Shown here: positions 1 to 64,000 of the stretch, piece by piece
Layout: every line of letters starts with the position of its first letter
How positions within the stretch are numbered: position 1 is the stretch's first letter
Origin: Escherichia phage vB_EcoM_G37-3
Sequence record: MK327941.1
Strand: one strand, 5' to 3'
Length of the DNA stretch: 64,000 bases
Notes under the pieces: generated by a model
Told to the model about the DNA's origin: nothing
The model's database searches: none
The model's input: the letters and a program-made list of their open reading frames with translations, nothing else
Translations under genes and position numbers: made by a program

Positions 1-14
1 ATTCAAATCTACTT

Positions 15-22
15 TATAAATA
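15..22 (+). promoter_or_regulatory. T4-type late promoter (TATAAATA) for gene 23
   Basis: Exact TATAAATA about 34 nt upstream of the ATG at 56. Confidence 0.7.
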
Positions 23-55
23 CTTTAGGTTAACAACAAACAAGGTTTAAAGAAC

Positions 56-1642
56 ATGAAAACTACCAAAGAACTGATGGAAAAATGGTCCCCGCTGCTG
101 GAGAACGAAAAACTGCCGGAAATCGCAACTGCGTCTAAGCAGAAACTGGTTGCTAAAATTCTGGAATCTCAGGAAGCGGATTTTGCTGTAGACCCGATCT
201 ATAAGGATGAAAAAGTTGTTGAAGCATTCGGTGGCTTTATCGCAGAAGCCGAAGTTGCTGGCGACCACGGTTATGACGCATCTAATATCGCGGCTGGTCA
301 GACTACCGGTGCAATCACCAACGTAGGTCCGGCTGTTATCGGTATGGTTCGCCGTGCTATCCCTAACCTGATCGCATTTGATATTTGTGGTGTTCAGCCG
401 ATGAGCACTCCGACTAGCCAGATCTTTGCAATCCGTTCTGTATACGGTGGCGATCCGCTGAAATCTGGTGCTCGCGAAGCATTCCACCCGATGTATGCAC
501 CTGATGCGTTCCATAGCTCTCTTGCTGCTAAAGGTGCAACCGTAGGTTCACCAACTGGTACTGCATTCGCTAAACTAACTCTTTCCCAGGCTATCGCTGC
601 TGGTGATATCGTATATCACACCTTCGCAGAAACTGGTATTGCGTATCTGCAAAACGTAACTGGTGATTCTGTAACCCCTACCAAAGCAGGTCAAGAAACC
701 GAAGACGAAACTGTTATGAAACTGATCGAAGAAGGTAAATTGGCTGAAATCGCTTATGGTATGGCTACTTCCATTGCCGAAATTCAGGAAGGCTTTAACG
801 GTTCCAGCAATAACCCGTGGGCTGAAATGTCAATGCGTATTGACAAACAGGTTGTTGAAGCGAAATCTCGCCAACTGAAAGCCCGTTACTCTATCGAAGT
901 TGCGCAGGATCTGCGTGCTGTACACGGTATGGATGCTGACGCTGAACTGAATGCTATCCTGGCTAACGAAGTTCTGCTGGAAATCAACCGTGAAATCGTT
1001 GACGTCATCAACTTTACCGCTCAGGTTGGTAAGACTGGTATGACTCAGACCGTTGGTTCTAAAGCTGGTGTATTTGACCTGCAAGACCCGATCGATACTC
1101 GCGGTGCTCGTTGGGCTGGTGAATCCTTCAAATCTCTGATCTACCAGATCGACAAAGAAGCTGCTGAAATCGCTCGTCAGACTGGTCGCGGTGCGGGTAA
1201 CTTTGTTATCGCTTCCCGTAACGTTGTAAACATCCTGGCTTCTGCTGATCAGGGTATCAGTCTTGCTATGCAGGGTGCTGCAAAAGGTCTGAATACCGAC
1301 ACCACTAAAGCTGTTTTCGCTGGTGTTCTGGCTGGTAAGTACAAAGTGTTCATCGACCAGTATGCTCGTCAGGACTACTTCACTGTAGGTTACAAAGGCG
1401 ACAACGAAATGGATGCTGGTATCTACTATGCTCCGTATGTTGCTCTGACTCCGCTGCGTGCAACTGACCCGCAGTCTTTCCACCCGGTTCTGGGCTTCAA
1501 GACTCGCTATGGCATCGGTATTAACCCGTTTGCAGACAGCAAATCCCAGGCACCGTCCGCTCGCATCACCTCCGGTATGTTGAGCAAAGACAGCGTAGGT
1601 AAAAACGCATACTTCCGTCGTGTATGGGTTAAAGGTTGCTAA
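56..1642 (+). CDS. 23: Major capsid protein gp23
   Basis: 528 aa; near-colinear with remembered T4 gp23 (PEIA...AKI..., GDHGY, MVRRAIPNLIAFDICGVQPM, KNAYFRRV). Confidence 0.95.
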   Translation: MKTTKELMEKWSPLLENEKLPEIATASKQKLVAKILESQEADFAVDPIYKDEKVVEAFGGFIAEAEVAGDHGYDASNIAAGQTTGAITNVGPAVIGMVRRAIPNLIAFDICGVQPMSTPTSQIFAIRSVYGGDPLKSGAREAFHPMYAPDAFHSSLAAKGATVGSPTGTAFAKLTLSQAIAAGDIVYHTFAETGIAYLQNVTGDSVTPTKAGQETEDETVMKLIEEGKLAEIAYGMATSIAEIQEGFNGSSNNPWAEMSMRIDKQVVEAKSRQLKARYSIEVAQDLRAVHGMDADAELNAILANEVLLEINREIVDVINFTAQVGKTGMTQTVGSKAGVFDLQDPIDTRGARWAGESFKSLIYQIDKEAAEIARQTGRGAGNFVIASRNVVNILASADQGISLAMQGAAKGLNTDTTKAVFAGVLAGKYKVFIDQYARQDYFTVGYKGDNEMDAGIYYAPYVALTPLRATDPQSFHPVLGFKTRYGIGINPFADSKSQAPSARITSGMLSKDSVGKNAYFRRVWVKGC

Positions 1643-1727
1643 TATAAGCCATTCCTGAAAAACTTCGGTCGGGTGCAATACCCGACTTATCATAAACCTT
1701 ATGACAGTGTAAAGTGTTAATTCCAAA

Positions 1728-1757
1728 GGGAAGACTCGAAAGGGTCTTCCCTTTTGC
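1728..1757 (+). terminator. Rho-independent terminator after gene 23
   Basis: GGGAAGACTC-gaaa-GGGTCTTCCC hairpin followed by TTTTG. Confidence 0.6.
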
Positions 1758-1771
1758 GTATTATATCCCGT

Positions 1772-1779
1772 TATAAATA
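1772..1779 (+). promoter_or_regulatory. Late-promoter-like TATAAATA in the 23-24 intergenic gap
   Basis: Exact TATAAATA; no long ORF follows for about 360 nt. Confidence 0.4.
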
Positions 1780-2142
1780 AGGTTGCAAGCCTATATTCTA
1801 TTTGGAGCGAAAATAGATACACACAACAAAGACAGGAAGATGCAGAACATCGGTGGGTTGCGATCCTAAATCCGGTGGCTATGATATGTGATTGATTTTG
1901 ATGCGGGATTTATTAAAACACAACAAACAATTCCACCAATTTTCGTAGTAACTGCATGGCAAAGGACCAATGAATGAGATGAGCGTTCATGCTGTGATAT
2001 TGGGTCGGATAGATTTGGTAGATATACAGATCTGGTGTATGCCGACCTTGTTATGACATTCCAGCGTGACGCTAGCGGTAATTTTTTGGTTTTGGTACGC
2101 TGTTCCCTGAATTAACCCAAAATTCTCCATAAGGAGGAATGC

Positions 2143-2295
2143 ATGAGTAAGAAAGAAAACAGCTATGTTATGACTCGTAAGGAATACAACGAATTGATGT
2201 TAGCATTAGCTTATGCAATTATTCGTTCTGATCATGCAATTAATCTGGTAAACAAAGTTAACCGTAGCGTTGATAATGTTTCTAGGAAGAAGTAA
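2143..2295 (+). CDS. Small hypothetical protein (50 aa)
   Basis: ATG preceded by AAGGAGG at proper spacing; ORF MSKKENSYVMTRKEYNELML...; below the ORF-track length cutoff. Confidence 0.4.
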   Translation: MSKKENSYVMTRKEYNELMLALAYAIIRSDHAINLVNKVNRSVDNVSRKK

Positions 2296-2334
2296 GTTTA
2301 TTTTTGGAATCCTTTGGATTCCTTTTTCTTTTTG

Positions 2335-2342
2335 TATAAATA
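2335..2342 (+). promoter_or_regulatory. T4-type late promoter for gene 24
   Basis: Exact TATAAATA about 38 nt upstream of ATG 2380. Confidence 0.6.
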
Positions 2343-2379
2343 TGATATATCCATTAAGGCAAATACAGGATTCATAAAC

Positions 2380-3621
2380 ATGACTCATATTTTTACTGAA
2401 CTGTTGCGGGAATCTACTTCCTCAGTAGCTAACCAGACAGCGCGACCGCAACTATTATCATTAACTCGCGCGGTAAACAACCTGATTTTCTCTGATCTGG
2501 TAGCAATCCAGCCAACGGATCAACCAGTATCTGCATTGTACGGCCTACGTTATCTTAATCATGATGGTCAGATGACTTTCCGAACTGCTGCAACCTACGG
2601 TGGCGCGGTTGGTGATCGCACAGAGATTGAAGAGTTTTCAAAAGAAAAATCTTATGACGAAGGCGCACTATTCAAATCAGGCGATGTTGTATACGAAGTT
2701 GTGACCGCTGGTACAGTCGGTGAAGATGCCGAAACTCCAGAAGCTGCGATCTTTAAAGGCGTAATGACAAACAAAATTCGTTTCTATAGCGATTGTGCAT
2801 CGGTAGAATACTTTGAAGATAAAAACACCGAAATTGCGTCTACCTCTATGCAGTTTGACAAGTGGCAAGTTAATGTAGGTTCTCGTAAACTGAAAACCTC
2901 GTTCACCACTGAATTAATGCAGGATCTTGAGGCAAGCCAAATCAACTCTGAAAACTCTGTAATTGATCTTCTGGCTACTGTTGCTTCCGAAGAGATCAAC
3001 AAAGATATTATTCAGAAGTTGATCACTGTATCATCTCGCTATAAAATTAAAGGGATCACCCCTGATGGCGTACTTTCTCTCGTTAGCGTTCAGGATGCAC
3101 CAACACAAGCGCGTGAACTTTACCGCTATGCTTGCGAGATGAGCAATCAAATGTTGCGGACTTCCTCCTTTGCTGGTACATACGTTTTGGCGTCTTCTCG
3201 CGTGGTTGGCCTCCTGCAATCATCCGGTTGGATGGAAGAAACCGACAATGCTCTAAGCGAAGGTCGTCTGCGTTGCGGTCTGGAAGTGTACGCAGACACG
3301 ACAACACCTTTCGATTATATGCTCGTTGGTTGTAAGCACATGATCGGTGATATGGAGAGTGTAGGTTCTCTGTTCTACTCCCCATATACAGAAGCCGACG
3401 GCGCTGGCGCGTATAAGAGCGTAATTGACCCTAATAGCTTCCAGCATCATGTAGCTATTATGAATCGTTATTCACTCTCTGTCAACCCATACACATCAAA
3501 AGTTGATCAGGAAGAACACCAGGTCATCAAGGGTGACGATTGGGGTAAAATGGCTGGGCGTTCAGAAATGTCCTACATTTTAGGAATCGAACTGCCACCG
3601 CTTGAGATTGACAACGCTTAA
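2380..3621 (+). CDS. 24: Capsid vertex protein gp24
   Basis: Homology to T4 gp24 (ELLRESTS, KWQ..V.SRKLKT, MAGRS); start placed at internal ATG 2380 with upstream AAGG. Confidence 0.9.
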   Translation: MTHIFTELLRESTSSVANQTARPQLLSLTRAVNNLIFSDLVAIQPTDQPVSALYGLRYLNHDGQMTFRTAATYGGAVGDRTEIEEFSKEKSYDEGALFKSGDVVYEVVTAGTVGEDAETPEAAIFKGVMTNKIRFYSDCASVEYFEDKNTEIASTSMQFDKWQVNVGSRKLKTSFTTELMQDLEASQINSENSVIDLLATVASEEINKDIIQKLITVSSRYKIKGITPDGVLSLVSVQDAPTQARELYRYACEMSNQMLRTSSFAGTYVLASSRVVGLLQSSGWMEETDNALSEGRLRCGLEVYADTTTPFDYMLVGCKHMIGDMESVGSLFYSPYTEADGAGAYKSVIDPNSFQHHVAIMNRYSLSVNPYTSKVDQEEHQVIKGDDWGKMAGRSEMSYILGIELPPLEIDNA

Positions 3622-4209
3622 CTAAATATCTAACCAAGACAAGTCAGATCCGCCAAAGATTTTTTCGACGGCGGATCTATTTTCTTGATGATATAAGTTA
3701 AAACATGGTATCCCATGTCTACGGGCAACATAAACAGCAATTCGAGTTCCTCCCGAAACGATTCCATTAACTTCTTTCGCCCAGAATATCACACAATCTA
3801 CAGGGTCATCAAGTGTCTCACCTAAGACTTGAGCGACATTTCTAGAAAACAGATTTTGCATGTATAACGGTATAGAACGAGGATTATCATAAACGTGTTC
3901 TAATTCATCCATCGCCAGATTTTTTTGTTCTAAGGTTTGCCATGCAATCACATCATGACCGTTATGCTTGTGGTCATAAAACTTCCAATTTGGAATGAAA
4001 ATTTTTCTATAATCTGGATCGTAATACTTCATGAAAGCATTGTCCATACCGTAAGCCCCTCCAGAATGCGCTACAACGCGATTTTCTGACAATACCCTCC
4101 CAATGGTACTAGCCATTATCAAAATGTCGCTAGGCGCTTTTCTAGAGCCGATTAAAGCACATCTACGAAGTGGTTTTACTCCAAATAGATCTTGTAACTG
4201 GTCAAACAT
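3622..4209 (-). CDS. SLOG/DprA-like Rossmann-fold protein (hypothetical)
   Basis: 195 aa; ALIGSRKAPSDIL...VVAHSGGAYGMDNAF resembles the DprA/Smf nucleotide-binding core; GGAGG RBS before ATG. Confidence 0.4.
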   Translation of the reverse strand: MFDQLQDLFGVKPLRRCALIGSRKAPSDILIMASTIGRVLSENRVVAHSGGAYGMDNAFMKYYDPDYRKIFIPNWKFYDHKHNGHDVIAWQTLEQKNLAMDELEHVYDNPRSIPLYMQNLFSRNVAQVLGETLDDPVDCVIFWAKEVNGIVSGGTRIAVYVARRHGIPCFNLYHQENRSAVEKIFGGSDLSWLDI

Positions 4210-4324
4210 AATATTTCCTCCATAGAAAGCAATATCATACTACAAGTTAATAACAAATACAAGTATCCGCGTAGCGGAAGCGAGCACAGCGAGCAATAAA
4301 ACACTTCCAGTAATTGATTAATAA

Positions 4325-4540
4325 ATGTTCGAAACAAATTTTTATTATTCTATAAGATAAGTCTTCGTTTTGATCATAATTTAATCATACATGTAAAAAC
4401 TACACAAAAGGATATCGCTTCGCGAACTCCTACGGAGTATAACATTTGTGTTACAATATGTAGTGATTAATAATTAACCAAAGATACATTTTCTATGTTC
4501 TAAAGATCTTTCTTCGTTTTGATCATAATTTAATCAAACA
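4325..4540 (-). repeat. Two copies of a conserved intergenic element (core AAAACGAAGA...ATCTT.TAGAA.ATAGAAAAT)
   Basis: Direct repeats TCTTCGTTTTGATCATAATTTAATCA at about 4362 and 4512; third copy at 57204-57292 on the opposite strand. Confidence 0.6.
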
Positions 4541-4589
4541 GTATTAATATTGTGCACATGTAAACTAAAATTATGTTAATAACAGATAC

Positions 4590-4614
4590 AAAAAAGCCGC
4601 CCCGAAGGACGGCT
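4590..4614 (-). terminator. Rho-independent terminator
   Basis: GC-rich hairpin (GCCGTCCTTCGGGGCGGC on minus strand) followed by T6. Confidence 0.6.
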
Positions 4615-4622
4615 AATGTTAA

Positions 4623-5060
4623 TTATTTGTTGATAACGATCTGATTTCGGCGAATGGTAACATTACTCTTAGAGATGATCAGATCATCCGGCACTACGTT
4701 AGTTTTGTATGGTTGGAAGCGAACAAGCATCTGATTGCGTTTAGACCCTTCCTTAATCTTGATTTCCATCTGAATATTGTTGCCTACGTGAGCAACCGCA
4801 ATTTCACCTTTATTCTCATAGACCCACTTGCTGGTAACGTCTCCAGCAAAAGCCTTAATAACTTGCAATGCTTCGTCGTATGCGGTAGAGCTGTGAACTT
4901 TCAGAAGGCCAGCCGTAGCAAGACGGGAGCAGGTGATCGCCGGAGATTGCCAAACATCAACATTAATTTGCTCAATCAGAGTAACACCGCCCTGGTCAAC
5001 TGCTTTGAATGCTTCAAACATTGTCTTTTTCATTGCTACGTGGTTTTTACGGAATTTCAT
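4623..5060 (-). CDS. Hypothetical protein
   Basis: 145-aa ORF, RBS AGAGGTGA, terminator downstream. Confidence 0.6.
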   Translation of the reverse strand: MKFRKNHVAMKKTMFEAFKAVDQGGVTLIEQINVDVWQSPAITCSRLATAGLLKVHSSTAYDEALQVIKAFAGDVTSKWVYENKGEIAVAHVGNNIQMEIKIKEGSKRNQMLVRFQPYKTNVVPDDLIISKSNVTIRRNQIVINK

Positions 5061-5106
5061 AATTAGTCACCTCTATTGATTAGTTATTCAGAATATTAAT
5101 TACAAA

Positions 5107-5382
5107 TCAGGACATTGCCCGTTTGAATGCGTCCATTATAACAGTGTTATTTGGCTTGTCAACACGTTTTTGAACTTTATTTTTAAATTTTTTGTTGATG
5201 TGGTGTTTACGATAAACAACCTTTTCACGGTTGGCGTAAGCCTCTCGTGCATCTTTTACCATCAACCATGCCTTAGCCGCATCTTGTCCGCTGATCCCGC
5301 CAATCTTCTTAGCAATATCAACAAAATTAAGACCGTGGTCTTCGCGTAGCATGTAAACCATTAACGCTGTTTTCTTGTCCAT
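5107..5382 (-). CDS. Hypothetical protein
   Basis: Start at internal ATG 5382 (MDKKTALMVY...) forming an ATGA overlap with the upstream gene. Confidence 0.5.
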   Translation of the reverse strand: MDKKTALMVYMLREDHGLNFVDIAKKIGGISGQDAAKAWLMVKDAREAYANREKVVYRKHHINKKFKNKVQKRVDKPNNTVIMDAFKRAMS

Positions 5383-5579
5383 CACTTCGCCCCATTGACG
5401 ATTAACAGGATAGTGATCAGCACCGGAAACTGGATCATGATAGTGCCAATAAACCGGATAAATGCATTTTCTGACTTCCACACATGACATGCGACTAGCT
5501 GATAGACCATTGTTGAAACCAGAACTAGGATATAAACCGAAAGCGGTGTAACTTCGATTAGTCGGGAAATCTCATTCAT
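5382..5579 (-). CDS. Small hydrophobic (membrane) protein
   Basis: 65 aa, predominantly hydrophobic; translationally coupled to the downstream ORF. Confidence 0.45.
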   Translation of the reverse strand: MNEISRLIEVTPLSVYILVLVSTMVYQLVACHVWKSENAFIRFIGTIMIQFPVLITILLIVNGAK

Positions 5580-5744
5580 ACTTCACCTCATACATTCATA
5601 AACACAACAACGAATAATACAGTAACAGTTATCAACGCCATTTTCAACCCCATATTCATAATATTTTCTTCGCCTCACTATGGACAGTAGCAGGTCGATG
5701 CGTGCCATTATAGGCATCTAAATCGCTCTGTCAAGCACAAAAAC

Positions 5745-5769
5745 AAAAAGCCACCCCGAAGGATGGCTG
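5745..5769 (-). terminator. Rho-independent terminator after hoc
   Basis: Hairpin AGCCATCCTTCGGGGTGGCT plus T-run on minus strand. Confidence 0.6.
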
Positions 5770-5779
5770 ATAGATTTCA

Positions 5780-6990
5780 TTAAGCAGGATGCGTTTCACG
5801 AATGCGTAGAACTCGCTCTAACGTCGCTCGGTCCAGCTTATGTAACTCTTTGGAATGATACATGAAACCATTGCGAGATTCCATGCAAGTGCAATCACTA
5901 TATTTTTCTTCCGCTGCCGCGATCGTCTCCAGATCTTTGGCGTACTTGCTGGTTGAATAAACTTCTCGATCACGCCACTCTAACCCAGCCTCATTGAATT
6001 TAACAATCTCGTCAAATACCCACCATCCAATGTAGATAAATGAAGTTTTGCGCCACGGGATCGGGTGTACGTAACGAAACATTTTAACAACTTCCATTGA
6101 ACATTTTCGGCTTGTACTTGCTGCAACTTCTACTGTTTCATCTTCGATCTGTTGATATAGTTTAGCAACACACCAGAATTTGGCTGTGTCATCGTAAGTA
6201 GCACTCTCTTTGAACAGATGACCGTCTGGCATGATAGAAAATCCTTCCAGTGCTTCGCCGACCTCACTACCGATTAGAGTCGGTGACGGTTGCCCTTCGC
6301 GCTGCAAATACCAGTTATATTTGATCGTCAATTAGGCATACCGCTAGAATCGCCTACAATGTCCTCTGACACAACATAATTAAGTGATATCTCATTACCT
6401 AGTGCCACGGTCTTTGATTCCACCACATCCTGATCTACGTTCATTGTTGCCAGCATGATTTTAGTCGATGCGCTAGCGGCTGAATCTTCCGACTCGCCCC
6501 ACTTTTACAGTATACACGCCGTTTTTATCTGCTGTAAATTCTTGGATCGTAATATCCTTTTTTGTGTCTATAACGTCATCGCCCTTACTCCAACTATAAT
6601 GTAGTTCATAGTTGTCTGCTGGAGTCTTCCCACCAGAAAAATTGACTGTTGCATGTAATTCTACGTCTGTTTGTGATGATACGTAGAATGCTGCGGTTCG
6701 GTGATATTTACGATTAATGCAGCTTCTTCCATGAGGAAAACTTCAGATTCTACTGATGTCATCGTATCGGTATCTTGTACCGTTACTTTATAGCTACCCG
6801 CATTTTCACTTGTTGCGTCTGCTACAGTTAGCGTAGCTGTGCTATTTTCATGCGGTTGGTCGTCTTTTGTCCATGTATATGTCAAATTGCTGGGTAATGG
6901 TTCGTCACCCGCTACAGTCGCCGTTAAGGTGAAACCATCTCCAGCAAGAAAACATCTTTTGTTAGATTGTATTGATACTGTGAAAGCCAT
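5780..6990 (-). pseudogene. hoc: hoc (highly immunogenic outer capsid protein), disrupted by frameshifts
   Basis: N-terminal Ig-like domain (MAFTVSIQ..., TYTWTKDDQ, GSYKVTV) and C-terminal capsid-binding domain (YVHPIPWRKTSFIYIGWWVFDEI...ESRNGFMYH) both match T4 Hoc but lie in different frames; at least three frame changes near 6661-6742, about 6490 and about 6335. Confidence 0.75.
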
Positions 6991-7085
6991 ATAAAGCCAC
7001 TCCCATCGAAAATCCGAATTTAATTAATTGAAATAGTTGATTGTCATCAACCAGATAACCATTGCGAGATTCCAATACATGAGTA

Positions 7086-7250
7086 TTAGAATAGTGATGC
7101 AACGAGGCCGAAATAGTATCGATCTCGTCTGGGTATTTGTTCTGCTATAAAGTCTGCTGTACTAACAACAATCTTTAACAGAAGTGGATGACCAACGGAG
7201 CCATAAACCGGATCTTCTGTTTGATGTAATACATTGATTTTGTTAGACAT
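7086..7250 (-). CDS. Small hypothetical protein (54 aa)
   Basis: ATG at 7250 preceded by GGGAGA RBS. Confidence 0.4.
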   Translation of the reverse strand: MSNKINVLHQTEDPVYGSVGHPLLLKIVVSTADFIAEQIPRRDRYYFGLVASLF

Positions 7251-7330
7251 GTAGTTCTCCCTTTTTAATTGCATAACGGAACTACAATTAAAATTATAAC
7301 AAATATTTCACAACTTTTATCACCCAAAAA

Positions 7331-8056
7331 TTACTTGAGTGTGTGGAATTGGCTATGTTTAGTCTCTCGCACCTTGACAGACCCATCGCGTTTGATATAA
7401 TAGATCAGTGACTTGAGGGTGTCGTGTACATACGCGTGTGGGAAACGCTCTGGATACTTCTTCCAATCTGGAGTATTAACGATCCAGTCGAAAATCCACC
7501 ACGGGCAGGAGTAGTAACCACGACCGCCACCGATCAAACAAATGGTTGGACGGAAACCAGTAAGATCGCAAAATGAATCAGTGTCATGTGCAGGAGAACG
7601 ATGTTCGGCTTCGTCAGAGAAAATGTTTGCTACCGGAGATTTCACTTTAACTTCCGGTGCTTCTTCAACATCTGACTTAACTTCTTCGACCACTGGTTCA
7701 ACTGCTGGAGATTCTTCTTTTGTTTCTTCAATGACGATCTCAGGTTCTTTCATTGCTTCAACCAGAGACGGATCAACTTCGTCGAATACTACTTTATCAT
7801 CTGCGGTGTCTGCTGCCAGAATAAGATCGTTAATACTGGTTCCTTCTGCCGGAGTTTCTTCTTCCATTTCGGAAGCCAGTTTAGTTAATTCGGTTTCTAC
7901 GAACTCGATCATGTTCTCTAGTGAGAACGTCTTTTTGACCTTAATATCAAATTGTTTTGCGTAGTCCGCTAATTCTGTTTTAGCGGTTTTCTGTGCTTCT
8001 TTGTCGTCGGACGCCGCAATAGCGCGGAGTTCTTCGAAATATTCTTTATCAAACAT
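7331..8056 (-). CDS. inh: Inh-like protein (prohead protease inhibitor) with Hoc-type C-terminal domain
   Basis: Acidic middle region; C-terminus CPWWIFDWIVNTPDWKKYPERFPHAYVH resembles Hoc capsid-binding domain; position matches T4 inh. Confidence 0.5.
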   Translation of the reverse strand: MFDKEYFEELRAIAASDDKEAQKTAKTELADYAKQFDIKVKKTFSLENMIEFVETELTKLASEMEEETPAEGTSINDLILAADTADDKVVFDEVDPSLVEAMKEPEIVIEETKEESPAVEPVVEEVKSDVEEAPEVKVKSPVANIFSDEAEHRSPAHDTDSFCDLTGFRPTICLIGGGRGYYSCPWWIFDWIVNTPDWKKYPERFPHAYVHDTLKSLIYYIKRDGSVKVRETKHSQFHTLK

Positions 8057-8082
8057 GTTATTCTCCTGATTGGGGGTGTTTG

Positions 8083-8090
8083 TATAAATA
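8083..8090 (+). promoter_or_regulatory. Late promoter TATAAATA upstream of uvsW
   Basis: Exact TATAAATA about 37 nt upstream of ATG 8127. Confidence 0.5.
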
Positions 8091-8126
8091 TTTGTATACT
8101 GTATTTATTGAGTGAGGCTATTCGCT

Positions 8127-9814
8127 ATGCAAGATATTAAATTCACTTTCTGAACTACTCCCATGTTCAAATTGAATGTAGCGATTCAATTTTATTAGAA
8201 ATGCGAGATTATTTTAGTTTTGAAGTCGAGGGAGCGCGGTTTCAAAAAAGATTTAAGTATGGTGGATGGGATGGGCGTATTCGTCTTTTAGATTACAACG
8301 GAAAGCTGCCAATCGGTCTAACTAAAACCGTGGGAATCTTCGCTAAAAATATGGGCTATAGCGTATGGGTAGATCCTCGCTTATTCGAAAAAGAACAAGT
8401 TACAGAAGAAGAAATTACAAAATGGTGTAATAACTTAGAATTATATTCCGGTGCTAACAGGATCACCCCTCATTGGTATCAATCAAAGGCCGTCTTTGAA
8501 GGTATTTCATCATAAACGCCGTATGTTAGTTTTGCCTACGTCCGCTGGTAAATCTGCGATTGCTTGTATGTTGTCTCGTTGGTACTTAGAGAATTACGAA
8601 GGGAAAGTGTTGATCATCGTTCCTACCACGTCGCTAGTGCTGCAAATGCGTGATGACTTTGTTGATTATCGCCAGTTTCCTTATGAAGCAATTCATACTA
8701 TCATGAGCGGTACTAGTAAACACGTAGGTGATCGCCTGATCGTTGTTAGTACGTGGCAATCTGCATGTAAACAACCTAGTGAGTGGTTCCAACAATTCGG
8801 GATGGTTATTGTTGACGAATGTCACAAGGCCACTGCTAAAACCTGCTAAACATCGTTACTGATATGGATCATTGTCAATTTAAGATCGGCATGACTGGTT
8901 CCCCTCGTGACGGGAAAGCTAACATGATGCAGTATGTCGGGCTTTTCGGTGATATTTCTAAGATCGTGAGTATTGACCGCCTGATGGAAGAAGGGCAGGT
9001 GACAAAACTGAAAATTAACTGTCTTTTCCTTCGTTATACCGATGAGGAATAGCGCGGTTAAGGGGCGAGAATATGCGGAAGAGATCAAGTACATTACATC
9101 TAACCCACGACGAAATAAGTTTGCTTGTAATTTGGCGCTAAAACTCGCTAAGAAGGGCGAAAACGTATTCCTGATGTTCCGCAACACTAAGCACTGAAAA
9201 TTAACTGTCTTTTCCTTCGTTATACCGATGAGGAATGTAGCGCGGTTAAGGGGCGAGAATATGCGGAAGAGATCAAGTACATTACATCTAACCCACGACG
9301 AAATAAGTTTGCTTGTAATTTGGCGCTAAAACTCGCTAAGAAGGGCGAAAACGTATTCCTGATGTTCCGCAACACTAAGCACGGAAAACTTATGTATGAT
9401 GCGTTACAGAAGGTACACGACAAGGTTTATTATATTGACGGTGGAGTTAAGACAGAAGAACGTGATGAATTTAAGAAATTAGCGGAAGGGGAAACCGGGA
9501 TCATTTGCGTTGCATCCTATGGTGTGTTCTCTACTGGTGTTTCCATCAAGAATTTGCATCATGTTATTTTCGGTCATCCAGTGAAGGAATCAACTATCGT
9601 TCGTCAGAGTATCGGTCGTGCATTGCGTAAACATGGTTCTAAGGATATTGCAACGGTCTGGGATCTTATAGATCATCTGGCGGTGAAGACAAAGAGCAAT
9701 AATGCTAAGAAACAGTTTAGCCACCTTAATTATGCTCTTAAACATGCGCTTGAAAGAATAAAAATTTACAACACCGATCGATTCGAATATGTCACGAAAA
9801 CAATCGAGATTTAA
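8127..9814 (+). pseudogene. uvsW: uvsW (DNA/RNA helicase), disrupted by frameshifts and a tandem duplication
   Basis: Fragments in alternating frames match T4 UvsW (FSFE..G.RF, GWDGRIRLLDY, LPTSAGKS, DECH, GSPRDGKANMMQYVG, VFSTGVSIKNLHHV, TVWDLID); frame changes near 8140, 8505 and 8840, plus duplication at 9009-9382. Confidence 0.8.
9009..9382 (+). repeat. Tandem direct duplication inside uvsW (186 bp + 188 bp)
   Basis: Copies 9009-9194 and 9195-9382 identical except for a 2-nt GT indel; copy 1 reads GAG GAA TAG (stop), copy 2 reads through; junction at GAAAA microhomology. Confidence 0.9.
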
Positions 9815-9819
9815 TAAAT

Positions 9820-9844
9820 AGGGGCTTTAATGCCCCTTTATTCT
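9820..9844 (+). terminator. Rho-independent terminator after uvsW
   Basis: AGGGGC-tttaat-GCCCCT followed by TTATTCT. Confidence 0.55.
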
Positions 9845-9857
9845 ACGGAGATTAAAA

Positions 9858-10094
9858 ATGATTAGCTTTAAACGTTTTTTGGTTGAGGCCGCTATTGACG
9901 GTTTCATGCGTAAGATTTATTCTTGTAATACTATCGAGGGATTAAATGAACTTGAGGCATATTATGAGAAGCGCAAGAAAGAAACAGAATTGAAACCTGC
10001 TGATGATATTTCGATCCGTGATGCCATCGCTGGACGCCGTAAGCAATTGGAAGCGGACAACGAGCCAGAAGAGGAGCCGGAAGAGGATTTTTAA
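9858..10094 (+). CDS. uvsW.1: UvsW.1-like small acidic protein
   Basis: 78 aa directly downstream of uvsW; GGAG RBS; position as in T4. Confidence 0.5.
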   Translation: MISFKRFLVEAAIDGFMRKIYSCNTIEGLNELEAYYEKRKKETELKPADDISIRDAIAGRRKQLEADNEPEEEPEEDF

Positions 10095-10099
10095 GATAT

Positions 10100-10124
10100 A
10101 AAAAAGCCCCATCAATGATGGGGC
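10100..10124 (-). terminator. Rho-independent terminator for the minus-strand uvsY-25-26 unit
   Basis: GCCCCATCATTGATGGGGC hairpin followed by T6 on minus strand. Confidence 0.6.
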
Positions 10125-10157
10125 AAAATAAACCAATTAAAATCGGTTATCAACAAA

Positions 10158-10330
10158 TTACATTAACAGCATTGTTTGCTCTACGAGTTGTTCTTGTTCT
10201 TCGCCGTTCGCATCTTCACTAATCGAACGTTCTGTTACTAGCTGTAAGCAGTAGCCAGTGTGAACAACGCCGTTTTCTGTCTGGACGGATAACGCATCCT
10301 CGACAGGTTGTTTACAACAAATACAGATTT
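10158..10330 (-). CDS. Small Cys-containing hypothetical protein (57 aa)
   Basis: ATG preceded by GCAGGAGGAA RBS; MKICICCKQPVEDALSVQ...; position of T4 uvsY.-1. Confidence 0.45.
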
Positions 10331-10355
10331 TCATAAAAATTCCTCCTGCATGTAT

Positions 10356-10763
10356 TTAGCGACCAGATTCCAGCATACGCAATTCTATAGCATTCTTGAT
10401 CGCAAAGCCACGAGATTTAACGATATCAAGTGCGCGACCAGCGAAATCCATTACCATCTGGTAATATGCAATTTTCGTATCAAGCGGTAAGATCTCGTCG
10501 TCTGCTGCCATGACAACTTTCAATTCTGATTTCTCATATTCAGCACGACACCAGTCATCACTACGGTTAGTGTAAAAGTCAAGACGATTTTTCATAGCCT
10601 TTTTCTTTTTAGCCTCAAGAGCAATCGTCTCTCTTTTCGCCTCGCTGTAAATCCTTAACCACTTTGAGTATACTACCGGATTATTCAGCGCCTCCCATTG
10701 CAACTTAGTCGCATCGATCTTCATGTCAGATTCTAATTGTTCTTTCAAATCGTTTAGGTCCAT
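10356..10763 (-). CDS. uvsY: UvsY recombination mediator
   Basis: 135 aa; matches T4 UvsY (KLQWEA.NN...YSKWL, KSRGFAIK). Confidence 0.9.
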   Translation of the reverse strand: MDLNDLKEQLESDMKIDATKLQWEALNNPVVYSKWLRIYSEAKRETIALEAKKKKAMKNRLDFYTNRSDDWCRAEYEKSELKVVMAADDEILPLDTKIAYYQMVMDFAGRALDIVKSRGFAIKNAIELRMLESGR

Positions 10764-10810
10764 AATATCCCCTTATTCACACTAAGACCTATATCATATC
10801 ACACACAAAA

Positions 10811-11197
10811 TCACTTTGCAAGTCTTATGCGTAGTTGTTCAAGATCATCTGGGTTATCTATTACTGAAAAGTAGATTGATACTATGATTGAGTTATCGTC
10901 GTACTGCGGAGTTACTTCTACTGTCAGGTTTCGGACCCGTGGTTCATAGTTTCGGATCGCCTCATTGATGTTTTTTGATAAGGTATCCACCGTCAGTGGG
11001 TTCATGTTCTCAAACAGTGATTTATTGAGATCGCATCCAAACAGTGGATCAAATGGACGAGATCCCTTGCGAGTAGTCACGATCAGTAGAATAGAATCTT
11101 TAACCGCTTTAATCCCTATGTTCTTTTTAACGTCGTTATTCCACGATCTGGATATATTGAGATCCAAATCAGTATACATCTGATTAATAGTTGCCAT
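10811..11197 (-). CDS. 25: Baseplate wedge protein gp25
   Basis: Matches T4 gp25 (TTRKGSRPFDP.FGCDL, FENM.PLT.DT, RNYEPR, FSVIDNPDD); start at ATG 11197 (MATINQMY). Confidence 0.9.
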   Translation of the reverse strand: MATINQMYTDLDLNISRSWNNDVKKNIGIKAVKDSILLIVTTRKGSRPFDPLFGCDLNKSLFENMNPLTVDTLSKNINEAIRNYEPRVRNLTVEVTPQYDDNSIIVSIYFSVIDNPDDLEQLRIRLAK

Positions 11198-11205
11198 GTT
11201 ATACC

Positions 11206-11835
11206 TCAAAGAATTTTAAGGAAACTGGATAGACCTGATAATGAATATACACCAGATTCCCCGCATTCGCACTTGATCGGTACTGCCAGCGTGATTTGAT
11301 TTCTTGTTAGCTCGTCGATCACTTCTTCCACTTTATCCGTGGTAAGCATATCCAGCACGCGGTCAAAGTCCTGTGCGTTCAGGTCGTCTATATTGAATTG
11401 CTGATCGCCGATCACGATATATTCGATACATGCAATTACCATCTGCATAATATCAACATCTTCTGTAAACTTAGGTTGACGAAATTTGATTTTTACTTGC
11501 CCTAAGTCCAGAATATACGGTTCAACTTCTGGTATCTGTGTGCGTGAAACATCAAGAGAGTATACTTTCTCTTTATTGCATACACCACACACCCAAGTAG
11601 CATCAATTTTCATCTTATTGAGGCTGTGACACCATAAGAGAAGAAAAATATATTCTGCTTCGCATTTCTCTAGCTCTAATGCATTGATCCCCGTACATTC
11701 ATGTATGATCTCTATAACAACCTCTGACAGCTTGCCAGTCTCTTTTGCTGCTACCAGTTTTTGAAATTCGCCGAAGGTGAAAGCACGGGCGTGTATCAAC
11801 TTTTCGCCTAATTGGATCTTGAAAAAGTATTGCAT
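11206..11835 (-). CDS. 26: Baseplate hub subunit gp26
   Basis: 209 aa; synteny (25-26 divergent from 51) and size match T4 gp26. Confidence 0.7.
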   Translation of the reverse strand: MQYFFKIQLGEKLIHARAFTFGEFQKLVAAKETGKLSEVVIEIIHECTGINALELEKCEAEYIFLLLWCHSLNKMKIDATWVCGVCNKEKVYSLDVSRTQIPEVEPYILDLGQVKIKFRQPKFTEDVDIMQMVIACIEYIVIGDQQFNIDDLNAQDFDRVLDMLTTDKVEEVIDELTRNQITLAVPIKCECGESGVYSLSGLSSFLKIL

Positions 11836-11877
11836 AATAAAACACCCTTTATAAACACATAGAATTATTTAGTATTT

Positions 11878-11885
11878 TATAAATA
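11878..11885 (+). promoter_or_regulatory. Late promoter TATAAATA for gene 51
   Basis: Exact TATAAATA about 20 nt upstream of RBS/ATG 11906. Confidence 0.6.
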
Positions 11886-11905
11886 CCCGAAAGGGGGATT
11901 ATACC

Positions 11906-12676
11906 ATGAATATTATCCGAATAAAACTACCGGAAGGTGTGCAGAGATTTAAACCATTCACGGTAAAAGATTATAGAGATTTCCTTCTGGTGTCAACTGA
12001 AATTAAGATGAATCCAGAAGAAGAACAAACGATTCTTGATGAGCTATTAGAAGAAATATATCCAGACGTAGATCCGGCATTTCGTGAATATATTTTCCTG
12101 AATGTCTTTACTAGTTCAATTGGTAAAACTAAGATACCGCTTTGTTTTACTTGCCCGACTTGCAACAAAGAAAGAAGAATGTTGCTTAACTTACAGGTTG
12201 AAGCACTAAAACCAATCGTTCTAGAGGCCGCAGGGCTTAAAATAACTTTCCGGTATGTTAAACCATCAACCGACTATGCAAAAACGTTTCTGGATGCGAT
12301 AGAGCGTGTATCTGATGGTATTAATGACTATCTATGGACTGAATTGCCGGAAGAAGTTAGAGAACAGGTTATCGATTCAATCTCATTTTCTGAATTTGAA
12401 GAAGTTGTTAAGCAGATGCACACAATCAAGATCGAACAAAAGATATCTTGTTGTGAGAGTCATGACCTGAAATACATAGGTCTTCTTCCATTATTCAAAT
12501 TGTTGTTGAATCCAGATGAGTTATTCATCTTTTATCGAATAAACCATCTATTGGCAAAATCAAATTATTCTATCAGTGATCTTATGGACATGTTACCCGT
12601 CGAGAGAAACATTGCACTGACACTGGTCGAGAAAGACGTAAAAGAGGCAAACAATGCAAAGAACGGGGTTTCCTAA
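11906..12676 (+). CDS. 51: Baseplate hub assembly catalyst gp51
   Basis: 256 aa; synteny and size. Confidence 0.7.
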   Translation: MNIIRIKLPEGVQRFKPFTVKDYRDFLLVSTEIKMNPEEEQTILDELLEEIYPDVDPAFREYIFLNVFTSSIGKTKIPLCFTCPTCNKERRMLLNLQVEALKPIVLEAAGLKITFRYVKPSTDYAKTFLDAIERVSDGINDYLWTELPEEVREQVIDSISFSEFEEVVKQMHTIKIEQKISCCESHDLKYIGLLPLFKLLLNPDELFIFYRINHLLAKSNYSISDLMDMLPVERNIALTLVEKDVKEANNAKNGVS

Positions 12677-13763
12677 TGTCTCAATAAAACTTTATCAGGA
12701 TTATGAGGCATTTCTAAATCATCGCTTTATAGAATTGGGTGCTACCTTTGTTACAATGACTCTGCGTGATTCGATTCGTGGGGTGAACGAAGGATTGTTG
12801 CAATTCTATGATAATAAGGCGATGCATACAAAATTAAACGGGAGAGAGATCATTCAGATTTCGCTATCCACTGCTAATACAGATGAAGTGTTTAACCGAA
12901 TCTATGGGATCTCTCATAGTAATGTAACAATTGACCAAAAATCCGACAACATTTTAACATTCCAGTTAAAGAGCTATCACGAATCATTAAACCTTAAATT
13001 TTCTCGCTCATTGACAAATAACGCGGTTAATAACGTAACTAGCATGATTGATGCCATCTATAAGGAAGTTCCTTTATGGAAACCTACTATAAAGGGTGAT
13101 AACGTTGTTATTCCTCGTTGTCCGTGGGTTAGTACCATAAATGACTATATGGATTTTGTGAGGGCATACGGGCAAAGCGTAGAAACCGAGTCTTTCGTGT
13201 ATTGCTGGGAAGATTTTGATGGTATAACGATCGCTGGACACGATACAATATTAAAAAATGAGCCAATACCAGCTATAATCTGTGAGCCTAGACTCATGGG
13301 GCAGTTTATTGATATGTCGCCTAATCTGATGGTTTTTAATTTCGAGTGGCAGACTAAGAGCAATGCTAAAGTTAAAAATTCATTTAGCAATGTGACATAC
13401 ACAACTATTGATTTTGTTACTAAGCAGTATAATAAAATTATTGTTGGTAATGGGGATAACATTGCACACTTTGCTCATGGTGGCGCTTATGGCGATTTAA
13501 CTTATAAGAATGCGTTTTTGGAAGGTTCTAAACTTGCCACAATAGAACAATATGATTCATATGCTACCGCCGTGTGTCACGGTAATTTTTCGTTGCGCCC
13601 CGGTATGGTTATTCGATTCTTTGATGAGAAGCAACAAGCACGCAATGATTTTATTGTTGACGAAGTTGTGCATGAAATTAGCCGAGAGCAATCATTAACT
13701 CACCTGTATATGATCGGTAACAGCGAAGAATTACAGGAAGTCAAATTTGAAGGTAAGATATAA
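12654..13763 (+). CDS. 27: Baseplate hub subunit gp27
   Basis: 369 aa; synteny and size. Confidence 0.75.
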   Translation: MQRTGFPNVSIKLYQDYEAFLNHRFIELGATFVTMTLRDSIRGVNEGLLQFYDNKAMHTKLNGREIIQISLSTANTDEVFNRIYGISHSNVTIDQKSDNILTFQLKSYHESLNLKFSRSLTNNAVNNVTSMIDAIYKEVPLWKPTIKGDNVVIPRCPWVSTINDYMDFVRAYGQSVETESFVYCWEDFDGITIAGHDTILKNEPIPAIICEPRLMGQFIDMSPNLMVFNFEWQTKSNAKVKNSFSNVTYTTIDFVTKQYNKIIVGNGDNIAHFAHGGAYGDLTYKNAFLEGSKLATIEQYDSYATAVCHGNFSLRPGMVIRFFDEKQQARNDFIVDEVVHEISREQSLTHLYMIGNSEELQEVKFEGKI

Positions 13764-14281
13764 TGACAGAAACTAAACCTATGTTAAAATTTGTTGTTCC
13801 TGTAAAAAAATTAGAGATAAACGGGAAACATATCAAGATCCCAAAAATGGGGATTAAGCAACATCGATTATTAAAAGATGTTCGTAGCTGTGATGAAACA
13901 TTAAAGATTCTTCTTGATTCAATCTGTCCTGGGTTAAACGCTGCCGAGTCTGAATTGGTTATGCTTAACCTTTGTGCGTTTAATGGTAAGTGTCTGGAAG
14001 AAAAAGATGGTCTTAAGCTGTCTGATGTGTATATTTGTACAGAGACTGAATTTACTTTAAATGGTAAAGTCTTTAAATTTAAAAATCCAATGTATACTTC
14101 TGACCCCATTATCGATGACGCTGATTTCTTGAGTCATCATTATCACGATCCTAGTGTAGACTTCCATGATTTCCCAGCTTTTATTATGGATTGGGCTACA
14201 GGATTAAGAAAAACTATTGCACTGGATACACCGGAAGGTACTATCTATGGTGGAATTAACATATTGGATCGCCTATCATGA
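13763..14281 (+). CDS. 28: Baseplate hub distal subunit gp28
   Basis: 172 aa; synteny; ATGA stop/start overlap at 14278-14281. Confidence 0.7.
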   Translation: MTETKPMLKFVVPVKKLEINGKHIKIPKMGIKQHRLLKDVRSCDETLKILLDSICPGLNAAESELVMLNLCAFNGKCLEEKDGLKLSDVYICTETEFTLNGKVFKFKNPMYTSDPIIDDADFLSHHYHDPSVDFHDFPAFIMDWATGLRKTIALDTPEGTIYGGINILDRLS

Positions 14282-14305
14282 ATGACGCATTAACATCATT
14301 TCGGG

Positions 14306-16009
14306 ATGCGCAAGGAAGCGGAAGAAAACCCGATTGATAAACTTAACAAATTAGATAAACTTGATTCTATTGATAATTTGCAAGCCGCTACCGAATTGGT
14401 GGCGGAGACAGTGGAACAAAAATCTAATGAAGTTGTTGGTGCGGTAGAGGATAACACCGCAGCCAATGAATTGACGGCAGAAAATACACAATCTACCGCT
14501 GGCAATACCCAAAAAACTTATGAAGAATTGCAAAAACTCAATAATTTCTCTTCTCAGATGAATGAGAAATTACGTGGTTTTGGTGTTATGATGGAACGTA
14601 GATTTGGTGTTGTCAGTAAAATGGCTAGCGGTATTGGTGCGATTGAAGAAGCATTGAAAAAACCGGAACAACCGCAAACAATGCCATCACCTCAGCCAGT
14701 TTTGCCTACTGTGCCGGAACAGCCTAATAATGACAACTATCAAGGTCTTCCAAAGAAAAAACCAGATGTTGAGGAACGGAAGAAAAAGAACGCCACAGAT
14801 AAGCGTAATGCAGATTCTATGGAAAATCTTCTTAAAGTTGTTCGTGGAGGATTTAAAGAAACCATAGGTATCTCTAATAAGGTCTTAGGGATGTTATTTA
14901 AGATCACTTTGACCGCTATGGCAGAAGCCGCAAAATGGGGTGCTATTTTGATGGGTATTGTTTTTGTCATTGATACCCTGATGGTTCATTTCAGATATTG
15001 GAGCGATTTATTCGAGACAAAGTTCAGTGAATTTATGGATAAGGCCGGAGAATGGGCTGGTCCTATTAGCGATATTTTAACTACTGTTCGTCAGGTTCGA
15101 GATTATTGGTCTAAAGGCGAATATGGGGAGTTAATTAAATCTCTTGTTATGGGTATTGGTGATGCATTCTATAAAACCTTTATCCAACTTGATCGAATTA
15201 TCACTACTGGTATTGCTAAAATTCTTCGCATGATCCCTGGTATGGGTGATTATGCCGATAAGTTAGAATATGGTGCTTTAAAATCTGCTGTCGCTCAAGG
15301 CTATACGCCAAATGAAAGAGAACTCGAATTAATGGATAAGATCGAGTCTGAACACGAAGAAGACAAATATGGAGAGCGCACAGGATGGACAGGAAAAGCC
15401 CGTGATATTGGCGAAGCTATTGGGGATTCTATTAAGGATAAAGTTAACGAAGGTCTTGTTAGTCTGGGCTGGAGAGATCAAAAGGATGTTGACGCAGAGA
15501 AACGACAAGAAGAATTAAAACGCGGGGAATATAAGTCTGTTTCTGCTGAACAACGATCTGCTAGTCGTAAACTTAGAATTAAAAGCGAGGGCGCGATCAA
15601 TAATATTAATGAAGTTATGGAGAATTTGAGCGGTGACTATGACAAAGAAAGAATGGGAGAGTTGAAAAAGGATATTGATGTTTACCGTGAGCAAGTTCAA
15701 GATCCTACATTAGTTGAAAGTGATCGTTCTCAGTTAGAGCGTCTTATTGAAAAATTTGATGAGATGTATGCTGATAAAACTAAGGGTGTGGTTCCAACTA
15801 ATCCTGTTCCTGCAACTGAAACGGAAACAGCAAAACAAGCGGAACGTACTGAACAAATGCAGAAACAAGCTGCAATCCAGCAACAAACGACAAATCAGAC
15901 CTCAAACGTAAATAATACACAAATTGTAACAAACAATAGAACTATTAAACAGGGTGCACCAACAACTAGAATTGATGCTCCCGGTACAATTAATATGGGG
16001 AACTTTTAA
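14306..16009 (+). CDS. 29: Baseplate hub / tail length determinator gp29
   Basis: 567 aa; synteny; start uncertain (coupled ATG at 14278 is in another frame). Confidence 0.75.
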   Translation: MRKEAEENPIDKLNKLDKLDSIDNLQAATELVAETVEQKSNEVVGAVEDNTAANELTAENTQSTAGNTQKTYEELQKLNNFSSQMNEKLRGFGVMMERRFGVVSKMASGIGAIEEALKKPEQPQTMPSPQPVLPTVPEQPNNDNYQGLPKKKPDVEERKKKNATDKRNADSMENLLKVVRGGFKETIGISNKVLGMLFKITLTAMAEAAKWGAILMGIVFVIDTLMVHFRYWSDLFETKFSEFMDKAGEWAGPISDILTTVRQVRDYWSKGEYGELIKSLVMGIGDAFYKTFIQLDRIITTGIAKILRMIPGMGDYADKLEYGALKSAVAQGYTPNERELELMDKIESEHEEDKYGERTGWTGKARDIGEAIGDSIKDKVNEGLVSLGWRDQKDVDAEKRQEELKRGEYKSVSAEQRSASRKLRIKSEGAINNINEVMENLSGDYDKERMGELKKDIDVYREQVQDPTLVESDRSQLERLIEKFDEMYADKTKGVVPTNPVPATETETAKQAERTEQMQKQAAIQQQTTNQTSNVNNTQIVTNNRTIKQGAPTTRIDAPGTINMGNF

Positions 16010-17067
16010 TGAAAATTAGTGTTATCAATGATGCCGTTGATAGCTTTAAAGCGGGGGTTAAAACCTCCGCTGGTTTTACCTCAAAAAATAAAGGGAAAAC
16101 ATTAACCGCTCAATTCCCCGCTGAACGTGCTAGCGGTAATGATGCTAGCGGTTATTATATCAACGACTTATATAATAATGGTCTGTTATTCACTGCATAC
16201 GATTATACATCTCGTACTACTGGTTCGTTGCGTGATTTCAGGAAAAAGAAAAATGTTGCTAGCGGTTTTGGCGGTAGCGTTAATATCGCTGGTTTTGATT
16301 TAAATTTGGGTGGGAGAAATGCTGCATTTGACCGAGAGGCAATTGCTAATATTCTTCTTCCTCGTAGTCAATCTGACGTTGACGCTGCTAGCCATAAGTT
16401 TAATGATGTTGGTGAATCTGTTATTTCTCGCGGTGGTGGTACTTTAGGCGGTGCTCTTTCTAATATGGCATCTACTGCCGTTTTTGGCGGTATCGAAAGT
16501 ATTACTGGTGGATACCTTGCCGATCACGGTGAGCAGATTTATAATACTGCGCGAAGTATGTATGCTGGTGCTGACGCACGAACTAAAAACTACGTATGGC
16601 ATCTAACCCCACGTAGTATTGAAGACCTTCGCAATATTCTGATCATATACGAAACGTTTTTAGAATTGTCTTATGGTTCTAGTGGTATTTCCAGCACCGC
16701 AAAAGAATTAAAAGCGGAAGTTGATGCGTGGTATAAAAATACACTATTGAGAAAATCCACCCCAGAGGAAGCGAAGAGAAATGATACTCTGTTTGAAGGG
16801 ATCACCGATTTTCTATCAAACGTAATTACTGTATCTAACCCGACAATATGGATGATCTCTAACTTCGGCAAGCGTACATCGTTTGAAGGGCGTAGCGATG
16901 CATTTGGTCCCGCTCAGATCTCAAGTGTACGTCTGGACAAGTCGCCTGATGGTAAGTTTAATGGCCTTGCTATTTCTCCTAACTTGCCGAGTACCTTTGT
17001 TCTGGAAGTATCATTTAGAGAGATCTTGACACTTTCCCGTGGTACTATATTTGGGAGTGCGGCATAA
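16009..17067 (+). CDS. 48: Baseplate tail-tube junction protein gp48
   Basis: 352 aa; synteny and size; ATGA overlap with gp29. Confidence 0.75.
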   Translation: MKISVINDAVDSFKAGVKTSAGFTSKNKGKTLTAQFPAERASGNDASGYYINDLYNNGLLFTAYDYTSRTTGSLRDFRKKKNVASGFGGSVNIAGFDLNLGGRNAAFDREAIANILLPRSQSDVDAASHKFNDVGESVISRGGGTLGGALSNMASTAVFGGIESITGGYLADHGEQIYNTARSMYAGADARTKNYVWHLTPRSIEDLRNILIIYETFLELSYGSSGISSTAKELKAEVDAWYKNTLLRKSTPEEAKRNDTLFEGITDFLSNVITVSNPTIWMISNFGKRTSFEGRSDAFGPAQISSVRLDKSPDGKFNGLAISPNLPSTFVLEVSFREILTLSRGTIFGSAA

Positions 17068-17999
17068 TGTTTGATTTAAATGATTTTAACGAACAAGCCG
17101 CTAACCTTGACTTTCAGCGATCTAACTTATTCAGCGTGGCATTTGCCACCACTCCAAGTAATAAGACACAAGCGATCCTAGAAAGTATGGGTGGTGCGGT
17201 ATATGATATTATACCAAATGCATTAAATGACTATTTCGGGATTACTCGTGGTGATTATACTGACGCATTAACAAATCTTGCTGTACAGGGTGTTAGGCGT
17301 GCTGTTGATTCATCTGGTGTCAAAAAGTATCTTTTAGGTGCAATGTCATCCCGCGTAGTTCAATCTCTTCTGGGGCAATTTGATGTTGGTACATATGCGC
17401 TTGACTGGTTCAATATGGCATATAAGACAAGCGGTCTTCTGGTGTATGCTGTTAAGGTTCCAGAAAACAGATTGAATTATGAAATGGACCGTAACCACAA
17501 TGCGCCAAACATTCGAATTACCGGACGTGATTTTGATCCGCTTGTATTGAGCTTTAGAATGGACTCTAGCGCATCAAACTATAGAGCAATGCAGGATTGG
17601 GTTAACTCAGTAGAAGACCCCGTTACAGGGCTTCGTGCGCTTCCTGTTGACGTTGAAGCAGATATTCAGGTTAACTTACATAACCGAATGGGAGTTCCTC
17701 ACACGATCATGATGTTTAATGGTTGTGTTCCTGTTGGTGTGAGTGCACCGGAATTAACCTATGAAAATAACAACGAAATTACAACATTCGATGTTACTTT
17801 TGCGTATAGGACTATGCAAACTGGTGCTGTAGGAGAGCAAGCCGCGCGAGAATGGATTGAGGATAAGGCAATAAACGCAATAACAAACACTTTCGGTAAT
17901 AATTTACTTGATAGTGGGTTATCTGCTGCTGGTAATGCTTTATCGCGTCTAAATGGCGTTGGTGGGCGTGTGGTGAATACTGTCACTAACTGGTTCTGA
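17067..17999 (+). CDS. 54: Baseplate tail-tube initiator gp54
   Basis: 310 aa; synteny and size; ATGA overlap with gp48. Confidence 0.75.
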   Translation: MFDLNDFNEQAANLDFQRSNLFSVAFATTPSNKTQAILESMGGAVYDIIPNALNDYFGITRGDYTDALTNLAVQGVRRAVDSSGVKKYLLGAMSSRVVQSLLGQFDVGTYALDWFNMAYKTSGLLVYAVKVPENRLNYEMDRNHNAPNIRITGRDFDPLVLSFRMDSSASNYRAMQDWVNSVEDPVTGLRALPVDVEADIQVNLHNRMGVPHTIMMFNGCVPVGVSAPELTYENNNEITTFDVTFAYRTMQTGAVGEQAAREWIEDKAINAITNTFGNNLLDSGLSAAGNALSRLNGVGGRVVNTVTNWF

Positions 18000-18008
18000 T
18001 AAACGAAA

Positions 18009-18033
18009 GGCGGGGATTATCCCCGCCTTTTTA
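18009..18033. terminator. Bidirectional rho-independent terminator
   Basis: GGCGGGGATTATCCCCGCC flanked by AAACGAAA and TTTTTA. Confidence 0.65.
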
Positions 18034-18543
18034 TTTGATTAAATCATCACATTGTTTGCGTAGTTTATAGCGATACTGTTTTGATTGTAGCAATTGAAGT
18101 TTTTCATAATCCCCTTCCTCATATGCAGCCGAAAGATCATCTTGATATGCTGCTTCCGTCCCGATTACACATACTCCAAATTTTCTACGACGGTCGGCAT
18201 CTTCCATTGCTTTGCGATTCATTTCTTCAATTGAATTTTCATGACCATAATAATATTCGTAAATGCGTTTCTTCTCTGCTTCTTTATCTGCCTTAATCTT
18301 TGCGATCTGTTCTGCTGATTCCGGTTGACGACCTAAACGCTGTAATGAGGCGTCTTTCTTTTCAAGGTAGTCAATCACGCAATCTTCAACGCTATTAAAT
18401 GGAAAACGTGACTCTTTCTGCCATCGTTCACATGACCGTACAAACTCGTGTGTATTCTTAGATGCAAGTGCCAGATCATGCACAGCGCACCCATTAAGCA
18501 TAGCCACTAAAGCCGCAAGACCAATCAGTTTAATCATTTTCAT
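18031..18543 (-). CDS. Putative lipoprotein
   Basis: N-terminal signal peptide with lipobox LNGC (MKMIKLIGLAALVAMLNGC). Confidence 0.55.
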   Translation of the reverse strand: MKMIKLIGLAALVAMLNGCAVHDLALASKNTHEFVRSCERWQKESRFPFNSVEDCVIDYLEKKDASLQRLGRQPESAEQIAKIKADKEAEKKRIYEYYYGHENSIEEMNRKAMEDADRRRKFGVCVIGTEAAYQDDLSAAYEEGDYEKLQLLQSKQYRYKLRKQCDDLIK

Positions 18544-19364
18544 TTAGTCACCTCACCGAAAATTGTAAATTGTCTACGATTCTCATCGCCGAAAGATTCT
18601 ACTACGTCGTTTACCTTGACGCAAGTCCCGCGCGGTAAAATTACTTCACATTCGCAAGGGTTCCATGCAATTGACCCAACAACAAAACCTTTATGATCTT
18701 TTACGTCAATTACCCATGATACATTACAAGAATGTTGCATCTTTCCGGTCATTGATTCATATCGATTCTCACAATAAAGGCTAGTGCTGTTTGATAGCCA
18801 TCCTCCAAAGATGATTGGTGTCATGCTGGTAGATACAAAGTTTTTAAAGGTAAACTCCTTATCTTCAATGATACGCTCTATTGTCTGAATGTCAAGATGT
18901 TGACCGCGATAAAGAGTACCGTTTAACTTTTCGGTTTTATCCATGACGCAATCCATCAAATCGACAATCTCTGATATCTCATCGGTCATGTCTTCTTCCC
19001 CTAAGAGAGCACCATTTACCCATTCGTATTGTTCAGACACATAATCACAGATTGCATTATATTCTGCTGGGGTTATGTTGTTATGTTTGTAATGTTTGAA
19101 TACATTATCTCCAAAGTCTTCGGAGTGTACTTCATACATCACATTAATGATTTTCTTGACAAATCCATAATCTTGTGTCTCACGCTCAAGGAAGCGGATA
19201 ACCTTCACATAATCATCAAAGTTAATCTGATCGCTAATCATCTCAGTGATCATGTAACCATTAATCCCCTCAATGTCATATGTTTCAATATAATTGTCCA
19301 TACGTTCCATCATTGATTCGCGTGATTCTTCCGAAAGACGAAAATCCTGTAATTTCTTGAACAT
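18540..19364 (-). CDS. ADP-ribosyltransferase (Mod/Alt-like)
   Basis: R-S-E triad context: TLYRGQ, FVSTS, CECEVILP; own early-type promoter upstream. Confidence 0.65.
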   Translation of the reverse strand: MFKKLQDFRLSEESRESMMERMDNYIETYDIEGINGYMITEMISDQINFDDYVKVIRFLERETQDYGFVKKIINVMYEVHSEDFGDNVFKHYKHNNITPAEYNAICDYVSEQYEWVNGALLGEEDMTDEISEIVDLMDCVMDKTEKLNGTLYRGQHLDIQTIERIIEDKEFTFKNFVSTSMTPIIFGGWLSNSTSLYCENRYESMTGKMQHSCNVSWVIDVKDHKGFVVGSIAWNPCECEVILPRGTCVKVNDVVESFGDENRRQFTIFGEVTK

Positions 19365-19385
19365 TTTAAACCTCCCATATAACAG

Positions 19386-19418
19386 AAAACGGGGCTAGTA
19401 TAAAACTAGTCCCCGTTT
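19386..19418 (-). terminator. Hairpin terminator after alt, overlapping the downstream early promoter
   Basis: CGGGGCTAGTATAAAACTAGTCCCCG inverted repeat flanked by A/T runs. Confidence 0.45.
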
Positions 19419-19425
19419 GAGTCAA
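19397..19425 (-). promoter_or_regulatory. Early sigma70-type promoter with stem-loop (PeSL-like)
   Basis: Minus strand TTGACT-N17-TATACT; hairpin overlaps spacer; RBS GGGAGG follows. Confidence 0.55.
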
Positions 19426-19442
19426 CCATTATTTCTTAAAAA

Positions 19443-21494
19443 TTACATTTTAAATTTATCTGGCATTGCGTCTACAGATACCAGATCAGCGATAAGCTGA
19501 CGTAGAGTTGCCTTATCTGCTTTCTTACGTTCGGTTTTAGCTTCGCTAATGAAGCTGGAGAAAGACAGGTCAGAAGCAGGTTTAACAACACCTTCACGGA
19601 TGAATGCATCGCCGTCCGCGATCATCTCGCCAGATTCTTGTAATGCTGCCAGTTCATTTTTGTTCATAATATGTGCCTCAATGTAATAAGTTTCTTGTGA
19701 ATCCGTCGATGCCGTAGCACGAGTTACCGTATCAAAGGATAACACAACACCGCGAGGAAGTAAAATCTCGCATTCTTTGTAAGCAAATGCTTTGTTACCT
19801 ACTGGCAAGACAGGGATGTTTTCCGCGCCAGCAATGGAGAAAGCAACATTAGCGCCACCTTCACCGCGAGAGCCAGCCATAGAATCAACACCAGCAACGG
19901 CACTAGCCACGTTTGCATTCCAGCCGCCAAAAATGTTAGGTGCAAGGGAAGTGCTCACATAGTTTTTAAAGTAAAACGCTTTTTGCTTACGTGCAGTTTC
20001 CCACATTTGCGACCGGAAGTCCATACCACGATACAGAATAGTACCAGGATCAAGTTTAACGCCATAGTTAGAGAAGGCATTATCCAGTGCATCGCACATC
20101 TTGACCAATTCTTCTGGATCTGCGATTCCCTCAAACTCTTCCAGCTTACGGTCGGTTAGGAAGTTGTTCATATTGATGTATGCTGCATCGGCATATTCGC
20201 TCAACACAAAACCTTCCGCGCCTGGTAGATCAAGATCAATATCTGCCATCATTTCACCCATGTTGCTAGCAATTGCTTCAAACATACCGGAAGCAACATT
20301 ACGTAGGGCATCGGTTTTAATCTGGGTGATATGACTACGCAGCATTTCAGCTTTTACATCTGCTGGCATAGACTGGTCTACTCGATCCATTGCCAGGGCG
20401 GTGATCTTGTTTTCGAATACTTCCTCGCTCATGATTTCTTTTAAGCGTTTGATTGATGCTGCGATAACTTCCGCAGACAATGGATCATATTGATCCTGAA
20501 CTTTTACCAGTTCGCTTACTGCGTATTTTGCATCGGCTTCGCTTTCAAAAATAGTACGCATGAAACCATAGCGAGTGATAATATCACTTGTCCAGTCATT
20601 CAGAGAACGGGCGGTTGAACGTTCTAAGGCTTGACGATCAATCAGAGTATTAAACTGTTTCTTAGGTTCGGCTTCGGTGATATCTTCTTCCGGTTTAAGA
20701 TTAATTTTTTCTGGATGATTCACATAGTCGCTGTTATAGGTCGCTTGAGTTTTCAGCATTTCTTCTTTAGTCAAACGAGATTTAGCCGCTACGCGTTGTT
20801 CCGCTTCCGCGTTTCGTTCTTCTTCTGACACCAGACTAGCCGCATACGCCTCATCTTTAGTCAGAGATTCACCAGTAGCCTTAGATACCCAGCGATCACC
20901 TAAATCACTTTCTACTTTAGTGAACAAGGAATCATCAAGTTTAATCCCTTTAATCTTATCAATCGCCATACCGCGACGCTTGACAACAACTAAAGCGATC
21001 TTTTTGCTGGTCATTACTTCCTGCTGGAATACTTCAAACTTCGGTGTACGACGCACCAAACGCTCTATAACGCGCTTAACCAGTTCGGTCTTACCTTTCA
21101 TGCGGGATACGTTAAAACGGAACATAACAGCGTCTAATTGCGCTTTACGGGCTGTTTCCATAACCACATCAAAAGCACTTGCCATAACTGCAATCGGGTT
21201 ATCGCCTAGACCATTTTTAAGCTGTACAATACGACCGCTTTTGTTCATTTCGCACAGTACAACATGCGCTGTCTTGTCACCCATACGAATGATTTTAGGT
21301 GTTTTGTTGGTGAAGTTACAAAGACGGACAATCACATCTTTATCGCGTGTCTGTACTGCAAAAAGCTGTTTAGGATTCTGCTTAGGCTTTAAGCACTGTA
21401 CCGGAGCAATACTACCAAAGTTTTCTTCCTCTTCCGTCAACAGCCATTTCTCGAAAGATTCAATCATTAGGTCGTCGATTTCTAAGTTAAACAT
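19443..21494 (-). CDS. alt: Alt ADP-ribosyltransferase (packaged)
   Basis: 683 aa (T4 Alt 682 aa); C-terminal ILYRGMDF, YVSTS, ECEILLPRG. Confidence 0.8.
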   Translation of the reverse strand: MFNLEIDDLMIESFEKWLLTEEEENFGSIAPVQCLKPKQNPKQLFAVQTRDKDVIVRLCNFTNKTPKIIRMGDKTAHVVLCEMNKSGRIVQLKNGLGDNPIAVMASAFDVVMETARKAQLDAVMFRFNVSRMKGKTELVKRVIERLVRRTPKFEVFQQEVMTSKKIALVVVKRRGMAIDKIKGIKLDDSLFTKVESDLGDRWVSKATGESLTKDEAYAASLVSEEERNAEAEQRVAAKSRLTKEEMLKTQATYNSDYVNHPEKINLKPEEDITEAEPKKQFNTLIDRQALERSTARSLNDWTSDIITRYGFMRTIFESEADAKYAVSELVKVQDQYDPLSAEVIAASIKRLKEIMSEEVFENKITALAMDRVDQSMPADVKAEMLRSHITQIKTDALRNVASGMFEAIASNMGEMMADIDLDLPGAEGFVLSEYADAAYINMNNFLTDRKLEEFEGIADPEELVKMCDALDNAFSNYGVKLDPGTILYRGMDFRSQMWETARKQKAFYFKNYVSTSLAPNIFGGWNANVASAVAGVDSMAGSRGEGGANVAFSIAGAENIPVLPVGNKAFAYKECEILLPRGVVLSFDTVTRATASTDSQETYYIEAHIMNKNELAALQESGEMIADGDAFIREGVVKPASDLSFSSFISEAKTERKKADKATLRQLIADLVSVDAMPDKFKM

Positions 21495-21534
21495 TTTATA
21501 TCCTCTAGTTGATAACCTATAAACCTATATTTAT

Positions 21535-21563
21535 GAAAACGGGGCTTAACGCCCCCTTTTTAT
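21535..21563. terminator. Hairpin terminator
   Basis: GGGGCTTAACGCCCC hairpin with flanking T/A runs. Confidence 0.45.
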
Positions 21564-21775
21564 TATAATGCACCATCGAGCAATTGCTCTAAGGTGTATC
21601 CTGAATAGTCTTTTTCAATCAGGATATATTTTCCTACTCGTTTAATACAACCGCGCATTTCAACATATTCTGCGTAGTTGATGGTGCGAGTTGTTCCATC
21701 TTCTAGCAAAGCAGTACCGATTTCGTTAATGCGGTCATAAGTTACGTAGGTAATGATGATTTCGATGTTAGCCAT
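21563..21775 (-). CDS. Small hypothetical early protein
   Basis: Start at ATG 21775 (MANIEII...) with AAGGAG RBS downstream of promoter 21810-21838. Confidence 0.55.
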   Translation of the reverse strand: MANIEIIITYVTYDRINEIGTALLEDGTTRTINYAEYVEMRGCIKRVGKYILIEKDYSGYTLEQLLDGAL

Positions 21776-21809
21776 TTGATACTCCTTAGTAGTTCGTTTC
21801 GGTATGTGT

Positions 21810-21838
21810 ATTATAGGGGATCGATGATCCCCTGTCAA
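21810..21838 (-). promoter_or_regulatory. Early promoter with palindromic spacer (PeSL-type)
   Basis: Minus strand TTGACA-GGGGATCATCGATCCCC-TATAAT, A-tract upstream. Confidence 0.7.
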
Positions 21839-21846
21839 CAACTTTT

Positions 21847-22365
21847 TTAGTTATTTTTTAATTGCTCATCTTGCAATAGGGCAATCACATGCTGGCGATG
21901 TTCTTCCGATTGAGGCACACCGAAAAAGTTTGTTTTGTAGAAATACTCTAATCGGTCTTCTCGTGTGCTCTCTTCCATCATGATCGCGGGTAGTCCGAGA
22001 TTTCGGAAACGTCGCTTTTCTGCTGGCGTAAAATCACTGTAATACAACATAGAATCATCATTACCAGCAATGCTAAACTCATCTTTCATAAAGGAGAATA
22101 TTGCGTTTAAACGCTGTTTACCGTCCACGATTTCGATCTCATAGCGAGAGCCATCATCAATCTTAGCCATTGCGATAGCACCAACCGGAAAATCATTAAT
22201 CAGGTTTTCGATAAACATACGTTTGTTTTCGGTGTCCCATACCAAAGGACGCTGATAATCTGGGTTCATGTTGATATATCCATCTTCTAACCACGCCTCA
22301 TAAACAGAGATGACAAAGTTTTTAGTATTGGTATAGTAACGGCGTTTAGGCGTTAAACGGTTCAT
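21847..22365 (-). CDS. DUF262 / ParB-like nuclease-domain protein
   Basis: DYQRPLVWDTENK...VDGKQRLNAI resembles the DUF262 (GmrSD N-terminal) DGQQR motif; start ATG 22365 with CAGGAGA RBS. Confidence 0.5.
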   Translation of the reverse strand: MNRLTPKRRYYTNTKNFVISVYEAWLEDGYINMNPDYQRPLVWDTENKRMFIENLINDFPVGAIAMAKIDDGSRYEIEIVDGKQRLNAIFSFMKDEFSIAGNDDSMLYYSDFTPAEKRRFRNLGLPAIMMEESTREDRLEYFYKTNFFGVPQSEEHRQHVIALLQDEQLKNN

Positions 22366-22366
22366 G

Positions 22367-22699
22367 TTATAGTCTCCTGAATGGATCATCACGTAAATCA
22401 ATATCTTTTAAGAACTCATCCCATGAATGGCGGATATTGTTCTTAATTCTCCAGATAAGCGCAGGGATTGAACGCTCTCCCATCTGGAAGTATGGATCAT
22501 ATGATCCGTATGCCCAATATGCTACTACAATTCCACAATCAGAGCAATAGTATTCTATTTCACTTGCTGGCGACCAAAGTCCATCAATATGATCGGTGAT
22601 CTTGCTTTCGATGTTATGGCTATGACAATCAGGGCAACGGATGCAATGACCTTGTTTATCGTAATTTGACGTTAGCGAATACTTAAACAATCTCATCAT
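22367..22699 (-). CDS. Zinc-finger protein (hypothetical)
   Basis: CIRCPDCHSH...CSDC, two CxxC pairs. Confidence 0.5.
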   Translation of the reverse strand: MMRLFKYSLTSNYDKQGHCIRCPDCHSHNIESKITDHIDGLWSPASEIEYYCSDCGIVVAYWAYGSYDPYFQMGERSIPALIWRIKNNIRHSWDEFLKDIDLRDDPFRRL

Positions 22700-23412
22700 A
22701 GATCCTTATTGGCTTCAAATACTGCCTTTGCGAATCCTCGCGGGGTAAGTGACCTTATAGTCTTTGTTTTCGTTCCTTTCCCGCCTAGCTTAGAATGCTG
22801 TTTACTGTACCCTTTATTAATCTGCAAAGGTTTCTTTTCTGGCATCATAAAGCCTTGTCCGGTCCATAAGCAAGTCTTTTTCGGGTACATATCACGGGCG
22901 GCAATATACTCAGGAAACGTAGGATGCTTATCATCTTCCGGCAAATAACCGCCATATTCCCACGGATGAAACATATAATCAGGCTTACGCCACATGCTAG
23001 AGATAACGCTTACAGGATTCTCTATCATGTAGGGAACTCCTAGCCATTCACCCAAATAAGCGGTTATTTTAGCTGCCCGTACATCATGAACTTGAATCAA
23101 TGGTCCTTGTTCTCGTTTCTTTCGTTCAAAGTGCGCAGCGCCACTAACAGCTAAATTGGTGCACGGTGGGAATGCAAAGATAATATCCGGTTTCCCCCAT
23201 TCAAGGTCCATTGCTCTTTCCAGCCAGTTCAAATCAATCCATGTGTTTACATAGGTAATGTTTGGATGTTCAAATCTGGTATTATACTTTTTGTATGTGC
23301 CGTGGTCGCCATCATCAGCATTAAAGCAGATCACCTTATGACCTGCTTTAGCCCATTCTAGCCCCATTATCCCCGATCCGTCAAAGTTACAGAATATTAA
23401 TTTTTGTTTCAT
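22696..23412 (-). CDS. C5-cytosine methyltransferase-like protein (catalytic core only)
   Basis: Motif I-like FCNFDGSG, motif IV-like FPPCTNLAVSGA, motif VI-like MIENP; no evident target-recognition domain. Confidence 0.45.
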   Translation of the reverse strand: MKQKLIFCNFDGSGIMGLEWAKAGHKVICFNADDGDHGTYKKYNTRFEHPNITYVNTWIDLNWLERAMDLEWGKPDIIFAFPPCTNLAVSGAAHFERKKREQGPLIQVHDVRAAKITAYLGEWLGVPYMIENPVSVISSMWRKPDYMFHPWEYGGYLPEDDKHPTFPEYIAARDMYPKKTCLWTGQGFMMPEKKPLQINKGYSKQHSKLGGKGTKTKTIRSLTPRGFAKAVFEANKDL

Positions 23413-23654
23413 ATACGCCCCTTTAATCCAACACAGATTTTAGAAGGTTCTTTGCCGTGCCACATTAAGTAAAGTCCGTTAATGCGGCCTTGTTTTGTAT
23501 ATGATTCTTTTCTGATCTTCTTATAGTGTCGTGTTTCCTCAGCCGATTGTTTAGAATACCAATCATAAAGGAAGATGAACAAAGGCCACCCATTAGCGGC
23601 CTTAATGCAGTTATTCAAAAATTCCTTATTGCGTTTAATTAATTTTCTTTTCAC
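23409..23654 (-). CDS. Hypothetical protein
   Basis: 81 aa, overlapping-stop coupling with neighbours. Confidence 0.5.
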   Translation of the reverse strand: MKRKLIKRNKEFLNNCIKAANGWPLFIFLYDWYSKQSAEETRHYKKIRKESYTKQGRINGLYLMWHGKEPSKICVGLKGRI

Positions 23655-23902
23655 GCTGCCCCCATTGGTTTGATAGTAACAGAATCTAAAAGACCTTTGT
23701 TAGCCAGTTCGCGGCAAGTTTTCAGATCCGCAACTTCCCAACCAGCCGCAATCAGGTTATCAATCAGGCTGTTAGCAACTTCTTCGCTCATGAAAGAGCA
23801 CTGTTTGCCGATGGTGTAGCGTACACGCTGTAATTTCAGTTTACGGAAGCCTTTAACGTTCAGGTCTTTAGCGATTTTCTTTGCGGTTTCGATGTTAGCC
23901 AT
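23651..23902 (-). CDS. Hypothetical protein
   Basis: 83 aa, first gene after promoter 23943-23971. Confidence 0.5.
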   Translation of the reverse strand: MANIETAKKIAKDLNVKGFRKLKLQRVRYTIGKQCSFMSEEVANSLIDNLIAAGWEVADLKTCRELANKGLLDSVTIKPMGAA

Positions 23903-23942
23903 TGTTTGATTCTCCTAAGTGGTATCTCGTCTTGATGGTTGT

Positions 23943-23971
23943 ATTGTAGGGGAGTTATCCTCCCCTGTCAA
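23943..23971 (-). promoter_or_regulatory. Early promoter with palindromic spacer (PeSL-type)
   Basis: Minus strand TTGACA-GGGGAGGATAACTCCCC-TACAAT. Confidence 0.65.
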
Positions 23972-23985
23972 CACTTTTTATAAAA

Positions 23986-24153
23986 TTATTTGTTAATTTC
24001 TGGTGCGTTGCTAGGATAGTAACCTTCTTTAACACCCAGATATTTTGCAACCATCCCTACAATCTTCTGTGCTACTACAATGTCAAATTTCAGATAATCT
24101 TCGCCGTGGGTTTCAATGATATATGCTTCACATGCTGCTTTAGTCTCGAACAT
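23986..24153 (-). CDS. Small hypothetical protein (55 aa), paralog of 27246-27413
   Basis: AGGAGA RBS; about 90 percent nucleotide identity with second copy. Confidence 0.5.
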   Translation of the reverse strand: MFETKAACEAYIIETHGEDYLKFDIVVAQKIVGMVAKYLGVKEGYYPSNAPEINK

Positions 24154-24186
24154 TTTGATTCTCCTATTTCGTTTCGTTATGTGTGT

Positions 24187-24215
24187 ATTATAGGGGATCT
24201 CCCGATCCCCGTCAA
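24187..24215 (-). promoter_or_regulatory. Early promoter with palindromic spacer (PeSL-type)
   Basis: Minus strand TTGACG-GGGATCGGGAGATCCCC-TATAAT. Confidence 0.6.
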
Positions 24216-24229
24216 CAACTTTTTTAAAA

Positions 24230-24511
24230 TTATTCGTGATTAGTTTCGATGTTGTGCATTTTGCACCAGTTCAGCCAATCACCCAGATCCTGATAGTTAA
24301 TGCTTTTATCTGCTGCCATCGTTTTTGTCTTGATACCCATATGTGCGTTATGAGTAAGCATTTTTACAGTGAACTCAATTTTATCACCTTTAGCTTTAAC
24401 ATCAACCAGTTTGGTCCACTGGCTACCAGCGCCGCGAATGTTCATACCAACGATGTTTCCGATGTATGCTTCTTTGTTTTTCAGGATTTCGGTTGCTTTG
24501 ATGAATTTCAT
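24230..24511 (-). CDS. Hypothetical protein
   Basis: 93 aa, GGAGA RBS. Confidence 0.5.
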   Translation of the reverse strand: MKFIKATEILKNKEAYIGNIVGMNIRGAGSQWTKLVDVKAKGDKIEFTVKMLTHNAHMGIKTKTMAADKSINYQDLGDWLNWCKMHNIETNHE

Positions 24512-24581
24512 TTTTGATTCTCCAGTTCGTTTCGGTATGTGTGTATTATGCTATGTTCTTACTTTGGTGTCAACAACTTTT

Positions 24582-24851
24582 TTAGATATTTTCAGAAATA
24601 AATTTTAAAACTTGACGTAAATGTTTCTCATCTTTGATAGTCGCCGGAAGTTCTTCTTTTACTTCCTGTGCAAGATAGATATTTCCGTTCCAAGTGAAAG
24701 ATCCGTCTTCGTTTACGCGATAGCTGAACATCCACTCGCAATCATTTTCGATTTCATATACACACAGAAGGGTGTAATCGTTAAAGCTATTGATTTCAAG
24801 GTCGAAGCCGTGACGTTTTGCAAAGTTGGTAGTGGTTTTAGTCAGAGCCAT
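24582..24851 (-). CDS. Hypothetical protein
   Basis: 89 aa, AGGAGA RBS. Confidence 0.5.
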   Translation of the reverse strand: MALTKTTTNFAKRHGFDLEINSFNDYTLLCVYEIENDCEWMFSYRVNEDGSFTWNGNIYLAQEVKEELPATIKDEKHLRQVLKFISENI

Positions 24852-24924
24852 TGTTTGATTCTCCTAAATGGTATCTCGTTTCGATGTGTGTATTATGCTA
24901 TAGGCCGGATCTGGTGTCAATGCC

Positions 24925-24954
24925 TTTTTTAAAAAAGCCGACACTAAGGTCGGC
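24925..24954. terminator. Hairpin terminator
   Basis: GCCGACACTAAGGTCGGC flanked by T6 and A6. Confidence 0.55.
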
Positions 24955-24962
24955 TAATAAAA

Positions 24963-25271
24963 TCATTTAGACAAGTAATCATTCTGTGCAATACGGTCGG
25001 CGTATGCTGGTGTTATGTCAATCGCCAGCACTTTAACGCGTGCTTTCTTGCGACCTGGGTTTTCTCGTAACCAGTGCTCATGACCGTGAACATTTTTATA
25101 CTTTGATGCTTCTTCAAATGTACGGATCGGACCTGGGTAATCAGCGTAAAGGATCTCTAGGTCTTCGGTGATGTAAAAATATACATCGTAATTACTGTTC
25201 TCTAGTTTAAGCAGAGAGTTGCGAAATTGTGGTAAATTCTCGCGGGTAAATTCAACTACAAGATTTTTCAT
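24963..25271 (-). CDS. HxHW-family small protein, member 1
   Basis: HGHEHWLRENPGRKKARVKVLAIDITP. Confidence 0.55.
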   Translation of the reverse strand: MKNLVVEFTRENLPQFRNSLLKLENSNYDVYFYITEDLEILYADYPGPIRTFEEASKYKNVHGHEHWLRENPGRKKARVKVLAIDITPAYADRIAQNDYLSK

Positions 25272-25321
25272 AGTGATATCCTCATTCAGATAGATTAAAA
25301 GGGGGCTTAACGCCCCGTATA

Positions 25322-25609
25322 TTAAAACAGTCCTTCCTGTACACCGTAGTAGAGTTCATCGCTGATAATTTCATTAATGCGACGGTGTGCATATTCCTGA
25401 TTTGCGAAGTTATCAGCAAGTTCTACTTTAGTTTCGCCGTCATGAGTCCATTTAGTGATAACTTTACCATCTGCAAATTTGAAGTTGAACTCTTTAGCTA
25501 CTGCATCGCGTACCAGACGTGCGAACTTGTTGTTACGGATTGCATTATCGGTTTCGTGTGCAGCGTGAGCGAATTTGTTAACTTTCAGAGTGATAGTAAT
25601 GTATGCCAT
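25322..25609 (-). CDS. Hypothetical protein, paralog of 28851-29162
   Basis: Shared AKEFN.K core with second copy. Confidence 0.5.
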   Translation of the reverse strand: MAYITITLKVNKFAHAAHETDNAIRNNKFARLVRDAVAKEFNFKFADGKVITKWTHDGETKVELADNFANQEYAHRRINEIISDELYYGVQEGLF

Positions 25610-25655
25610 AATTTGATTCTCCTAGTTAGAAAGTGTATCTCGTTTCGATGGGGAT

Positions 25656-25684
25656 ATTATGCTATATCCCCGATCCGGTGTCAA
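25656..25684 (-). promoter_or_regulatory. Early promoter with inverted repeat flanking the -10
   Basis: Minus strand TTGACA-N17-CATAAT with GGGGATAT / ATATCCCC arms. Confidence 0.55.
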
Positions 25685-25690
25685 CACTTT

Positions 25691-25969
25691 TTATAAAATA
25701 ATTTTTTGATATTTTTCTATGATGTTCGTGTAAGTCACATCAACCGCTAGCACCGTTGCTTCGAATCCACCGTTTAGCCAATGGCTATGATCATGATCGT
25801 GAAAGAAACCTAGACCAGTACGAAGACCTTCTTTATATTCTGCGCGTACATTCAGTTTGTCGTCGATAAACAGATAAAACCATGAATTTTTACTAGGATT
25901 GATGATACAACCTTTCAGATTAGGGAGAATATCACGACTAAGAATAAACTTATCACCTACTTTGAGCAT
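25691..25969 (-). CDS. HxHW-family small protein, member 2
   Basis: HDHDHSHWLNGGFEATVLAVDVT; start at internal ATG. Confidence 0.5.
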   Translation of the reverse strand: MLKVGDKFILSRDILPNLKGCIINPSKNSWFYLFIDDKLNVRAEYKEGLRTGLGFFHDHDHSHWLNGGFEATVLAVDVTYTNIIEKYQKIIL

Positions 25970-25983
25970 AATATTTTCCTCAC

Positions 25984-26292
25984 TTATAAAGTTTGACCGT
26001 TGTTTTTCGCGTAATGCTGAATGCGTGCTTGATCTGCTTCCGCTGGTGATAGATTCCATGCGATCACTACAACTTCTGACGCATCATGATCATTATCACT
26101 TACCCAATGATTATGATTCATACAATTGTTTGCTATCGCGTGAGCAAATGATCTCATTACCGGAGACGTATAATCATAGTAACGGATTTTCAGATTTTCA
26201 TCAACGTACAAGTAGATCGTATACGGCTTATATTCAGTAACCAGTAACAGACAGTTACGCAATTCTGGGAAAATCTTTTTAGTTAATTTCAT
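25984..26292 (-). CDS. HxHW-family small protein, member 3
   Basis: NHNHWVSDNDHDASEVVVIAWN; start at ATG 26292. Confidence 0.5.
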   Translation of the reverse strand: MKLTKKIFPELRNCLLLVTEYKPYTIYLYVDENLKIRYYDYTSPVMRSFAHAIANNCMNHNHWVSDNDHDASEVVVIAWNLSPAEADQARIQHYAKNNGQTL

Positions 26293-26293
26293 T

Positions 26294-26512
26294 TTATAAT
26301 CCTCGGTCGCGGCTATAGTACACGGTACGCCATACAATTTCATGTTTCGTGTCGCTCCAGCACACGATCTCATTTACTCTTAAATCTTTGTTATCAACAA
26401 AAGATGAACATTGTGACGCTTCTTTCATCATTTTATCTGCTGTTTTCTCATCAAATACAGCACAGATTTCTTTATACACTCGATAATCTTTGAATTGACT
26501 CTGGATACTCAT
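26294..26512 (-). CDS. Hypothetical protein, paralog of 26515-26730
   Basis: SQFKDYRVYKEICAVFDEKTADKMMKEASQCSSF versus SKFKEYKAYQQILRVYEPEFAEKMMEDASKCPSF. Confidence 0.45.
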   Translation of the reverse strand: MSIQSQFKDYRVYKEICAVFDEKTADKMMKEASQCSSFVDNKDLRVNEIVCWSDTKHEIVWRTVYYSRDRGL

Positions 26513-26514
26513 AA

Positions 26515-26730
26515 TTAACACCAATCAAGAGTTTTTGAGAAAACCTCTATCCATTGTTGAGTATATGCGGTTTCTTTCCATGATACAATACCAGTAGAAT
26601 AATGGTTTTTGTTTCCAGAAAAGGACGGGCATTTTGATGCATCTTCCATCATCTTTTCGGCGAACTCTGGTTCGTATACCCGCAAAATCTGTTGATATGC
26701 TTTGTATTCTTTAAATTTGCTCATAATCAT
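26515..26730 (-). CDS. Hypothetical protein, paralog of 26294-26512
   Basis: Tandem paralog pair. Confidence 0.45.
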   Translation of the reverse strand: MIMSKFKEYKAYQQILRVYEPEFAEKMMEDASKCPSFSGNKNHYSTGIVSWKETAYTQQWIEVFSKTLDWC

Positions 26731-26989
26731 TCACTACCTTATCAGCTTCTTTTGTTGTTTTTACATCAACTGCGATAACCCGTAAAGGTTCGTCATGGTT
26801 CCACCAATGATCGTGAATATCGGCTTGTGATTTATCACCAAAGGAATCACGAATATCATTTTTACATTTATAGCTAATGTGACCGTCATAGTCAACATAA
26901 AGGTAATTATCGAAAATCGGCGTTTTTAAGATCATACCGAAAAATCTTTCTTTGTGTGTCTTATCCAGTGTTGCAGTAATTCGCATCAT
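26711..26989 (-). CDS. HxHW-family small protein, member 4
   Basis: IHDHWWNHDEPLRVIAVDVKT. Confidence 0.5.
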   Translation of the reverse strand: MMRITATLDKTHKERFFGMILKTPIFDNYLYVDYDGHISYKCKNDIRDSFGDKSQADIHDHWWNHDEPLRVIAVDVKTTKEADKVVNDYEQI

Positions 26990-27001
26990 AATATATTCCT
27001 C

Positions 27002-27181
27002 TTAGAAAGGGATGGTCATTTCTTGAGCTTGTACATTCTCGTTAGGATTAAACTTCATCCAACCGATATTGTCTACCAGCATATGTACATTTTTATCATA
27101 TCCTACGTGAGTAGTCAACACTAAATGTGCTTTACCTTCAACGATGATTTCCATGTACTTCTGAACTTCGATAGCTTTCAT
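27002..27181 (-). CDS. Small hypothetical protein (59 aa)
   Basis: ATG with GGAGA RBS. Confidence 0.4.
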   Translation of the reverse strand: MKAIEVQKYMEIIVEGKAHLVLTTHVGYDKNVHMLVDNIGWMKFNPNENVQAQEMTIPF

Positions 27182-27245
27182 TTTGATTCTCCGTTTGTTG
27201 TCTTGATGGGAGTATCTTACTACTCCCTTTAATCATTGTCAACGA

Positions 27246-27413
27246 TTATTTGTTAATTTCCGGTGCGTTGCTTGGATAGTAGCCTTCTTTAACACCCAGA
27301 TATTTTGCAACCATTCCGGTGATCTTCTGTGCTACTACGATATCGAATTTCAGGTAGTCTTCACCGTGGTTTGCTACAATGTATGCTTCGCATTCTGCTT
27401 TAGTCTGGAACAT
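27246..27413 (-). CDS. Small hypothetical protein (55 aa), paralog of 23986-24153
   Basis: Near-identical second copy. Confidence 0.5.
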   Translation of the reverse strand: MFQTKAECEAYIVANHGEDYLKFDIVVAQKITGMVAKYLGVKEGYYPSNAPEINK

Positions 27414-27447
27414 TTTTGATTCTCCTATATCTCGTTGGTATGTGTGT

Positions 27448-27476
27448 AGTATAGGGGATCACCGATCCCCTGTCAA
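27448..27476 (-). promoter_or_regulatory. Early promoter with palindromic spacer (PeSL-type)
   Basis: Minus strand TTGACA-GGGGATCGGTGATCCCC-TATACT. Confidence 0.65.
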
Positions 27477-27484
27477 CAACTTTT

Positions 27485-27775
27485 TTATTCTTTATACGCA
27501 TATTTCATAAATTTGTCTGCTACTTCATCGGCATGTTCCGATTCTACGCCGGATTCGAGAACAATAGCAAGGTCGGTTTCGTCGTGACCTTCGTACCAGT
27601 GATTATGTGTGTCGTTTGAATCAATATAGAATTTATCACCTTCGTAAGTTCGAGCAAATACATCTAAATTCTCGTCGATGTAAAAGATCCAATCTTCATA
27701 AAGAATAACCGTATTAGCAAGGTTCTTATTACCTTCAACGAAAGGTTCGGCTACAAACAAATCAGTACGTTCCAT
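27485..27775 (-). CDS. HxHW-family small protein, member 5
   Basis: THNHWYEGHDETDLAIVLE. Confidence 0.5.
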   Translation of the reverse strand: MERTDLFVAEPFVEGNKNLANTVILYEDWIFYIDENLDVFARTYEGDKFYIDSNDTHNHWYEGHDETDLAIVLESGVESEHADEVADKFMKYAYKE

Positions 27776-27790
27776 AGTATTTTCCTCAAA

Positions 27791-27952
27791 TTAAGAAAAA
27801 GCGTTGAAAACACCCGCCAACACAACTACGTTAGCGATAAGGCTTAAAAAGCATTTCTTGATACTTTCAGTGCAGATACCAATACTGGCAGGAATTACAC
27901 CGATCACGATAGCATAAAGAATAACTGCGATTTCTTGAAATACACCGTTCAT
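27791..27952 (-). CDS. Small membrane protein (53 aa)
   Basis: Hydrophobic ORF MNGVFQEIAVILYAIVIGVIPASIGI... Confidence 0.35.
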   Translation of the reverse strand: MNGVFQEIAVILYAIVIGVIPASIGICTESIKKCFLSLIANVVVLAGVFNAFS

Positions 27953-28008
27953 AATATTATCCTCAATTTGTGGGAGAGTATTACCCTCCCGATTATTGTT
28001 ATACTACA

Positions 28009-28311
28009 TTACGCAAAATGGCGTGTCAATACTTCTTTTGCTGTTCCGCTAAGATTCTCGATCTCTCCTGGCATAACATCAACCGCCAGAACTTCTACAA
28101 CATCCTCTGATCCTAACCAGTGAGTATGACCTTTGTAGAACTTGATATCCCATTTATCGCTATCGCTAGCCCACCACACATCACCGTCTATAAAGTTGAT
28201 GTAAAGCACACTACGACACATTGAATTAGTTACTTTCAATACTGCGCCTTTCATCTCTTCCACGGTATGGTCTTCCATTTTGAAGACCTCGCCTACCTTA
28301 ACTTTTGCCAT
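28009..28311 (-). CDS. HxHW-family small protein, member 6
   Basis: GHTHWLGSEDVVEVLAVDVMP; start at ATG 28311. Confidence 0.5.
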   Translation of the reverse strand: MAKVKVGEVFKMEDHTVEEMKGAVLKVTNSMCRSVLYINFIDGDVWWASDSDKWDIKFYKGHTHWLGSEDVVEVLAVDVMPGEIENLSGTAKEVLTRHFA

Positions 28312-28312
28312 G

Positions 28313-28579
28313 TTACATGCTCCGAATATGTTTAGATGCATCTTCCAGTTCGTCGATAGTGACACTGTGAGCCAGTAAGTGTACTGGTTGTGGTTCTTCA
28401 CCTTCCATAGTATTGATCAGATGACCGTTTCCTGGGTGGAATGTATCGTTGCCGTTCCAAATAGCATACACATCATCTTCTGTTACGTAGATAATAAGTC
28501 CAATCGGTGATTCTGGTAATTGAAAAATTTTACCCACTGCATCTTTGCGATTGTTTACGATATCTTTTACTGTCTTCAT
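28313..28579 (-). CDS. HxHW-family-related small protein, member 7 (divergent)
   Basis: FHPGNGHLINTMEGEEPQPVHLLAHSVTIDE. Confidence 0.4.
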   Translation of the reverse strand: MKTVKDIVNNRKDAVGKIFQLPESPIGLIIYVTEDDVYAIWNGNDTFHPGNGHLINTMEGEEPQPVHLLAHSVTIDELEDASKHIRSM

Positions 28580-28598
28580 TTAGTTACCTCTCGTTAAA

Positions 28599-28778
28599 TT
28601 ACATCACAATCACGCCAGCCGTTGAAAGTTGATGTTTCAACTGAGCATTTTCTGCTACTGTCAAATCAATGATTTCTTGTGACGCTGCAATCATATAGCC
28701 ATTGGTGATATTGTTTTGCATCAGTTCAATGGTTTCTTCGTTGTAGCGGATTTTAGCGATGATTTCGTTGAAGTTCAT
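28599..28778 (-). CDS. Small hypothetical protein (59 aa)
   Basis: ATG with GGAGA RBS. Confidence 0.4.
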   Translation of the reverse strand: MNFNEIIAKIRYNEETIELMQNNITNGYMIAASQEIIDLTVAENAQLKHQLSTAGVIVM

Positions 28779-28812
28779 GTTTGATTCTCCTAGTTCGTTT
28801 CGGTATGTGTGT

Positions 28813-28842
28813 ATTATAGGGGAGTTTAACCTCCCTTGTCAA
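28813..28842 (-). promoter_or_regulatory. Early promoter with palindromic spacer (PeSL-type)
   Basis: Minus strand TTGACA-AGGGAGGTTAAACTCCCC-TATAAT. Confidence 0.6.
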
Positions 28843-28850
28843 CAACTTTT

Positions 28851-29162
28851 TTAAAGTTTTTCCATGATAACGGTCATAATTACATCTTCTGCGCGGGCGG
28901 TCAGATTATCAGCGTCAGCATGTGGGCGGTTGGTTGTTACAGAGATAACACCGTTGCGCACTGGTTTGATATTGATATCAAGATGATCCGCGAAACGTTC
29001 GCCAGTTACAGAATGAATTTTGGTGTTAAATTCTTTTGCCAGTGCCTTGCGAACTTCACGAATCAGGATAGCGTTTTTCAGTTGGTTCTCCGCGCTCATG
29101 GTCTTCTGGGTGTTCATGGTTCCGTCGAAGTCAATCATTGGCAGCGTTACGATGTATTTCAT
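28851..29162 (-). CDS. Hypothetical protein, paralog of 25322-25609
   Basis: Shared AKEFN.K core. Confidence 0.5.
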   Translation of the reverse strand: MKYIVTLPMIDFDGTMNTQKTMSAENQLKNAILIREVRKALAKEFNTKIHSVTGERFADHLDINIKPVRNGVISVTTNRPHADADNLTARAEDVIMTVIMEKL

Positions 29163-29207
29163 TTTTGATTCTCCGTTTAAGAAAGTGTGTTTCGTTTTGA
29201 TGTGTGT

Positions 29208-29236
29208 AGTATAGGGGATACGTGATCCCCTGTCAA
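29208..29236 (-). promoter_or_regulatory. Early promoter with palindromic spacer (PeSL-type)
   Basis: Minus strand TTGACA-GGGGATCACGTATCCCC-TATACT. Confidence 0.65.
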
Positions 29237-29249
29237 CAACTTTTTTGAA

Positions 29250-29594
29250 TTATTTTTTCATGAGCTTAATGGCTTCTTCCATAGCCAGCACATTTCGATA
29301 GTTAGGGTATCGTGTTAGATCGTCATACATTCGCTTAAGGGTGGAAACTTCCTCAAACTCTGGGTTTTCTAGATACAGTTGAACAAATTGTTTCTCTACC
29401 ATCTCGGCTTTTAGCTTGTCTGCTTGTTCCTGTTCATATGATTTCGTTGGACCCAACACCAACAAAATGATAAAGGTGATCAACGGGCTAATGATCAATG
29501 ATAGGATAACATAACCGATAACGCTACGGTTTAAACGGCTTGCGTACATGCCTACCAGGAAAACAAAAAGGATATAGATAAACAGAAAGAACAT
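29250..29594 (-). CDS. Membrane protein (hypothetical)
   Basis: Hydrophobic N-terminal half. Confidence 0.5.
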   Translation of the reverse strand: MFFLFIYILFVFLVGMYASRLNRSVIGYVILSLIISPLITFIILLVLGPTKSYEQEQADKLKAEMVEKQFVQLYLENPEFEEVSTLKRMYDDLTRYPNYRNVLAMEEAIKLMKK

Positions 29595-29601
29595 ATAATG
29601 G

Positions 29602-30075
29602 TTACTCCTTATTTTCGCGCTCGTACTTTTCGAAATAAAATTCTACTGGCTGGTCATGAATTGACAGCAAGCCAAAGCGTTTAGCCGCTCGCAATCCCAT
29701 ATTGCGCTGAATGTACTTCTGGAAGTTCTCGCGTATACACTTACGCCAGTATTCTAAGCCCATACAGCTTTTATAAAGATTGCATTGCACACACGCCGGA
29801 TTCATGTTATCAAGTATATCATGTTCCGGTTTATGCATTCCTACAACCTTATACTTCCACGATCCATCATCATTACGGGCAATTCGTCCATTTTCATCAT
29901 AGACTACCTTTGAGCGTCGCAATACTGGTTTGATGTGGTCTGCGTGCCAGCGATCCCCTAGTTCCTCGCCACAATAGGCACAACGTCCACCATATTTCAT
30001 TTTCAGGATCTGGCGTTGCTCTTTCTTTGACAATTTTTTAGGTTTAGGGGCTTTCGCCCCTTCATTATCACACAT
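29602..30075 (-). CDS. HNH endonuclease
   Basis: CAYCGE...HADHIKP...CVQCN motif set. Confidence 0.65.
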   Translation of the reverse strand: MCDNEGAKAPKPKKLSKKEQRQILKMKYGGRCAYCGEELGDRWHADHIKPVLRRSKVVYDENGRIARNDDGSWKYKVVGMHKPEHDILDNMNPACVQCNLYKSCMGLEYWRKCIRENFQKYIQRNMGLRAAKRFGLLSIHDQPVEFYFEKYERENKE

Positions 30076-31570
30076 CGAATACCTCTTTTACTGTATTTGC
30101 AGTGGTCTTGTCGTAGCGAATACGTTTGATGATCGGGAGAAATAAAGAGAACTCCGGTTCATCTTCTTTACGTGATTTGCTGCGGATATACCCGTTGCAT
30201 GTCATCTCAATGACTTTTCCAATCAGGTTATGACGGTCAGCCCATAACATTTCTCGGTCGAGTTCATTTCGACGATCGAACGGAATTACACGTTCAATAC
30301 CATCATCACCTTTTTCGGTTGTAGTGTCGGTTAATCCCGATCCGGTGTTAGTCATCATTCGTCCGCACGCACTACGGACAGTAAAACCGCCTACCTTATT
30401 GGGGTCTTTACTATGCGGATATACATCAACAATTTCCGCGTCGAAGTCAATCACTTCTTTAAATTTAACCTGATCTTTACTACGGCGATCTTCAAATACA
30501 CCATGTAAATTTTTAAGGATAATACCTTCTAAGCCCATGTTTACATAGCGATGATATACTTCGCGAGCTTCATCTATATTGTTAACTACAGTGTTTTCGA
30601 TTATCTGAACACGAGGATCGTTAAGTTCTTCAACAATCTGTTTTAGTTCTTCGAATCGATCTTTATATTGCTTCGTTGCTTTCTCGTTTCCGTAATACAC
30701 ATCACGGTCGATAACATCCCAGACAGTATAAACAATACATTGGGCTTCTTCTTTTGGAATAGTTCCTTTAAGTGATTTGTTGAGGATACCATTTCCGGTC
30801 TGACGGTCTGCAACAACGGATTCTTTTACTGCTTCCGCTACTGGCGTTAATGGCATTTCCTCTTCTTCAAATATCCATGACAGAGTACCATCATAAACGC
30901 TTTCAACGAAGTTCTGCGCTGGTGTTTGCGAAAGGGTAGGCATATATACCAATTCGCCATCTAGAACAATTCCACGGCCTCGTAGACGCTCTAAAACCGC
31001 AAACAAATCATCAAGTCCCTGATAGGTATTACCTGAACGGGTATAGATTGCTAATGTTTCCCCGTCAATATCAGCCATACCACGAGCACCATCGCTTTTA
31101 AGTTGTGCATACGCCGGATACTTGATATTAGCAATAGCCTTATCAGAATATGACGATGCAAGGTGACACGGTTGCTGGGGGATCAGTTTCTTCCATACCT
31201 TGTTTGCAGTGGTAGCGGAACAACCACATTCCAGATCACGATTCAGGACCATCATTGCAACTTTAGCATCATCTTCTGACAAGCAAGTCAGAGTATCGGT
31301 AACTAGCTGTAATGCTGCGTTACCAGTTACTTGACGCGTGGCAAGTTTATTTTTAAAGACCTGTAATGCACCGGATAAAGACAATACAGACGAATAACGC
31401 GATGGTTTATCGTATTTCTTTACGCCAAACGTAACCTGTTTGCAATATGCCAGATAAAAGCATTCTTTCAGTGTTTCATTGCTTGCAGATTCTTTCAGGA
31501 TCTTTTCTTTCAGCGATGTTTTGTCTGTTGCTGCAAGCTGGTTAATGATATTAAGAATTGACATTTTCAC
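30068..31570 (-). CDS. 30: DNA ligase gp30
   Basis: 500 aa; KADGAR lysine-adenylation motif; extended similarity to T4 ligase. Confidence 0.9.
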   Translation of the reverse strand: MKMSILNIINQLAATDKTSLKEKILKESASNETLKECFYLAYCKQVTFGVKKYDKPSRYSSVLSLSGALQVFKNKLATRQVTGNAALQLVTDTLTCLSEDDAKVAMMVLNRDLECGCSATTANKVWKKLIPQQPCHLASSYSDKAIANIKYPAYAQLKSDGARGMADIDGETLAIYTRSGNTYQGLDDLFAVLERLRGRGIVLDGELVYMPTLSQTPAQNFVESVYDGTLSWIFEEEEMPLTPVAEAVKESVVADRQTGNGILNKSLKGTIPKEEAQCIVYTVWDVIDRDVYYGNEKATKQYKDRFEELKQIVEELNDPRVQIIENTVVNNIDEAREVYHRYVNMGLEGIILKNLHGVFEDRRSKDQVKFKEVIDFDAEIVDVYPHSKDPNKVGGFTVRSACGRMMTNTGSGLTDTTTEKGDDGIERVIPFDRRNELDREMLWADRHNLIGKVIEMTCNGYIRSKSRKEDEPEFSLFLPIIKRIRYDKTTANTVKEVFDV

Positions 31571-32030
31571 CTCGTTTTGTTAAACGTTCACGAATATCAT
31601 TGAGGATACTACAAAATTCCGATTCAGTCAATATAGTCTTTAACGGATCAGTTCCACCTATGCTATGACGTAATTTCTTATTTCCTGTAGCGAGTAATGC
31701 TTTACAAAATTCTGGGTTATTCCGTGCCATCGTAACAAATGCCAGATGTACCAGTCTGTAATAATGCTCACTCATTCGATGAATCGGGCGACCCTGAAAA
31801 TATAACATGTGATTCTCAATCTTTTCAGTTCTTCCGGTTCTTTTTGCTTTGCCACCGTGCATCAAAAAGATTTCTCTTTGTCTCTGAGGGTTCTTAAATC
31901 TTAGCCCCTGTAAAAATCCTTCTGTGCTGTTAATATCGCAACCAAATAGACGGAATGGTCTTTTATTGAAATTACTCAATTCACCAGATGGATAAGGTCC
32001 ACCCGCATAGATATCAATTTCAGAAGTCAT
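31551..32030 (-). CDS. NADAR-domain protein (YbiA-like)
   Basis: ELSNF...PF...NSTEGFLQGLRF matches the NADAR signature (E. coli YbiA: DFSNF...PI...PTSEHYFQAQKF). Confidence 0.55.
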   Translation of the reverse strand: MTSEIDIYAGGPYPSGELSNFNKRPFRLFGCDINSTEGFLQGLRFKNPQRQREIFLMHGGKAKRTGRTEKIENHMLYFQGRPIHRMSEHYYRLVHLAFVTMARNNPEFCKALLATGNKKLRHSIGGTDPLKTILTESEFCSILNDIRERLTKRGENVNS

Positions 32031-32184
32031 TGAAACTAATCTCGCTAATCAGAGAGAACGGATCATAATCGTCATTAGGAATATCGATAGTAATCGAATG
32101 AGGATTTACCCATACACCAAACTGGTCTTCTTCGGTGAATACTTCGGTATGGATTTCGTGGATGTTTACATTCATAGTTTTCAT
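32024..32184 (-). CDS. Small hypothetical protein (53 aa)
   Basis: ATG with AAGGAA RBS. Confidence 0.35.
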
Positions 32185-32228
32185 AATAAAATTCCTTAAT
32201 AATCAATAACTTACAAAATCATATAGCC

Positions 32229-32255
32229 AAAATATAGGCGGGATTATTACCCGCC
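32229..32255 (-). terminator. Rho-independent terminator after gene 31
   Basis: GGCGGGTAATAATCCCGCC hairpin plus T-rich tail on minus strand. Confidence 0.55.
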
Positions 32256-32266
32256 GTTTAAAATCA

Positions 32267-32590
32267 TTAACCGTAAACTACCACAATATTCTGTTTGTGC
32301 GTTACAGTCCATTTCAGGTCGATCTCTTCTTCCTTCTTAACGCCGTTAATAACGTCTGGATGAGGAACTTTATTAAGTTTCCCATGAGGAAGCAATACAG
32401 TCTTGCCCAGCAATTCTTTATCAACGTTATCACCGATATCAATAATCTTACCGACTAAAGGAATCTCTCCCATAGTTCGTTTTTGCTCTATGATAATACC
32501 AAAATCGCTCTTTACTTCGGTCCCTGCGCTTTCCGCTTTAGCTTCAATGATCACATAGTCACCAAGTGCTTTAGGAGTTTTAACGGTCAT
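32267..32590 (-). CDS. 31: Co-chaperonin gp31 (GroES-like)
   Basis: 107 aa; GDYVII, VPHP motif; synteny with T4 gp31. Confidence 0.75.
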   Translation of the reverse strand: MTVKTPKALGDYVIIEAKAESAGTEVKSDFGIIIEQKRTMGEIPLVGKIIDIGDNVDKELLGKTVLLPHGKLNKVPHPDVINGVKKEEEIDLKWTVTHKQNIVVVYG

Positions 32591-32631
32591 AATTTTCTTA
32601 CCTCTTCAATTCATCTCAATAGTAAATTATT

Positions 32632-33242
32632 TTATTTCGCGACCTTTGGATTTCGCCGCAGACCGGAATGTATTTGCGCTATACAACAATAAGAAACATT
32701 AAACATATCAGCTATAATTTGCTTCTTAACTTTTCCTTTAAGCCGCATTATTTCTTCGACTTGCGCATTTGTCAGTTTTGCCCGTGAGTGGTTTTCACCG
32801 ACATTGTTATTGAGTCCAGTTCTAAATGAATGTCTCATATTTTCTAGTAAGGTTACTATTTCTAGATTCCACACATAATTGCAGGTTTTACACCATTGAT
32901 GTGATTAACCTCAAGTCCGGTAACGTCTCCTAGAAATGCATTTGCTACAAGTCGATGTATCTTTTCGGCTTTAACTGAGATTTTACCATTGTCTTTTTGT
33001 TTTGACAATGTTGAATAATAATATCCATATCGGTCTAAAATTGGTTTTATTATTTTACCAACACGTTTTTGTTTTACGAGCTTAATATTACCGGGAGAAA
33101 CTTCTCTATAAAATTCGATACTTCGGTCAATAGATCTCAATCTACCATAATTAGAGATTTCATACCACGGATAACCTACAGCTTGTCTCCATTCTTCCGG
33201 CGCTGGTAATATGATATTATCATCTTTTGTTTCCATTGTCAA
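32632..33242 (-). pseudogene. HNH homing endonuclease (NUMOD4 + HNH_3), frameshifted
   Basis: N-terminal ORF has YEISNYGRLRS and HRLVANAF...VNHINGVK, then stops; next frame continues NLEIVTLLENMRHSFRTGL; single frame change near 32870. Confidence 0.6.
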
Positions 33243-33565
33243 CTGCCACCGTAAATTTCGACGATCTGCGCTGGAGTCAGCCCATCCACATTAATCAGAC
33301 TATCAAGCCCAAAACTACGGAAACCTTCAACTGCAATTTCATATACTGGCAAAGATGTTTCTGATTCTTTACGCGGTTTTTCAACATTCGGAACTAACCA
33401 CTTTTCGTATGTTTCAAACGGCATCAGTGCCGGATCTCGCGTGGCGATCATCTCGCGGACAGTACCATCTTTCTTAGTAAACTGCAAAGAGTGAGTACCG
33501 ACCGAAAACATTTTCTTTAGTGCTTCACGAAGTGCGATATTATCAACTTGTTCAGTCATTATCAA
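33239..33565 (-). CDS. Hypothetical protein
   Basis: 108 aa. Confidence 0.5.
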   Translation of the reverse strand: MIMTEQVDNIALREALKKMFSVGTHSLQFTKKDGTVREMIATRDPALMPFETYEKWLVPNVEKPRKESETSLPVYEIAVEGFRSFGLDSLINVDGLTPAQIVEIYGGS

Positions 33566-34058
33566 TACCCTTCAAATCAGTCAATAATGCTTTTGGAATA
33601 CGCGTGATTGTAATATCTGTATTATTCAGAATATCAGCCCAATCACGCCCACCATTTCGATCATATGTGTCGCAATAGTATAAATGTTTAATTCCACTGT
33701 TTGCAATTGCTTTAGCGCAATCTGGACACGGTGAAGCAGTACACCACATACTAGCGCCTTCAATCGATACACCGCTACGGGCAGCAAACAAAATAGCATT
33801 TAATTCAGCATGGATCTCGTTTTTCTGTGACCATGCACTATGCTCTGGTCGTTTTTCTGGGATCATTTTGCCGTCATCATCCAGCCAACCGTTTTTATGT
33901 GCATGACAGCTACAATTTACTTGCCCTGCTGGAGTTCCGTTAAATCCAGTAGAAATGATTCGCCCGTCTTTTTCGATCAGTGCGCCTACCTTCCACGAAA
34001 CACATTTAGAGTTCTTTGCGATCAGATAGGCGATCTGCATGTAAGTTTGTGACAACAT
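33552..34058 (-). CDS. cd: dCMP deaminase
   Basis: Zinc-binding deaminase motifs HAELNAI and PCPDC. Confidence 0.85.
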   Translation of the reverse strand: MLSQTYMQIAYLIAKNSKCVSWKVGALIEKDGRIISTGFNGTPAGQVNCSCHAHKNGWLDDDGKMIPEKRPEHSAWSQKNEIHAELNAILFAARSGVSIEGASMWCTASPCPDCAKAIANSGIKHLYYCDTYDRNGGRDWADILNNTDITITRIPKALLTDLKGIDND

Positions 34059-34079
34059 AATATAATCCTCACATATTAA

Positions 34080-34283
34080 TTAACCGTATACGCGAAAGTA
34101 TTCTACTGATCCGTCGCTATACTGTTTTACATTGAATGTATTCACACCATGATTATTTCTCATGATGACATATACACTGCGACGTTCATCGCTAAACGGC
34201 ATAACTGGCGCTGGTTCAATATCAACACTAAAACCACGGTTAGCAAGTGCTTCGCCTAATTGCTTGAGTTTATCGGTAAACAT
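34080..34283 (-). CDS. Hypothetical protein
   Basis: 67 aa. Confidence 0.45.
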   Translation of the reverse strand: MFTDKLKQLGEALANRGFSVDIEPAPVMPFSDERRSVYVIMRNNHGVNTFNVKQYSDGSVEYFRVYG

Positions 34284-35161
34284 TAAAATTCTCCGTAGTT
34301 AACCTGAAAACATTCTACACCAATTGAGCGGTACATGTCAACCACTTGATCGCGGTCATCTACCGCCAAAACAACATGATAACGCGGTGCAATTTCAGAG
34401 AAGAAGATCTCTTTCTTCACTTCATGATCAGGACGACGATCATTAGTTTCACGTTGAAAGTGATCACTAGGTTCAATACCCTGTTCACGCAGCCATTGCA
34501 GAGTATCTTCTTCGCAAACATCCTCACGCCCTGAGCATGTAATGATACGATAGCCATTATCACGATACAGTTTAAGCATTTCGATCACTTGCGGACGAGG
34601 TTTATCTTCTTTGACCTTTGTCCAGTCAAACGGATGACGACCGCCCTTATCCGCTAATGTCCCATCAATATCAAAGATCACTGCCTTTGGCAGCATGGTA
34701 TTCGGTTTGTATACTTCTTGACCCATATATTCCTGCATCAGATAAAATTGGTTACGCAAATGAGAAAGTGGAATTGCTTTCTCGCCGCGATAGAAATTAC
34801 GTTTCTTTAGTGTCTCAAATGATTCATTGAACACTTGTTCAGTATACACCGCGTTAAATTCTTTTGCAAGTTCTTTGTAGAATACACGATGTTTTTCTTT
34901 CAGGTTGGTATCGGAGATAATGATACTCAATCCGCGTGATAGAGTCTCACGAGCAATCATTCTCTGAATAGACTCTACCAGTTTTTCTTTTTCCTTAGTA
35001 TACTTGTATTTCAAATGTGAGTCAACACCAAACAACATAAGACGAAGATCATCGCGATTCACATTACGATAATTACTAAACCGTTTACACGTTTCCATAG
35101 CCCATGTAGTTTTACCGGACCCAGAACAACCAACGGTTAAAATCACTTCACATTTCGGCAT
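34283..35161 (-). CDS. pseT: Polynucleotide 5-kinase / 3-phosphatase
   Basis: P-loop GCSGSGKTT, HAD-like DIDGTL; start at ATG 35161 (MPKCEVIL) with ATGA overlap. Confidence 0.85.
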   Translation of the reverse strand: MPKCEVILTVGCSGSGKTTWAMETCKRFSNYRNVNRDDLRLMLFGVDSHLKYKYTKEKEKLVESIQRMIARETLSRGLSIIISDTNLKEKHRVFYKELAKEFNAVYTEQVFNESFETLKKRNFYRGEKAIPLSHLRNQFYLMQEYMGQEVYKPNTMLPKAVIFDIDGTLADKGGRHPFDWTKVKEDKPRPQVIEMLKLYRDNGYRIITCSGREDVCEEDTLQWLREQGIEPSDHFQRETNDRRPDHEVKKEIFFSEIAPRYHVVLAVDDRDQVVDMYRSIGVECFQVNYGEF

Positions 35162-35613
35162 TATTTCTCCTTCGGTTTGCACCGTTCCTCATTAAGTTCT
35201 TTTCGATAATAACACATGATCAACTTACTTTCAAGTGTATATCTCTTAATATCCGCAAGCCAGACTCTAAATTTTTGGGAGTCCTCCCACGACATAGAAA
35301 CTCTAGGTTTACCGTCTATTGTATCCACTTTCAGGTCAATGTCAACTTTTTCTATTGGTGCTGGTAGTGAAGGATGTAATTTCGGTTCCTGTGAATAATG
35401 GTCCAGTGTACACGAAGAAAGCGCAAATACAATAGGCACAGCGAAAACATGGATTATGGCGGTCTGAAAATTCTTATGTGCTTTCTTAAACATCCAGTGT
35501 ATCACGAAAATTGAAAACACCATCAGGATAATAATGCTTGCACCTATCCCCAGATAATCAACCAGATTAAAATTGCTTATCTGCTCTTGCGTAGGCAATA
35601 TTTCTATGCTCAT
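35161..35613 (-). CDS. Putative o-spanin (lipoprotein); start uncertain
   Basis: Internal Met followed by signal peptide and lipobox LSSC; adjacent to i-spanin candidate. Confidence 0.4.
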   Translation of the reverse strand: MSIEILPTQEQISNFNLVDYLGIGASIIILMVFSIFVIHWMFKKAHKNFQTAIIHVFAVPIVFALSSCTLDHYSQEPKLHPSLPAPIEKVDIDLKVDTIDGKPRVSMSWEDSQKFRVWLADIKRYTLESKLIMCYYRKELNEERCKPKEK

Positions 35614-35933
35614 TTAGTAGCCTCCTTTAATTCTTCGGTAAACTCCTTAAATGAGTCATTAAGCTGTTTCTCTACCAACTTGGGTTTTTGTGCTACTACA
35701 TAGCCTCGTGTAGCGTCTTTCATTGCTTTGTTTTGTTCTTCTGCAAACTTAGTTCTTATTCCGTACATCTCCTTTTGTAGTGAGTCTACAATCTTCATCT
35801 TTTCATCTGTCTTTTTCTTATACTCTGTAAATTCCTGATTCAGTCGATCTACCTCCTTTTTATTTTCCCACCACATATTACCACCTACCCCTAGCAAGAC
35901 AGAGATGATAACAATGTATATCAGCTTTGACAT
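35610..35933 (-). CDS. Putative i-spanin
   Basis: N-terminal transmembrane helix followed by charged coiled-coil-like region. Confidence 0.45.
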   Translation of the reverse strand: MSKLIYIVIISVLLGVGGNMWWENKKEVDRLNQEFTEYKKKTDEKMKIVDSLQKEMYGIRTKFAEEQNKAMKDATRGYVVAQKPKLVEKQLNDSFKEFTEELKEATK

Positions 35934-35976
35934 ATTACCCCCAACGACAAAAGGCGGGAACTAGCCCCGCTTATTA

Positions 35977-37146
35977 TTACCAATCAATCTTATCAGCCGG
36001 AATCAGTTTCTTATAATTCCGTAGATAGTAAGTTTTCATTGAATCCAGAATACGGTCATAATCAAGACCATCAAATGCAATCATCAGACACATGAAAATA
36101 TATGCTTGTGCATCACCGTGTTTACGTGATTCGATAGTCGCATTTGATGCATATGTCTTTCTGTCTTCTCCCGCGTGTGCGTTATAAAATTCTGTTGCTG
36201 TCGTGAAGGCATTGCGAAGAATAGACCTGAATGCTTCCTCGAATAGCTCGATTCGTTCCAGTGCTTCCGGTTCGCCTTCATATGCAGCACGCAAATCATC
36301 GGTTTCGCTTTCTACGACATAGTAGATCAGGTTATTAGGAAACATCGATGTGTTTTTAATGTTATGCACACCAATATACCATTCACTCTTCACTTTGAAC
36401 ATTTGACCGTCTTTAGTGCGTGCAACAATTCCTTCGATACCTTCTGCGATCCGAACTTCATCAAGAATATTGCTAAAACGCGCTGAATCAACCTGTAACG
36501 CATTTACCAGATGAGAACGTAGGATTGCGTCAGCAAATAGCATTTGATGCGGTACGTACTCTCCTGTGACGTTATGGCGTACATTCAGAAGTGTTAGCGA
36601 CGGTTCAGAATATTCTACAACAATTCGGTTGCTGGGCGCTGTATATTCAAAGTTGAAAGTATAATCAGACCCAATATCAGCAATCTTAGCGCGTAGATCC
36701 GCATACTTCTCTGAATACAGAAGACCGTTTGCTCTCTCTGCTTGGCTTGAGTACAAGGCCGCTTTAGACTTCAACTGAACATAGCCGTTATCAATGTATG
36801 TGCTTACTAGACTACCGTCCATTTTGTCCATGACCATTTCCACATCTTCCGGCTTAAAGCGAGCGCGATCATTCTCACCCAAATTAAAAAACTTCTCCAT
36901 AGGACGAGATGCGATGCGGACCGGACGACCTTTATCGTCAATTTCAAACATGATCCCGCGACACTCTAACGCATCTGGTTTATTCCACATTTCCGGTTTG
37001 CTCAAGTACAGATAGCTAAAAATGCGCATACGGGTTTGCATCGCCGTAATTTCATCTTTGTAATAGAACGTATCAGATCCGTCACATAGTGCCATCAGAT
37101 TTTTGAACAATGCTAAAACTTTTTTGTTGTTTTCTTTTGTTGACAT
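35977..37146 (-). CDS. rnlA: RNA ligase 1
   Basis: Extended similarity to T4 RnlA (ECRGIMFE, PVRIASRPMEKFFNL, KxDGSLVSTY, NFE). Confidence 0.9.
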   Translation of the reverse strand: MSTKENNKKVLALFKNLMALCDGSDTFYYKDEITAMQTRMRIFSYLYLSKPEMWNKPDALECRGIMFEIDDKGRPVRIASRPMEKFFNLGENDRARFKPEDVEMVMDKMDGSLVSTYIDNGYVQLKSKAALYSSQAERANGLLYSEKYADLRAKIADIGSDYTFNFEYTAPSNRIVVEYSEPSLTLLNVRHNVTGEYVPHQMLFADAILRSHLVNALQVDSARFSNILDEVRIAEGIEGIVARTKDGQMFKVKSEWYIGVHNIKNTSMFPNNLIYYVVESETDDLRAAYEGEPEALERIELFEEAFRSILRNAFTTATEFYNAHAGEDRKTYASNATIESRKHGDAQAYIFMCLMIAFDGLDYDRILDSMKTYYLRNYKKLIPADKIDW

Positions 37147-37543
37147 AATTTGTGTTCCATTCTGGTTTAAATTTGGTGATCAAAACAGGTTCTTCGATAT
37201 CGGCAGTGCTTATAATATCTTTACCCGTTGGATTCTCAATATATAACTCAAAGCACTGGCGGTAATAGAATGTTACTGTCTTCCCTTCCTCTAGCGCCTT
37301 ATGAATATTCTTACTCTTGCGAGTATCCGCTGTTGGTGTTTGTCTGTTAATGCTAGTCCGGTAATAATTGATCCGCTTTCTGAGATTGACAGTCTGACCA
37401 ATGTATACCAGTTCATCATCAACCACAATAGCATAAAGAACATTTAAACGGTTCTTCTGAGGCGGTAGAATCACATCACCATCTTTACACTCTAAACATG
37501 AATATTTAACGAATCCATAGTTTTCTATTAGCTCATTAATCAT
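37082..37543 (-). CDS. denA: GIY-YIG endonuclease (endonuclease II-like)
   Basis: GIY-YIG motif LYAIVVDDELVYIGQTVNLRKRINYY; position adjacent to rnlA as T4 denA. Confidence 0.6.
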   Translation of the reverse strand: MINELIENYGFVKYSCLECKDGDVILPPQKNRLNVLYAIVVDDELVYIGQTVNLRKRINYYRTSINRQTPTADTRKSKNIHKALEEGKTVTFYYRQCFELYIENPTGKDIISTADIEEPVLITKFKPEWNTNYVNKRKQQKSFSIVQKSDGTM

Positions 37544-37559
37544 TATCCTTTCCTCACGT

Positions 37560-37590
37560 CACAACAAAGGCGGGATTTCTCCCGCCCACC
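37560..37590 (-). terminator. Rho-independent terminator
   Basis: GGCGGGAGAAATCCCGCC hairpin plus T-rich tail. Confidence 0.5.
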
Positions 37591-37593
37591 TTA

Positions 37594-37992
37594 TTAACTT
37601 TCCAGAATATCGCGAGCTTCGTTACGCTCCTTGATGATTTTCAGGACAAATTCCAGTTTTTCTTTGTTTAGTGTTCCGTTTTCCATTGCTTCTTTGACGG
37701 TAAACACTCCGCCACCTTGCCCGTATACAGTGACAGTGATTTCACCTAACATCGTGGTATGAAAACCGCCAATTTTCGGTGATTCGAAAGAAACAATTAC
37801 CTCGCGGACAGTATTACCGTCGTTGATTTCTGAGAGGGTAATGTCGTTTTTGTAGGCGGTTGCTTTAACCATACGGATCAGCATAGTCTGATCTGGGGAG
37901 ATGGTCATTTTGTCCATTGCATGTTGCAATGCAGCGTAACCGAAAACTTTAACGAAGTCCAGAACGTCTTTGCGAGTTTGAAATTTAATCAT
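37594..37992 (-). CDS. Hypothetical protein
   Basis: 132 aa downstream of early promoter. Confidence 0.55.
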   Translation of the reverse strand: MIKFQTRKDVLDFVKVFGYAALQHAMDKMTISPDQTMLIRMVKATAYKNDITLSEINDGNTVREVIVSFESPKIGGFHTTMLGEITVTVYGQGGGVFTVKEAMENGTLNKEKLEFVLKIIKERNEARDILES

Positions 37993-38015
37993 CTTGATAC
38001 TCCTTAGTTGTTTTG

Positions 38016-38044
38016 GTATGGGAGTATCTTACTACTCCCGTGAT
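38016..38044 (-). promoter_or_regulatory. Early promoter, second PeSL class (inverted repeat spanning the -10)
   Basis: Minus strand TTGACA-N17-TAAGAT within GGGAGTAGTAAGATACTCCC palindrome. Confidence 0.6.
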
Positions 38045-38063
38045 ATGCTGTCAACTGCTTTTT

Positions 38064-38212
38064 TATGCAACCGCAAACATCAACATTTGAACATTCTTGG
38101 CTGTCTGGCTTTCAAAGTTCTGACATTCTTTGATAATGTCCTCTACTTTCTCGCCGGAGATCTCCGCGTAAGTTTCGATTGCCATTTTAAGTACCGCGTC
38201 AAAGTTGTTCAT
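38064..38212 (-). CDS. Small hypothetical protein (49 aa)
   Basis: ATG start; ORF MNNFDAVLKMAIETYAEISGEKVEDIIKECQNFESQTAKNVQMLMFAVA. Confidence 0.3.
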
Positions 38213-38279
38213 TTGATTCTCCTTAAAGTGTATTTCGTTTCGATGGGGGTATATTACTACCCCCGTTTCATGCTGTCAA

Positions 38280-38498
38280 CTACTTTTTAATGACAAGTTC
38301 GAATTTTGCTACCTTGCGTCCTCGTTTATTGAAAGCAACCCACGGACGGTTTTCAATGTAGAACAATTCTTCACCAATAATGAATACTGGCTGATTGTAA
38401 AGGCGACCCATCAGGTCACGCTGGCGAATGGTAGTAGATTCGTATACTTCGCCCACTACAAAGTGTTTGCTGATAGAGTCGGTGCAAGTAAATTTCAT
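38280..38498 (-). CDS. Hypothetical protein
   Basis: 72 aa. Confidence 0.45.
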   Translation of the reverse strand: MKFTCTDSISKHFVVGEVYESTTIRQRDLMGRLYNQPVFIIGEELFYIENRPWVAFNKRGRKVAKFELVIKK

Positions 38499-38567
38499 TT
38501 TGATTCTCCTTTGTTTCGTTTCGATGGGAGTATCTTACTACCCCCGTTATTCAGTGTCAACTACTTT

Positions 38568-38786
38568 TTACTTGTTGTATTCATTCCACCATTGGGTGAG
38601 CTTATCAATTATTTTTGTGTTTCTATCCAACTTCTCCCACCGTTTTCTAGGGTTTATCAACCGGAATAGGTAAGGTGTACTTGTTAAGTGAACTCGGTCA
38701 ATGTAGTGATTGATGTACTGCTTTTCGATTCTAAGTTTCATCTTTTTACGATGAAAATATGCAATGACTTGTTCTTCTGTTTCCAT
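38568..38786 (-). CDS. Hypothetical protein
   Basis: 72 aa. Confidence 0.45.
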   Translation of the reverse strand: METEEQVIAYFHRKKMKLRIEKQYINHYIDRVHLTSTPYLFRLINPRKRWEKLDRNTKIIDKLTQWWNEYNK

Positions 38787-38846
38787 ATGTTCCTCCGTTT
38801 CGATGTGCGTATTATGCTATGGCAAGATCAGATTGTCAACACCCAA

Positions 38847-38878
38847 TAACAAAAAAGTCGCCACGATGGGCGACTTTG
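38847..38878 (-). terminator. Rho-independent terminator
   Basis: AGTCGCCCATCGTGGCGACT hairpin followed by T6. Confidence 0.6.
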
Positions 38879-38886
38879 AACAAACA

Positions 38887-39363
38887 TTAATCATGACCGT
38901 GATTTGCAATATCCGCTCGCGTCTTATCTTTGTGATTTCCTACGTCAAAGACACGATAACCATTTTCACGCAAAACTTTAATCACTTCTGGGTTATCCTC
39001 AAAGACTCCGACAACTTCATCTTTATCAAAGGATTTAATTACCTCTAATTTGATGTGATAGTCTTTACGGGAATCGGTACGGCCTCTCATAAAGATTTTA
39101 TCAAAACACACCCCGTTAGAAATTAACCAATCAATTGTTTCCATGTAAGCATGTGAACTTCGTCCGGTGAGGATGTAAATCAAATGCCCGTTGTCGGAAA
39201 GAGCATTAATAACACGAATTACATCGTAAATGGGGGAATCTCCCCCACATGCCTTGTTATATTCGATCCATGACTCGACTTTATCAAGATTTTCGGTTGG
39301 CATCTTTGCTAGTCGATGCGTTGGATCTGTGATCGTAAAATCTAAATCGACAAAATATATCAT
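38887..39363 (-). CDS. HAD-superfamily hydrolase-like protein
   Basis: N-terminal DLDFTI (DxD motif I). Confidence 0.4.
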   Translation of the reverse strand: MIYFVDLDFTITDPTHRLAKMPTENLDKVESWIEYNKACGGDSPIYDVIRVINALSDNGHLIYILTGRSSHAYMETIDWLISNGVCFDKIFMRGRTDSRKDYHIKLEVIKSFDKDEVVGVFEDNPEVIKVLRENGYRVFDVGNHKDKTRADIANHGHD

Positions 39364-40523
39364 AGATATTTCCCGAATCGGTTGTAGTCGTCGTCTGTTA
39401 AATCGGTATTAACCTGAGATACCAGATACATAATCTCTACTTCTTGCGCTGCATTCTGTACTTCGTCAGAGTTCAACCATTTACGCATCCACGGTAACGG
39501 ATGACGACGAACACTAAACGGGCTTTTCAGTCCGGCAGCACGCATACGGGAATCTGCCAGGTATTCTACATAGGTTTTCAGAATTTCCGGTGACAGGTTA
39601 GGAATTGCCCCCATTGCGAATAGGTGGTCTACCCATTCTTTTTCTTGCTCGACAACATCCAGAAAGATTTTCGTTGCTTCACCTTCAAGTTCTTCCGCAA
39701 TCTGTTTCCACTCATCACCATCAACCCCCGTTTGCCATTGACGAATAATGTATTGTGTGCCTTTTAAGTGAAGTTGTTCATCACGCGCAATAAATTTCAT
39801 GATCTTCGCGTTACCTTCCAGTAAACCACGTTCGGCAAAGCTGAAAGTACATGCAAAGGACACATAAAAACGAATTGCTTCCAGTGCATTGACGCAGTGT
39901 GCACACAGATAAATCGAAGCCATCAGATCTCGTTTTGTATCTTCAAAAAATCTTCTTGCATCATCTAATGCTGTCTGGTCGTCTCGTTCTTCCCAATAGC
40001 GGAGATCTTCTTTTGCATTCTCATACTTACGAATCCAATAAAGAACATCATCATAATATTTCCCGATAGATTCCGCTCGCTTCATGATAGCAGGGTTATC
40101 GATGATCTGGTCGAACTCACTAGCCGGATCAATGAAACAGTTACGCATAATGTGTGTATAGCTTCGGCTATGAATCGTTTCGCTGAATGTCCATGTTTGC
40201 AACCATGTATCGAGAGTTGGATCAGATACAATTGGACCAAATACACGGGCTGGCGCTCTGCCTTGAATCGAATCTAGCAAAGTTTGATAACGTAAGTTCT
40301 CGGTGAAGAAACGCTTTTCAACATCGCTCATATTCAGATATTGAATGCGGTCAGTTGCAAGTGAAATCTCTTCTGGACGCCAGAAAAATGACAACTGCTT
40401 CTCGATCAACTCTTCAAATACTTGATGACGCTGAATATCATAACGAGCAATCCCTAAATCACTACCAAAAAACATCGGTTCGGTCATAATATCAACATGT
40501 TCACGATTAAATACGCTCATCAC
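39360..40523 (-). CDS. nrdB: Ribonucleotide reductase small subunit
   Basis: 387 aa; R2-type ferritin-like motifs; synteny. Confidence 0.85.
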   Translation of the reverse strand: MMSVFNREHVDIMTEPMFFGSDLGIARYDIQRHQVFEELIEKQLSFFWRPEEISLATDRIQYLNMSDVEKRFFTENLRYQTLLDSIQGRAPARVFGPIVSDPTLDTWLQTWTFSETIHSRSYTHIMRNCFIDPASEFDQIIDNPAIMKRAESIGKYYDDVLYWIRKYENAKEDLRYWEERDDQTALDDARRFFEDTKRDLMASIYLCAHCVNALEAIRFYVSFACTFSFAERGLLEGNAKIMKFIARDEQLHLKGTQYIIRQWQTGVDGDEWKQIAEELEGEATKIFLDVVEQEKEWVDHLFAMGAIPNLSPEILKTYVEYLADSRMRAAGLKSPFSVRRHPLPWMRKWLNSDEVQNAAQEVEIMYLVSQVNTDLTDDDYNRFGKYL

Positions 40524-41062
40524 TATTCTCCATCAATTTTGTTTATATTGTAACCCATGTTGCCTTTTTCTATTTCTCTCAACGCAACTGAATTAAACGC
40601 TCTTGCCGCATCTTGTTCGCTATCAAATCTCCCTATATGAACACTCTTTCCTTGTATATTAATATGAACTAGCCATCTATTTGTGTACTTACACCAACTT
40701 ACCCCGTTATATTTTGATGATGCACCTTTAAATTTAGTTCTGTTTCGATTGTTGACAGAATAATCAGTACCTCGTAAATTTTCTATATGATTGTTCAGCT
40801 TGTTTCGGTCGATGTGATCTATAACTTTAGGCTTATGCCCGTGAAACATATGATAAATCACATGATGTATTAACTTCTTTCTATTGTCTACTGTTAGTTG
40901 AAGATATCCCCCATTATGTGGACTTCCAACCTCATCACCAACTTTAACTTTATTGCTTGTTGAAACCTTTCTGAAAAGTTTACCATCTTCGTATTTAAAT
41001 AGATAATGATACCTTTCGTAAAGTATTCGGTCCTCTTCCGTATAATGTATTACCTCATACAT
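40523..41062 (-). CDS. HNH-AP2 homing endonuclease (mobE-like position)
   Basis: HNH (HHVIYH...IDHIDRNKLNNHIENLR) plus AP2 domain (YNGVSW...GRFDSEQDAARAFN); located between nrdA and nrdB. Confidence 0.65.
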   Translation of the reverse strand: MYEVIHYTEEDRILYERYHYLFKYEDGKLFRKVSTSNKVKVGDEVGSPHNGGYLQLTVDNRKKLIHHVIYHMFHGHKPKVIDHIDRNKLNNHIENLRGTDYSVNNRNRTKFKGASSKYNGVSWCKYTNRWLVHINIQGKSVHIGRFDSEQDAARAFNSVALREIEKGNMGYNINKIDGE

Positions 41063-41079
41063 AATATTTTACTCACTTT

Positions 41080-41245
41080 TTAACACAAAAGAACTTAGTA
41101 TTTCTGTTAACTTCGCTATCCTGCTGCAATTCCTGCACAGCTTCAAAACAATTTTGATGTGATGAAAACTCTACGCTGGTAACAGTTCCTTTATTATATA
41201 CGCCTACGCTAACGGAAAGCAATAACCATACAGTAGCCATTATCC
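41080..41245 (-). CDS. Small hypothetical protein (55 aa)
   Basis: ATG start; hydrophobic N-terminus MATVWLLLSVSVGVY. Confidence 0.3.
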
Positions 41246-41407
41246 TACAACCTCAAAGCATTTATCATCAGGAAGAATAGCCCATTCTACGCCATATTCA
41301 TCCTCAACGTAGTAGCAAGCCCCATCATGTCGAGCATCATATACATCACCGACAACAAAGCTATCAGCTAGCTAAAAATCTACAGCAACACATTTTAATT
41401 TGGTCAT
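41243..41407 (-). CDS. Small early ORF with in-frame TAG at codon 12
   Basis: Early promoter and GTGAGGA RBS precede ATG 41407; MTKLKCVAVDF-TAG-LADSFVVGDVYDARHDGACYYVEDEYGVEWAILPDDKCFEVVG. Confidence 0.3.
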
Positions 41408-41438
41408 AATAAAATCCTCACTTGTTTTTGATGGTTGT

Positions 41439-41467
41439 ATTATAGCGGGGATTTCTCCCCGCGTCAA
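41439..41467 (-). promoter_or_regulatory. Early promoter with palindromic spacer (PeSL-type)
   Basis: Minus strand TTGACG-CGGGGAGAAATCCCCGC-TATAAT. Confidence 0.65.
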
Positions 41468-41475
41468 CAGTTATT

Positions 41476-43719
41476 TTACAGCTTACAGGATGAACACTCG
41501 CTAGCGTCTTCCGTACCATCAGCACCATCACGCACGTTAGCGTAATACAGTGTCTTGAGGCCGTAATATTGAGCAAACAGCATATCATCTAACACATCAG
41601 CAATATCGACTTTACCAGTCTTATAAGTGCTTGGATCATAGGATGTATTGGAACTAATCGCCTGATCTACAAACTTCTGCATGATCGCTGCCAGTGTCAG
41701 ATAGGGCTTGTTACCTTTCTTGATCAGTGTCCAAAGCAGGTCAATAACATCAGCATTATTCTCTACGTTCGGAATAACCTGATTAAATTGCCCTTCTTTC
41801 GATCCTTTAACCGATACAATCCCGCGAGGCGGTTCAATACCGTTTGTGCTGTTAGATACCTGAGAAGATGACTCACAAGGCATCAGCGCCGAAAGCGTAC
41901 TGTTACGAATGCCATATTTTTTCAGGTCTTCGCGCAGTTCTTCCCAATCCATCTCATACACCGGATCAACCAGTTCATCTACTGTCTTTTTGTACCAGTC
42001 GATAGGAAGTTCACCGCGACCATAGCGTGTTTCGTGCATCAGTTCGCAAGCACCCTTCTCTTTAGCCAGTCGCACACTAGCCTTAATCAGAGCATATTGC
42101 AAGCGTTCAAACGTTTTATGCGTAAACTCGTTAGCGTCTTCATATGTGAAGAAATTATCTGCTAGATATGATGCAAAGTTAGTCACGCCAACGCCCAGAG
42201 ATCGACGTTTTTTGGCTGTCAGAGCTTGTTCTACAGGATAATCCTGATAATCTAACAGGTTGTCAAGTGCACGCACCATAACCATAGCAATGCGTTCTAC
42301 TTCTTCCATATTTTCGATATCGAAATTACCTAAAACATATGCTGCCAAAGTACATAGGCTAATTTCTGAATCATCACGACCCATCGGTTTTGTTGGCAGA
42401 GCAATTTCACAACACAGGTTAGATTGTTTAATCGGTGCTACATTACGAATAAACGCCCCGTGATTGTTCATGTTGTCTGTGAACGCTGGATAGATTCGAC
42501 CAGTGTTAAAACGTTCAATTGCCACCGCTAAAAACAGGTCTTCGGCTTTAACACGAGTTTTACGAACACTCGGATCTTTTTCCAGTTTTTCGTAAAGCTG
42601 ACGGAAACCTTCCTCATCTCGGAAGTACAGATCCCACAACAAGCCACCTGCAACATCTGGACTAAACAGAGTAATGTAATCCCGTTTAAGGAATCGCTCT
42701 ACCATCAGGTTATTAATCTGTACGCCGTAATCAAGATGACGAATGCGGTTATCTTCTACCCCCTTATTGTTCTTTAACACAATCAGACTTTCAAACTCTA
42801 AATGCCACATTGGGTAATAGAGAGTCGCCGCCCCGCCACGAATACCGCCTTGTGAGCATGACTTAACGGCAGTCTGAAAATGTTTCCAGAATGGGATAAC
42901 TCCAGTATGACGAACTTCACCATGCCCGATCTTAGATCCTTCCGCGCGAATCATGCCAGCGTTGATACCGATACCAGCACGCTTGCTAATATACTTGATG
43001 ATTGCATTTGCGGTTTCATTAATACCCTGCAATGAGTCATCACTTTCAATCACCACACACGAACTAAATTGGCGTGTTGGGGTACGCACACCTGCCATAA
43101 TCGGAGTAGGCAGAGAGATTTGCTTATTCGCAACCGCATTATAAAAATCAATCACATGTTCAAGTCGATTTTCTGTCTCTTCTTGATGCAAGCACATACC
43201 GATCAGCATATACGCAAATTGCGGTGTTTCGATGATTTTCTTAGTGCTGCGATCCTGAACAAGATATTTCTCTTTTAACTGCATCGCACCAGCATAGGTC
43301 ATTTTAAAATCAAGTTTATGGTCGATGAATTTCTCCAGATATTCCACTTCTTCACGGGAATACTTTTGCAGAATTTCACGATCATATTTTCCGGTTGCAA
43401 TATTACGCTCAATATGGCTGTAAAAATCAATCGGTTGGAATTGACCGTATACTGATTTGCGAAGCGCGAACATTGCAAGGTTACTTGCTACATATTGATA
43501 ATCAGGTGTTTCTACAGTAATGTTATCTGCTGCGACCTTAATCAATACTTTCTGGATATCATTGGTAGACATACCTTCTGTCAGAAGTGGTTCAACCATA
43601 TCAAACAATTCATATGGATCAACGTTATGACCTTCGGCTGCCGCTTCCAGAATTTTCATTACTTTTTCTTTTTCAAACGGAACAGTCAGACCGGAAGACT
43701 TAACAACATTTTTAATCAT
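41476..43719 (-). CDS. nrdA: Ribonucleotide reductase large subunit
   Basis: 747 aa; ATP-cone N-terminus, C-terminal CSSCKL-type tail; synteny. Confidence 0.9.
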   Translation of the reverse strand: MIKNVVKSSGLTVPFEKEKVMKILEAAAEGHNVDPYELFDMVEPLLTEGMSTNDIQKVLIKVAADNITVETPDYQYVASNLAMFALRKSVYGQFQPIDFYSHIERNIATGKYDREILQKYSREEVEYLEKFIDHKLDFKMTYAGAMQLKEKYLVQDRSTKKIIETPQFAYMLIGMCLHQEETENRLEHVIDFYNAVANKQISLPTPIMAGVRTPTRQFSSCVVIESDDSLQGINETANAIIKYISKRAGIGINAGMIRAEGSKIGHGEVRHTGVIPFWKHFQTAVKSCSQGGIRGGAATLYYPMWHLEFESLIVLKNNKGVEDNRIRHLDYGVQINNLMVERFLKRDYITLFSPDVAGGLLWDLYFRDEEGFRQLYEKLEKDPSVRKTRVKAEDLFLAVAIERFNTGRIYPAFTDNMNNHGAFIRNVAPIKQSNLCCEIALPTKPMGRDDSEISLCTLAAYVLGNFDIENMEEVERIAMVMVRALDNLLDYQDYPVEQALTAKKRRSLGVGVTNFASYLADNFFTYEDANEFTHKTFERLQYALIKASVRLAKEKGACELMHETRYGRGELPIDWYKKTVDELVDPVYEMDWEELREDLKKYGIRNSTLSALMPCESSSQVSNSTNGIEPPRGIVSVKGSKEGQFNQVIPNVENNADVIDLLWTLIKKGNKPYLTLAAIMQKFVDQAISSNTSYDPSTYKTGKVDIADVLDDMLFAQYYGLKTLYYANVRDGADGTEDASECSSCKL

Positions 43720-43788
43720 ATTACCTCACTTCATATTTTAGCAGGAACAAGTTTTATCCTCCATATTGGGGGCTTTCGCCCCCTTTGT

Positions 43789-45009
43789 TTATACTGCCAT
43801 TTGAGCGGTGATCGCTGGATGGCTTTGATAGTTGTGAATTTTAAAATCTTTCGGAGTCTTTGTCAATACCTCATCTAAAGATTTAAATTCCGGCAACTCA
43901 ATTGTTGGTTTATCAAACGGAACACGGCTTAACTGTTCCATAACTTGATCAAAATGGTTTTTGTAAATGTGAGTATCTCCACCAGAGAAAATCAGTTCTC
44001 CTACCTCAAGATCACACATTTTCGCTATGATGTGAGTTAACAGCGCATAGCTGGCGACGTTAAAGGGCAAGCCCAAAAAGCAGTCTACGCTTCGCTGAAA
44101 CCACATACAAGACAGTTTACCTTCATTGACGTAGAATTGTACGAACGGATGACATACACCCAATACAGCATTATGTGTTCCTTGTACGTTCCATGAGTCA
44201 ATGATGATACGTCGATCCGTTGGATTGTTTTTAATTTGTTCAATCACGTTTTGTAACTGGTCTTCCCAAATCTTCGGGCGATAGACATATTCTTCATCGT
44301 CTTTAGTGCTTGATGTGTCTACGTCCATACTAACAAACATCGTGGTATCCGGTGCTATAATATCCCCACCCAGATAATCACTATCAAGCAGATAACCGAA
44401 ATAACCATCATCTACCCATTCCTGGAATCCCCACAAGCAATATGCATCATTAACAAAATTAGATTGAGTCTTCCAGTGGTCTGCTACCAGAATATAATCA
44501 AACTCTTCATAACGCATACCACGCCAGATAGCACATAAACGGTCTTCTGTGTCATTGGTTGGCGTAAAGTCTTCTACCCACGGGTGCTTAAATGTATGTG
44601 TATATTTGCTCTTAACGCGCTTAATTTTGATTTCACCATGTGGATGAATCGGTTTGCGTCGCCACGCCATACCATACATATTGCCGACATTATAACCATT
44701 GAATCGCAAGGGATTCTTTTCTTTCATATCAAGACAGTTGCCGCGCCAAATATCAAAGGCTTCCTCGTCAAACTTGCCGCGTGTAATTTCCTGTAAGCGA
44801 CGGCGGTCAAGTGATCCATCCATAAACCATAGCAATTCGCCAATTACAGAGGCTGTAGCCATCTTTTTAGTGGTCAGTAATGGGAAACCCTTGCTTAAAT
44901 CAATTCGCATCTCTGCGCCGAATTTAGAGAGCGTACCTACCCCCGTGCGGTCTTCACGAGGACAGCCATTATCAAGAACATCACGCAATAGTTTCAAATA
45001 TTCTTTCAT
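43789..45009 (-). CDS. td: Thymidylate synthase with about 125-aa internal insertion
   Basis: TS motifs (DRTGVGT, RRIIIDSWN, VCHPFVQFYV, RSVDCFLGLPFNVASYALL, GDTHIY) in one 406-aa ORF; T4 Td is 286 aa. Confidence 0.8.
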   Translation of the reverse strand: MKEYLKLLRDVLDNGCPREDRTGVGTLSKFGAEMRIDLSKGFPLLTTKKMATASVIGELLWFMDGSLDRRRLQEITRGKFDEEAFDIWRGNCLDMKEKNPLRFNGYNVGNMYGMAWRRKPIHPHGEIKIKRVKSKYTHTFKHPWVEDFTPTNDTEDRLCAIWRGMRYEEFDYILVADHWKTQSNFVNDAYCLWGFQEWVDDGYFGYLLDSDYLGGDIIAPDTTMFVSMDVDTSSTKDDEEYVYRPKIWEDQLQNVIEQIKNNPTDRRIIIDSWNVQGTHNAVLGVCHPFVQFYVNEGKLSCMWFQRSVDCFLGLPFNVASYALLTHIIAKMCDLEVGELIFSGGDTHIYKNHFDQVMEQLSRVPFDKPTIELPEFKSLDEVLTKTPKDFKIHNYQSHPAITAQMAV

Positions 45010-45250
45010 CCCACATCACCTTTTTCTTATTGATTGCTTTCTTACGCAGTTTTGCTACTGTCTCGTCAATGTCTATAAAGATAACACCACGGTCGAATAT
45101 AGTAGCAGGTCTTGATATATCGCTATTTTCTTGCACAGGAAGCCATGATGCGCTCGCTTCATCATAGAGATATTGTAAACCGTAATAATCTACGGCTACT
45201 GCGTAGTTTTCACTGGTAGCTGACCATAATTGAATAATACCGACTTTCAT
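44981..45250 (-). CDS. Hypothetical protein
   Basis: Start at ATG 45250 (MKVGIIQLW), overlapping-stop coupling with upstream zinc-ribbon ORF. Confidence 0.4.
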   Translation of the reverse strand: MKVGIIQLWSATSENYAVAVDYYGLQYLYDEASASWLPVQENSDISRPATIFDRGVIFIDIDETVAKLRKKAINKKKVMWDERIFETIA

Positions 45251-45333
45251 TATTGTTCCCGTCCGCAATGTAAACACCGACTACCAGCAAACATCAAAGA
45301 TTCACCACAATGTTTGCACTCATAATCTGTCAG
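45241..45333 (-). CDS. Zinc-ribbon micro-protein (29 aa)
   Basis: MKILTDYECKHCGESLMFAGSRCLHCGREQ; GAAGG RBS. Confidence 0.35.
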
Positions 45334-45343
45334 AATTTTCATG

Positions 45344-45925
45344 TTACGCCTTCTTACGTTCTAAAATTTGTTCGCTGATCAGGTAATCATCAAGGAAGTA
45401 ATTATGTTCTTCTTTTGTTGCAAAGTCAAAATATAATTCCTGAATCATTTCCTTAGAGATGCCAACATCATATTCAAACGGATCATTAATTCCTGGTCGT
45501 TGAACATACGTTAACACAATACGGTCCGCAAAGTCAACTGCTTTTTCAATCAGGGAAGGTCCGCCAATAACGCTTACCAAACCTTGCAATTTCTCTATGA
45601 CTTCTAATAATTCCTTCAATCCACCATCATTAGTAATCGCGGTATACACATCTGGTTGGTCGCCGTTTTTTGCTTTCGGTGCTGGCTTACTGGTATCGGT
45701 GCTAACAACCACATTCACACGACCTTCCAGTGCTTTAGGGAGACTTTCAAAGGTATTACGTCCCATTACAACCGCCGCAAGATCAACATCTCCCATAGTG
45801 CGCATTTTAAAGTTTTCCATGTCCTTTTTGATTGGACGTCCCCACGGTAAACCGCCTTTAAAACCAAAAGCCCAATTTTCATCTGACATTTTAGTATCAC
45901 CAATCGCAAATACACATTGAATCAT
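45344..45925 (-). CDS. frd: Dihydrofolate reductase
   Basis: 193 aa (same as T4 Frd); GLPWGRP motif. Confidence 0.85.
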   Translation of the reverse strand: MIQCVFAIGDTKMSDENWAFGFKGGLPWGRPIKKDMENFKMRTMGDVDLAAVVMGRNTFESLPKALEGRVNVVVSTDTSKPAPKAKNGDQPDVYTAITNDGGLKELLEVIEKLQGLVSVIGGPSLIEKAVDFADRIVLTYVQRPGINDPFEYDVGISKEMIQELYFDFATKEEHNYFLDDYLISEQILERKKA

Positions 45926-45940
45926 AATATAAATCTCCCA

Positions 45941-46270
45941 TCAAATCAGTTTGAAATAGTTTTCGTTTACATTTTCTTCTGTGATTGCTGTCTTAAATTC
46001 TTGACCGTTATCCGGTGTGATGAAATAACGGTCAGAATAATCACGAAAACGTTTTAAGTGAGATACCCCAACATTAACACCATTTTCCCAAAAACGAAAG
46101 GTAATCATTTTTGGTTCATATCGATAGTCGCTGGTTAACACAGTACCATCACCGCGACGGGCTTCATAAACCGTAATACATTCACGATTAGCGGCTTTAA
46201 GGCATTCTTCAATAGTGCCGCATGAGATAATACTTACTTTTTCATCTACGATTTGTTCTACAGTCCACAT
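45941..46270 (-). CDS. Hypothetical protein
   Basis: Start ATG 46270 with GAGGAT RBS; sigma70-like promoter upstream. Confidence 0.5.
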   Translation of the reverse strand: MWTVEQIVDEKVSIISCGTIEECLKAANRECITVYEARRGDGTVLTSDYRYEPKMITFRFWENGVNVGVSHLKRFRDYSDRYFITPDNGQEFKTAITEENVNENYFKLI

Positions 46271-46317
46271 AATATAATCCTCTCTTTGTTTCGATATGTG
46301 CATTATACACTATTGCG

Positions 46318-47541
46318 TTACGCTGTCAACTCTTTTTCAAAAGATTTTACGATATACATGATGGTGCTCAATTCGGACGGCGCTACTGTCTCTGTGTAGC
46401 CATCCGGCATATCTTCTTTCGAGATATAGGAAGTTTTACCTTTCATTGCTTCCTTGATTTTGTTCTCTAATTCTAAGATCTTTTGACCGTCTTGTAAAGT
46501 CAATTCATAAAAGATCTCATGATCGAACTTTGAAACACGAGATTGGTTTCTCATGCGCTCATGTGTTTCTTTGTTTGTTATTCCAAATTTCACGCCAACA
46601 AAGGAATCATTGTTGGTTAATTTCTGTATATAAAGAGTTCCTGTCTTTAATGCCTGATAACCATGCTTAGAACACAACGGGCAGCGTGTTCCGCGATTAA
46701 CAAAATTATCAATAGTTACATCCCATTCATGGTTACGTTCGCATGTCAGAAGTATTCTTGTTAATGCACCTTTCCACTTTCCTGAAATCCCAATAAATTT
46801 TAGTCTGTTGGTTTCGCATATTTTTTTAATTTGTTTTAATCGGTCACTTTTTGTTATTGGTGCTGTTCCGCTACATTTGCGACACCGACGACCTAGTTTG
46901 AACTTATCATAACTTTGTTCGTAAATGTGATTATTAGGACACTCAAATTTAAGTTTAGTTTTTGTTCCTCTCCATTCCCCAATTATACCCAAAAATTTAT
47001 AATCTCCTTTATTTTCATTTATATAAGATAAGGAATCTTCTTTATCATGCATCTTGCCCCCGTTACATAAAGGACATCTTGTTTTTTGATGAATGAAATC
47101 TGTATATGTTGGTTGGTATGTGTGTCCGTTTGTACAGTTCATAATGAGTCTTGTTCTGCTATTTTTATACTCCCCACCAACAAAACCAACAAATACATCG
47201 TTTGTTTCTTGTTTTATTCTTTCTATCACATTGTTTGGGTTTAATCTTTGAGAATCAACCACACATTTCTTACACGAAACTTTTTTCCTGATATTTGCTA
47301 GAGTTGATGTGTATTCATGCTTGTTATTACATAATATAAGAGCTTTTGTTTTGAGACCAGACCATTCTCCAACAAACCCCATGAAAGAATAACCAACTTC
47401 CAAACATGAATTTTTTACAACATTTTCCCAATAGAAGGGAGTTTTCGTGTTTCCTTTTATTTCTATACGAATCTCGTGTGCTTGACGTACCAACATATTT
47501 TTATCCTCCGTTGTTTCGATGATTGTATTATACATTACCAC
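46318..47541 (-). CDS. Zinc-ribbon-repeat protein with C-terminal T5orf172 (GIY-YIG-like) domain
   Basis: Four repeats of F.G..GEW.G..T...L.C...H.....Y..F....RC..C; C-terminal GTLYIQKL...VGVKFGITN..THERMRNQ. Confidence 0.5.
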   Translation of the reverse strand: MVMYNTIIETTEDKNMLVRQAHEIRIEIKGNTKTPFYWENVVKNSCLEVGYSFMGFVGEWSGLKTKALILCNNKHEYTSTLANIRKKVSCKKCVVDSQRLNPNNVIERIKQETNDVFVGFVGGEYKNSRTRLIMNCTNGHTYQPTYTDFIHQKTRCPLCNGGKMHDKEDSLSYINENKGDYKFLGIIGEWRGTKTKLKFECPNNHIYEQSYDKFKLGRRCRKCSGTAPITKSDRLKQIKKICETNRLKFIGISGKWKGALTRILLTCERNHEWDVTIDNFVNRGTRCPLCSKHGYQALKTGTLYIQKLTNNDSFVGVKFGITNKETHERMRNQSRVSKFDHEIFYELTLQDGQKILELENKIKEAMKGKTSYISKEDMPDGYTETVAPSELSTIMYIVKSFEKELTA

Positions 47542-47615
47542 ATCAGCATGTCAATACATTTTCATAAAATTTTAGGCAATAAAAAAGCCTTCCCGAAGGA
47601 AGGCTTTAAAATTCA

Positions 47616-48590
47616 TTACATCCCTAACAGAGCGTCAAGATCATCCAGATCAGAAGCGGAGGAAGTACCGCCACCCAGGTCCAGAGATGCCATCAGATCA
47701 TCAGCGGAAGAATCTAACGCCGTGCTAGCTGCGTTAATACCAACTACAGTGCTAACCGCGTTAATACCAGCATCGAATGCATTCATCTGTGCGTCAAAAT
47801 CGTCAAGCTGGCTGTTAATCGCTGCCGCAGCACTGGAAGCCGCAGCACCAGCTACCATAGACACACCCATAGTTTTCTTAAATTTGGTTTCCAGTTCATC
47901 GAACGGTTTAAACTGGCTAGGCGCTACAATCTCACTCAGGTCAACCATGTTTTCCATCAGATATTTCTGATATGCTTCGTCTTCAATTTTCGGAAGCTGT
48001 GATTGCTGCATGAAACGAGAATCATCATAGTTCTGGTGTTTATCAACCTTCTTAGCTTTCAGGAGGAAGTTAGCACCGGAGAACACACAAGTTACATCTA
48101 CCGGAACTTCGCCCATATCGGTATTCACGTTCACCATTGCAACGATCTTATCATAAATTTTCTGACCGAAGCGGAATTTGAATACCTTACCTTCATTTTC
48201 TGGTGCTTGAGGATCTTTCAGTACCAGAATATTTGCGTAGTAAGAGGCTTTACGCTTAATCAGTTGCCATTCGGTTTTATCGGTATTGTACAGGTCTTTT
48301 TCGTTAATATATTTGCACACAGGGCAAGAATCAAAATCACCGTGGGTGCTTGAGCAGTTTTCCCAATACCATTTACCATTAACTTTGAAGGAATGGTTTA
48401 CCAGTTTCACAATCGGCAGACCGTCTTCTGTCTTAGACGGCAGGAAGCGAATCAGGGCTTCACCGTTACCTGCTGCATCAGTCTTAATCTTCCACTCTTT
48501 CGGATCTTCTTTGGAGAAACCGTTGCCACCTTTCAGTGCGGCCAGTTGAGCTTGCAGTTTGGAAGAATCTTGGCGTTTAAACATATTCAC
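47616..48590 (-). CDS. 32: Single-stranded DNA-binding protein gp32
   Basis: Strong match to T4 gp32 ([49 protein letters not shown]). Confidence 0.95.
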
Positions 48591-48620
48591 TATTCCTTCT
48601 TTTGATTAATTTACTAGACT

Positions 48621-48648
48621 ATTATACAGATTTAAATTTACTTGTCAA
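48621..48648 (-). promoter_or_regulatory. Sigma70-type promoter upstream of gene 59
   Basis: Minus strand TTGACA-N16-TATAAT. Confidence 0.5.
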
Positions 48649-49325
48649 CTATTTGTTTCGGCTTTTAATTGAGATATTTCTTTACACTCTTTAACTACTT
48701 TAACAAATAATGCTCTTGCTTTTGCGGCGTCAATAACAAGTAGTTTCTTGTACGCCTTCATTTTAACACTATAAGTTTGCCAAATCAAGTCTTTGGCTAC
48801 CTTGTCGTGTTCGTCGATTATATTTAGAAAGCTATCTAACAACATAAACGACTCAAACGATATAATCCGATTTTGCAGTAGTTTAAAGATACCGCTAGTT
48901 TCGGTTGCGGGATTGTATGTAATTAGCTCTTTAAGAGTAACCCCGCGTTTCTCTGAGAAGTATACCAGACTTTTAATGTCATCGTCAAATCGTGTTGCTG
49001 CATCGGTTATCTTTCCTATGTATTCCATATAAAAGCCGTATGCGTCAACATCAGTGATTTCACCTACCCATGCATCGGTATTAGCTACCAGATTGCTTAG
49101 GAATAGGAAGTATAATTCTCTTAGATTGTACTTTTCCGCTAATTTTGCGAAATAATACTTATCTCTGCGTTTATTGAATGCGGCATCAGACAACCGCATC
49201 CTCCAATTGTATTTTACGCAATCATAACGCCCGTTCATGTGAGCTTTCATCATGCAATATAACATATACACAGATTTAGCATTAATTCGCATATCTGGAT
49301 CTGGAGGAAGACGGTTTCTGATCAT
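48645..49325 (-). CDS. 59: Helicase loader gp59
   Basis: Matches T4 gp59 (KSVYMLY...HMNGRYD..KYNW.MR.SDAA..KRRDKY.F.KL). Confidence 0.9.
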   Translation of the reverse strand: MIRNRLPPDPDMRINAKSVYMLYCMMKAHMNGRYDCVKYNWRMRLSDAAFNKRRDKYYFAKLAEKYNLRELYFLFLSNLVANTDAWVGEITDVDAYGFYMEYIGKITDAATRFDDDIKSLVYFSEKRGVTLKELITYNPATETSGIFKLLQNRIISFESFMLLDSFLNIIDEHDKVAKDLIWQTYSVKMKAYKKLLVIDAAKARALFVKVVKECKEISQLKAETNS

Positions 49326-49334
49326 ACATACCCC

Positions 49335-49604
49335 TTAAATATCGAGAGTGTTTGTCGGTTCGTCGATCACTCCCTTCCTGAGCGTTCTATTTACTATACA
49401 TTCTTGTGTGATCTTGTCAATAATGGACACTGGAATATATTTCTGATAGTGACCATATTCGATAGAGTTTTCCTCTACAAACTGCGTTGTCGCTTCAAGA
49501 TAAGTCAATCCATCTTCAACAACCAGTTTTTCGATTGCAAGACCGTTTGCTGTTTTATTCGCGGCTTTTACCGCATGTTCATTAAGCATTGAACACCCGA
49601 TCAT
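49335..49604 (-). CDS. 33: Putative late-transcription accessory protein gp33
   Basis: Assigned by synteny (between 59 and dsbA) and size only. Confidence 0.4.
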   Translation of the reverse strand: MIGCSMLNEHAVKAANKTANGLAIEKLVVEDGLTYLEATTQFVEENSIEYGHYQKYIPVSIIDKITQECIVNRTLRKGVIDEPTNTLDI

Positions 49605-49857
49605 AGAGTTCTACCGCTTCGTCGCGTTCTGCTTCGAAGGTTTCGCGCTGTTGCTGGTGATACAGTTTAAACAGAATGCCCCACATTTTACCATCTACGC
49701 CTAATTCTTCTTTAGCACGCTGTTTGATCTCTTTGATCTTATCGCCATATGCTTCTTGAATGGTTTTCTGATCGCTGGCTTCTTTAATCAGTTGTGCCAG
49801 GGTATTTCCGTGTACATTTTCATCGAATACTACTTTTTCTTTTTTCTGTTCAGTCAT
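49582..49857 (-). CDS. dsbA: Putative DsbA (dsDNA-binding late transcription protein)
   Basis: 91 aa (T4 DsbA 89 aa); synteny only. Confidence 0.45.
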   Translation of the reverse strand: MTEQKKEKVVFDENVHGNTLAQLIKEASDQKTIQEAYGDKIKEIKQRAKEELGVDGKMWGILFKLYHQQQRETFEAERDEAVELYDRVFNA

Positions 49858-49862
49858 AATAT

Positions 49863-50459
49863 TTAACCCTCTTTCGTCATTAATTGAAAACCACGTTCAG
49901 CTTTTGAGATTTCGCTAGGACTTAAATCGTCACCCACATATTCTAGCATCATTTCTCGGATAATGTCAAGTGCTTTTTCATCACCTGATTTTAACTCGAA
50001 CTCAAGTTCATAGTGAGCGTCTCCCATTACTTCGCCGACTTTGCAATAATAGAAAGTGTCTTTGCACATTTCCACTATAGCACCCTCAAGGTCAAGTGTC
50101 AATGACTTGCGGTATGTCATGACTTGCAGTAAAGGAACGATAAGGTCGGAGTTTACGCCTAGACTATCAACATAGTGATAGAAATCATCCATTGTTGAAA
50201 AAGTAATTTCTTCTCGGTTGAAGAGTCCAGATTCACTATCACCTATTTTGACCATGATCAATGATCTATTAACGTCAAGTCGAGCATAAATTCCTTTTCG
50301 ACGCAGTGCATGATCTTCGGTATCATAATAAAATTCGTGTTTTAGAGTGTTAGCACGATCTACTAGATTGCACCCGTCATACATTGCCACCCACAAATCA
50401 CAGATGGTTTCGACGCCAATTTGTGAGTGTGCATAGTATTTTAATTCAAGTTCTTTCAT
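49863..50459 (-). CDS. CYTH-like (triphosphate tunnel metalloenzyme-like) protein
   Basis: N-terminal MKELELKYY (ExExK-type strand) and later ELEFELK; inserted between dsbA and rnh relative to T4. Confidence 0.35.
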   Translation of the reverse strand: MKELELKYYAHSQIGVETICDLWVAMYDGCNLVDRANTLKHEFYYDTEDHALRRKGIYARLDVNRSLIMVKIGDSESGLFNREEITFSTMDDFYHYVDSLGVNSDLIVPLLQVMTYRKSLTLDLEGAIVEMCKDTFYYCKVGEVMGDAHYELEFELKSGDEKALDIIREMMLEYVGDDLSPSEISKAERGFQLMTKEG

Positions 50460-50469
50460 CTGTCAACCC

Positions 50470-51417
50470 TTAGAACTCACCAATTTTCTGCAACATTTTA
50501 ACTAACGCATTTGTTACAAAATAGTTATAAATTTTACCGCGTGGTGCTGGTTTAGATTTCTCCCATGCTAACAAAATTTCATATTCGATGTTATCGGGAA
50601 TAAATTCAAAATCAATAAGTTCGCGGTTTTCGTCAAAGCGTCGTGCTTCTTCCTCTGTCATCAAAGACTTTGGATCTTCGGCATCGAAAATTTGCTCTAA
50701 CCATTTGGTTGCAATTGGTTTAGCTCGTTCTCCTTCAAGTCGTGAGATAATGAAATCACTACGGCACTTGATCGAAGCTACACCGTCTTTTGCGTCACCC
50801 TTAACACATTTTACCATAAGGTCTTTGTAAGGGCTACCATATTTGCATTTCTTCCATGCTTTCTGTACTGGCGCCCACTGTTTCACGTTTTTGTATTTGT
50901 GCAACTGTGTGTAGTCACCATCGCCGGAGTTGATTAGCACCTGACGACCTTCTACAGAAAACTTTTTAGTTAATACAGCGATTATATCATCCGCTTCAAC
51001 TTTGTCAACCTTAATAACGTGATAAGGCATGTTCTCTTTAAACTCTTCGGTGATCTTATTGATCGCAGCAAAGATCATCTCCCAATCACGCGGATCTGCG
51101 TCTCGTTTTTCCTTACGGTTGCGTTTATAGTAAGGGGCGATATCACGTCGCCAGTAACCTTTACTTGAATCAAAGGCAAGTACCGTAATAGGGTATTGCT
51201 CTTTGAATTTTGTCATATTATAACGCATGGTGTCAAGGATAAGATGACGGATCATGCCTTCATTAATAGGATCTTCCGGTTTAAAGGTATGCGAGATAGT
51301 AGCAATCATAAGCTGCGACATATCAATCAAATGCACACCTTCCGGCAGTTTATCTTCTGGATCATCGAAGAAATCATTAAGTGTAGCGGTAGTTTTTGTA
51401 AACGGGTTATACGTCAT
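50470..51417 (-). CDS. rnh: RNase H (5-3 exonuclease)
   Basis: Matches T4 RNase H (GYWRRD.A.YYK.NR, SGDGD.TQLHKY.NVKQW, PPRGKIY.YFV). Confidence 0.9.
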   Translation of the reverse strand: MTYNPFTKTTATLNDFFDDPEDKLPEGVHLIDMSQLMIATISHTFKPEDPINEGMIRHLILDTMRYNMTKFKEQYPITVLAFDSSKGYWRRDIAPYYKRNRKEKRDADPRDWEMIFAAINKITEEFKENMPYHVIKVDKVEADDIIAVLTKKFSVEGRQVLINSGDGDYTQLHKYKNVKQWAPVQKAWKKCKYGSPYKDLMVKCVKGDAKDGVASIKCRSDFIISRLEGERAKPIATKWLEQIFDAEDPKSLMTEEEARRFDENRELIDFEFIPDNIEYEILLAWEKSKPAPRGKIYNYFVTNALVKMLQKIGEF

Positions 51418-51419
51418 AA

Positions 51420-51605
51420 TTAAGTTCTCTCCACTCTCACAACAACATATTCGCCAAACGAGTTAGATACTTCACGATCATACCCGTATTTCTCCATAAC
51501 TCGCAGAATTGCATTGTTTAGTTCTGCGCGAAAATAATTATAATCCTTATCAGGTATTCTGTCAACTATCCATTTTGCACCGTCTGACAAATCAAATTTA
51601 ACCAT
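51420..51605 (-). CDS. Hypothetical protein
   Basis: 61 aa. Confidence 0.45.
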   Translation of the reverse strand: MVKFDLSDGAKWIVDRIPDKDYNYFRAELNNAILRVMEKYGYDREVSNSFGEYVVVRVERT

Positions 51606-51611
51606 AATATA

Positions 51612-52193
51612 TCATCCTCTTTTTGGAAAATTTAAATAAGCATACTCGCCAACTATTTCATGTGCTGCACGGTCATAAGCCTTAGCCGCCTCAACTTCTG
51701 TCTCAAAGTATCCTAGATGTATATTCTTTCGATTGATAACAATATACGCCTTCCACGGCTTTTTCTTGCTTGGTGATAATGATACACCTTTATATTTGCT
51801 ATGGCAAGCCTTTTTCTTTGAGACGTTAAACTGATTTTGCTGTTCGGTTGCTTCTCTCATGTTTGACGGTCTATTGTTAGTTTTGTCTTGGTCTATGTGA
51901 TCTATTCGTTCAACCTGAGTACCATACTCTAAAAACCAGACAACTCTATGTACAAACAGATTAAGTTTATGACCATTGTTGTAAAATGTAAAGTATAAAT
52001 ATCCTTCTTTATGGAGACATACCCTTACCACATCACCTTTTTTGTATATGGACCCTTCTTTTCGGAATCCAGCAGCTACAGAATCCTTTAAATGGTATAA
52101 TATTCCATCGACATGATAGAATCTACCTTTTATCGCTTTCTGTGTCTCGATATCCCAAAATTTTGTTTTTGCCACAACAAACACCTCACACAA
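51612..52193 (-). CDS. HNH-AP2 homing endonuclease
   Basis: HRVVWFLEYG...IDHIDQDKTNNR (HNH) and YKGVS...GYFETEVEAAKAYD (AP2); between rnh and gene 34. Confidence 0.6.
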   Translation of the reverse strand: MCEVFVVAKTKFWDIETQKAIKGRFYHVDGILYHLKDSVAAGFRKEGSIYKKGDVVRVCLHKEGYLYFTFYNNGHKLNLFVHRVVWFLEYGTQVERIDHIDQDKTNNRPSNMREATEQQNQFNVSKKKACHSKYKGVSLSPSKKKPWKAYIVINRKNIHLGYFETEVEAAKAYDRAAHEIVGEYAYLNFPKRG

Positions 52194-52227
52194 TAAATAA
52201 TTTCATATTATAACAGGAGACCCAATA

Positions 52228-55200
52228 ATGGCAGATTTTTCTCAACATTTCAAGGCCACCTTTGGCTTTGACGCTGGTAATGAAAAGGTCGTCAATGTAG
52301 CATACGCAGATAAAAACACATCAACGGATGCGGTCAACGTTGAATTTTTCAATTACCATAATGGTATTACTCAGTATGACACAACTCGCGGTTATGATCA
52401 ATACGGAACTACAATCTATCAAAACCGTCCGTATTATGCAAAAGAAGATATCACAAAGCCAGCGGGTGATTTTGACCCGACGAAATGGCAAGCACTGCGC
52501 AACGATCCACGTTGGGATTATATTGCAGCAACTTCCGGTGATACTCCTTTAAAGTCTGGTGATTATATCGCAGCAGATGGTCAATTTGCAAACTTGACTT
52601 TCTCTATGCCAAACAAACCAGCAGAGGGAGACACTATAACAGTAAAAGATATCGGTGGCAAGTGTGGTGTTAACGAATTATCGTTCTTGAGTTCAGGGCA
52701 TGAGTTTTACCATAACGGTAATGTGTATAACCGAAAATGGTATTGCACTACCCCGTATGCAATGAACTATTTCATCTTTGTTCGTAATCGTTGGCATGTT
52801 TATCAGACAGGAACAGAGCCACGCGGTGTGTACGCACAGCCAGCGATTGATGCTATTCAAATGCAGAATGGTGATCAGGTATTTCGTCGTAGTTCGTTGG
52901 GTAATATTACCTTAGTGCTTCCTAAGTTTGCCAACAATGGCGACATGATCCAGACTACAGATCTTGACGGGTTAACCGCAACCAACCACGTTACGGTTAA
53001 AGTTCATGAGCACGCAGAAGAACAATCAATTGGCACGTCCGGTCTAAAAGAGATTATCGGTAAGCGTAGCGGTCATGGTGTATTCATATTTGACAAACCG
53101 GAAAACTTATGGCGTTTGTGGGATGGTGATCAGTCTGTTCGCTTGAATCCTATCATTAGTGATACTCGCTTATCCCCTAATAGCTATGTTGCAGTATTTG
53201 GTGATCGTGATGTTGCCTTGACTTTACCGACCAATGTCGAGCCGGGTGATCGCATTCAAGTTTCTATGCAGTATATGCACGGAAACCAGACTTGCCGAAT
53301 CATTACCTCAGAAGAGGATACAAAAATCCTTATGCAGAAAAACATGGTTCAGTTTCCTAAGCGTAGCGAGTACCCATTCAATGGGACCGATACATGGACG
53401 GGAGTATCTGAATTGTCTTTCAACGCTGCAAATGATTATGTACCTTATCTGGAGTTCTCTTATTCAGAAGGTGATGATGGTAAGAAATACTGGTTGGTGG
53501 CACATGCTCACCCGATTGTAGAACGAGTAGATCCGACTCGTAAAGATCGTGTTGGTGTAATTGCACTGGCTACCCAGGATGAAACAAACAAAAACCATGA
53601 AGATAATCCTAGCGACGAAGTTGCGGTGACTCCAAAGGTTCTGGCTAACAAAACAGCCAACGAAACTCGACGCGGTATTGCTCGCATTGCGACTCAAGCG
53701 GAAACGCATCAAGATACTGGTTCCAGCTTCCTGGATGATGTTATCGTTACGCCTAAAAAGTTAAATGATTGTGTTGCTACCGAAGCCCGTCGTGGTGTAA
53801 TGGAAATTGCAACTCAACATGAAACCAACGAAGGTTTAGACGATACTCGCGCAATAACTCCTAAGAAGTTAGAAGAACGTCGCGCTTCCGAAGATCTCGC
53901 TGGTATTGCTGAAATTGTTCAGGTTGGCGGTAGTGCTGCCACTCGACGTGGCGAAGCTGGTACAGGGATCTATAACATCAACGACCATGCTAAAATTGTT
54001 ACGCCACAAAACATCAACGAAGTCAAGGCGACCGAAACTTCCCGTGGTGTTGGCTATCTGGCAACTGACGCGGAAGTGCAAGGGGCTACAGAATCAACCC
54101 CGCAAGATGCTTTACTAATCACGACTCGCACGCTAACGAAGCGTACTGCTACAGAATCGCGTACTGGTATCGCTGAAATTGCAACTCAGGAAGAAACAAA
54201 CTTAGGTCAAAGTGATAACCATATCATCACGCCTAAAAAGCTGCATACTCGCCGCGCAACGGAAACTTTACACGGTTTAGCAGAAATTGCAACTCAGTCG
54301 GAATTTGACGCAGGTCGTGACGATGCTCGCATTTCTACCCCATTGAAGATTAAAACCTTCTTTGAGAATGCACAGCGTTTGAAAGTAGATCCGACTCAGG
54401 GGCTTAACCTTACGGGTGACTTGTGGCAAGGTATCACGATCAGCGGTCTTGATGCAACCGAAGACACAAAAGGTGTCGCTAAAGTTGCTACTACTCAGCT
54501 TACGGATGTTGGTCAAGATGATACTACAATCATCACGCCTAAAAAGCTGCAAGGCAAAAAAGCCACCGAAGGTAAAGAAGGTATTATCCGCGTTGGTACT
54601 CAAGCCGAAACCGTGGCTGGTACACTGGCTAATGTAGCAATTTCTCCGAAGAACTTCAAATATGTTGTTCAGACAGAGGATACATGGAAAGCAACCGAAG
54701 CTCGTCGTGGATTCTTGAAAGTTGCTACTCAGGAAAACTGTTTTGTTGGTGATAATCTGCAAGGTTCTACTCAAGAACTAGGAAACTACCAGCATGACGG
54801 AATTGCTGTTACCCCTAAAGGATTAAACTACGCACTTGCTAATTTCTTACCTAAGATGGCAACTGCCCAGAATAGTTTGAAATTGGGTAACGTAGATGCC
54901 GCTAAATGGGCGCGTAGAGACATTGACCAGACCATTGAGAGCAATTACACGTTTAATAAAAACGTTAACGTGAAGGGCGATTTAGAGTGCTTAAAATCAG
55001 GTTCCTTTGAAACTCTGTTTGTGACTAAGAACTCGACTGATGATCCGAGTAATGGTCATCTGGTGTTGGGTGAGCGTGGAGTTGACGGTCACACCGGAAT
55101 TACTCTGCATGGCACAACCGCATCGGAAGGCATGGAAAACTCATGGTCTATTATCGTTGGTGGCACTGGAACATCTCAAGTTGTTGATAGTAATGCTATC

Positions 55201-55968
55201 GCTTTCGGTAAAATCAATGATGGTGGAGTCGTCGAGCATTACGCCTTTGCTATGGAACACAATGGCGACGCGACAGCATATAGAGACTTTATTGCAGGTC
55301 GTAACCTGTATGCGAAACAAGGCGGTTTATACATTGTTGACCAGTCTAATCCGGCAATGACTCGTTCCCCAGATGGTATGCTGAATATCGGTCACGGTGG
55401 AAGTGTTAACATCAAGGCAGGTCATCAAACGTTAACTACAGAGATCGCCGGACAGAAATATCAGATCGTCCACGCAGGAAACGCAGACGAAGTTCTTAAC
55501 CGTCAGTTTGTTAAGAATGCTGGCGATACAATGGTCGGTAAGCTGACTATGGATAATGCGCCTATTGTTTCTGTTAAGCATGAAGCTAGCGCGGCAACCG
55601 CTCCGGCAATCAGCAACATCGGTTTCTGGAATATGCGCGTTACTACCCAGAACATCAAAGAAACTTATCCAGAGAAGAAAAACGGTACTCTGATGCAATG
55701 GGGTACTGACGCGGACGGGCTTACCCAGCTTTGGTCCCCCGATGGTACTCATAAACATTATATCCGTTCCGGTACTGGTGGTCAATGGACCGCATGGGGT
55801 GAAATTTACACCAAACAGAATAAGCCTACCGCTCAGGAAATCGGGGCAGTAGTTGCAGAAGGTGGTTTAATGAACTCTATGACGGTTCGTGACTGGATCA
55901 AAGTTGGTAATGTTAAAATCATCGCCAATAATCTGACTCGTACCGTAGACTTTATCTGGGAAGACTAA
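52228..55968 (+). CDS. 34: Long tail fiber proximal subunit gp34
   Basis: 1246 aa; N-terminus matches T4 gp34 (DAG..K..NVA.AD...TD.VNV, QYD.TRGY); synteny. Confidence 0.85.
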   Translation: MADFSQHFKATFGFDAGNEKVVNVAYADKNTSTDAVNVEFFNYHNGITQYDTTRGYDQYGTTIYQNRPYYAKEDITKPAGDFDPTKWQALRNDPRWDYIAATSGDTPLKSGDYIAADGQFANLTFSMPNKPAEGDTITVKDIGGKCGVNELSFLSSGHEFYHNGNVYNRKWYCTTPYAMNYFIFVRNRWHVYQTGTEPRGVYAQPAIDAIQMQNGDQVFRRSSLGNITLVLPKFANNGDMIQTTDLDGLTATNHVTVKVHEHAEEQSIGTSGLKEIIGKRSGHGVFIFDKPENLWRLWDGDQSVRLNPIISDTRLSPNSYVAVFGDRDVALTLPTNVEPGDRIQVSMQYMHGNQTCRIITSEEDTKILMQKNMVQFPKRSEYPFNGTDTWTGVSELSFNAANDYVPYLEFSYSEGDDGKKYWLVAHAHPIVERVDPTRKDRVGVIALATQDETNKNHEDNPSDEVAVTPKVLANKTANETRRGIARIATQAETHQDTGSSFLDDVIVTPKKLNDCVATEARRGVMEIATQHETNEGLDDTRAITPKKLEERRASEDLAGIAEIVQVGGSAATRRGEAGTGIYNINDHAKIVTPQNINEVKATETSRGVGYLATDAEVQGATESTPQDALLITTRTLTKRTATESRTGIAEIATQEETNLGQSDNHIITPKKLHTRRATETLHGLAEIATQSEFDAGRDDARISTPLKIKTFFENAQRLKVDPTQGLNLTGDLWQGITISGLDATEDTKGVAKVATTQLTDVGQDDTTIITPKKLQGKKATEGKEGIIRVGTQAETVAGTLANVAISPKNFKYVVQTEDTWKATEARRGFLKVATQENCFVGDNLQGSTQELGNYQHDGIAVTPKGLNYALANFLPKMATAQNSLKLGNVDAAKWARRDIDQTIESNYTFNKNVNVKGDLECLKSGSFETLFVTKNSTDDPSNGHLVLGERGVDGHTGITLHGTTASEGMENSWSIIVGGTGTSQVVDSNAIAFGKINDGGVVEHYAFAMEHNGDATAYRDFIAGRNLYAKQGGLYIVDQSNPAMTRSPDGMLNIGHGGSVNIKAGHQTLTTEIAGQKYQIVHAGNADEVLNRQFVKNAGDTMVGKLTMDNAPIVSVKHEASAATAPAISNIGFWNMRVTTQNIKETYPEKKNGTLMQWGTDADGLTQLWSPDGTHKHYIRSGTGGQWTAWGEIYTKQNKPTAQEIGAVVAEGGLMNSMTVRDWIKVGNVKIIANNLTRTVDFIWED

Positions 55969-56002
55969 TTAAAGGGGGCGAAAGCCCCCCTATGGGGTTA
56001 TT

Positions 56003-57142
56003 ATGACACAAGAGATAGAATTACGCAACACTGGAATTAGGTTTGCGCATTTCGACGAAGACTCTGCGACATTTACCAGCATTTCAGAAAATAACTCTGT
56101 GATGTATAAGCTGGAAGTGCGCGGATCTAATGCGGATTCTACCAAACCAGCAAGAATTAGATTTAATGGAGTGGAGATCGTCGGGACTGGCTATGAGACT
56201 GGCCTAAACTTTAAAGTTTTTACTCCAACTGGACAATTGCACGAAGAAAAGGTATTCTATGGTCGTGGTGCTGTATTGGCAATGCGTGATTATCTTTATT
56301 TGCTAAAAGGCGACTATATCATTGCGATGGCAACGCATGGAGAATTGTTTGCAGATCCGATAAGTGATGATATATTTTCTAAGCTGGGATCTGTATCATT
56401 CCCGAATCACATTTTGTTACAGCAAATGCCTCGTGTATCCTATGCAGCAATTTATTCTACTAAAATGGGTAAAATTGTGTGCGAAGGGATGCAAGCAACG
56501 CACGGAGAAGGTCAAGATTCGTCTATACAAATTGAGAAAGTTTATGATACTATAGACGATCTTGCAATAACAGGAACACCACAACGATTTTTAGATTATC
56601 CGGTTGAGTATGTTAGCGAAGATGCCGAACATTTCGAGATAATACAATGGCCTCATGATGAGATCAGCGCACCACTTGAACATTTTAACATAAAGGCAGG
56701 TGACAAACTATCAATATCCTTTGAATTGTTCCGTGATAGTGCCGCAGCCGCAGCCAACGTAACAGCGCGTTTCTATCACAACTACTTCACTGATGGACAA
56801 TATCAAACTGGCGTTCGTTATAATGCCAGCCAGAAAGATCAATGGGAAAAGTTTGAAACCGTCTATACCGTACCGGAAGGAGTTGATAGTGTTGCCACTG
56901 GTTGTATCAGATATCCAACCAACTCAAATGAAGGTATTGTTAAAATTAGAAACATACTAATAACGCCGATCAGTGGAGTCGTCAAAACTACTGGTCCTAC
57001 TTCCTTTGGTGTTAACGGTATTAGAACAACTCACATTCAGGATAACGGTAATTTCGATAACCCTGTTATGAGTCTTCTTAAACTACCTAGAGACAATAAA
57101 CATATCACATCCAACAACTTTAAAGAGTTCGATGTTGATTAA
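56003..57142 (+). CDS. 35: Long tail fiber hinge connector gp35
   Basis: 379 aa; synteny and size. Confidence 0.7.
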   Translation: MTQEIELRNTGIRFAHFDEDSATFTSISENNSVMYKLEVRGSNADSTKPARIRFNGVEIVGTGYETGLNFKVFTPTGQLHEEKVFYGRGAVLAMRDYLYLLKGDYIIAMATHGELFADPISDDIFSKLGSVSFPNHILLQQMPRVSYAAIYSTKMGKIVCEGMQATHGEGQDSSIQIEKVYDTIDDLAITGTPQRFLDYPVEYVSEDAEHFEIIQWPHDEISAPLEHFNIKAGDKLSISFELFRDSAAAAANVTARFYHNYFTDGQYQTGVRYNASQKDQWEKFETVYTVPEGVDSVATGCIRYPTNSNEGIVKIRNILITPISGVVKTTGPTSFGVNGIRTTHIQDNGNFDNPVMSLLKLPRDNKHITSNNFKEFDVD

Positions 57143-57154
57143 CATTTTTAACAA

Positions 57155-57184
57155 GCCGATCCTCGTGGTCGGCTTTATTTTTAT
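57155..57184 (+). terminator. Rho-independent terminator after gene 35
   Basis: GCCGATCCTCGTGGTCGGC hairpin followed by T-run. Confidence 0.6.
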
Positions 57185-57203
57185 ACAGTTGGTTAAAACA
57201 TAA

Positions 57204-57292
57204 CCAAAACGAAGAAAGATCTTTAGAATAATAGAAAATTTGTTTCGGTTAAAAAATAGTCAGTGCCTACGGCACGTCGCGAAGCGATATTT
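57204..57292 (+). repeat. Third copy of the conserved intergenic element seen at 4325-4540
   Basis: CCAAAACGAAGAAAGATCTTTAGAATAATAGAAAATTTGTTTCGG and CGCGAAGCGATAT blocks shared with the 4.3-4.5 kb region. Confidence 0.6.
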
Positions 57293-57303
57293 TGTTAACA
57301 TTC

Positions 57304-57311
57304 TATAAATA
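57304..57311 (+). promoter_or_regulatory. Late promoter TATAAATA for gene 36
   Basis: Exact TATAAATA about 33 nt upstream of ATG 57345. Confidence 0.6.
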
Positions 57312-57344
57312 CTCGGAACTATAACTAATTTTTGAGGTTACTTT

Positions 57345-58835
57345 ATGGCAGATTTGAAACATGGATCTACTGTAGGCGGATCTCCCATTTGGACGCAAGG
57401 AAACTTGACGATCCAGCCAGCGGGGGATCAGCTTTTCTACAAAGGTCATAAAATCTATACCGCTTTTGATAAACCTTCGGCTGCCGATTTTGATGCTGTT
57501 AGTGCATCCGAAGGTGGCACATTTCAAAAGCAAGTTCATTTCGAGGAAGGTTTAAGCGTAGGTAGCGCATCGGCTGGAGAAACCAAAAAGAACGGGATCT
57601 TTAAAGGAAATAGTGATGCGGCTAACTTTGATGGTGTAAGTTGGGGTTTGCATTCGTGGAAATCTATTGGTTTTGTTAATGCTCGTGATGATGTTATCAT
57701 GGCTTATATTGACACTACCACAGGTGATTTTAAAACTAAAGGGACTATCGAAGGGACAACCATTAAAGACACAGGTCAACGCGTCTATAGCCCTGTTAAT
57801 AAACCAACGAATAATGATTTAGATTTGGTGTCTCGTCGCGGTGATACCCTCACAGGAACATATAATTTAAACACTGTCACTGTTAAACTATCGGTTGATT
57901 CGAAATTAATTGCAAGGGAACGTGATTTAATTAATTTTGATGCGACTAAGATCTATTATGGTAACGTTCTTGATACGTTGGTCTTCCGAAGTAAAGATGA
58001 GCCTACCATTTTTGTTAATGGCAGAGAAGGTCGTTTTTATCACACCAACAATAAACCAACTAAAGCCGATGTTGGGCTAGGCAATGTCACCAATGATGCA
58101 CAGGTTAAACGTGCTGGTGATATTATGGAAGGTAACTTGCAAGCACCTAGAATGTTGGCGACAAACGATCCTGCTGGTCCTAATGAATTGGTTCGTTTGA
58201 GCTACTTTGAGAGAAAATCAATGGTAGCAAATCCAACCATCATTGGAAACGTTGATTGGAACACTCTTATTAATCGCGGTATCTATCGTGTGGAAAATGC
58301 TGGGTCAGGTACTAATAAACCGTCTGATAGCTATTATAACGGCGTTTTGATGGTATATCGCCCAGAAGATGCGGTCGGTACTCGTCGAATTGTTCAGGTG
58401 TATTATCCTGAATCTATTGACCATCCGATGTGCTGGCGTTCTTGTTCTAATGAATCATGGACTGCATGGAACTATGTAGATCACCGTAAATTGGCTGATA
58501 TTCGCTATGTTAACGTCACTGGCGATACCATGACAGGACCGTTAACTGTTCCGGCTGCAAACGGTGTTAGAACGGCTAGAGGTGCATATAATGGTGATAA
58601 CTACTATGCCGGGTTAAATAGTGCTGACGGCACGGCTATGATTCACCGTATCAGCGATATTAAAGCCACTGAAAAATTGGGTATTACACATGATTCGAAA
58701 GCTGTTTTCGTTAAATCGCGTGGAAATACTCAAGCCACAGACCGCTATGAACTTTACCACGAAGGGCATAAACCTACCCCTGCCGAAGTTGGTGCGGTTC
58801 CACTTAATGCGGTGATTGATTTCGGTACTTTCTAA
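57345..58835 (+). CDS. 36: Long tail fiber distal connector gp36
   Basis: N-terminus MADLKHGSTVGGSPIW.QGN matches T4 gp36; 496 aa, longer than T4 (221 aa). Confidence 0.75.
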   Translation: MADLKHGSTVGGSPIWTQGNLTIQPAGDQLFYKGHKIYTAFDKPSAADFDAVSASEGGTFQKQVHFEEGLSVGSASAGETKKNGIFKGNSDAANFDGVSWGLHSWKSIGFVNARDDVIMAYIDTTTGDFKTKGTIEGTTIKDTGQRVYSPVNKPTNNDLDLVSRRGDTLTGTYNLNTVTVKLSVDSKLIARERDLINFDATKIYYGNVLDTLVFRSKDEPTIFVNGREGRFYHTNNKPTKADVGLGNVTNDAQVKRAGDIMEGNLQAPRMLATNDPAGPNELVRLSYFERKSMVANPTIIGNVDWNTLINRGIYRVENAGSGTNKPSDSYYNGVLMVYRPEDAVGTRRIVQVYYPESIDHPMCWRSCSNESWTAWNYVDHRKLADIRYVNVTGDTMTGPLTVPAANGVRTARGAYNGDNYYAGLNSADGTAMIHRISDIKATEKLGITHDSKAVFVKSRGNTQATDRYELYHEGHKPTPAEVGAVPLNAVIDFGTF

Positions 58836-58839
58836 TTTT

Positions 58840-58866
58840 AGCGGGGATTCTCTCCCCGCTTTTCTA
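58840..58866 (+). terminator. Rho-independent terminator after gene 36
   Basis: AGCGGGGATTCTCTCCCCGCT followed by TTTCT. Confidence 0.5.
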
Positions 58867-58905
58867 AATAATATTATTCTAATAACCGTTTAAGGATTTT
58901 ATAAA

Positions 58906-61770
58906 ATGGCAGATTTAAACAGAATCCAATTTAAACGCACTAGCACTAAAGGTCGTAAACCTGATGCTAGTACGATGTATCCGGGGGAATTGGCAATCAA
59001 CCTTGCGGATCAATACATGTTTACTAAAAATGATTCGGGGACTCTCATCAATTTAAGTTGTCCTCCGGTGTATAACCGTGACGTTATAATGGCGGGTAAG
59101 GTTAAAGGGAATGATTATATTTTAAGCAAAACCGCTAATTATTTTGAAGACCAAACCGCGCGAGATCTTAATTATTTTGGTGCGTTTCGACCGAATAATG
59201 CTGATGGTTGGTCTAACTTGATTCTGAACATTCCTCATCCCAGCGGTAAAGCACACGGTCGCGGTTTTGAGTTCCAATATGGGTCCAGCTCACCTCAAGT
59301 TAAAACCTATGGCTTTGATAAAGATGGTAATAAGCGATTCAGCTTTCGCATGTATCACGAAGGTGATAAGCCTAGTCCGTCAGAATTAAATGTGTACAGC
59401 AAACAAGAAGTAGATCGGATGTTCCAAAAGACACTTGATTTTGGAACTGAGTCTGGTTGGTTTAAAATTGCTACTGTATATCTTCCGCAACACTTCGGTC
59501 GTAGTGCTAAAATTAGATTGGTTGGTGGTAATGGCTATAATGTAGGAAAGACAGATCGATGTAATATTATTGAATTAGTGTTGCGGAATGGCAACAATGC
59601 CCCTAAAGGAATTAATATTGTTGCTTATCATCACATTTCTGGGGGTGAAAACCAATTTTGTGCTATTAATACAAGCGACGATAATTATGATATATATGCT
59701 TATTATTTCGGACATACATCATTTGTTCTTGCTGAATATCAAGCGTCTACCGGTGTTAATTTAACTGTACTTGATCGACCTGAATATGTCGGCGAAAAAC
59801 CTGTAGCTGATCATATCTATGATGCATATACAATATACTCCTTTAACAGTTTCAGTAACCGTGGAACGTTAAATTTTGCTGGAAACCCTCAAGGCCAATA
59901 TGACATTGAGCATATGAACGAACAACCGACAAATGCTAAAAAGATGTTGCGTCGGTTTAGAAGCTCTGCTCTTTCCACTATCTGGCATGAAACCGTTGAT
60001 GACCAGAATTATCGTCTTGCCACTGGCTTTACAGATTCAGGTCAACAATTATTGCTGACAACAACCGGGTTACATGTCAAGAGATTAACATTGGATGGCG
60101 GTGCTGCGGGTGGAAATGCTGGTATTGATATTCGTCGAGGACCAAACGAAGCAAGCCATTTTAATTTTATGGATTATCGCACTGGTCAAGATGTTCGTAA
60201 TGGCTGGTTTGGTTTTGGTGATTTGACGACCAAAGATTTTATTTGGTGGAACGATAACGGTCAAAACTCGATAAACTTGGTCGAAAACGGTGAATTACAG
60301 ATTTCTGGCGGTAAAGGCCAGAAAATTGTAATGAATAGCGAAGTTGCATTATCTGAAAATGCTCGTTTGGCTGTTAGAGGTGGTAATTATGGCGTGATAT
60401 TCCGTAATGATGGAACGAGCTTTCATCTGCTTACTACCGATTTAAAAGATTCTTTTGGTAGTTGGAATAATCGCAGACCGTTCAGTTATGATTTCGCCGA
60501 AGGTGGATTAGATCTAGGTGGCACAACGACCGCTCGTTGTTTACATCTGGGAATTGATGGTAGTACCCGCATCGAGGATAACTTAGTTTTCCGGGCTGGA
60601 TCTCGTCAATCAATGGACTATATTGAAATGATCCATTGGGGTAACAGTAATATCGCTCGTGACAACGTTTTGAGTATGAAAGACTCGAAAGGATTCCTTG
60701 CTGAATTTGAACGCGTGGGTGGGACTAACGGCGTTAAAACCAGATTATTTGGCGAAACCTTCACTGACGGTACATTATACCTAAATCAGATGAATAATAG
60801 CTCTGAACGATTCTCTATCAACAATTGGGGAAATTCAGAAGTTGGACGCGCGGCAGTAATGGAGATCGGTGATTCCAAAGGTTATCACTTCTATACTGAA
60901 CGTAGAACAGATAACACCGTTTTATTTGATGTAGCTGGTGCTTTGACCGTGCATGGACCTAACGGAATAACCATCAAAAACTCAACTGGTGCACGCCATA
61001 TCTGGTTTAGAGATGACAGCGAATCGGAAAAGGCTGTTATCTGGGCTACAGATGAGGGTATTTTACATATTCGCAATAACCACGGTGGACAATTTAGTCA
61101 TCACTTCCAGGGTGCAATGATTAAAGCGGGAGAGCGTGTTCCATATAATAGTGAATACGCTCTTATCCGTGGTGATATTTCCGGTGGTGCATGGGTAGAC
61201 TGGCGAGCGCGTCCGGCTGGATTGTTGGTAGACTGTCAGGACTCACGAAATCAAGCATATAACATTTGGAAAGCTACTCATTGGGGCGAACAGCACCTTG
61301 CGGCGATGGGTGTTCATGCTGGCGGTGGTAATCCTCATGTTGTATTGCATGTGGGTGGGAATGATTATGCATTTGCATCTAACGGTGATTTTACTGCTGG
61401 TGCTGCTGTATATTGTAACGACGTTTATATTCGTTCTGACCGTCGTCTGAAAATTAATGTTGAAGACTACGAAGAGAATGCGGTAGATAAGGTAAATAAA
61501 CTCAAAGTTAAAACCTATGATAAAGTTAAATCTCTTTCTGACCGCGAAGTTATCGGCCATGAGATTGGTATTATCGCACAGGATTTGCAAGAAGTATTAC
61601 CGGAAGCTGTTAGCACTTCTAGTGTCGGATCTCAGGATAACCCAGAAGAAATTTTAACAATTTCAAACTCCGCAGTGAACGCGCTGTTAATTAAAGCGAT
61701 CCAAGAAATGAGCGAAGAAAATAAAATCCTTCGTGAACGTCTTGCTGCAATTGAGGCTAAATTAGGGTAA
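58906..61770 (+). CDS. 37: Long tail fiber distal subunit gp37 with C-terminal intramolecular chaperone-like domain
   Basis: N-terminus RIQFKRTSTKGRKPDAS..GELAINL matches T4 gp37; C-terminus IRSDRRLKINVED...GIIAQDLQEV resembles the S74 autoproteolytic chaperone domain. Confidence 0.8.
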   Translation: MADLNRIQFKRTSTKGRKPDASTMYPGELAINLADQYMFTKNDSGTLINLSCPPVYNRDVIMAGKVKGNDYILSKTANYFEDQTARDLNYFGAFRPNNADGWSNLILNIPHPSGKAHGRGFEFQYGSSSPQVKTYGFDKDGNKRFSFRMYHEGDKPSPSELNVYSKQEVDRMFQKTLDFGTESGWFKIATVYLPQHFGRSAKIRLVGGNGYNVGKTDRCNIIELVLRNGNNAPKGINIVAYHHISGGENQFCAINTSDDNYDIYAYYFGHTSFVLAEYQASTGVNLTVLDRPEYVGEKPVADHIYDAYTIYSFNSFSNRGTLNFAGNPQGQYDIEHMNEQPTNAKKMLRRFRSSALSTIWHETVDDQNYRLATGFTDSGQQLLLTTTGLHVKRLTLDGGAAGGNAGIDIRRGPNEASHFNFMDYRTGQDVRNGWFGFGDLTTKDFIWWNDNGQNSINLVENGELQISGGKGQKIVMNSEVALSENARLAVRGGNYGVIFRNDGTSFHLLTTDLKDSFGSWNNRRPFSYDFAEGGLDLGGTTTARCLHLGIDGSTRIEDNLVFRAGSRQSMDYIEMIHWGNSNIARDNVLSMKDSKGFLAEFERVGGTNGVKTRLFGETFTDGTLYLNQMNNSSERFSINNWGNSEVGRAAVMEIGDSKGYHFYTERRTDNTVLFDVAGALTVHGPNGITIKNSTGARHIWFRDDSESEKAVIWATDEGILHIRNNHGGQFSHHFQGAMIKAGERVPYNSEYALIRGDISGGAWVDWRARPAGLLVDCQDSRNQAYNIWKATHWGEQHLAAMGVHAGGGNPHVVLHVGGNDYAFASNGDFTAGAAVYCNDVYIRSDRRLKINVEDYEENAVDKVNKLKVKTYDKVKSLSDREVIGHEIGIIAQDLQEVLPEAVSTSSVGSQDNPEEILTISNSAVNALLIKAIQEMSEENKILRERLAAIEAKLG

Positions 61771-61809
61771 TTGGAAAGCGGGGAGAAAATCCCCGCTAAG
61801 GATTCTTAT

Positions 61810-62106
61810 ATGGGATATTGGGTCAGTAGTGAAATTAATACTAAAATCGATGCTTTAAAATGGCATGTATTTGATATTCCTAACGGCTATGGTACTGCTC
61901 GCGCTGGCGTTGCTGTCATGCGTCATAATGCTGGTGGTGGATGGTCTGATGCACATATTAACGTAGATGGTTTGACCGTTGCTCGTCGTCGTGGTGGGTC
62001 CAATTGGGGATCTACTATAAATTCGTTTGTTCCTGCTGGCTGTACCGTCTCCTTTGGTTTAGGGGGTGAAGGTGGTGTTGAATATTTTAAATTCATGGAG
62101 TTTTAA
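61810..62106 (+). CDS. Glycine-rich small protein, tandem paralog A (FDIPNG family)
   Basis: ATG 61810 with AAGGA RBS; FDIPNGYG, NAGGGW, TVSFGLGGEGG. Confidence 0.55.
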   Translation: MGYWVSSEINTKIDALKWHVFDIPNGYGTARAGVAVMRHNAGGGWSDAHINVDGLTVARRRGGSNWGSTINSFVPAGCTVSFGLGGEGGVEYFKFMEF

Positions 62107-62108
62107 TT

Positions 62109-62414
62109 ATGGCTGGATGGATAAATCAAAGAATGTCAAACGCTATTAGTATTTGGGCTAATGGTGGATATTTTGATATCCCTAACGGTTGGGTCACTGA
62201 TTCATGCGGAATTGTTTTTGCTCATATGGAAGCCATTAACGGTGCTGGTGATCTTGGTTCTGAATTGGCTGTAAATGGATTGATTGAATCAGGTCATCAC
62301 GCTGGTAATGCCGGAAGTTGGGGCGCTAGTTCTTTAGTTGGCGCTGGTGCTACCGTTAGCTTTACATTGGGTAAAGGTAGTTTGCATTATTTCAAATTCA
62401 GGAGAATGCACTAA
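62109..62414 (+). CDS. Glycine-rich small protein, tandem paralog B
   Basis: GGAG RBS; FDIPNGW, ESGHHAGNAGSWG, TVSFTLG. Confidence 0.55.
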   Translation: MAGWINQRMSNAISIWANGGYFDIPNGWVTDSCGIVFAHMEAINGAGDLGSELAVNGLIESGHHAGNAGSWGASSLVGAGATVSFTLGKGSLHYFKFRRMH

Positions 62415-62716
62415 TGGCATTTTGGGTAGATGGCGCTTTGGGGAATAGGGCGGGTAAAGCAAATCAAGGATGGTTTGATATTCCTAACGGTTGGACAGCC
62501 GACGCTTTCGGGACTATTTCATTTTCCGCTCATTCTTCCGGTGGTGGCGGCGGTGACTCTGAATTGTTTATTCATGGTTTTTGTGTTTCTGGAAGCCATA
62601 AGGGTCATGATTGGGGACAGATCCATTCTTGTATTGCACCGCAAGGGGCGGTAATTACCGTTAGCACAAATAGGGGGGTCGCTCATCTTCGTTATAGACG
62701 TTTGAGCAACCGCTAA
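62414..62716 (+). CDS. Glycine-rich small protein, tandem paralog C
   Basis: AGGAGA RBS; FDIPNGW, SSGGGGGD, SGSHKGHDWG. Confidence 0.55.
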   Translation: MAFWVDGALGNRAGKANQGWFDIPNGWTADAFGTISFSAHSSGGGGGDSELFIHGFCVSGSHKGHDWGQIHSCIAPQGAVITVSTNRGVAHLRYRRLSNR

Positions 62717-62771
62717 ATAAATAGAATTACGGAAAACTCCCAGGGAAGGGAACTACTAAGGAGAAACGGCT

Positions 62772-63011
62772 ATGGTCTATAATATCGTCATTGGTGCTTT
62801 GTCTAATTTCGGAATGAAACTATTGTCAAAGTTAATTAGTGAAAAGATGCTCACTAAAATTTTCTTCTATTGCGCTCGTCGTCTTGCGGCTTATACCAAT
62901 ACGCCAATTGATGATCGTTTTGTGGAAGAGCTTTATAAGGAGTTTAATAAAGATCAGTCAGAAGATAGCAACGAGCAAAATAAAAATAGTGATAGTCAAG
63001 TACCTAAATAA
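62772..63011 (+). CDS. Small hypothetical protein with hydrophobic N-terminus
   Basis: AAGGAGA RBS; 79 aa. Confidence 0.5.
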   Translation: MVYNIVIGALSNFGMKLLSKLISEKMLTKIFFYCARRLAAYTNTPIDDRFVEELYKEFNKDQSEDSNEQNKNSDSQVPK

Positions 63012-63044
63012 GAATACACTGTCATAGTTATCTTAGGGCATTAT

Positions 63045-63701
63045 ATGCAAGTTTCTGAAAAAGGGAAAGACTTTGCTATCTCAAATGTCCTGCGCGCTAT
63101 TTTCACAACTAAAAGCACGGAGTTGCTCGTACTTCGTGTTTTTGCTGCCGTCGTGTTGTCTATATTAGCATTTGTCGTTTATAGTAAAAACGAGTTATTT
63201 GCCTTGTATAAAGAGACTCGTTATGAGACTTATGCTCACGTTCTCCAGGTAGAGAAAGACCGCAATTTTGATAATGCAGCACAGGAGCAGTTACAGATAG
63301 TTCATGTGTCGGCTAATGCCGATTTTTCTGCTGTTTTTAGTTTTCGTCCGAAAAACCTAAACTATTTTGTTGATTTGGTGGCATATGAAGGAAAGTTACC
63401 TCATACAATCGACGAAAAGAATTTAGGCGGATTCCCTATCAATAAAACGAGTGAAGAATATCGTAGGCATCTTTTAGGTAAATCCTATTTTACCGATAAA
63501 GATTTCCAGTATATTCCATCAAGAGAAAAGAAATTAGAGAGTATCGATATAGGGTTTATGTATTCTTGCCCTATATTCAATCTCGATAATGTCTATTCTG
63601 GTAGTATCGCCATTGCATGGAAGAATAAACCGGATATTGACATTGAGAATTTAGATACTCTTTGCAATCAATCTGCCAGAATCCTCGGAAGGATTAGATA
63701 A
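63045..63701 (+). CDS. t: Holin
   Basis: 218 aa; strong match to T4 holin T (LEQLQIVH.S..ADFSAV.SFRPKNLNYFVD..AYEGKLP, YSCP.FNLDN.Y.G, ARILGR). Confidence 0.9.
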   Translation: MQVSEKGKDFAISNVLRAIFTTKSTELLVLRVFAAVVLSILAFVVYSKNELFALYKETRYETYAHVLQVEKDRNFDNAAQEQLQIVHVSANADFSAVFSFRPKNLNYFVDLVAYEGKLPHTIDEKNLGGFPINKTSEEYRRHLLGKSYFTDKDFQYIPSREKKLESIDIGFMYSCPIFNLDNVYSGSIAIAWKNKPDIDIENLDTLCNQSARILGRIR

Positions 63702-63706
63702 CTTAA

Positions 63707-63739
63707 AGGGGAAGCCTTTCGGCCTCCCCTTCTTTTTTA
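63707..63739 (+). terminator. Rho-independent terminator after holin gene
   Basis: AGGGGAAGCC-tttc-GGCCTCCCCT followed by T-run. Confidence 0.65.
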
Positions 63740-63985
63740 TTGGCGCATAGAAGCCCCTGAATCACATTTTGACGCTGTATGATGAAAACATGTAGCGTAC
63801 CAGTCATCGGCTTGTTTGTCTTCGTCAGAAAACGCATAATTTCGTTGTATGCCGTTTTCTACTTTGACCAGTGCAATAGCTGTTTCTGGAAGATCAATCA
63901 ATCGGACAAAATCACCATCTTCCCACTCTACACGAGCAATATCATAGCCCATCTCAAAGTATACAATCGCTTGTTCTAATTTCAT
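63737..63985 (-). CDS. Hypothetical protein
   Basis: 82 aa, convergent with holin gene. Confidence 0.45.
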   Translation of the reverse strand: MKLEQAIVYFEMGYDIARVEWEDGDFVRLIDLPETAIALVKVENGIQRNYAFSDEDKQADDWYATCFHHTASKCDSGASMRQ

Positions 63986-64000
63986 TCTGGAAACTTCCCG

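Follow-up and report, generated by a model that had tools for sequence, protein, structure and literature searches.

Probable loss of hoc and uvsW in an RB49-like phage of Escherichia coli

The genes hoc and uvsW of Escherichia phage vB_EcoM_G37-3 are probably genuine pseudogenes of this lineage, in which constraint has truly been lost, and an HNH homing-endonuclease gene elsewhere in the same DNA is taken to be a third. We put the probability of this joint explanation at roughly 0.65. The window analyzed, a stretch of 64,000 nt (MK327941.1), is 98% identical to the phages GEC-3S, Phi1, and ECD7, which places it in Krischvirus, the group of RB49-like E. coli phages. That the living phage carries these lesions, and why constraint was lost, are matters that we infer. 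The loss would be of an ordinary kind, noteworthy only since nearly every related phage keeps uvsW.

An initial annotation had counted at least six frame-disrupting lesions in the two genes within 4 kb, and the number now stands at eight, with three deletions in hoc and five lesions in uvsW. All are private, being absent from all 16 to 19 aligned relatives against which privacy was judged. In every relative, Hoc is a single ORF of 404 aa and UvsW a single ORF of 500 aa. Of 58 Krischvirus records, 57 have an intact uvsW, as do 10 additional independent assemblies; among 2,312 phage records with a homologue, 2,305 have kept UvsW. With private disabling lesions, intact orthologues, and mutation rates at the unconstrained level (on small numbers), the two genes have the features of unitary pseudogenes. 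A lasting uvsW-null lineage would be unusual given this retention, which is a point against the reading.

The disrupted genes and their neighbors

Table 1. Features of the window discussed in the text, in order of position; lesions in hoc are numbered in the order of translation
Feature	Position	Strand	Description
hoc, putative pseudogene	5780..6990	-	404 aa in relatives; here residues 1-101 in frame, then three frame changes
hoc lesion 3	6330..6331	-	1-nt deletion, AAA>AA on + strand; private versus all aligned relatives
hoc lesion 2	6499..6501	-	2-nt deletion, CACAC>CAC; private
hoc lesion 1	6687..6688	-	1-nt deletion, AAA>AA; private
Small conserved ORF (54 aa in GEC-3S)	7086..7250	-	intact, 100% identity over 54 aa
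inh (inhibitor of prohead protease), 241 aa	7331..8056	-	intact; one frame, 99.6% identity over 241 aa
uvsW, putative pseudogene	8127..9814	+	500 aa in relatives; here at least 5 ORF fragments
uvsW lesion 1	8139..8141	+	1-nt deletion, AAAA>AAA, codon 5, stop after 8 residues; private
uvsW lesion 2	8505..8507	+	1-nt insertion, TT>TTT; private
uvsW lesion 3	8838..8841	+	1-nt deletion, AAAAA>AAAA; private
uvsW 188-nt tandem duplication, copy 1	9007..9192	+	further 2-nt (TG) deletion between 9050/9051, giving TAG at 9050-9052
uvsW 188-nt tandem duplication, copy 2	9193..9380	+	undamaged, continuous with C-terminal 206 residues
uvsW.1, 78 aa	9858..10094	+	intact, 100% identity
gp29 (tape measure/baseplate hub)	14278..16009	+	private 2-nt deletion, CGCG>CG, between 14301/14302, codon 9
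HNH (NUMOD4 + HNH_3) homing endonuclease, putative pseudogene	32630..33242	-	two private 1-nt deletions
55-aa conserved ORF homologue (RB49p233 family)	41243..41407	-	private nonsense at codon 12 (41372-41374)

In T4, the Ig-domain protein Hoc decorates the capsid, and neither capsid assembly nor infection under laboratory conditions requires it. The gene lies downstream of inh on the same strand, as expected for Hoc, its synteny agrees with the annotated hoc of GEC-3S, Phi1, RB49, and ECD7, and its N-terminal fragment matches Ig_3, PKD, and I-set. When GEC-3S Hoc is aligned to the window with tblastn, the match is split over frames -2/-1/-2/-1, and the product read in the shifted frames is 98% identical to annotated Hoc. 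The Ig-like domains and the position are thus those of Hoc, and what is lacking is one continuous reading frame of about 404 aa with the capsid-binding C terminus. Beyond residue 101 the first lesion shifts translation out of the Hoc frame, leaving an ORF of 109 aa (6661-6990). Full-length Hoc could therefore hardly be made from this sequence; only the first Ig-like domain would remain, and, because the capsid-binding C terminus would be lost, the capsid is expected to be without Hoc decoration.

The pieces of uvsW fall in different frames by tblastn, and the native start reads MQDIKFTF*. The fragments match UvsW_N PF21241 (6e-29), ResIII PF04851 and DEAD PF00270 (6e-18 and 2e-12), and Helicase_C PF00271 (7e-10), the domain set (UvsW_N + ResIII/DEAD + Helicase_C) of the intact UvsW of relatives, and the gene order inh-uvsW-uvsW.1-uvsY is kept. 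The single reading frame of about 500 aa expected of the family, with Walker A and motifs II-VI, is broken here by five frame-disrupting lesions. As judged from its sequence, the gene is uvsW by descent and is unable to encode UvsW protein: no helicase would be made, given the stop after eight codons and the loss of part of the motor from all later fragments. The junction of the 188-nt duplication lies within the imperfect microhomology AC[T/G]GAAAA, and a match of 7 of 8 positions is attained by 0.36% of random junctions. In T4, the type of rearrangement that has been documented is one flanked by 3-13 nt of "minihomology" (PMC8262927).

Between the two genes, inh and orf173 are both intact, and the three private substitutions in inh are all synonymous. 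The region of the RBS of the small ORF at 7086..7250 carries a private +1 variant at approximately 7255. The exact uvsW.1 protein is present in 148 blocks of public assemblies.

Distribution of lesions over the window

Rescans for frameshifts, made against 5 to 19 references, revealed no uncompensated frameshift inside any gene other than those described here, and for about 390 reference ORFs the window contains an unbroken counterpart. The lesions of hoc and uvsW are strongly clustered when compared with the rate in other coding DNA (P ~3e-15), which bears out the view that they are not sequencing errors scattered at random over the genome. The cluster is not limited to positions 5780-9814, as had been supposed, since lesions also occur in the HNH gene, the 55-aa ORF, and gp29. 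The HNH gene is split by a deletion in a T5 run at approximately 32886-32889 (also given as 32885), and its second deletion, at approximately 32632, falls within the last codons. Intact, this gene encodes 203 aa in ECD7, E26, PHB13, ELT4, and KFS-EC, and the locus measures 753 nt in ten relatives versus 751 in the window. Being outside the originally flagged interval, it serves as an internal control, with the same lesion type at a second unconstrained locus. The 55-aa ORF is probably a pseudogene too, and another small ORF has a lesion at 25999, within its last eight codons.

The case of gp29 qualifies the earlier statement that essential neighbors, including the block of genes 25-54, are uninterrupted: gp29 lies in that block and has lost 2 nt at its ninth codon. 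An in-frame ATG (Met11, at 14306), 5 nt past the deletion, opens an ORF of 567 aa that matches Pfam T4_Tape_measure, and the lesion thus sits at a tolerated position of an essential gene. Taken together, every coding lesion affects either a dispensable gene or a terminus where it can be tolerated, the bodies of constrained genes are unhit, and the pattern looks filtered by selection. A simple division into nonessential genes hit and essential genes spared is correct insofar as no constrained gene body is interrupted; it is too simple in that essential gp29 is lesioned and T4-dispensable genes are intact. T4 genetics has shown nrdA, nrdB, td, frd, alt, pseT, denA, and many small ORFs to be dispensable, and the survival here of many such genes (alt, nrdAB, td, frd, pseT, denA, and others) counts against loss of constraint in hoc and uvsW. 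Genome-wide mutagenesis followed by selection was rejected as an explanation, as no frameshift occurs in the approximately 25 kb of coding DNA that is dispensable elsewhere (P ~8e-8).

Mutation rates and competing explanations

Rates were compared at equal depth, with at least 15 relatives, over 3.6-15.9 kb of the window; when private changes were counted against too few relatives, the opposite and wrong answer on relaxed selection was obtained. Intact genes have eight private substitutions in 7,766 nt (6 synonymous and 2 nonsynonymous) and one private indel, and noncoding DNA has two private indels in 1,083 nt, or 1.8/kb. The 2,694 nt of hoc and uvsW also contain eight private substitutions (4 nonsynonymous and 4 synonymous), a rate 2.9 times that of intact genes (P = 0.03), where 2.8 would be expected under constraint (P = 0.008) and 8.7 under neutrality; the comparison is a small one, of 8 with 8 substitutions at P of about 0.01-0.03. 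The indel density, 3.0/kb, does not differ from that of noncoding DNA (P = 0.73) and clearly exceeds the 0.13/kb of intact coding DNA (P = 1e-4). The ratio of nonsynonymous to synonymous changes (4:4) falls short of a neutral ratio of about 3:1, which is a point against decay, although on these small counts it differs significantly neither from that value (P = 0.13) nor from the 2:6 of intact genes (P = 0.61). Among the relatives, hoc and uvsW are more polymorphic than neighboring genes, and this could inflate their private counts.

With an approximately threefold excess of private substitutions over intact neighbors and indels at the noncoding density, relaxed selection is the better fit of the two alternatives, relaxed selection and a locally error-prone assembly, that the initial annotation had proposed. 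Its suggestion of a laboratory-adapted lineage finds no specific support, as intact genes on the same branch are still under efficient purifying selection (6 synonymous to 2 nonsynonymous changes). Change at silent sites on the private branch amounts to about 0.3%, a figure that unsampled relatives may inflate, and such a value exceeds the usual yield of laboratory passage.

We propose that selection ceased to maintain the putative pseudogenes, or began to disfavor them, early on the private branch, after which they would have mutated as fast as unconstrained DNA does. These mutations would be of two kinds, namely, replication slippage at short mono- or dinucleotide repeats (-1, +1, -2) and one microhomology-mediated tandem duplication of 188 nt. 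Viability of the phage would be explained by the dispensability of hoc and uvsW for plaque formation in T4, known from T4 genetics and, for uvsW, also from viable frameshift escapers (PMC12746101).

The main competing explanation is that hoc and uvsW are undamaged in the phage itself and that the record holds consensus errors in a poorly supported stretch, arising from low coverage, from a gap filled with few long or single-pass reads, or from contig ends that were abutted with a 188-nt overlap left unmerged. Every small lesion lies in a short repeat, as a contraction or an expansion, and most are deletions; short-repeat, deletion-rich indels are typical of nanopore, flow-chemistry, and low-quality Sanger consensus sequences, so that this signature also speaks against real decay. 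The same could be said of the four 1-nt deletions in hoc and uvsW, which all remove A on the + strand, of indels being about as frequent as substitutions (approximately 1:1, versus 1:4.4 in the older noncoding polymorphism of the window), and of the finding that no independent assembly compared carries any of the lesions. Moreover, the damaged first copy of the duplication joins the lesion-rich left side and the clean second copy the lesion-free right side, and the 7-of-8 microhomology could be a contig end running 8 nt further with one base error. Yet microhomology this strong is rare at arbitrary junctions, and errors that escape the filter of selection should not leave constrained genes unhit in about 50 kb of coding DNA, with the sole lesion of an essential gene at codon 9 of gp29, beside a rescue ATG. 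Nor would a locally error-prone assembly predict lesions of the same kind in a dispensable gene 23 kb away, lesion-free inh and orf173 genes in the midst of the suspect region, or the excess of private substitutions in hoc and uvsW. We therefore disfavor an artifact and regard it as unlikely, albeit deserving serious consideration.

A sudden burst of real, frameshift-specific indels confined to about 3 kb, in place of gradual neutral decay, could have come from a double-strand break repaired by error-prone synthesis, from mutagenesis of the acridine type at topoisomerase sites, or from escape under repeated targeting by a nuclease or CRISPR. Such an event would suit the presence, within 3.1 kb, of eight lesions that are all of the slippage type, at an indel-to-substitution ratio near 1:1, and recombination machinery of the T4 type joins ends at minihomologies. 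A burst is nonetheless improbable: it is not needed to explain an indel density equal to that of noncoding DNA on the same branch at equal depth, and it accounts neither for the same pattern in the HNH gene, a separate locus at 32.6 kb, nor for the untouched inh between the two genes. A PAM/seed test for type I-E targeting showed no enrichment (3 of 7 lesions versus 2.65 expected).

The lesions might also have arisen in cloned or amplified DNA, for example if a gap was closed with a cloned PCR product or an E. coli plasmid clone in which toxic uvsW was inactivated. The lesions do lie within an amplicon-sized stretch, template switching in vitro can yield microhomology-mediated duplications, and expression of a helicase of the UvsW type can be toxic to certain E. 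coli backgrounds (PMC12746101). Polymerase errors, however, are mainly substitutions, mostly nonsynonymous, and only four private nonsynonymous changes were seen; a single inactivating lesion would be enough to relieve toxicity. We know of no toxicity of hoc, and the HNH gene and the gp29 lesion would be left unexplained, which makes this origin very improbable.

Finally, programmed ribosomal frameshifts or split genes could in principle still give active Hoc and UvsW, and frame changes at short runs are all that points in this direction. The lesions are all private and relatives have single ORFs, stops follow within a few codons of each shift, the duplication with its internal TAG cannot be read through, and five recoding events in one gene would, to our knowledge, be unprecedented. 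Such recoding is scarcely credible.

Possible causes of the loss and comparison with known systems

Genuine decay of both genes leaves the reason for the loss of uvsW to be considered. All T4 escapers of Retron-Eco11 carry frameshifting deletions in uvsW and are viable (PMC12746101), so that loss of the gene can be selected for and is compatible with viability. UvsW being a known retron trigger, the loss may plausibly be an escape from a host defense that senses the helicase, for example a type III-A3 retron, and this is a possible selective reason for it. More specifically, a natural Krischvirus lineage might have given up UvsW, a core helicase that persists in over 2,300 T4-like phage genomes, as a liability that triggers helicase-sensing defense, with Hoc lost in parallel; we consider this scenario rather doubtful. 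If true, it would be a natural case of defense-driven loss of a core replication and repair gene, and not a laboratory escape mutant.

If the lesions are real, the phage is a ready-made natural Hoc/UvsW double null in the RB49 group, and the loss of a helicase found in almost all relatives does not prevent a T4-type phage from persisting for some time. It would then be predicted to plate on hosts with UvsW-sensing retrons and to be sensitive to UV and hydroxyurea. For curation, hoc and uvsW should be annotated as pseudogenes in this record only after read-level confirmation.

Among known systems, the free-standing homing endonuclease genes of T4-like phages offer a direct parallel to the HNH gene, which shows the same frameshift decay; once fixed, selfish genes of this type usually decay by frameshift. 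Clusters left by indel-prone sequencing resemble the present lesions in their short-repeat indels, deletion bias, and few accompanying substitutions. They differ in ignoring gene function, whereas the lesions described here avoid every constrained gene in 64 kb. An independent Krischvirus record, TB34 (OX001802.1), has private 1-nt deletions that split the annotations of inh and uvsW, but with one lesion per gene, at other positions, and with hoc intact; uvsW is intact in SAP, a relative 99.96% identical to TB34. Hoc-minus T4 shows the same loss of the capsid-binding C-terminal part by truncation, the difference being that it is an engineered deletion, whereas here three spontaneous frameshifts are found in an isolate that is natural or of unknown history. 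The uvsW (dar) nulls of T4, including the Retron-Eco11 escapers (PMC12746101), are likewise viable and carry frameshifts that truncate the SF2 helicase in its N-terminal motor domain. Those are laboratory isolates of T4, and the five lesions in the uvsW of this Krischvirus would imply a longer history without the gene than that of the T4 escape mutants.

Private lesions in hoc and uvsW

The window derives from a phage of the T4 type that belongs to Krischvirus (RB49 group), and its gene order is that of annotated relatives (gp23, gp24, hoc, inh, uvsW, uvsW.1, uvsY, gp25–gp54, etc.). Alignment to relatives confirmed that hoc and uvsW are fragmented and traced this to private lesions (i.e., absent from the aligned relatives), in an interval that is 98% identical to the related phages GEC-3S, Phi1, and ECD7. 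Eight such lesions were counted, three in hoc and five in uvsW, which bears out the six or more proposed in the initial annotation; relative to the rate in other coding DNA, their clustering has a P of about 3e-15. The part of hoc that remains in frame covers residues 1–101 only, corresponding to the first Ig-like domain (domain match), whereas the fragments of uvsW still match UvsW_N, ResIII/DEAD, and Helicase_C. A 54-aa ORF between hoc and uvsW is intact, as are inh (inhibitor of prohead protease) and uvsW.1.

Genes with private lesions in the window and the positions of the lesions
Feature	Position	Strand	Observation
hoc, probable pseudogene	5780-6990	minus	three private deletions (alignment to relatives)
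hoc AAA>AA	6687-6688	minus (gene)	private deletion
hoc CACAC>CAC	~6499	minus (gene)	private deletion
hoc AAA>AA	6330-6331	minus (gene)	private deletion
uvsW, probable pseudogene	8127-9814	plus	five private lesions (alignment to relatives)
uvsW AAAA>AAA	8139-8141	plus	native start yields MQDIKFTF-stop
uvsW TT>TTT	8505-8507	plus	private
uvsW AAAAA>AAAA	8838-8841	plus	private
uvsW 188-nt tandem duplication	9007-9192 + 9193-9380	plus	frameshifting on its own
uvsW TG deletion, duplication copy 1	9050-9052 (TAG created)	plus	private
gp29 (tape-measure/hub) CGCG>CG	14278-14310		private 2-nt deletion at codon 9
HNH (NUMOD4 + HNH_3) homing-endonuclease gene	32630-33242	minus	third multi-hit gene
55-aa ORF homologue (RB49p233/phi1p233 family)	41243-41407	minus	private nonsense codon 12 (41372-41374)

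None of the lesions in hoc and uvsW occurs in eight GenBank genomes that were aligned over this interval, in IMG/VR and metagenome contigs, or in another ten assemblies of independent origin, among them Logan assemblies of raw runs; in all ten, Hoc has 404 or 408 aa, UvsW 500 aa, and gp29 577 aa. In a protein-level search, 57 of 58 Krischvirus records gave an unbroken UvsW with an identity of 98% or more, and in 2,305 of 2,312 phage records a single piece covered at least 80% of the protein. The lone Krischvirus exception, TB34 (OX001802.1), has its own 1-nt deletions, at window-equivalent positions 7932 and 8244, which split the inh and uvsW annotations. In SAP, which is 99.96% identical to TB34, uvsW is intact. 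DNA modification is not the same in these two phages, a difference for which no genetic lead has been reported (PMC13390438), and the TB34 frameshifts are among the features that distinguish them. A switch between haplotypes (mosaic or chimeric) at the lesion sites was rejected, as only ordinary Krischvirus mosaicism was seen and the lesions are not special in this respect.

No sibling of the window was found in phages, plasmids, complete E. coli genomes, IMG/VR, metagenome contigs, GTDB genomes, or an exact-protein index. Exact matches sought for the ORF fragments, Inh, and gp37 did not point to one, and the junction of the 188-nt duplication had no match in viral, metagenome, and genome collections. 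The 3.5-kb contig MAVA01000043.1, which matches the hoc region both ways (1–1309 forward, 3501–2337 reverse), is a fold-back chimera of a public assembly.

The searches also returned approximately 32 complete E. coli chromosomes and several bacterial-isolate contigs that carry a prophage at ycdX, beside a serine recombinase. This prophage encodes a UvsW-like DEAD/DEAH helicase (e.g., NZ_CP042903.1 2918694–2920184; 13 matching loci), the gene of which is mostly 55 to 80% identical to Krischvirus uvsW at the nucleotide level and contains a patch of ~740 nt (window-equivalent ~8940–9680) that is 95 to 100% identical. The patch points to a recent gene conversion event involving a resident prophage and a lytic phage of the T4 type.

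Lesions and insertions elsewhere in the window

Approximately 450 reference ORFs were scanned against the window, the check for lesions covering what lies outside distal gp37 (59.4–61.8 kb), which is unlike every reference used. About 390 of these have an uninterrupted counterpart, and the interrupted ones are nonannotated, save hoc, uvsW, and one 55-aa ORF. Since the first three references lack some genes of the window, ECD7, PHB13, E26, ELT4, KFS-EC, and PTE-Eco09 were added, upon which the HNH gene at 32.6 to 33.2 kb was found. A private 1-nt deletion within a T5 run (~32886) breaks this gene in two, and another nucleotide is missing from its final codons (~32632); the relatives with an intact copy (203 aa) number at least five (ECD7, E26, PHB13, ELT4, and KFS-EC). 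In gp29, which is essential in T4, the native start now yields 19 codons followed by a stop; the deletion lies 5 nt upstream of the in-frame ATG of Met11 (14306), which opens a 567-aa tape-measure ORF. If this deletion is real, gp29 needs internal initiation or reinitiation and lacks its 10 N-terminal residues. Indels in nrdB, gp34, gp36, and the holin gene were dismissed as lesions, being compensated within a few bases in diverged patches that leave the proteins intact.

Hence, the lesions are not confined to 5780–9814, as had been proposed, with the HNH gene, the 55-aa ORF, and gp29 also affected. The idea that they separate nonessential from essential genes did not hold either, because many laboratory-dispensable genes are intact and gp29 is hit. 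All coding lesions lie in losable genes or at tolerated termini, and the bodies of constrained genes are free of them.

Other features of the window were noted in the course of the scan. Private indels occur in the gp23–gp24 spacer (1751–2130), at 1751 (terminator after gp23) and at ~1992 (+1/+2), the latter at the position of the tiny annotated ORF phi1p161.1 (45 aa), of which the window has no intact version. Two free-standing HNH_3 + AP2 homing-endonuclease genes (40523–41062 and 51612–52193, minus strand) are absent from GEC-3S, Phi1, and RB49. The first lies directly upstream of nrdB, the N-terminal part of which has a short diverged patch (40245–40293; K>R, SAA>ARV) that fits a co-conversion tract, as expected beside such an insertion; the 55-aa ORF with the nonsense codon also adjoins this window-specific insertion. 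The second, located between the rnh-side ORFs and gp34, is intact and 100% identical to that of PTE-Eco09. A stretch of 945 nt after gp37 (61771–62716, plus strand) is missing from the first three references and has three ORFs of ~100 aa, none of which matches Pfam. In the reference genome GEC-3S, the annotation of the structural gene gp27 (baseplate hub) gives 260 aa, compared with 369 aa in Phi1, RB49, ECD7, and the window; the two lengths differ by 327 nt, in frame.

Relaxed selection versus consensus error

The first analysis used only three to five references. The “private” substitutions in uvsW then numbered 8 synonymous to 2 nonsynonymous, hoc and uvsW together had 5.3 private substitutions per kb compared with 9.5 in average coding DNA, and in noncoding DNA the ratio of private indels to substitutions was 1 to 4.4. 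The provisional reading was an indel-only local phenomenon, probably consensus errors. Wider sampling overturned this reading, because most of the “private” changes and the noncoding indels turned out to be common to relatives sampled later.

Rates were therefore compared at equal depth, in the stretch of the window covered by at least 15 relatives (3.6–15.9 kb). Intact genes (7,766 nt) had eight private substitutions (six synonymous and two nonsynonymous) and one indel event, in gp29 codon 9 (0.13/kb); noncoding DNA (1,083 nt) had no private substitutions and two indel events (1.8/kb); and hoc plus uvsW (2,694 nt) had eight private substitutions (four nonsynonymous and four synonymous) and eight indel events (3.0/kb). 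Silent-site divergence on the private branch, calculated from the intact genes, was about 0.32%. Substitutions accumulated in hoc plus uvsW at 2.9 times the rate in intact genes (P = 0.03), and the eight substitutions seen compare with 2.8 expected under the constraint of the neighboring genes (P = 0.008) and 8.7 expected under neutrality along the whole branch. Their indel density did not differ significantly from that of noncoding DNA (P = 0.73) and was very unlike that of intact coding DNA (P = 1e-4). By both measures, hoc and uvsW act as unconstrained DNA on the private branch, so that multiple hits need neither a burst nor a special mechanism.

These numbers are small, the lesions are known from the consensus of the record, and the 4:4 ratio in hoc plus uvsW is not clearly neutral, which leaves room for a local sequencing or assembly artifact in which the lesions are consensus errors. 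The frequency of indels is close to that of substitutions, every small lesion lies in a short repeat, and all four 1-nt deletions remove an A on the same strand. Errors, however, are blind to gene function, yet approximately 50 kb of constrained coding DNA is without an uncompensated frameshift, the lone lesion in an essential gene is placed where a downstream ATG can rescue it, and the same lesion type recurs in the homing-endonuclease gene 23 kb away. The small lesions are slippage-type −1, +1, and −2 changes at short repeats, as their sequences directly show.

The duplication bears on the same choice. Its junction has 7-of-8 microhomology (AC[T/G]GAAAA), equalled by just 0.36% of random junctions, and by direct reading the change is one microhomology-flanked tandem duplication. 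Recombination at “minihomologies” of 3 to 13 nt is documented in T4 (PMC8262927), and the fit makes an artifact less likely. An origin in overlapping contig ends is disfavored by the microhomology but retains some probability, because a single wrong base close to the end of a contig would look the same; moreover, it is the damaged copy that faces the lesion-rich side, the arrangement expected from joining a poor contig end to a good one. Taken together, the equal-depth substitution and indel rates favor relaxed selection, as had been suggested initially, over local error. We put the probability that hoc and uvsW are genuine pseudogenes at roughly 0.65 and consider an artifact unlikely.

Predicted consequences and possible causes of the probable losses

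Since one Ig domain is left and the capsid-binding C-terminal part is gone, Hoc should be missing from the capsid; likewise, the UvsW helicase should not be made. T4 needs neither gene to form plaques. Laboratory adaptation, which had been offered as an example of relaxed selection, found no specific support: intact genes on the same branch are under efficient purifying selection (6 synonymous to 2 nonsynonymous), and a silent divergence of ~0.3%, if all de novo, exceeds normal laboratory passage. In addition, alt, nrdAB, td, frd, pseT, denA, and numerous small ORFs, which are laboratory-dispensable in T4, are intact, and genome-wide frameshift mutagenesis followed by selection was rejected because other dispensable genes are intact. 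Escape from type I-E CRISPR was also rejected, the AAG PAM plus seed not being enriched at the lesions. In T4, uvsW/dar mutations suppress gene 59 defects; gene 59 is intact in the window, and a tie to such a defect was discarded.

Retron-Eco11 is set off by the helicase activity of UvsW, and selection for escape from it has yielded viable uvsW frameshift mutants (PMC12746101), which also show that uvsW is dispensable for plaque formation. By analogy, escape from a UvsW-sensing retron may be a plausible selective reason for the loss of uvsW. No comparable literature lead was found for selective loss of hoc.

The decay of hoc and uvsW is ordinary pseudogenization of accessory or conditionally dispensable phage genes. 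What is unusual is that the lost helicase is one found conserved in essentially every T4-like phage, and that uvsW has been dead long enough for five lesions. Close precedents are the T4 uvsW/dar null mutants and the retron escapers for uvsW, and hoc-minus T4 for hoc; TB34 provides a precedent for frameshifts in the same neighborhood, and decaying homing-endonuclease genes one for the type of decay seen in the HNH gene.

Follow-up and report, generated by a model that had tools for sequence, protein, structure and literature searches.

A disrupted uvsW gene in an RB49-like phage record: private slippage-type frameshifts and a tandem duplication that probably represent a recent null allele

The 64-kb window, by which we mean the whole stretch of DNA analyzed here, belongs to a T4-type phage of the genus Krischvirus (RB49-like). 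It is 97.5–98.6% identical to the Escherichia phages GoldenSnicker, RB49, Phi1, JSE and W115 and to about 50 others, none of which is identical to it, and it contains 0 ambiguous bases. When about 100 proteins annotated in GoldenSnicker were mapped to the window, approximately 90 genes proved to be intact, every structural and replication gene among them. The only genes found to be broken in this mapping were uvsW (five pieces), hoc (four pieces) and a few tiny ORFs. The uvsW gene is located on the plus strand at positions 8127–9814, within the conserved block hoc – inh – uvsW – uvsW.1 – uvsY – 25 – 26. The adjacent uvsW.1 gene (9858–10094, plus strand) is intact and encodes a protein of 78 aa with a match to the Pfam domain UvsW-1 (PF11637, 9e-22). 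T4 and five T4-like genomes carry uvsW and uvsW.1 as two distinct, conserved ORFs, and an earlier annotation in which the two T4 genes were fused was the result of a sequencing error (PMC1524935).

As written, the disrupted uvsW gene is a pseudogene of 1688 nt, as compared to the wild-type length of 1503 nt. T4 UvsW is an SF2 helicase with 3'-5' polarity that acts in recombination, repair and R-loop unwinding, and it has orthologues in RB49, Phi1, JSE and other phages. Undoing three 1-nt indels and taking out the first copy of an internal tandem duplication yielded a 1503-nt ORF with a 500-aa product, which differs at two residues from UvsW of RB49, GoldenSnicker and FL04. Pfam analysis of this lesion-reverted translation identified the domains UvsW_N (PF21241, 2.8e-42), ResIII (PF04851, 2e-21) and Helicase_C (PF00271, 1.8e-11), and positions 3–499 of the query aligned to positions 2–501 of chain 2oca_A in the T4 UvsW crystal structure (E = 2.2e-196). 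The likeness to T4 UvsW (PDB 2OCA, 1RIF) comprises this end-to-end alignment, the UvsW_N, ResIII and Helicase_C architecture and the hoc – inh – uvsW – uvsW.1 – uvsY neighbourhood, of which the section from inh to uvsY is kept as expected of a T4 UvsW orthologue. Sequence, architecture and synteny place the disrupted locus in the UvsW family; the name uvsW, given to the gene in an initial annotation of the same DNA, agrees with the Pfam architecture of the reverted gene, the full-length match to 2OCA and the gene context. The difference from the T4 protein is that the ORF in the window is broken five times, and that motifs I–VI never occur together in one chain. UvsW is intact in every relative examined, and all of them encode it as a single 500-aa chain.

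The lesions in uvsW were placed by alignment to three and then to ten relatives, and the reading frames were established by ORF listing and translation. Three 1-nt indels were observed, all given here on the plus strand. An A3 run at 8139–8141, which is A4 in all 11 relatives examined, causes a -1 frameshift at codon 4; a T3 run at 8505–8507, which is T2 in the relatives, causes a +1 frameshift at codon 127; and an A4 run at 8838–8841, which is A5 in the relatives, causes a -1 frameshift at codon 237, just past the DECH sequence of motif II. Including a 2-nt deletion in the first copy of the tandem duplication, there are four small frame-changing lesions in uvsW in addition to the duplication itself. 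The small indels were absent from 11 of the 11 aligned relatives.

The UvsW-homologous pieces, all on the plus strand, alternate between phases 0 and 2. Such an alternation, brought about by three frameshifts, had been proposed in the initial annotation and was borne out both by translation of the ORFs and by the alignment to the relatives. The first piece (8127–8150, phase 0) consists of eight codons from the ATG at 8127 and is terminated by a TGA at 8151–8153. The homology continues in phase 2 at 8141–8512 (TAA at 8513–8515), in phase 0 at 8439–8846 (TAA at 8847–8849), in phase 2 at 8840–9049 (TAG at 9050–9052), in phase 0 at 9012–9194, which is the remainder of the first copy of the duplication, and in phase 2 at 9191–9811, which ends at the natural stop at 9812–9814. 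Walker A (8535–8555) and the DECH motif (8814–8825) are both in phase 0, and motifs III (8891–8905) and VI (9605–9628) are both in phase 2, behind stop codons. No polypeptide from the sequence as written holds both Walker A/DECH and motifs III/VI, and motifs I, II, III and VI are not joined in a single uninterrupted frame. Because the first lesion ends translation after eight codons, and because stops and split frames separate the helicase motifs, the earlier claim that this sequence cannot yield an intact UvsW holds true.

The tandem duplication was identified by TRF and a repeat search as 2.0 copies with 98% matches, arranged head-to-tail with no spacer. Copy 1 (9007–9192, plus strand) is 186 nt long, and copy 2 (9193–9380, plus strand) is 188 nt long, wild-type-like and in frame with the C-terminal part that includes motif VI. 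The positions first proposed for the two copies, 9009–9194 and 9195–9382, describe the same event and are shifted by the 2-nt ambiguity "AC". The duplicated unit corresponds to UvsW codons 294–357, at the start of RecA-like domain 2. The copies are identical save for a 2-nt gap (TG/GT) at 9050 in copy 1, which converts GAA TGT AGC into GAA TAG; alignment of the copies thus confirmed the previously noted loss of two nucleotides and the resulting in-frame TAG (9050–9052, plus strand). Owing to the 2-nt loss, the insert measures 186 nt (62 codons), and the frame would therefore run from copy 1 into copy 2, but for the TAG that stems from the same deletion. At the duplication site, 55 of the 55 Krischvirus records span 315 bp, as compared to 501 bp in the window. 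Copy 1 is absent from all 55 public Krischvirus records, and since each of them is single-copy, the duplication is private and derived.

The novel junction, AC|TGAAAA (9191–9200, plus strand), reads ...CACTAAGCAC|TGAAAATTAAC... across the copies. The window contains this junction a single time, chance would not be expected to produce it, and it was not found in the phage collection, IMG/VR, metagenome contigs or GTDB genomes. The initial annotation had placed the junction in a GAAAA microhomology. With regard to its exact extent this does not hold, as the exact microhomology is AC only (2 nt, P = 0.17 by chance), and GAAAA comes after one T/G mismatch past AC. The proposed likeness of the breakpoints is, however, significant: they share the imperfect octamer AC[T/G]GAAAA, with a match of 7/8 (P = 0.0014 for random breakpoint pairs), and are therefore non-random in the sense originally intended. 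The 7/8 similarity favours a homology-guided event at the DNA level over an arbitrary assembly join.

Similar lesions in hoc, in an HNH endonuclease gene and at the start of gene 29 were overlooked in the initial annotation. The disrupted hoc gene (5780–6990, minus strand), which encodes a dispensable capsid decoration protein, contains three private indels, namely the loss of an A from an A3 run at 6331, the loss of CA from CACAC at 6499 and the loss of an A from another A3 run at 6686/6688. Reverting the three indels restores a clean 404-aa Hoc. The gene for a homing endonuclease with NUMOD4 and HNH_3 domains (32632–33236, minus strand) is missing from the panel of relatives and is intact, with a product of 203 aa, in ECD7 and E26. 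Relative to these two phages it has suffered two 1-nt deletions, one of which, at 32885 (T5 to T4), splits the endonuclease into 124 + 68 aa, and the second of which, at 32632, is located near the stop. Gene 29 is an essential gene, and its start (14278–14308, plus strand) contains a private 2-nt deletion (CGCG to CG) at 14301 that leaves codons 1–9 out of frame. An in-frame ATG at 14306 (codon 11), 5 nt past the deletion, opens a 567-codon ORF.

Lesions are thus observed at three separate places, at 5.8–7.0, 8.1–9.8 and 32.6–33.2 kb, in addition to the rescuable position in gene 29. Since the affected genes are located at three separate places, the pattern is not that of one low-quality patch. 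The idea that the lesions are regional (1.9–14.3 kb) and represent an artefact of a contig end or a long-read patch was dropped in view of the two HNH lesions at 32.6–32.9 kb, and is also disfavoured because the 5 kb immediately right of the junction are free of lesions. Other mobile-endonuclease inserts, at 40.5–41.1 and 51.6–52.2 kb, showed no length difference from their closest relatives and hence no lesions.

Private indels were scored against a panel that at first consisted of five relatives. A 75-bp insertion at 7140 that had looked private proved to be a natural allele common to Phi1, GEC-3S, MIZ4/5 and ECD7, and the panel of five genomes was therefore judged too small and was enlarged to ten. 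Compared with these ten relatives, the private indels at 0.56–14.7 kb are located in the g23–g24 spacer, which is variable (1993 and 2082), in hoc (three), in uvsW (the set described above) and at 14301. From 18.5 to 64 kb the panel revealed only four, each of 1 nt and all in intergenic homopolymers. In the conserved intact coding sequences, 40,989 nt in total, private small indels number 0 and private substitutions 251, of which 56 are nonsynonymous (N) and 195 synonymous (S). The corresponding numbers are 5 indels and 22 substitutions in 3,142 nt of conserved intergenic DNA, and 6 indels and 14 substitutions in uvsW and hoc. The indel density in uvsW and hoc is indistinguishable from that of the intergenic DNA in the window (binomial p = 0.76). 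When the intergenic indel rate is applied to the intact coding sequences, about 65 indels are expected, as compared to the 0 observed. Outside the affected genes, the sequence is of high quality and has been filtered by selection.

The private substitutions of uvsW are of normal density (2N:5S), and those of hoc amount to 4N:3S. A comparison of the N:S ratio of uvsW and hoc with that of the intact genes gave a Fisher p of 0.10, and uvsW alone showed no relaxation. Replication genes appear to be under pure purifying selection, for example nrdA, with private substitutions of 18 S : 0 N. Given that the substitutions in uvsW look purified and that the repaired protein is near-identical to those of the relatives, the lesions must be very young.

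Three control genomes (GoldenSnicker, W115 and OZ_RB49) displayed 3–5 private small indels each, all of which are in intergenic DNA or tiny ORFs. The control record of JSE, from the 454 era, displayed eight private small indels, three of which are within large conserved genes, and JSE gp27 is annotated in two pieces. The pattern in JSE has the look of genuine sequencing error, and the window is unlike JSE.

Five of the six 1-nt indels are located in runs of at least three bases (P = 8e-4 versus uniform placement), with a moderate dependence on run length; in uvsW, neither the only A6 run nor any of the other A5 runs has been hit. Three lesions are 2-nt deletions, two of these in the dinucleotide repeats CACAC and CGCG. 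The contexts of the lesions are thus of the slippage type, as to which a run-length model does not discriminate between slippage in vivo and sequencing error. The lesions were not shared by any of the 11 aligned relatives, the 55 records or the IMG/VR, metagenome or GTDB contigs. Two lesion k-mers were likewise not found in IMG/VR, where the power is low (2 wild-type contigs), or in the metagenome and GTDB data, and exact protein matches to Inh and to a fragment of UvsW were looked for and not found. A search for mutator-type changes in rnh, ligase, gp32 and gp59 found none, and a mutator allele in these genes is unsupported, their private changes being synonymous except for A277V in gp32; gp43, 44, 45 and 62 lie outside the window. 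Nothing relevant was found in the literature on uvsW or hoc pseudogenes in RB49-like phages.

The lesions are private and derived, occur in slippage-type contexts and are restricted to dispensable sequence. Based on these sequence comparisons, we consider it probable (about 0.6) that uvsW is a genuine and very recent null allele in a viable RB49-like Krischvirus, and that the allele arose by slippage and microhomology duplication. On this reading, the lesions would be present in the DNA of the phage. The earlier proposal of slippage or illegitimate recombination fits the run-associated indels and the significant similarity of the breakpoints. Strand slippage at short homopolymers would have given rise to the three 1-base indels in uvsW, and two similar octamers 188 nt apart would have guided a misalignment, or served as sites of illegitimate recombination, to produce the frame-breaking 188-bp tandem duplication, with copy 1 presumably losing 2 nt after the duplication. 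Whatever the order of events, the slip at codon 4 alone is null. Each lesion on its own would abolish the SF2 helicase, so that no UvsW would be made, while uvsW.1 is intact.

The same process would have left the multiple lesions in the dispensable hoc gene and in the selfish HNH endonuclease gene, and in gene 29 it would have been tolerated only at a site from which an in-frame ATG allows the protein to be rescued. The location of the gene 29 lesion 5 nt before an ATG is as expected were the lesions filtered by viability. The lesion sites avoid about 41 kb of constrained coding sequence, a pattern that random sequencing error fits poorly. In T4, the loss of UvsW leads to sensitivity to UV and hydroxyurea and to less recombination-dependent replication and branch migration; the unwinding of origin R-loops and the regression of forks are lost, and replication from origin R-loops persists. 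By analogy with T4 genetics, the phage would be expected to display a "dar"-type phenotype, and the locus would be nearer in function to the T4 uvsW (dar) null mutant than to the enzyme.

Spontaneous mutation in T-even phages includes Streisinger slippage at base runs as well as duplications and deletions that end in short direct repeats, as in T4 rII. The window resembles this spectrum in its +/-1 changes in runs, its 2-nt losses in CACAC and CGCG and its duplication bounded by an imperfect repeat. It differs in that the lesions are in short rather than the longest runs, and in that several lesions per gene are found in the record of a wild isolate and not in a selected mutant. A likeness to hoc-less or hoc-defective T4-type phages is also evident, since hoc in the window is broken by the same type of lesion as uvsW. 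However, a phage lacking hoc is nothing unusual, while all relatives examined have an intact uvsW.

The latter observation speaks against a biological origin, in that UvsW is kept in every relative examined and its loss is thus unexpected. Furthermore, the five lesions in uvsW, unaccompanied by substitutions, exceed what simple neutral decay predicts. A real origin calls for conditions biased towards indels, for example laboratory passage through bottlenecks, a replisome prone to frameshifts, or selection that favours loss of function. Null mutations are most commonly frameshifts, and each of these regimes would therefore explain a spectrum that is rich in indels and poor in substitutions. It is improbable that UvsW, and with it Hoc, has truly been lost in a manner where the multi-hit, indel-only pattern reflects not drift but selection or a replisome prone to frameshifts and duplications. 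If so, the loss may have been selected, for example because a host defence recognizes these proteins and is evaded in their absence, and independent null alleles may have been joined by the very high recombination of the T-even type. The function of UvsW might then be supplied in trans by an intact UvsW-like helicase of an E. coli prophage.

The main rival explanation, possible but in our judgement less likely, is a local error of the consensus or assembly, such that uvsW, hoc, the HNH endonuclease gene and gene 29 are intact in the phage and the lesions come from short patches of low quality. When a deposited phage genome contains a gene riddled with frameshifts, an error is usually the cause, and here the reversion of the lesions yields near-perfect proteins, with a UvsW that is 2 aa from that of RB49 and a clean 404-aa Hoc. 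With 2 N : 5 S, the substitutions in uvsW have the appearance of full purification; the indels tend to fall in base runs and are more often deletions than insertions, which is also the case in 454, Ion or nanopore data; and no other assembly shares the lesions. There is also precedent in the same clade and gene region, in the split gp27 of JSE and the fused T4 uvsW and uvsW.1 (PMC1524935), where undoing the error restores the protein. Errors should, however, ignore gene function, as do these artefacts, of which those of JSE fall in conserved genes, whereas the lesions in the window are confined to dispensable genes. Three such genes, ~3.3 kb together, contain 9–10 private indels, as compared to 0 in ~41 kb of intact coding sequence, and one of the lesions is a duplication bounded by microhomology. 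The breakpoints of the latter share a significant octamer (P = 0.0014), which is far below the k-mer of any assembler. Moreover, the lesions are in short runs (A3, T2, A4–5) and the A6 run and other A5 runs of uvsW are spared; three remove 2 nt, in two cases from a dinucleotide repeat; and the sole lesion of an essential gene lies just ahead of a rescuing ATG.

It would be clear why the lesions are multiple, why only dispensable genes contain them and why substitutions do not accompany them if the consensus were a chimera of a heterogeneous lysate, in which the variants are real and reside on different molecules, and the haplotype as written possibly does not exist. We regard this as decidedly improbable, since mutually exclusive alleles cannot each exceed 50% and a majority-rule consensus would not gather five of them in one gene; no feature of the sequence bears on it, the number of ambiguity codes being 0. 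The equality of the indel densities in uvsW and hoc and in intergenic DNA could also be taken to suggest an old uvsW pseudogene that has decayed neutrally along the whole private branch of the lineage. Such an age is highly improbable in view of the seven private substitutions in uvsW, of which five are synonymous, the mere two amino-acid differences from the relatives and the absence of the lesions from every relative. That uvsW is still functional, whether through programmed recoding or because several chains together form a split helicase, is hardly conceivable. Nothing beyond the high conservation of the remaining pieces argues for it, and it would take four frame changes and read-through of the TAG, at runs as short as T3/A3 and with stops 3–13 nt from each slip. 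The 62 duplicated codons would in addition disrupt RecA-like domain 2, and the relatives all encode a single 500-aa chain.

If the lesions are real, as in the recent null allele that we favour, the isolate is a natural uvsW-null, hoc-null relative of RB49. It would provide a strain in which the need for UvsW in fork regression, R-loop removal and recombination-dependent replication can be studied in a T4-type phage without modified cytosine, and a ready-made test of whether prophage-borne UvsW homologues can substitute. Its repair capacity and capsid decoration would differ from those of the reference, which is relevant to users in therapy, display and genetics. Should the lesions be artefacts, the record would have to be corrected to keep false pseudogene annotations from spreading. 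In either case, slippage, microhomology duplication and the loss of accessory genes are textbook mechanisms.

An intact UvsW-like helicase was identified in 32 of 5,426 complete E. coli genomes, and the single locus examined lies inside a prophage at ycdX; the E. coli prophage helicase has the accession WP_112844118.1. Contamination by, or gene conversion from, this prophage homologue was considered and rejected as the source of the window's private alleles and indels, which are not those of the prophage. Nucleotides ~801–1300 of the prophage UvsW-like gene are 97–100% identical to Krischvirus uvsW, and its flanks are 57–79% identical. Judged from this identity profile, a temperate and a virulent phage have recently exchanged this segment, which covers the unit that is duplicated here.

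The hoc gene, encoding the head outer capsid protein (window 5780-6990, minus strand), contains three indels that are private to the window among the aligned Krischvirus relatives: loss of an A at 6331, of CA at 6499 and of an A at 6686/6688. Undoing the three indels restores a clean Hoc protein of 404 amino acids, which carries two private amino acid changes. As written, hoc is, like uvsW, a pseudogene. In the neighbouring spacer, a 75-bp segment flanked by TTCTG (7140-7214) is variably present among the relatives. It is 100% identical in Phi1, GEC-3S, MIZ4/5 and ECD7, and missing in GoldenSnicker, JSE, FL04, W115 and RB49. The segment is a natural allele and alters which small ORF separates hoc and inh.

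A private 2-nt deletion (CGCG to CG, at 14301) was also identified at the 5' end (14278-14308, plus strand) of gene 29, which encodes the essential tail-length determinator. The deletion throws codons 1 to 9 or 10 out of frame, but if translation starts instead at position 14306, where there is an ATG in the correct frame, a gp29 shortened by 10 N-terminal residues could be made. An HNH homing endonuclease gene with NUMOD4 and HNH_3 domains (32632-33236, minus strand) is split into pieces of 124 and 68 amino acids by a 1-nt deletion at 32885, and carries a further 1-nt deletion at 32632, close to the stop codon. Its homologue is an intact protein of 203 amino acids in ECD7 and E26, and is missing from many relatives. 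Two other mobile-endonuclease-like inserts on the minus strand, one of 179 amino acids with HNH_3 and AP2 domains between nrdB and nrdA (40523-41062) and one with AP2 only, an 82-amino-acid ORF upstream of gene 34 (51612-51860), are equal in length to those of the closest relatives and therefore show no private lesions.

Indels in conserved genes are also present in the public reference record of phage JSE (EU863408.1), which displays private 1-nt indels at positions equivalent to 13373, 25093 and 37119 of the window, and in which the annotation of gp27 is split in two pieces. Both features probably represent 454 sequencing errors. Genes 23 and 24 are separated by a spacer that contains tiny ORFs (approximately 1650-2300) and is prone to indels in several genomes, with sites at 1968, 1993 and 2082 in the window, 1751 in W115, and 1652 and 2083 in JSE.

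The first kilobase contains 39 private substitutions, and the major capsid protein encoded by gene 23 is intact and 95.9% identical. Private substitutions and compensating indels are densely clustered at approximately 460-810 within this gene, a pattern that probably reflects a recombination patch from a donor of an unsampled lineage. Downstream of gene 54, the gene at 18031-18543 (minus strand) has been replaced, its version being only 31% identical to the "putative lipoprotein" of the relatives. Gene 37 is only 52% identical to that of GoldenSnicker, and is followed by a tandem array of three paralogous ORFs, each about 100 amino acids long (61810-62716, plus strand), which have the motif F/WDIPNGW in common, lie within a 945-bp insert missing from four relatives, and gave no match in a Pfam search.

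An intact UvsW-like DEAD/DEAH helicase gene is located in E. coli CFSAN061761 (NZ_CP042903.1, 2918694-2920184; 5821-7311 of our locus L018), adjoining a serine recombinase gene; the prophage that carries it has ycdX as its insertion site. Of 5,426 E. coli genomes, 32 have similar matches. Compared with Krischvirus uvsW the gene is a mosaic, with 97-100% identity at nucleotides ~801-1300 and 57-79% in the flanks, which shows that temperate and virulent phages have recently exchanged sequence.

Follow-up and report, generated by a model that had tools for sequence, protein, structure and literature searches.

In this RB49-like (Krischvirus) T4-type coliphage, the three minus-strand genes at 18031-21494 probably act as an alt unit followed by a short Alt-derived paralogue, ART2, which would be driven by its own promoter/terminator cassette of the PeSL type, and by a lipoprotein gene coupled to ART2. 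Positions are those of the window, i.e. the whole stretch of 64 000 nucleotides that was analysed, with which 58 phage records share at least 95% identity. The list of open reading frames holds the three genes where the preliminary description had placed them, all on the minus strand. Existing Krischvirus annotation already has this as the alt locus; it is ordinary and treated in the literature, and comprises the following features:

21541-21555, minus strand: terminator-like hairpin of the intrinsic type, GGGGCGTTAAGCCCC followed by GTTTTC, upstream of alt
21528-21535, minus strand: late-promoter-like octamer CATAAATA, 33 nt before the alt ATG
19443-21494, minus strand: alt, full-length Alt ADP-ribosyltransferase of 683 aa (RB49p184, annotated alt)
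19389-19425, minus strand: PeSL-type cassette with -35 TTGACT (19425-19420), -10 TATACT (19402-19397), a hairpin and TTTTCT
18540-19364, minus strand: ART2 (= RB49p183), predicted Alt-derived ADP-ribosyltransferase of 274 aa, with a helical N-terminal region and a catalytic domain
18031-18543, minus strand: gene of a probable outer-membrane lipoprotein of 170 aa, homologues of which are annotated 'Lipoprotein' or 'putative lipoprotein'
18005-18031, bidirectional: terminator hairpin with a stem of 12 bp, 7 of them GC, which separates the lipoprotein gene (minus strand) from gene 54 (plus strand, ending at 17999)

There is nothing new in the paralogy or in the promoter with its hairpin, both published for RB49 and its relatives. 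RB49 itself (NC_005066.1) has the same gene trio in the same order (alt or RB49p184, RB49p183, RB49p182); the DNA of the locus is about 98.5% identical to that of the window, the body of the lipoprotein gene excepted, and ART2 is 100% identical. RB49ORF183c (RB49p183) was named an alt paralogue, or paralogous duplication, by Nolan et al. (2006, PMC1524935), and is annotated as 'ADP-ribosyltransferase, similar to C-terminal part of T4 Alt'. The discovery value is therefore low, since the gene trio, the duplication of alt and the promoter/terminator cassette had all been annotated or published before. Three points are added here: the layout alt, PeSL, ART2 and coupled lipoprotein gene is kept in six lineages, with ART2 identity down to 44%; the hairpin shows compensatory changes; and the body of the lipoprotein gene is a sharply bounded swapped cassette. 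The literature searched yielded no expression, proteomic or enzymatic data for any Krischvirus and no experimental characterisation of any of these three proteins in this lineage.

The 683-aa protein had been called Alt from the letters alone, and the searches bear this out. It matches T4 Alt by BLASTP over residues 31-681 (E = 7e-61) and PHROG 802 by profile search over residues 16-683 (E = 6e-180) and, by these matches, is a full-length T4 Alt orthologue, N-terminal ~400 residues and C-terminal tail included. Its place is that of alt as well, adjoining the convergent genes 54/48/29. The upstream region resembles that of T4: alt is preceded there by a terminator and a late promoter, and here by a terminator-like hairpin and a putative late promoter. 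The hairpin at 21541-21555, which would end an early transcript begun at a PeSL promoter at 21838-21810, occupies the same position in T4, RB49 and a distant contig, L007, and a terminator upstream of alt was found conserved in five of six T4-like genomes by Nolan et al. (2006, PMC1524935). The octamer beyond it is one mismatch away from the T4 late consensus TATAAATA; the homologous site after the hairpin reads TATAAATA, the canonical form, in T4 and in the Tequatrovirus ime09, and AATAAATA in L007. Thus CATAAATA is positionally homologous to the late promoter of T4 alt, and may function as one. Taken by itself it is weak evidence of a late promoter: no exact TATAAATA occurs in the window on the strand of alt, all seven exact copies lying on the plus strand. 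By homology with T4, alt would then be a late unit transcribed from a (T/C/A)ATAAATA promoter just past the upstream terminator, and its product would be packaged in the head, injected with the DNA and active in ADP-ribosylating host proteins on arginine.

That two R-S-E ADP-ribosyltransferases stand in tandem, as had been proposed, is confirmed: both proteins pass the gathering cut-off of Pfam PF03496 ADPrib_exo_Tox (23.4 bits), Alt with 37.2 bits and ART2 with 59.3, and both carry the R / S-T-S / E-x-E motifs that they have in common with T4 Alt. These are R489, S514-T-S516 and E574-C-E576 in Alt and, in ART2, R153 (18908-18906), S178-T-S180 (18833-18825) and E238-C-E240 (18653-18645), and none of these residues varies among eight aligned family members. 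A missing ART fold or a catalytic Glu that is not conserved had been named as what would speak against the proposal for the 274-aa protein; an ART fold is predicted and the Glu is conserved. Among solved structures the ART2 profile matches BECa, Vip2, C3 and iota Ia, and its AF2 model (pLDDT 78.9) is paired by Foldseek with Vis, C3bot2, Certhrax, Ia and CDTa (probability 1.0, E ~1e-10), so that the protein models as a C3/Vis/iota-type ART fold. With the C2/C3-like toxins (Vis, C3bot, iota Ia, CDTa, Vip2 and BECa; PF03496) it shares the fold and the R / STS / ExE residues at an identity of just 13-20%; unlike them, it would be a phage enzyme that works inside the cell and lacks translocation components, and its N-terminus has an additional helical region, in common with Alt.

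Within the Alt family, ART2 is, by sequence comparison, an old Alt-derived paralogue. BLASTP aligns it with residues 413-593 of T4 Alt (E = 1e-22) and with the Alt of its own phage (E = 4e-16); its PHROG matches are all Alt-like, and it covers only positions 330-602 of the Alt profile, PHROG 802. Its clade is a separate one, and its identity to the catalytic domain of every Alt is about 28-32%. Missing are the N-terminal ~330 residues and the C-terminal tail of Alt, while the pre-catalytic helices and the R/STS/ExE domain are kept. ART2 is at least 97% identical in all 58 Krischvirus records, and its homologues, of 272-288 aa, retain all the catalytic residues down to 44% identity. Most likely, it would be a cytoplasmic, early-expressed, arginine-specific mono-ADP-ribosyltransferase serving host takeover.

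The cassette that separates the two enzyme genes carries the early-type promoter attributed to the 274-aa gene in the preliminary description: TTGACT-N17-TATACT is present at 19425-19397 on the minus strand, and its class is enriched on that strand (~30-fold): 0.31 occurrences of TTGACN18TATANT are expected in the window and 10 are observed, every one of them on the minus strand. The hairpin that had been described as embedded in it is real (a 10-bp stem at 19416-19389, -20.9 kcal/mol, z = -2.6, with the T-run TTTTCT next to it); it is, however, not confined to the spacer but extends over the -10 hexamer, which lies in the loop and the 3′ arm. A Shine-Dalgarno sequence for ART2, GGGAGG, follows at 19376-19371. 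The cassette is conserved in six lineages, in which the hexamers and their spacing are invariant. The hairpin is 98% paired, with two stem pairs altered on both sides, i.e. covarying, in a small sample of five distinct sequences; in the shuffle control, a score as high as the observed one came up in 13 of 500 shuffles. By definition, a PeSL unites an intergenic promoter of sigma-70 consensus and a stem-loop of the G-tract/C-tract kind (Arbiol et al. 2010, PMC2839356), and other PeSLs, from phi1 and RB49, proved by experiment (lacZ fusions) to be strong promoters and terminators (PMC2839356). The present cassette fits the subclass 'stem-loop overlapping the -10 box': like the RB49 and phi1 PeSLs (PMC2839356; Comeau et al. 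2014, PMC4122927), it has a sigma-70 promoter with a stem-loop over the -10, an AT-rich region upstream and a Shine-Dalgarno sequence downstream, with no difference of substance. This copy lies at the edge of a core late-gene block and shows unusual conservation across lineages in which the proteins have diverged to 44% identity. Of the two transcription units, both on the early strand, the second would start at this PeSL. On the alt transcript, the hairpin and U-run would act as a terminator; on the DNA, the -35 and -10 would be a strong sigma-70 early promoter. Transcripts started there would lack the 5′ arm of the hairpin and would thus not be terminated.

A late/early split between alt and ART2 is plausible, because a terminator and CATAAATA stand where T4 alt has a terminator and the late promoter TATAAATA, and because a terminator-promoter cassette lies between alt and its paralogue. 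The alternative that survives best, which we consider possible and distinctly less probable, is that ART2 is a second packaged and injected enzyme like Alt; read-through from the late promoter of alt would then produce it late, and its early promoter would be an additional or minor one. In T4 and ime09, where alt occupies the same place between the early region and the convergent gene 54 and where a tandem duplication of alt is a common theme (alt.-1/alt.-2 in T4), the second copy stands 3 nt after alt without a promoter of its own and would therefore be co-transcribed with it. Intrinsic terminators are often leaky, and a leaky one here may cause ART2 to be made late also. In addition, ART2 has an L-S-E tripeptide at residues 10-12, which we take to resemble the sites of the T4 prohead protease; L-x-E is, however, common by chance in Glu-rich N-termini, and its placement is inconsistent in the homologues. 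The second copy in T4 is an N-terminal remnant and that in ime09 is full length and abuts alt; here only the C-terminal catalytic part is present, in an old clade and behind its own early promoter/terminator cassette. The N-terminal ~330 residues of Alt and its tail (...MPDKFKM) are missing, a tail which other shortened Alt-like proteins (P0007 and P0008) retain, and the strict conservation of the alt-ART2 cassette in six lineages argues for uncoupled expression.

In our preferred reading of early, PeSL-driven expression, a small, helical, disulfide-containing lipoprotein would be made by translational coupling to ART2. The start of its gene overlaps the ART2 stop in a 4-nt ATGA (18540-18543), and the relatives have overlaps or a 1-nt gap. 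The hairpin 3′ of the gene, at 18005-18031, has equivalents after the lipoprotein gene in L016, L013, L015 and L007, and in phage TB34 it carries a terminator annotation. The N-terminus of the 170-aa protein, MKMIKLIGLAALVAMLNGC, contains a predicted signal peptide at residues 1-18 (MKMIK-LIGLAALVAM-LNG-C), followed by a putative lipobox, LNG-C19, with Ala at +2. The lipobox protein announced downstream of the 274-aa gene is a probable lipoprotein, although LNGC itself is atypical, presumably falling outside strict lipobox patterns with its Asn at -2; the aligned position reads [LM]TGC-A in every remote homologue and in every other allele but one (L015, LFGC), so that the lipobox holds at the level of the family. 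By the +2 rule of E. coli, an Ala there points to delivery to the outer membrane by the Lol system, and the outer membrane is the probable destination of the predicted lipoprotein. The signal peptide and the G-C pair are invariant, as are four further Cys (38, 55, 125 and 165), which would fit a periplasmic protein.

The body of the gene, ~18040-18500, behaves as a variable cassette: the comparison with RB49 gives 98-100% identity except within 18040-18500, where it falls to 20-49%. RB49 has a different allele (161 aa and LTGC, compared to 170 aa and LNGC in the window; 33% identity), and the allele of the window occurs in only five of the 58 records, e.g. 011D4, E26 and PHB13. No fold or family match pointing to a function was found for the lipoprotein; a mature part that is swapped between near-identical phages could, as a weak indication, fit a role at the envelope such as superinfection exclusion or receptor masking.

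Strictly conserved gene order and translational coupling in six lineages could also mean that ART2 and the lipoprotein form a functional pair, e.g. a toxin with its immunity protein or an effector with its partner, rather than independent early genes; ART toxins often have adjacent immunity genes, and the structures matched by ART2 in the PDB include two pairs of this kind, 8za7 and 6dre. We hold this to be unlikely. The lipoprotein, with its export signal and lipobox, would reside in another compartment than the signal-less ART2, and its alleles are only 29-50% identical while ART2 is near-invariant, which is unexpected if the two co-evolve.

The description of ART2 as 'Mod-like' stands as a functional analogy and falls as a family assignment. 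A profile check against Alt, ModA and ModB had been suggested; it finds Alt and not Mod. BLASTP gives E = 4.0 for T4 ModA and no match for ModB, against 1e-22 for T4 Alt, and no Mod PHROG is among the profile matches of ART2. RB49 has a separate Mod homologue, RB49p014 (ModB 1e-9, ModA 2e-5), in the T4-syntenic place beside srd; ART2 has alt and gene 54, not srd, as neighbours. Membership of the ModA/ModB family is thus refuted by sequence, PHROG, synteny and RB49p014. That ART2 could be the Krischvirus orthologue of ModA or ModB is accordingly very improbable, in spite of its being short compared to Alt, essentially a catalytic domain, behind an early-type promoter, and in a group where RB49 has one mod gene to two in T4: the Mod position is already taken by a true homologue. 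T4 ModA and ModB are reportedly small, early-expressed R-S-E mono-ADP-ribosyltransferases that complement injected Alt. With no detectable sequence relationship, a clade of its own in the Alt family, a different locus and a Mod elsewhere in RB49, ART2 would resemble a Mod enzyme in function and not in descent. Equally hard to credit is that ART2 is a functionless, decaying remnant of an alt duplication, as alt.-1 and alt.-2 at the same place in T4 and the partial coverage of Alt might suggest, given an ORF intact and near-identical in 58 genomes, homologues with invariant catalytic residues, a conserved promoter and Shine-Dalgarno sequence of its own and a confident fold model.

As to what the locus does, we would tentatively propose, as one possibility among others, that the ART2-lipoprotein early operon of Krischvirus-like phages is a module for host takeover and exclusion, in which ART2 would have a ModA-like role in the cytoplasm, possibly with targets of its own, and the lipoprotein would be a hypervariable determinant of superinfection exclusion or receptor masking, its mature part exchanged by recombination between the invariant stretch that encodes the signal peptide and the bidirectional terminator. 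If true, this exchange would be analogous to the cassette exchange at the internal-protein locus of T4. Krischvirus, like T4, has three ARTs in total, such repertoires having been reached by different routes: Alt, ModA and ModB in T4, and Alt, a short Alt-derived paralogue and one Mod in Krischvirus. A PeSL cassette can outlast its flanking genes in conservation, with compensatory changes in the stem, and a lipoprotein with sharp cassette borders beside a near-invariant enzyme is a candidate factor in phage-phage or phage-envelope interactions.

The interval 18031-21494 holds three consecutive ORFs, all on the minus strand, which the preliminary description had read as two ADP-ribosyltransferases (ARTs) in tandem, Alt and a Mod-like enzyme, followed by a lipoprotein:

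19443-21494, minus strand, alt (683 aa)
18540-19364, minus strand, ART2, the second ADP-ribosyltransferase (274 aa)
18031-18543, minus strand, probable lipoprotein gene (170 aa)
18005-18031, bidirectional terminator hairpin (12 bp) between the lipoprotein gene block and the plus-strand late genes

This block is convergent with plus-strand late genes encoding homologues of T4 gp29, gp48 and gp54 (14306-17999). Megablast with the interval gave 58 phage records with an identity of at least 95%, all of them from the genus Krischvirus (RB49-like coliphages or Shigella phages). The RB49 (NC_005066.1) counterparts are RB49p184 (alt), RB49p183 (ART2) and RB49p182 (hypothetical protein); the ART2 proteins of the window and of RB49 do not differ (100% identity), and identity is at least 97% across all 58 records. 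An Rfam scan of 17000-22500 gave no family match, and a literature search for experiments on Krischvirus ADP-ribosyltransferases turned up only a single paper, on genomics and transduction.

With PF03496 (ADPrib_exo_Tox), both enzymes score above the Pfam gathering cut-off. Alt, the 683-aa protein, is full-length: its residues 16-683 match PHROG 802, ‘Alt-like RNA polymerase ADP-ribosyltransferase’ (E = 6e-180), and it matches T4 Alt across residues 31-681 (E = 7e-61). The catalytic residues are R489, S514-T-S516 and E574-C-E576 in Alt, and R153, S178-T-S180 and E238-C-E240 in ART2, where all seven homologues aligned with it (24-83% identity) have the same residues. A profile built from this alignment matches the solved C2/C3-type toxins BECa, Vip2, C3, iota Ia and SpvB, and the AlphaFold model of ART2 (pLDDT 78.9, pTM 0.75) matches Vis, C3bot2, Certhrax, iota Ia and CDTa with a Foldseek probability of 1.0. 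Judged by motifs, profile matches and predicted fold, ART2 is a genuine ART. The proposed tandem of two R-S-E enzymes thus stands, and the 274-aa protein has the predicted ART fold and the conserved catalytic glutamates (E238 and E240) on which that proposal had been made to depend.

The relationship of the 274-aa protein to Mod did not hold. ART2 matches T4 Alt residues 413-593 (E = 1e-22) and the neighbouring Alt of the same phage (E = 4e-16), and BLASTP gave no match to either T4 ModA or T4 ModB, and membership of the Mod family was rejected on this ground. RB49 possesses a true Mod homologue elsewhere, RB49p014 (167 aa; NC_005066.1, 8917-9420), which, like the mod genes of T4, adjoins srd, and which has matches to ModB (E = 1e-9) and ModA (E = 2e-5). 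From the Alt-side matches and this separate gene, ‘Mod-like’ is for ART2 a matter of analogy, not of family. Since positions 330-602 of the PHROG 802 profile align with ART2 residues 8-268, ART2 amounts to an Alt devoid of the N-terminal ∼330 residues and of the C-terminal tail; P0007 and P0008, two further Alt-like proteins of reduced length, differ in having retained the ...MP.KF.. tail. In a neighbour-joining tree of catalytic domains, six ART2 lineages form one clade, separate from all Alt clades and about 28-32% identical to any Alt, the adjacent one included. Between the window and L007, a distant related contig, the divergence of the neighbouring Alt proteins has kept pace with that of ART2 (46 and 44% identity, respectively), and the duplication giving rise to ART2 is probably old. 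It is common for alt to have tandem paralogues at this locus (T4, ime09, RB49 type), in different forms: in T4 they are alt.-1 and alt.-2, which the annotation describes as a duplication of the beginning of alt that has decayed, and in the Tequatrovirus ime09 alt is present in two full-length copies. RB49ORF183c, 44RRORF188c and T4 alt.-1/alt.-2 have been listed as paralogous duplications of alt (Nolan et al. 2006, PMC1524935). Furthermore, T4 carries modA and modB in tandem, whereas Krischvirus has a single Mod homologue at that place, so that the count of three ARTs was arrived at by a different route than in T4.

The independent early-type promoter attributed to the 274-aa gene is present, TTGACT-N17-TATACT being found at 19425-19397 on the minus strand. 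It belongs to the class TTGACN18TATANT, which is the early promoter class of the phage: the window contains 10 such sites (0.31 expected), 10/10 on the minus strand. Half of them (5/10) have a G-tract/C-tract palindrome in the spacer, GGGGATC...GATCCCC in four cases and GCGGGGA...TCCCCGC in one:

21810-21838, 24187-24215, 27448-27476, 29208-29236 and 41439-41467, minus strand, consensus sigma-70 promoters with a palindrome filling the 17-nt spacer
19397 (the ART2 promoter), 34997, 50074, 51537 and 55757, minus strand, TTGAC-N18-TATANT sites without a spacer palindrome

The five palindrome-bearing sites are classic promoter-early stem-loop (PeSL) cassettes of the RB49 group. PeSLs of RB49 and phi1 were shown to work as strong promoters and terminators, and in most cases the stem-loop is found between the two hexamers or overlapping the -10 (PMC2839356). 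The ART2 cassette is of the overlapping type: its stem spans 19416-19389, TATACT lies within the loop and the 3′ arm, and TTTTCT follows (-20.9 kcal/mol, z = -2.6). A transcript coming from alt would contain the whole hairpin and the U-run and would terminate there, and one initiating downstream of the -10 would lack the 5′ arm and would read on.

Contigs of five further ART2 lineages were retrieved (83, 63, 48, 45 and 44% protein identity). The order alt, PeSL cassette, ART2, lipoprotein homologue, hairpin and convergent gp54-like gene was found in every contig long enough to cover the element concerned. TTGAC(A/T), the 17-nt spacer and TATACT are invariant across lineages, and the lipoprotein homologue starts either overlapping the ART2 stop or 1 nt away from it. 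In the 10-bp stem of the PeSL, 98% of the cells are paired, against 38-52% in slid controls, for a small sample of only five distinct sequences; two pairs are altered on both sides (C-G / U-A / A-U at one, U-A / C-G at the other).

As to timing, the region ahead of T4 alt has a terminator hairpin and then, about 33 nt from the ATG, the canonical late promoter TATAAATA. In the window, a hairpin at 21541-21555 precedes CATAAATA at 21528-21535, at a distance equal to that in T4; the L007 counterpart is AATAAATA, and there is similarity in the leader and Shine-Dalgarno region as well. Exact TATAAATA occurs seven times in the window, 7/7 on the plus strand before late genes. Because there is none on the minus strand, near alt included, we only infer, from positional homology and established T4 knowledge, that Alt is probably expressed late and packaged. 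The second alt copy of T4 and of ime09 lies directly against alt and lacks its own promoter; the RB49-type layout, unlike theirs, uncouples alt from ART2, which fits the suggested pair of a late packaged enzyme and an early paralogue. A separate observation is that the alt leader (21495-21527, minus strand) has GGTTATCAAC in common with L007, despite only 46% identity between the Alt proteins, and the CACTAGAG..GGATAT Shine-Dalgarno region in common with T4; this conserved leader may be a translational control site.

The 170-aa protein begins with MKMIKLIGLAALVAMLNG-C19-A. Its homologues fall into several allele classes (94-29% identity), at least three: that of the window (170 aa, LNGC), that of Whisky (169 aa, ∼47%) and that of RB49 (161 aa, ∼33%). 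Most alleles have the canonical LTGC, and the window allele is present in only 5/58 Krischvirus records. The signal peptide, G18-C19 and four more cysteines (38, 55, 125, 165) are invariant among the homologues, some of which were already labelled ‘Lipoprotein’ (KFS-EC) or ‘putative lipoprotein’ (W115). When 1.8 billion representatives were searched exhaustively with a profile, only 9 clusters were returned, small phage-type lipoproteins and one artefactual repeat protein; the lipobox is at the aligned position in every cluster but the latter, as [LM]TGCA in every remote homologue. The weakly matching database protein P0020 (489 aa, five identical ∼98-aa tandem repeats, no lipobox) is apparently an artefact of assembly, or of reading through a circular contig, and not a relative. 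The prediction of a lipoprotein encoded directly downstream holds, the 170-aa product being a probable lipoprotein. In E. coli, Ala at +2 predicts sorting to the outer membrane, and such sorting is predicted here. Compared with RB49, DNA identity drops sharply to 20-49% inside ∼18040-18500 (minus strand) from 98-100% on both flanks, so that the mature part has been exchanged as a cassette, with the sequence coding for the signal peptide at one border and the bidirectional terminator at the other.

No functional lead came from Pfam (no match), NCBIfam (sub-threshold noise only: TimA, 17.7 bits for a cut-off of 200; generic lipoprotein signal model, 12.9 for a cut-off of 50) or profile searches, nor from the all-helical structure model (pLDDT 81, pTM 0.47), for which Foldseek found nothing below E = 1 in PDB and only its own family in BFVD. 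T4 alt.-3 shows no similarity. A spanin can be dismissed from the sequence alone, the protein having no C-terminal transmembrane segment and being far longer and more helical than o-spanins. A role at the envelope, e.g. superinfection exclusion or receptor masking, might tentatively be suggested.

Upstream of alt, a 184-aa protein (21847-22401, minus strand; RB49p187, labelled hypothetical in RB49) consists of a GmrSD_N domain alone (DUF262, ParB-like; PF03235, E = 5e-20, DGKQR motif), without the nuclease domain found at the C-terminus of GmrSD restriction enzymes, and could be a phage decoy or regulator. A 238-aa protein (22696-23412, minus strand), annotated as DNA methyltransferase in RB49 and as C-5 cytosine methylase in TB34, has no Pfam match at E ≤ 0.01; the adjoining 110-aa gene product (22367-22699, minus strand) has a weak zinc-ribbon match, below cut-off.

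Item by item, the observations of the preliminary description were confirmed, and its interpretation was wrong only on the Mod relationship. Everything essential at the alt locus is already annotated or published. What is added here is small: the long-range conservation of the alt / PeSL / ART2 / lipoprotein order, the covariation in the stem and the sharply bounded lipoprotein cassette.
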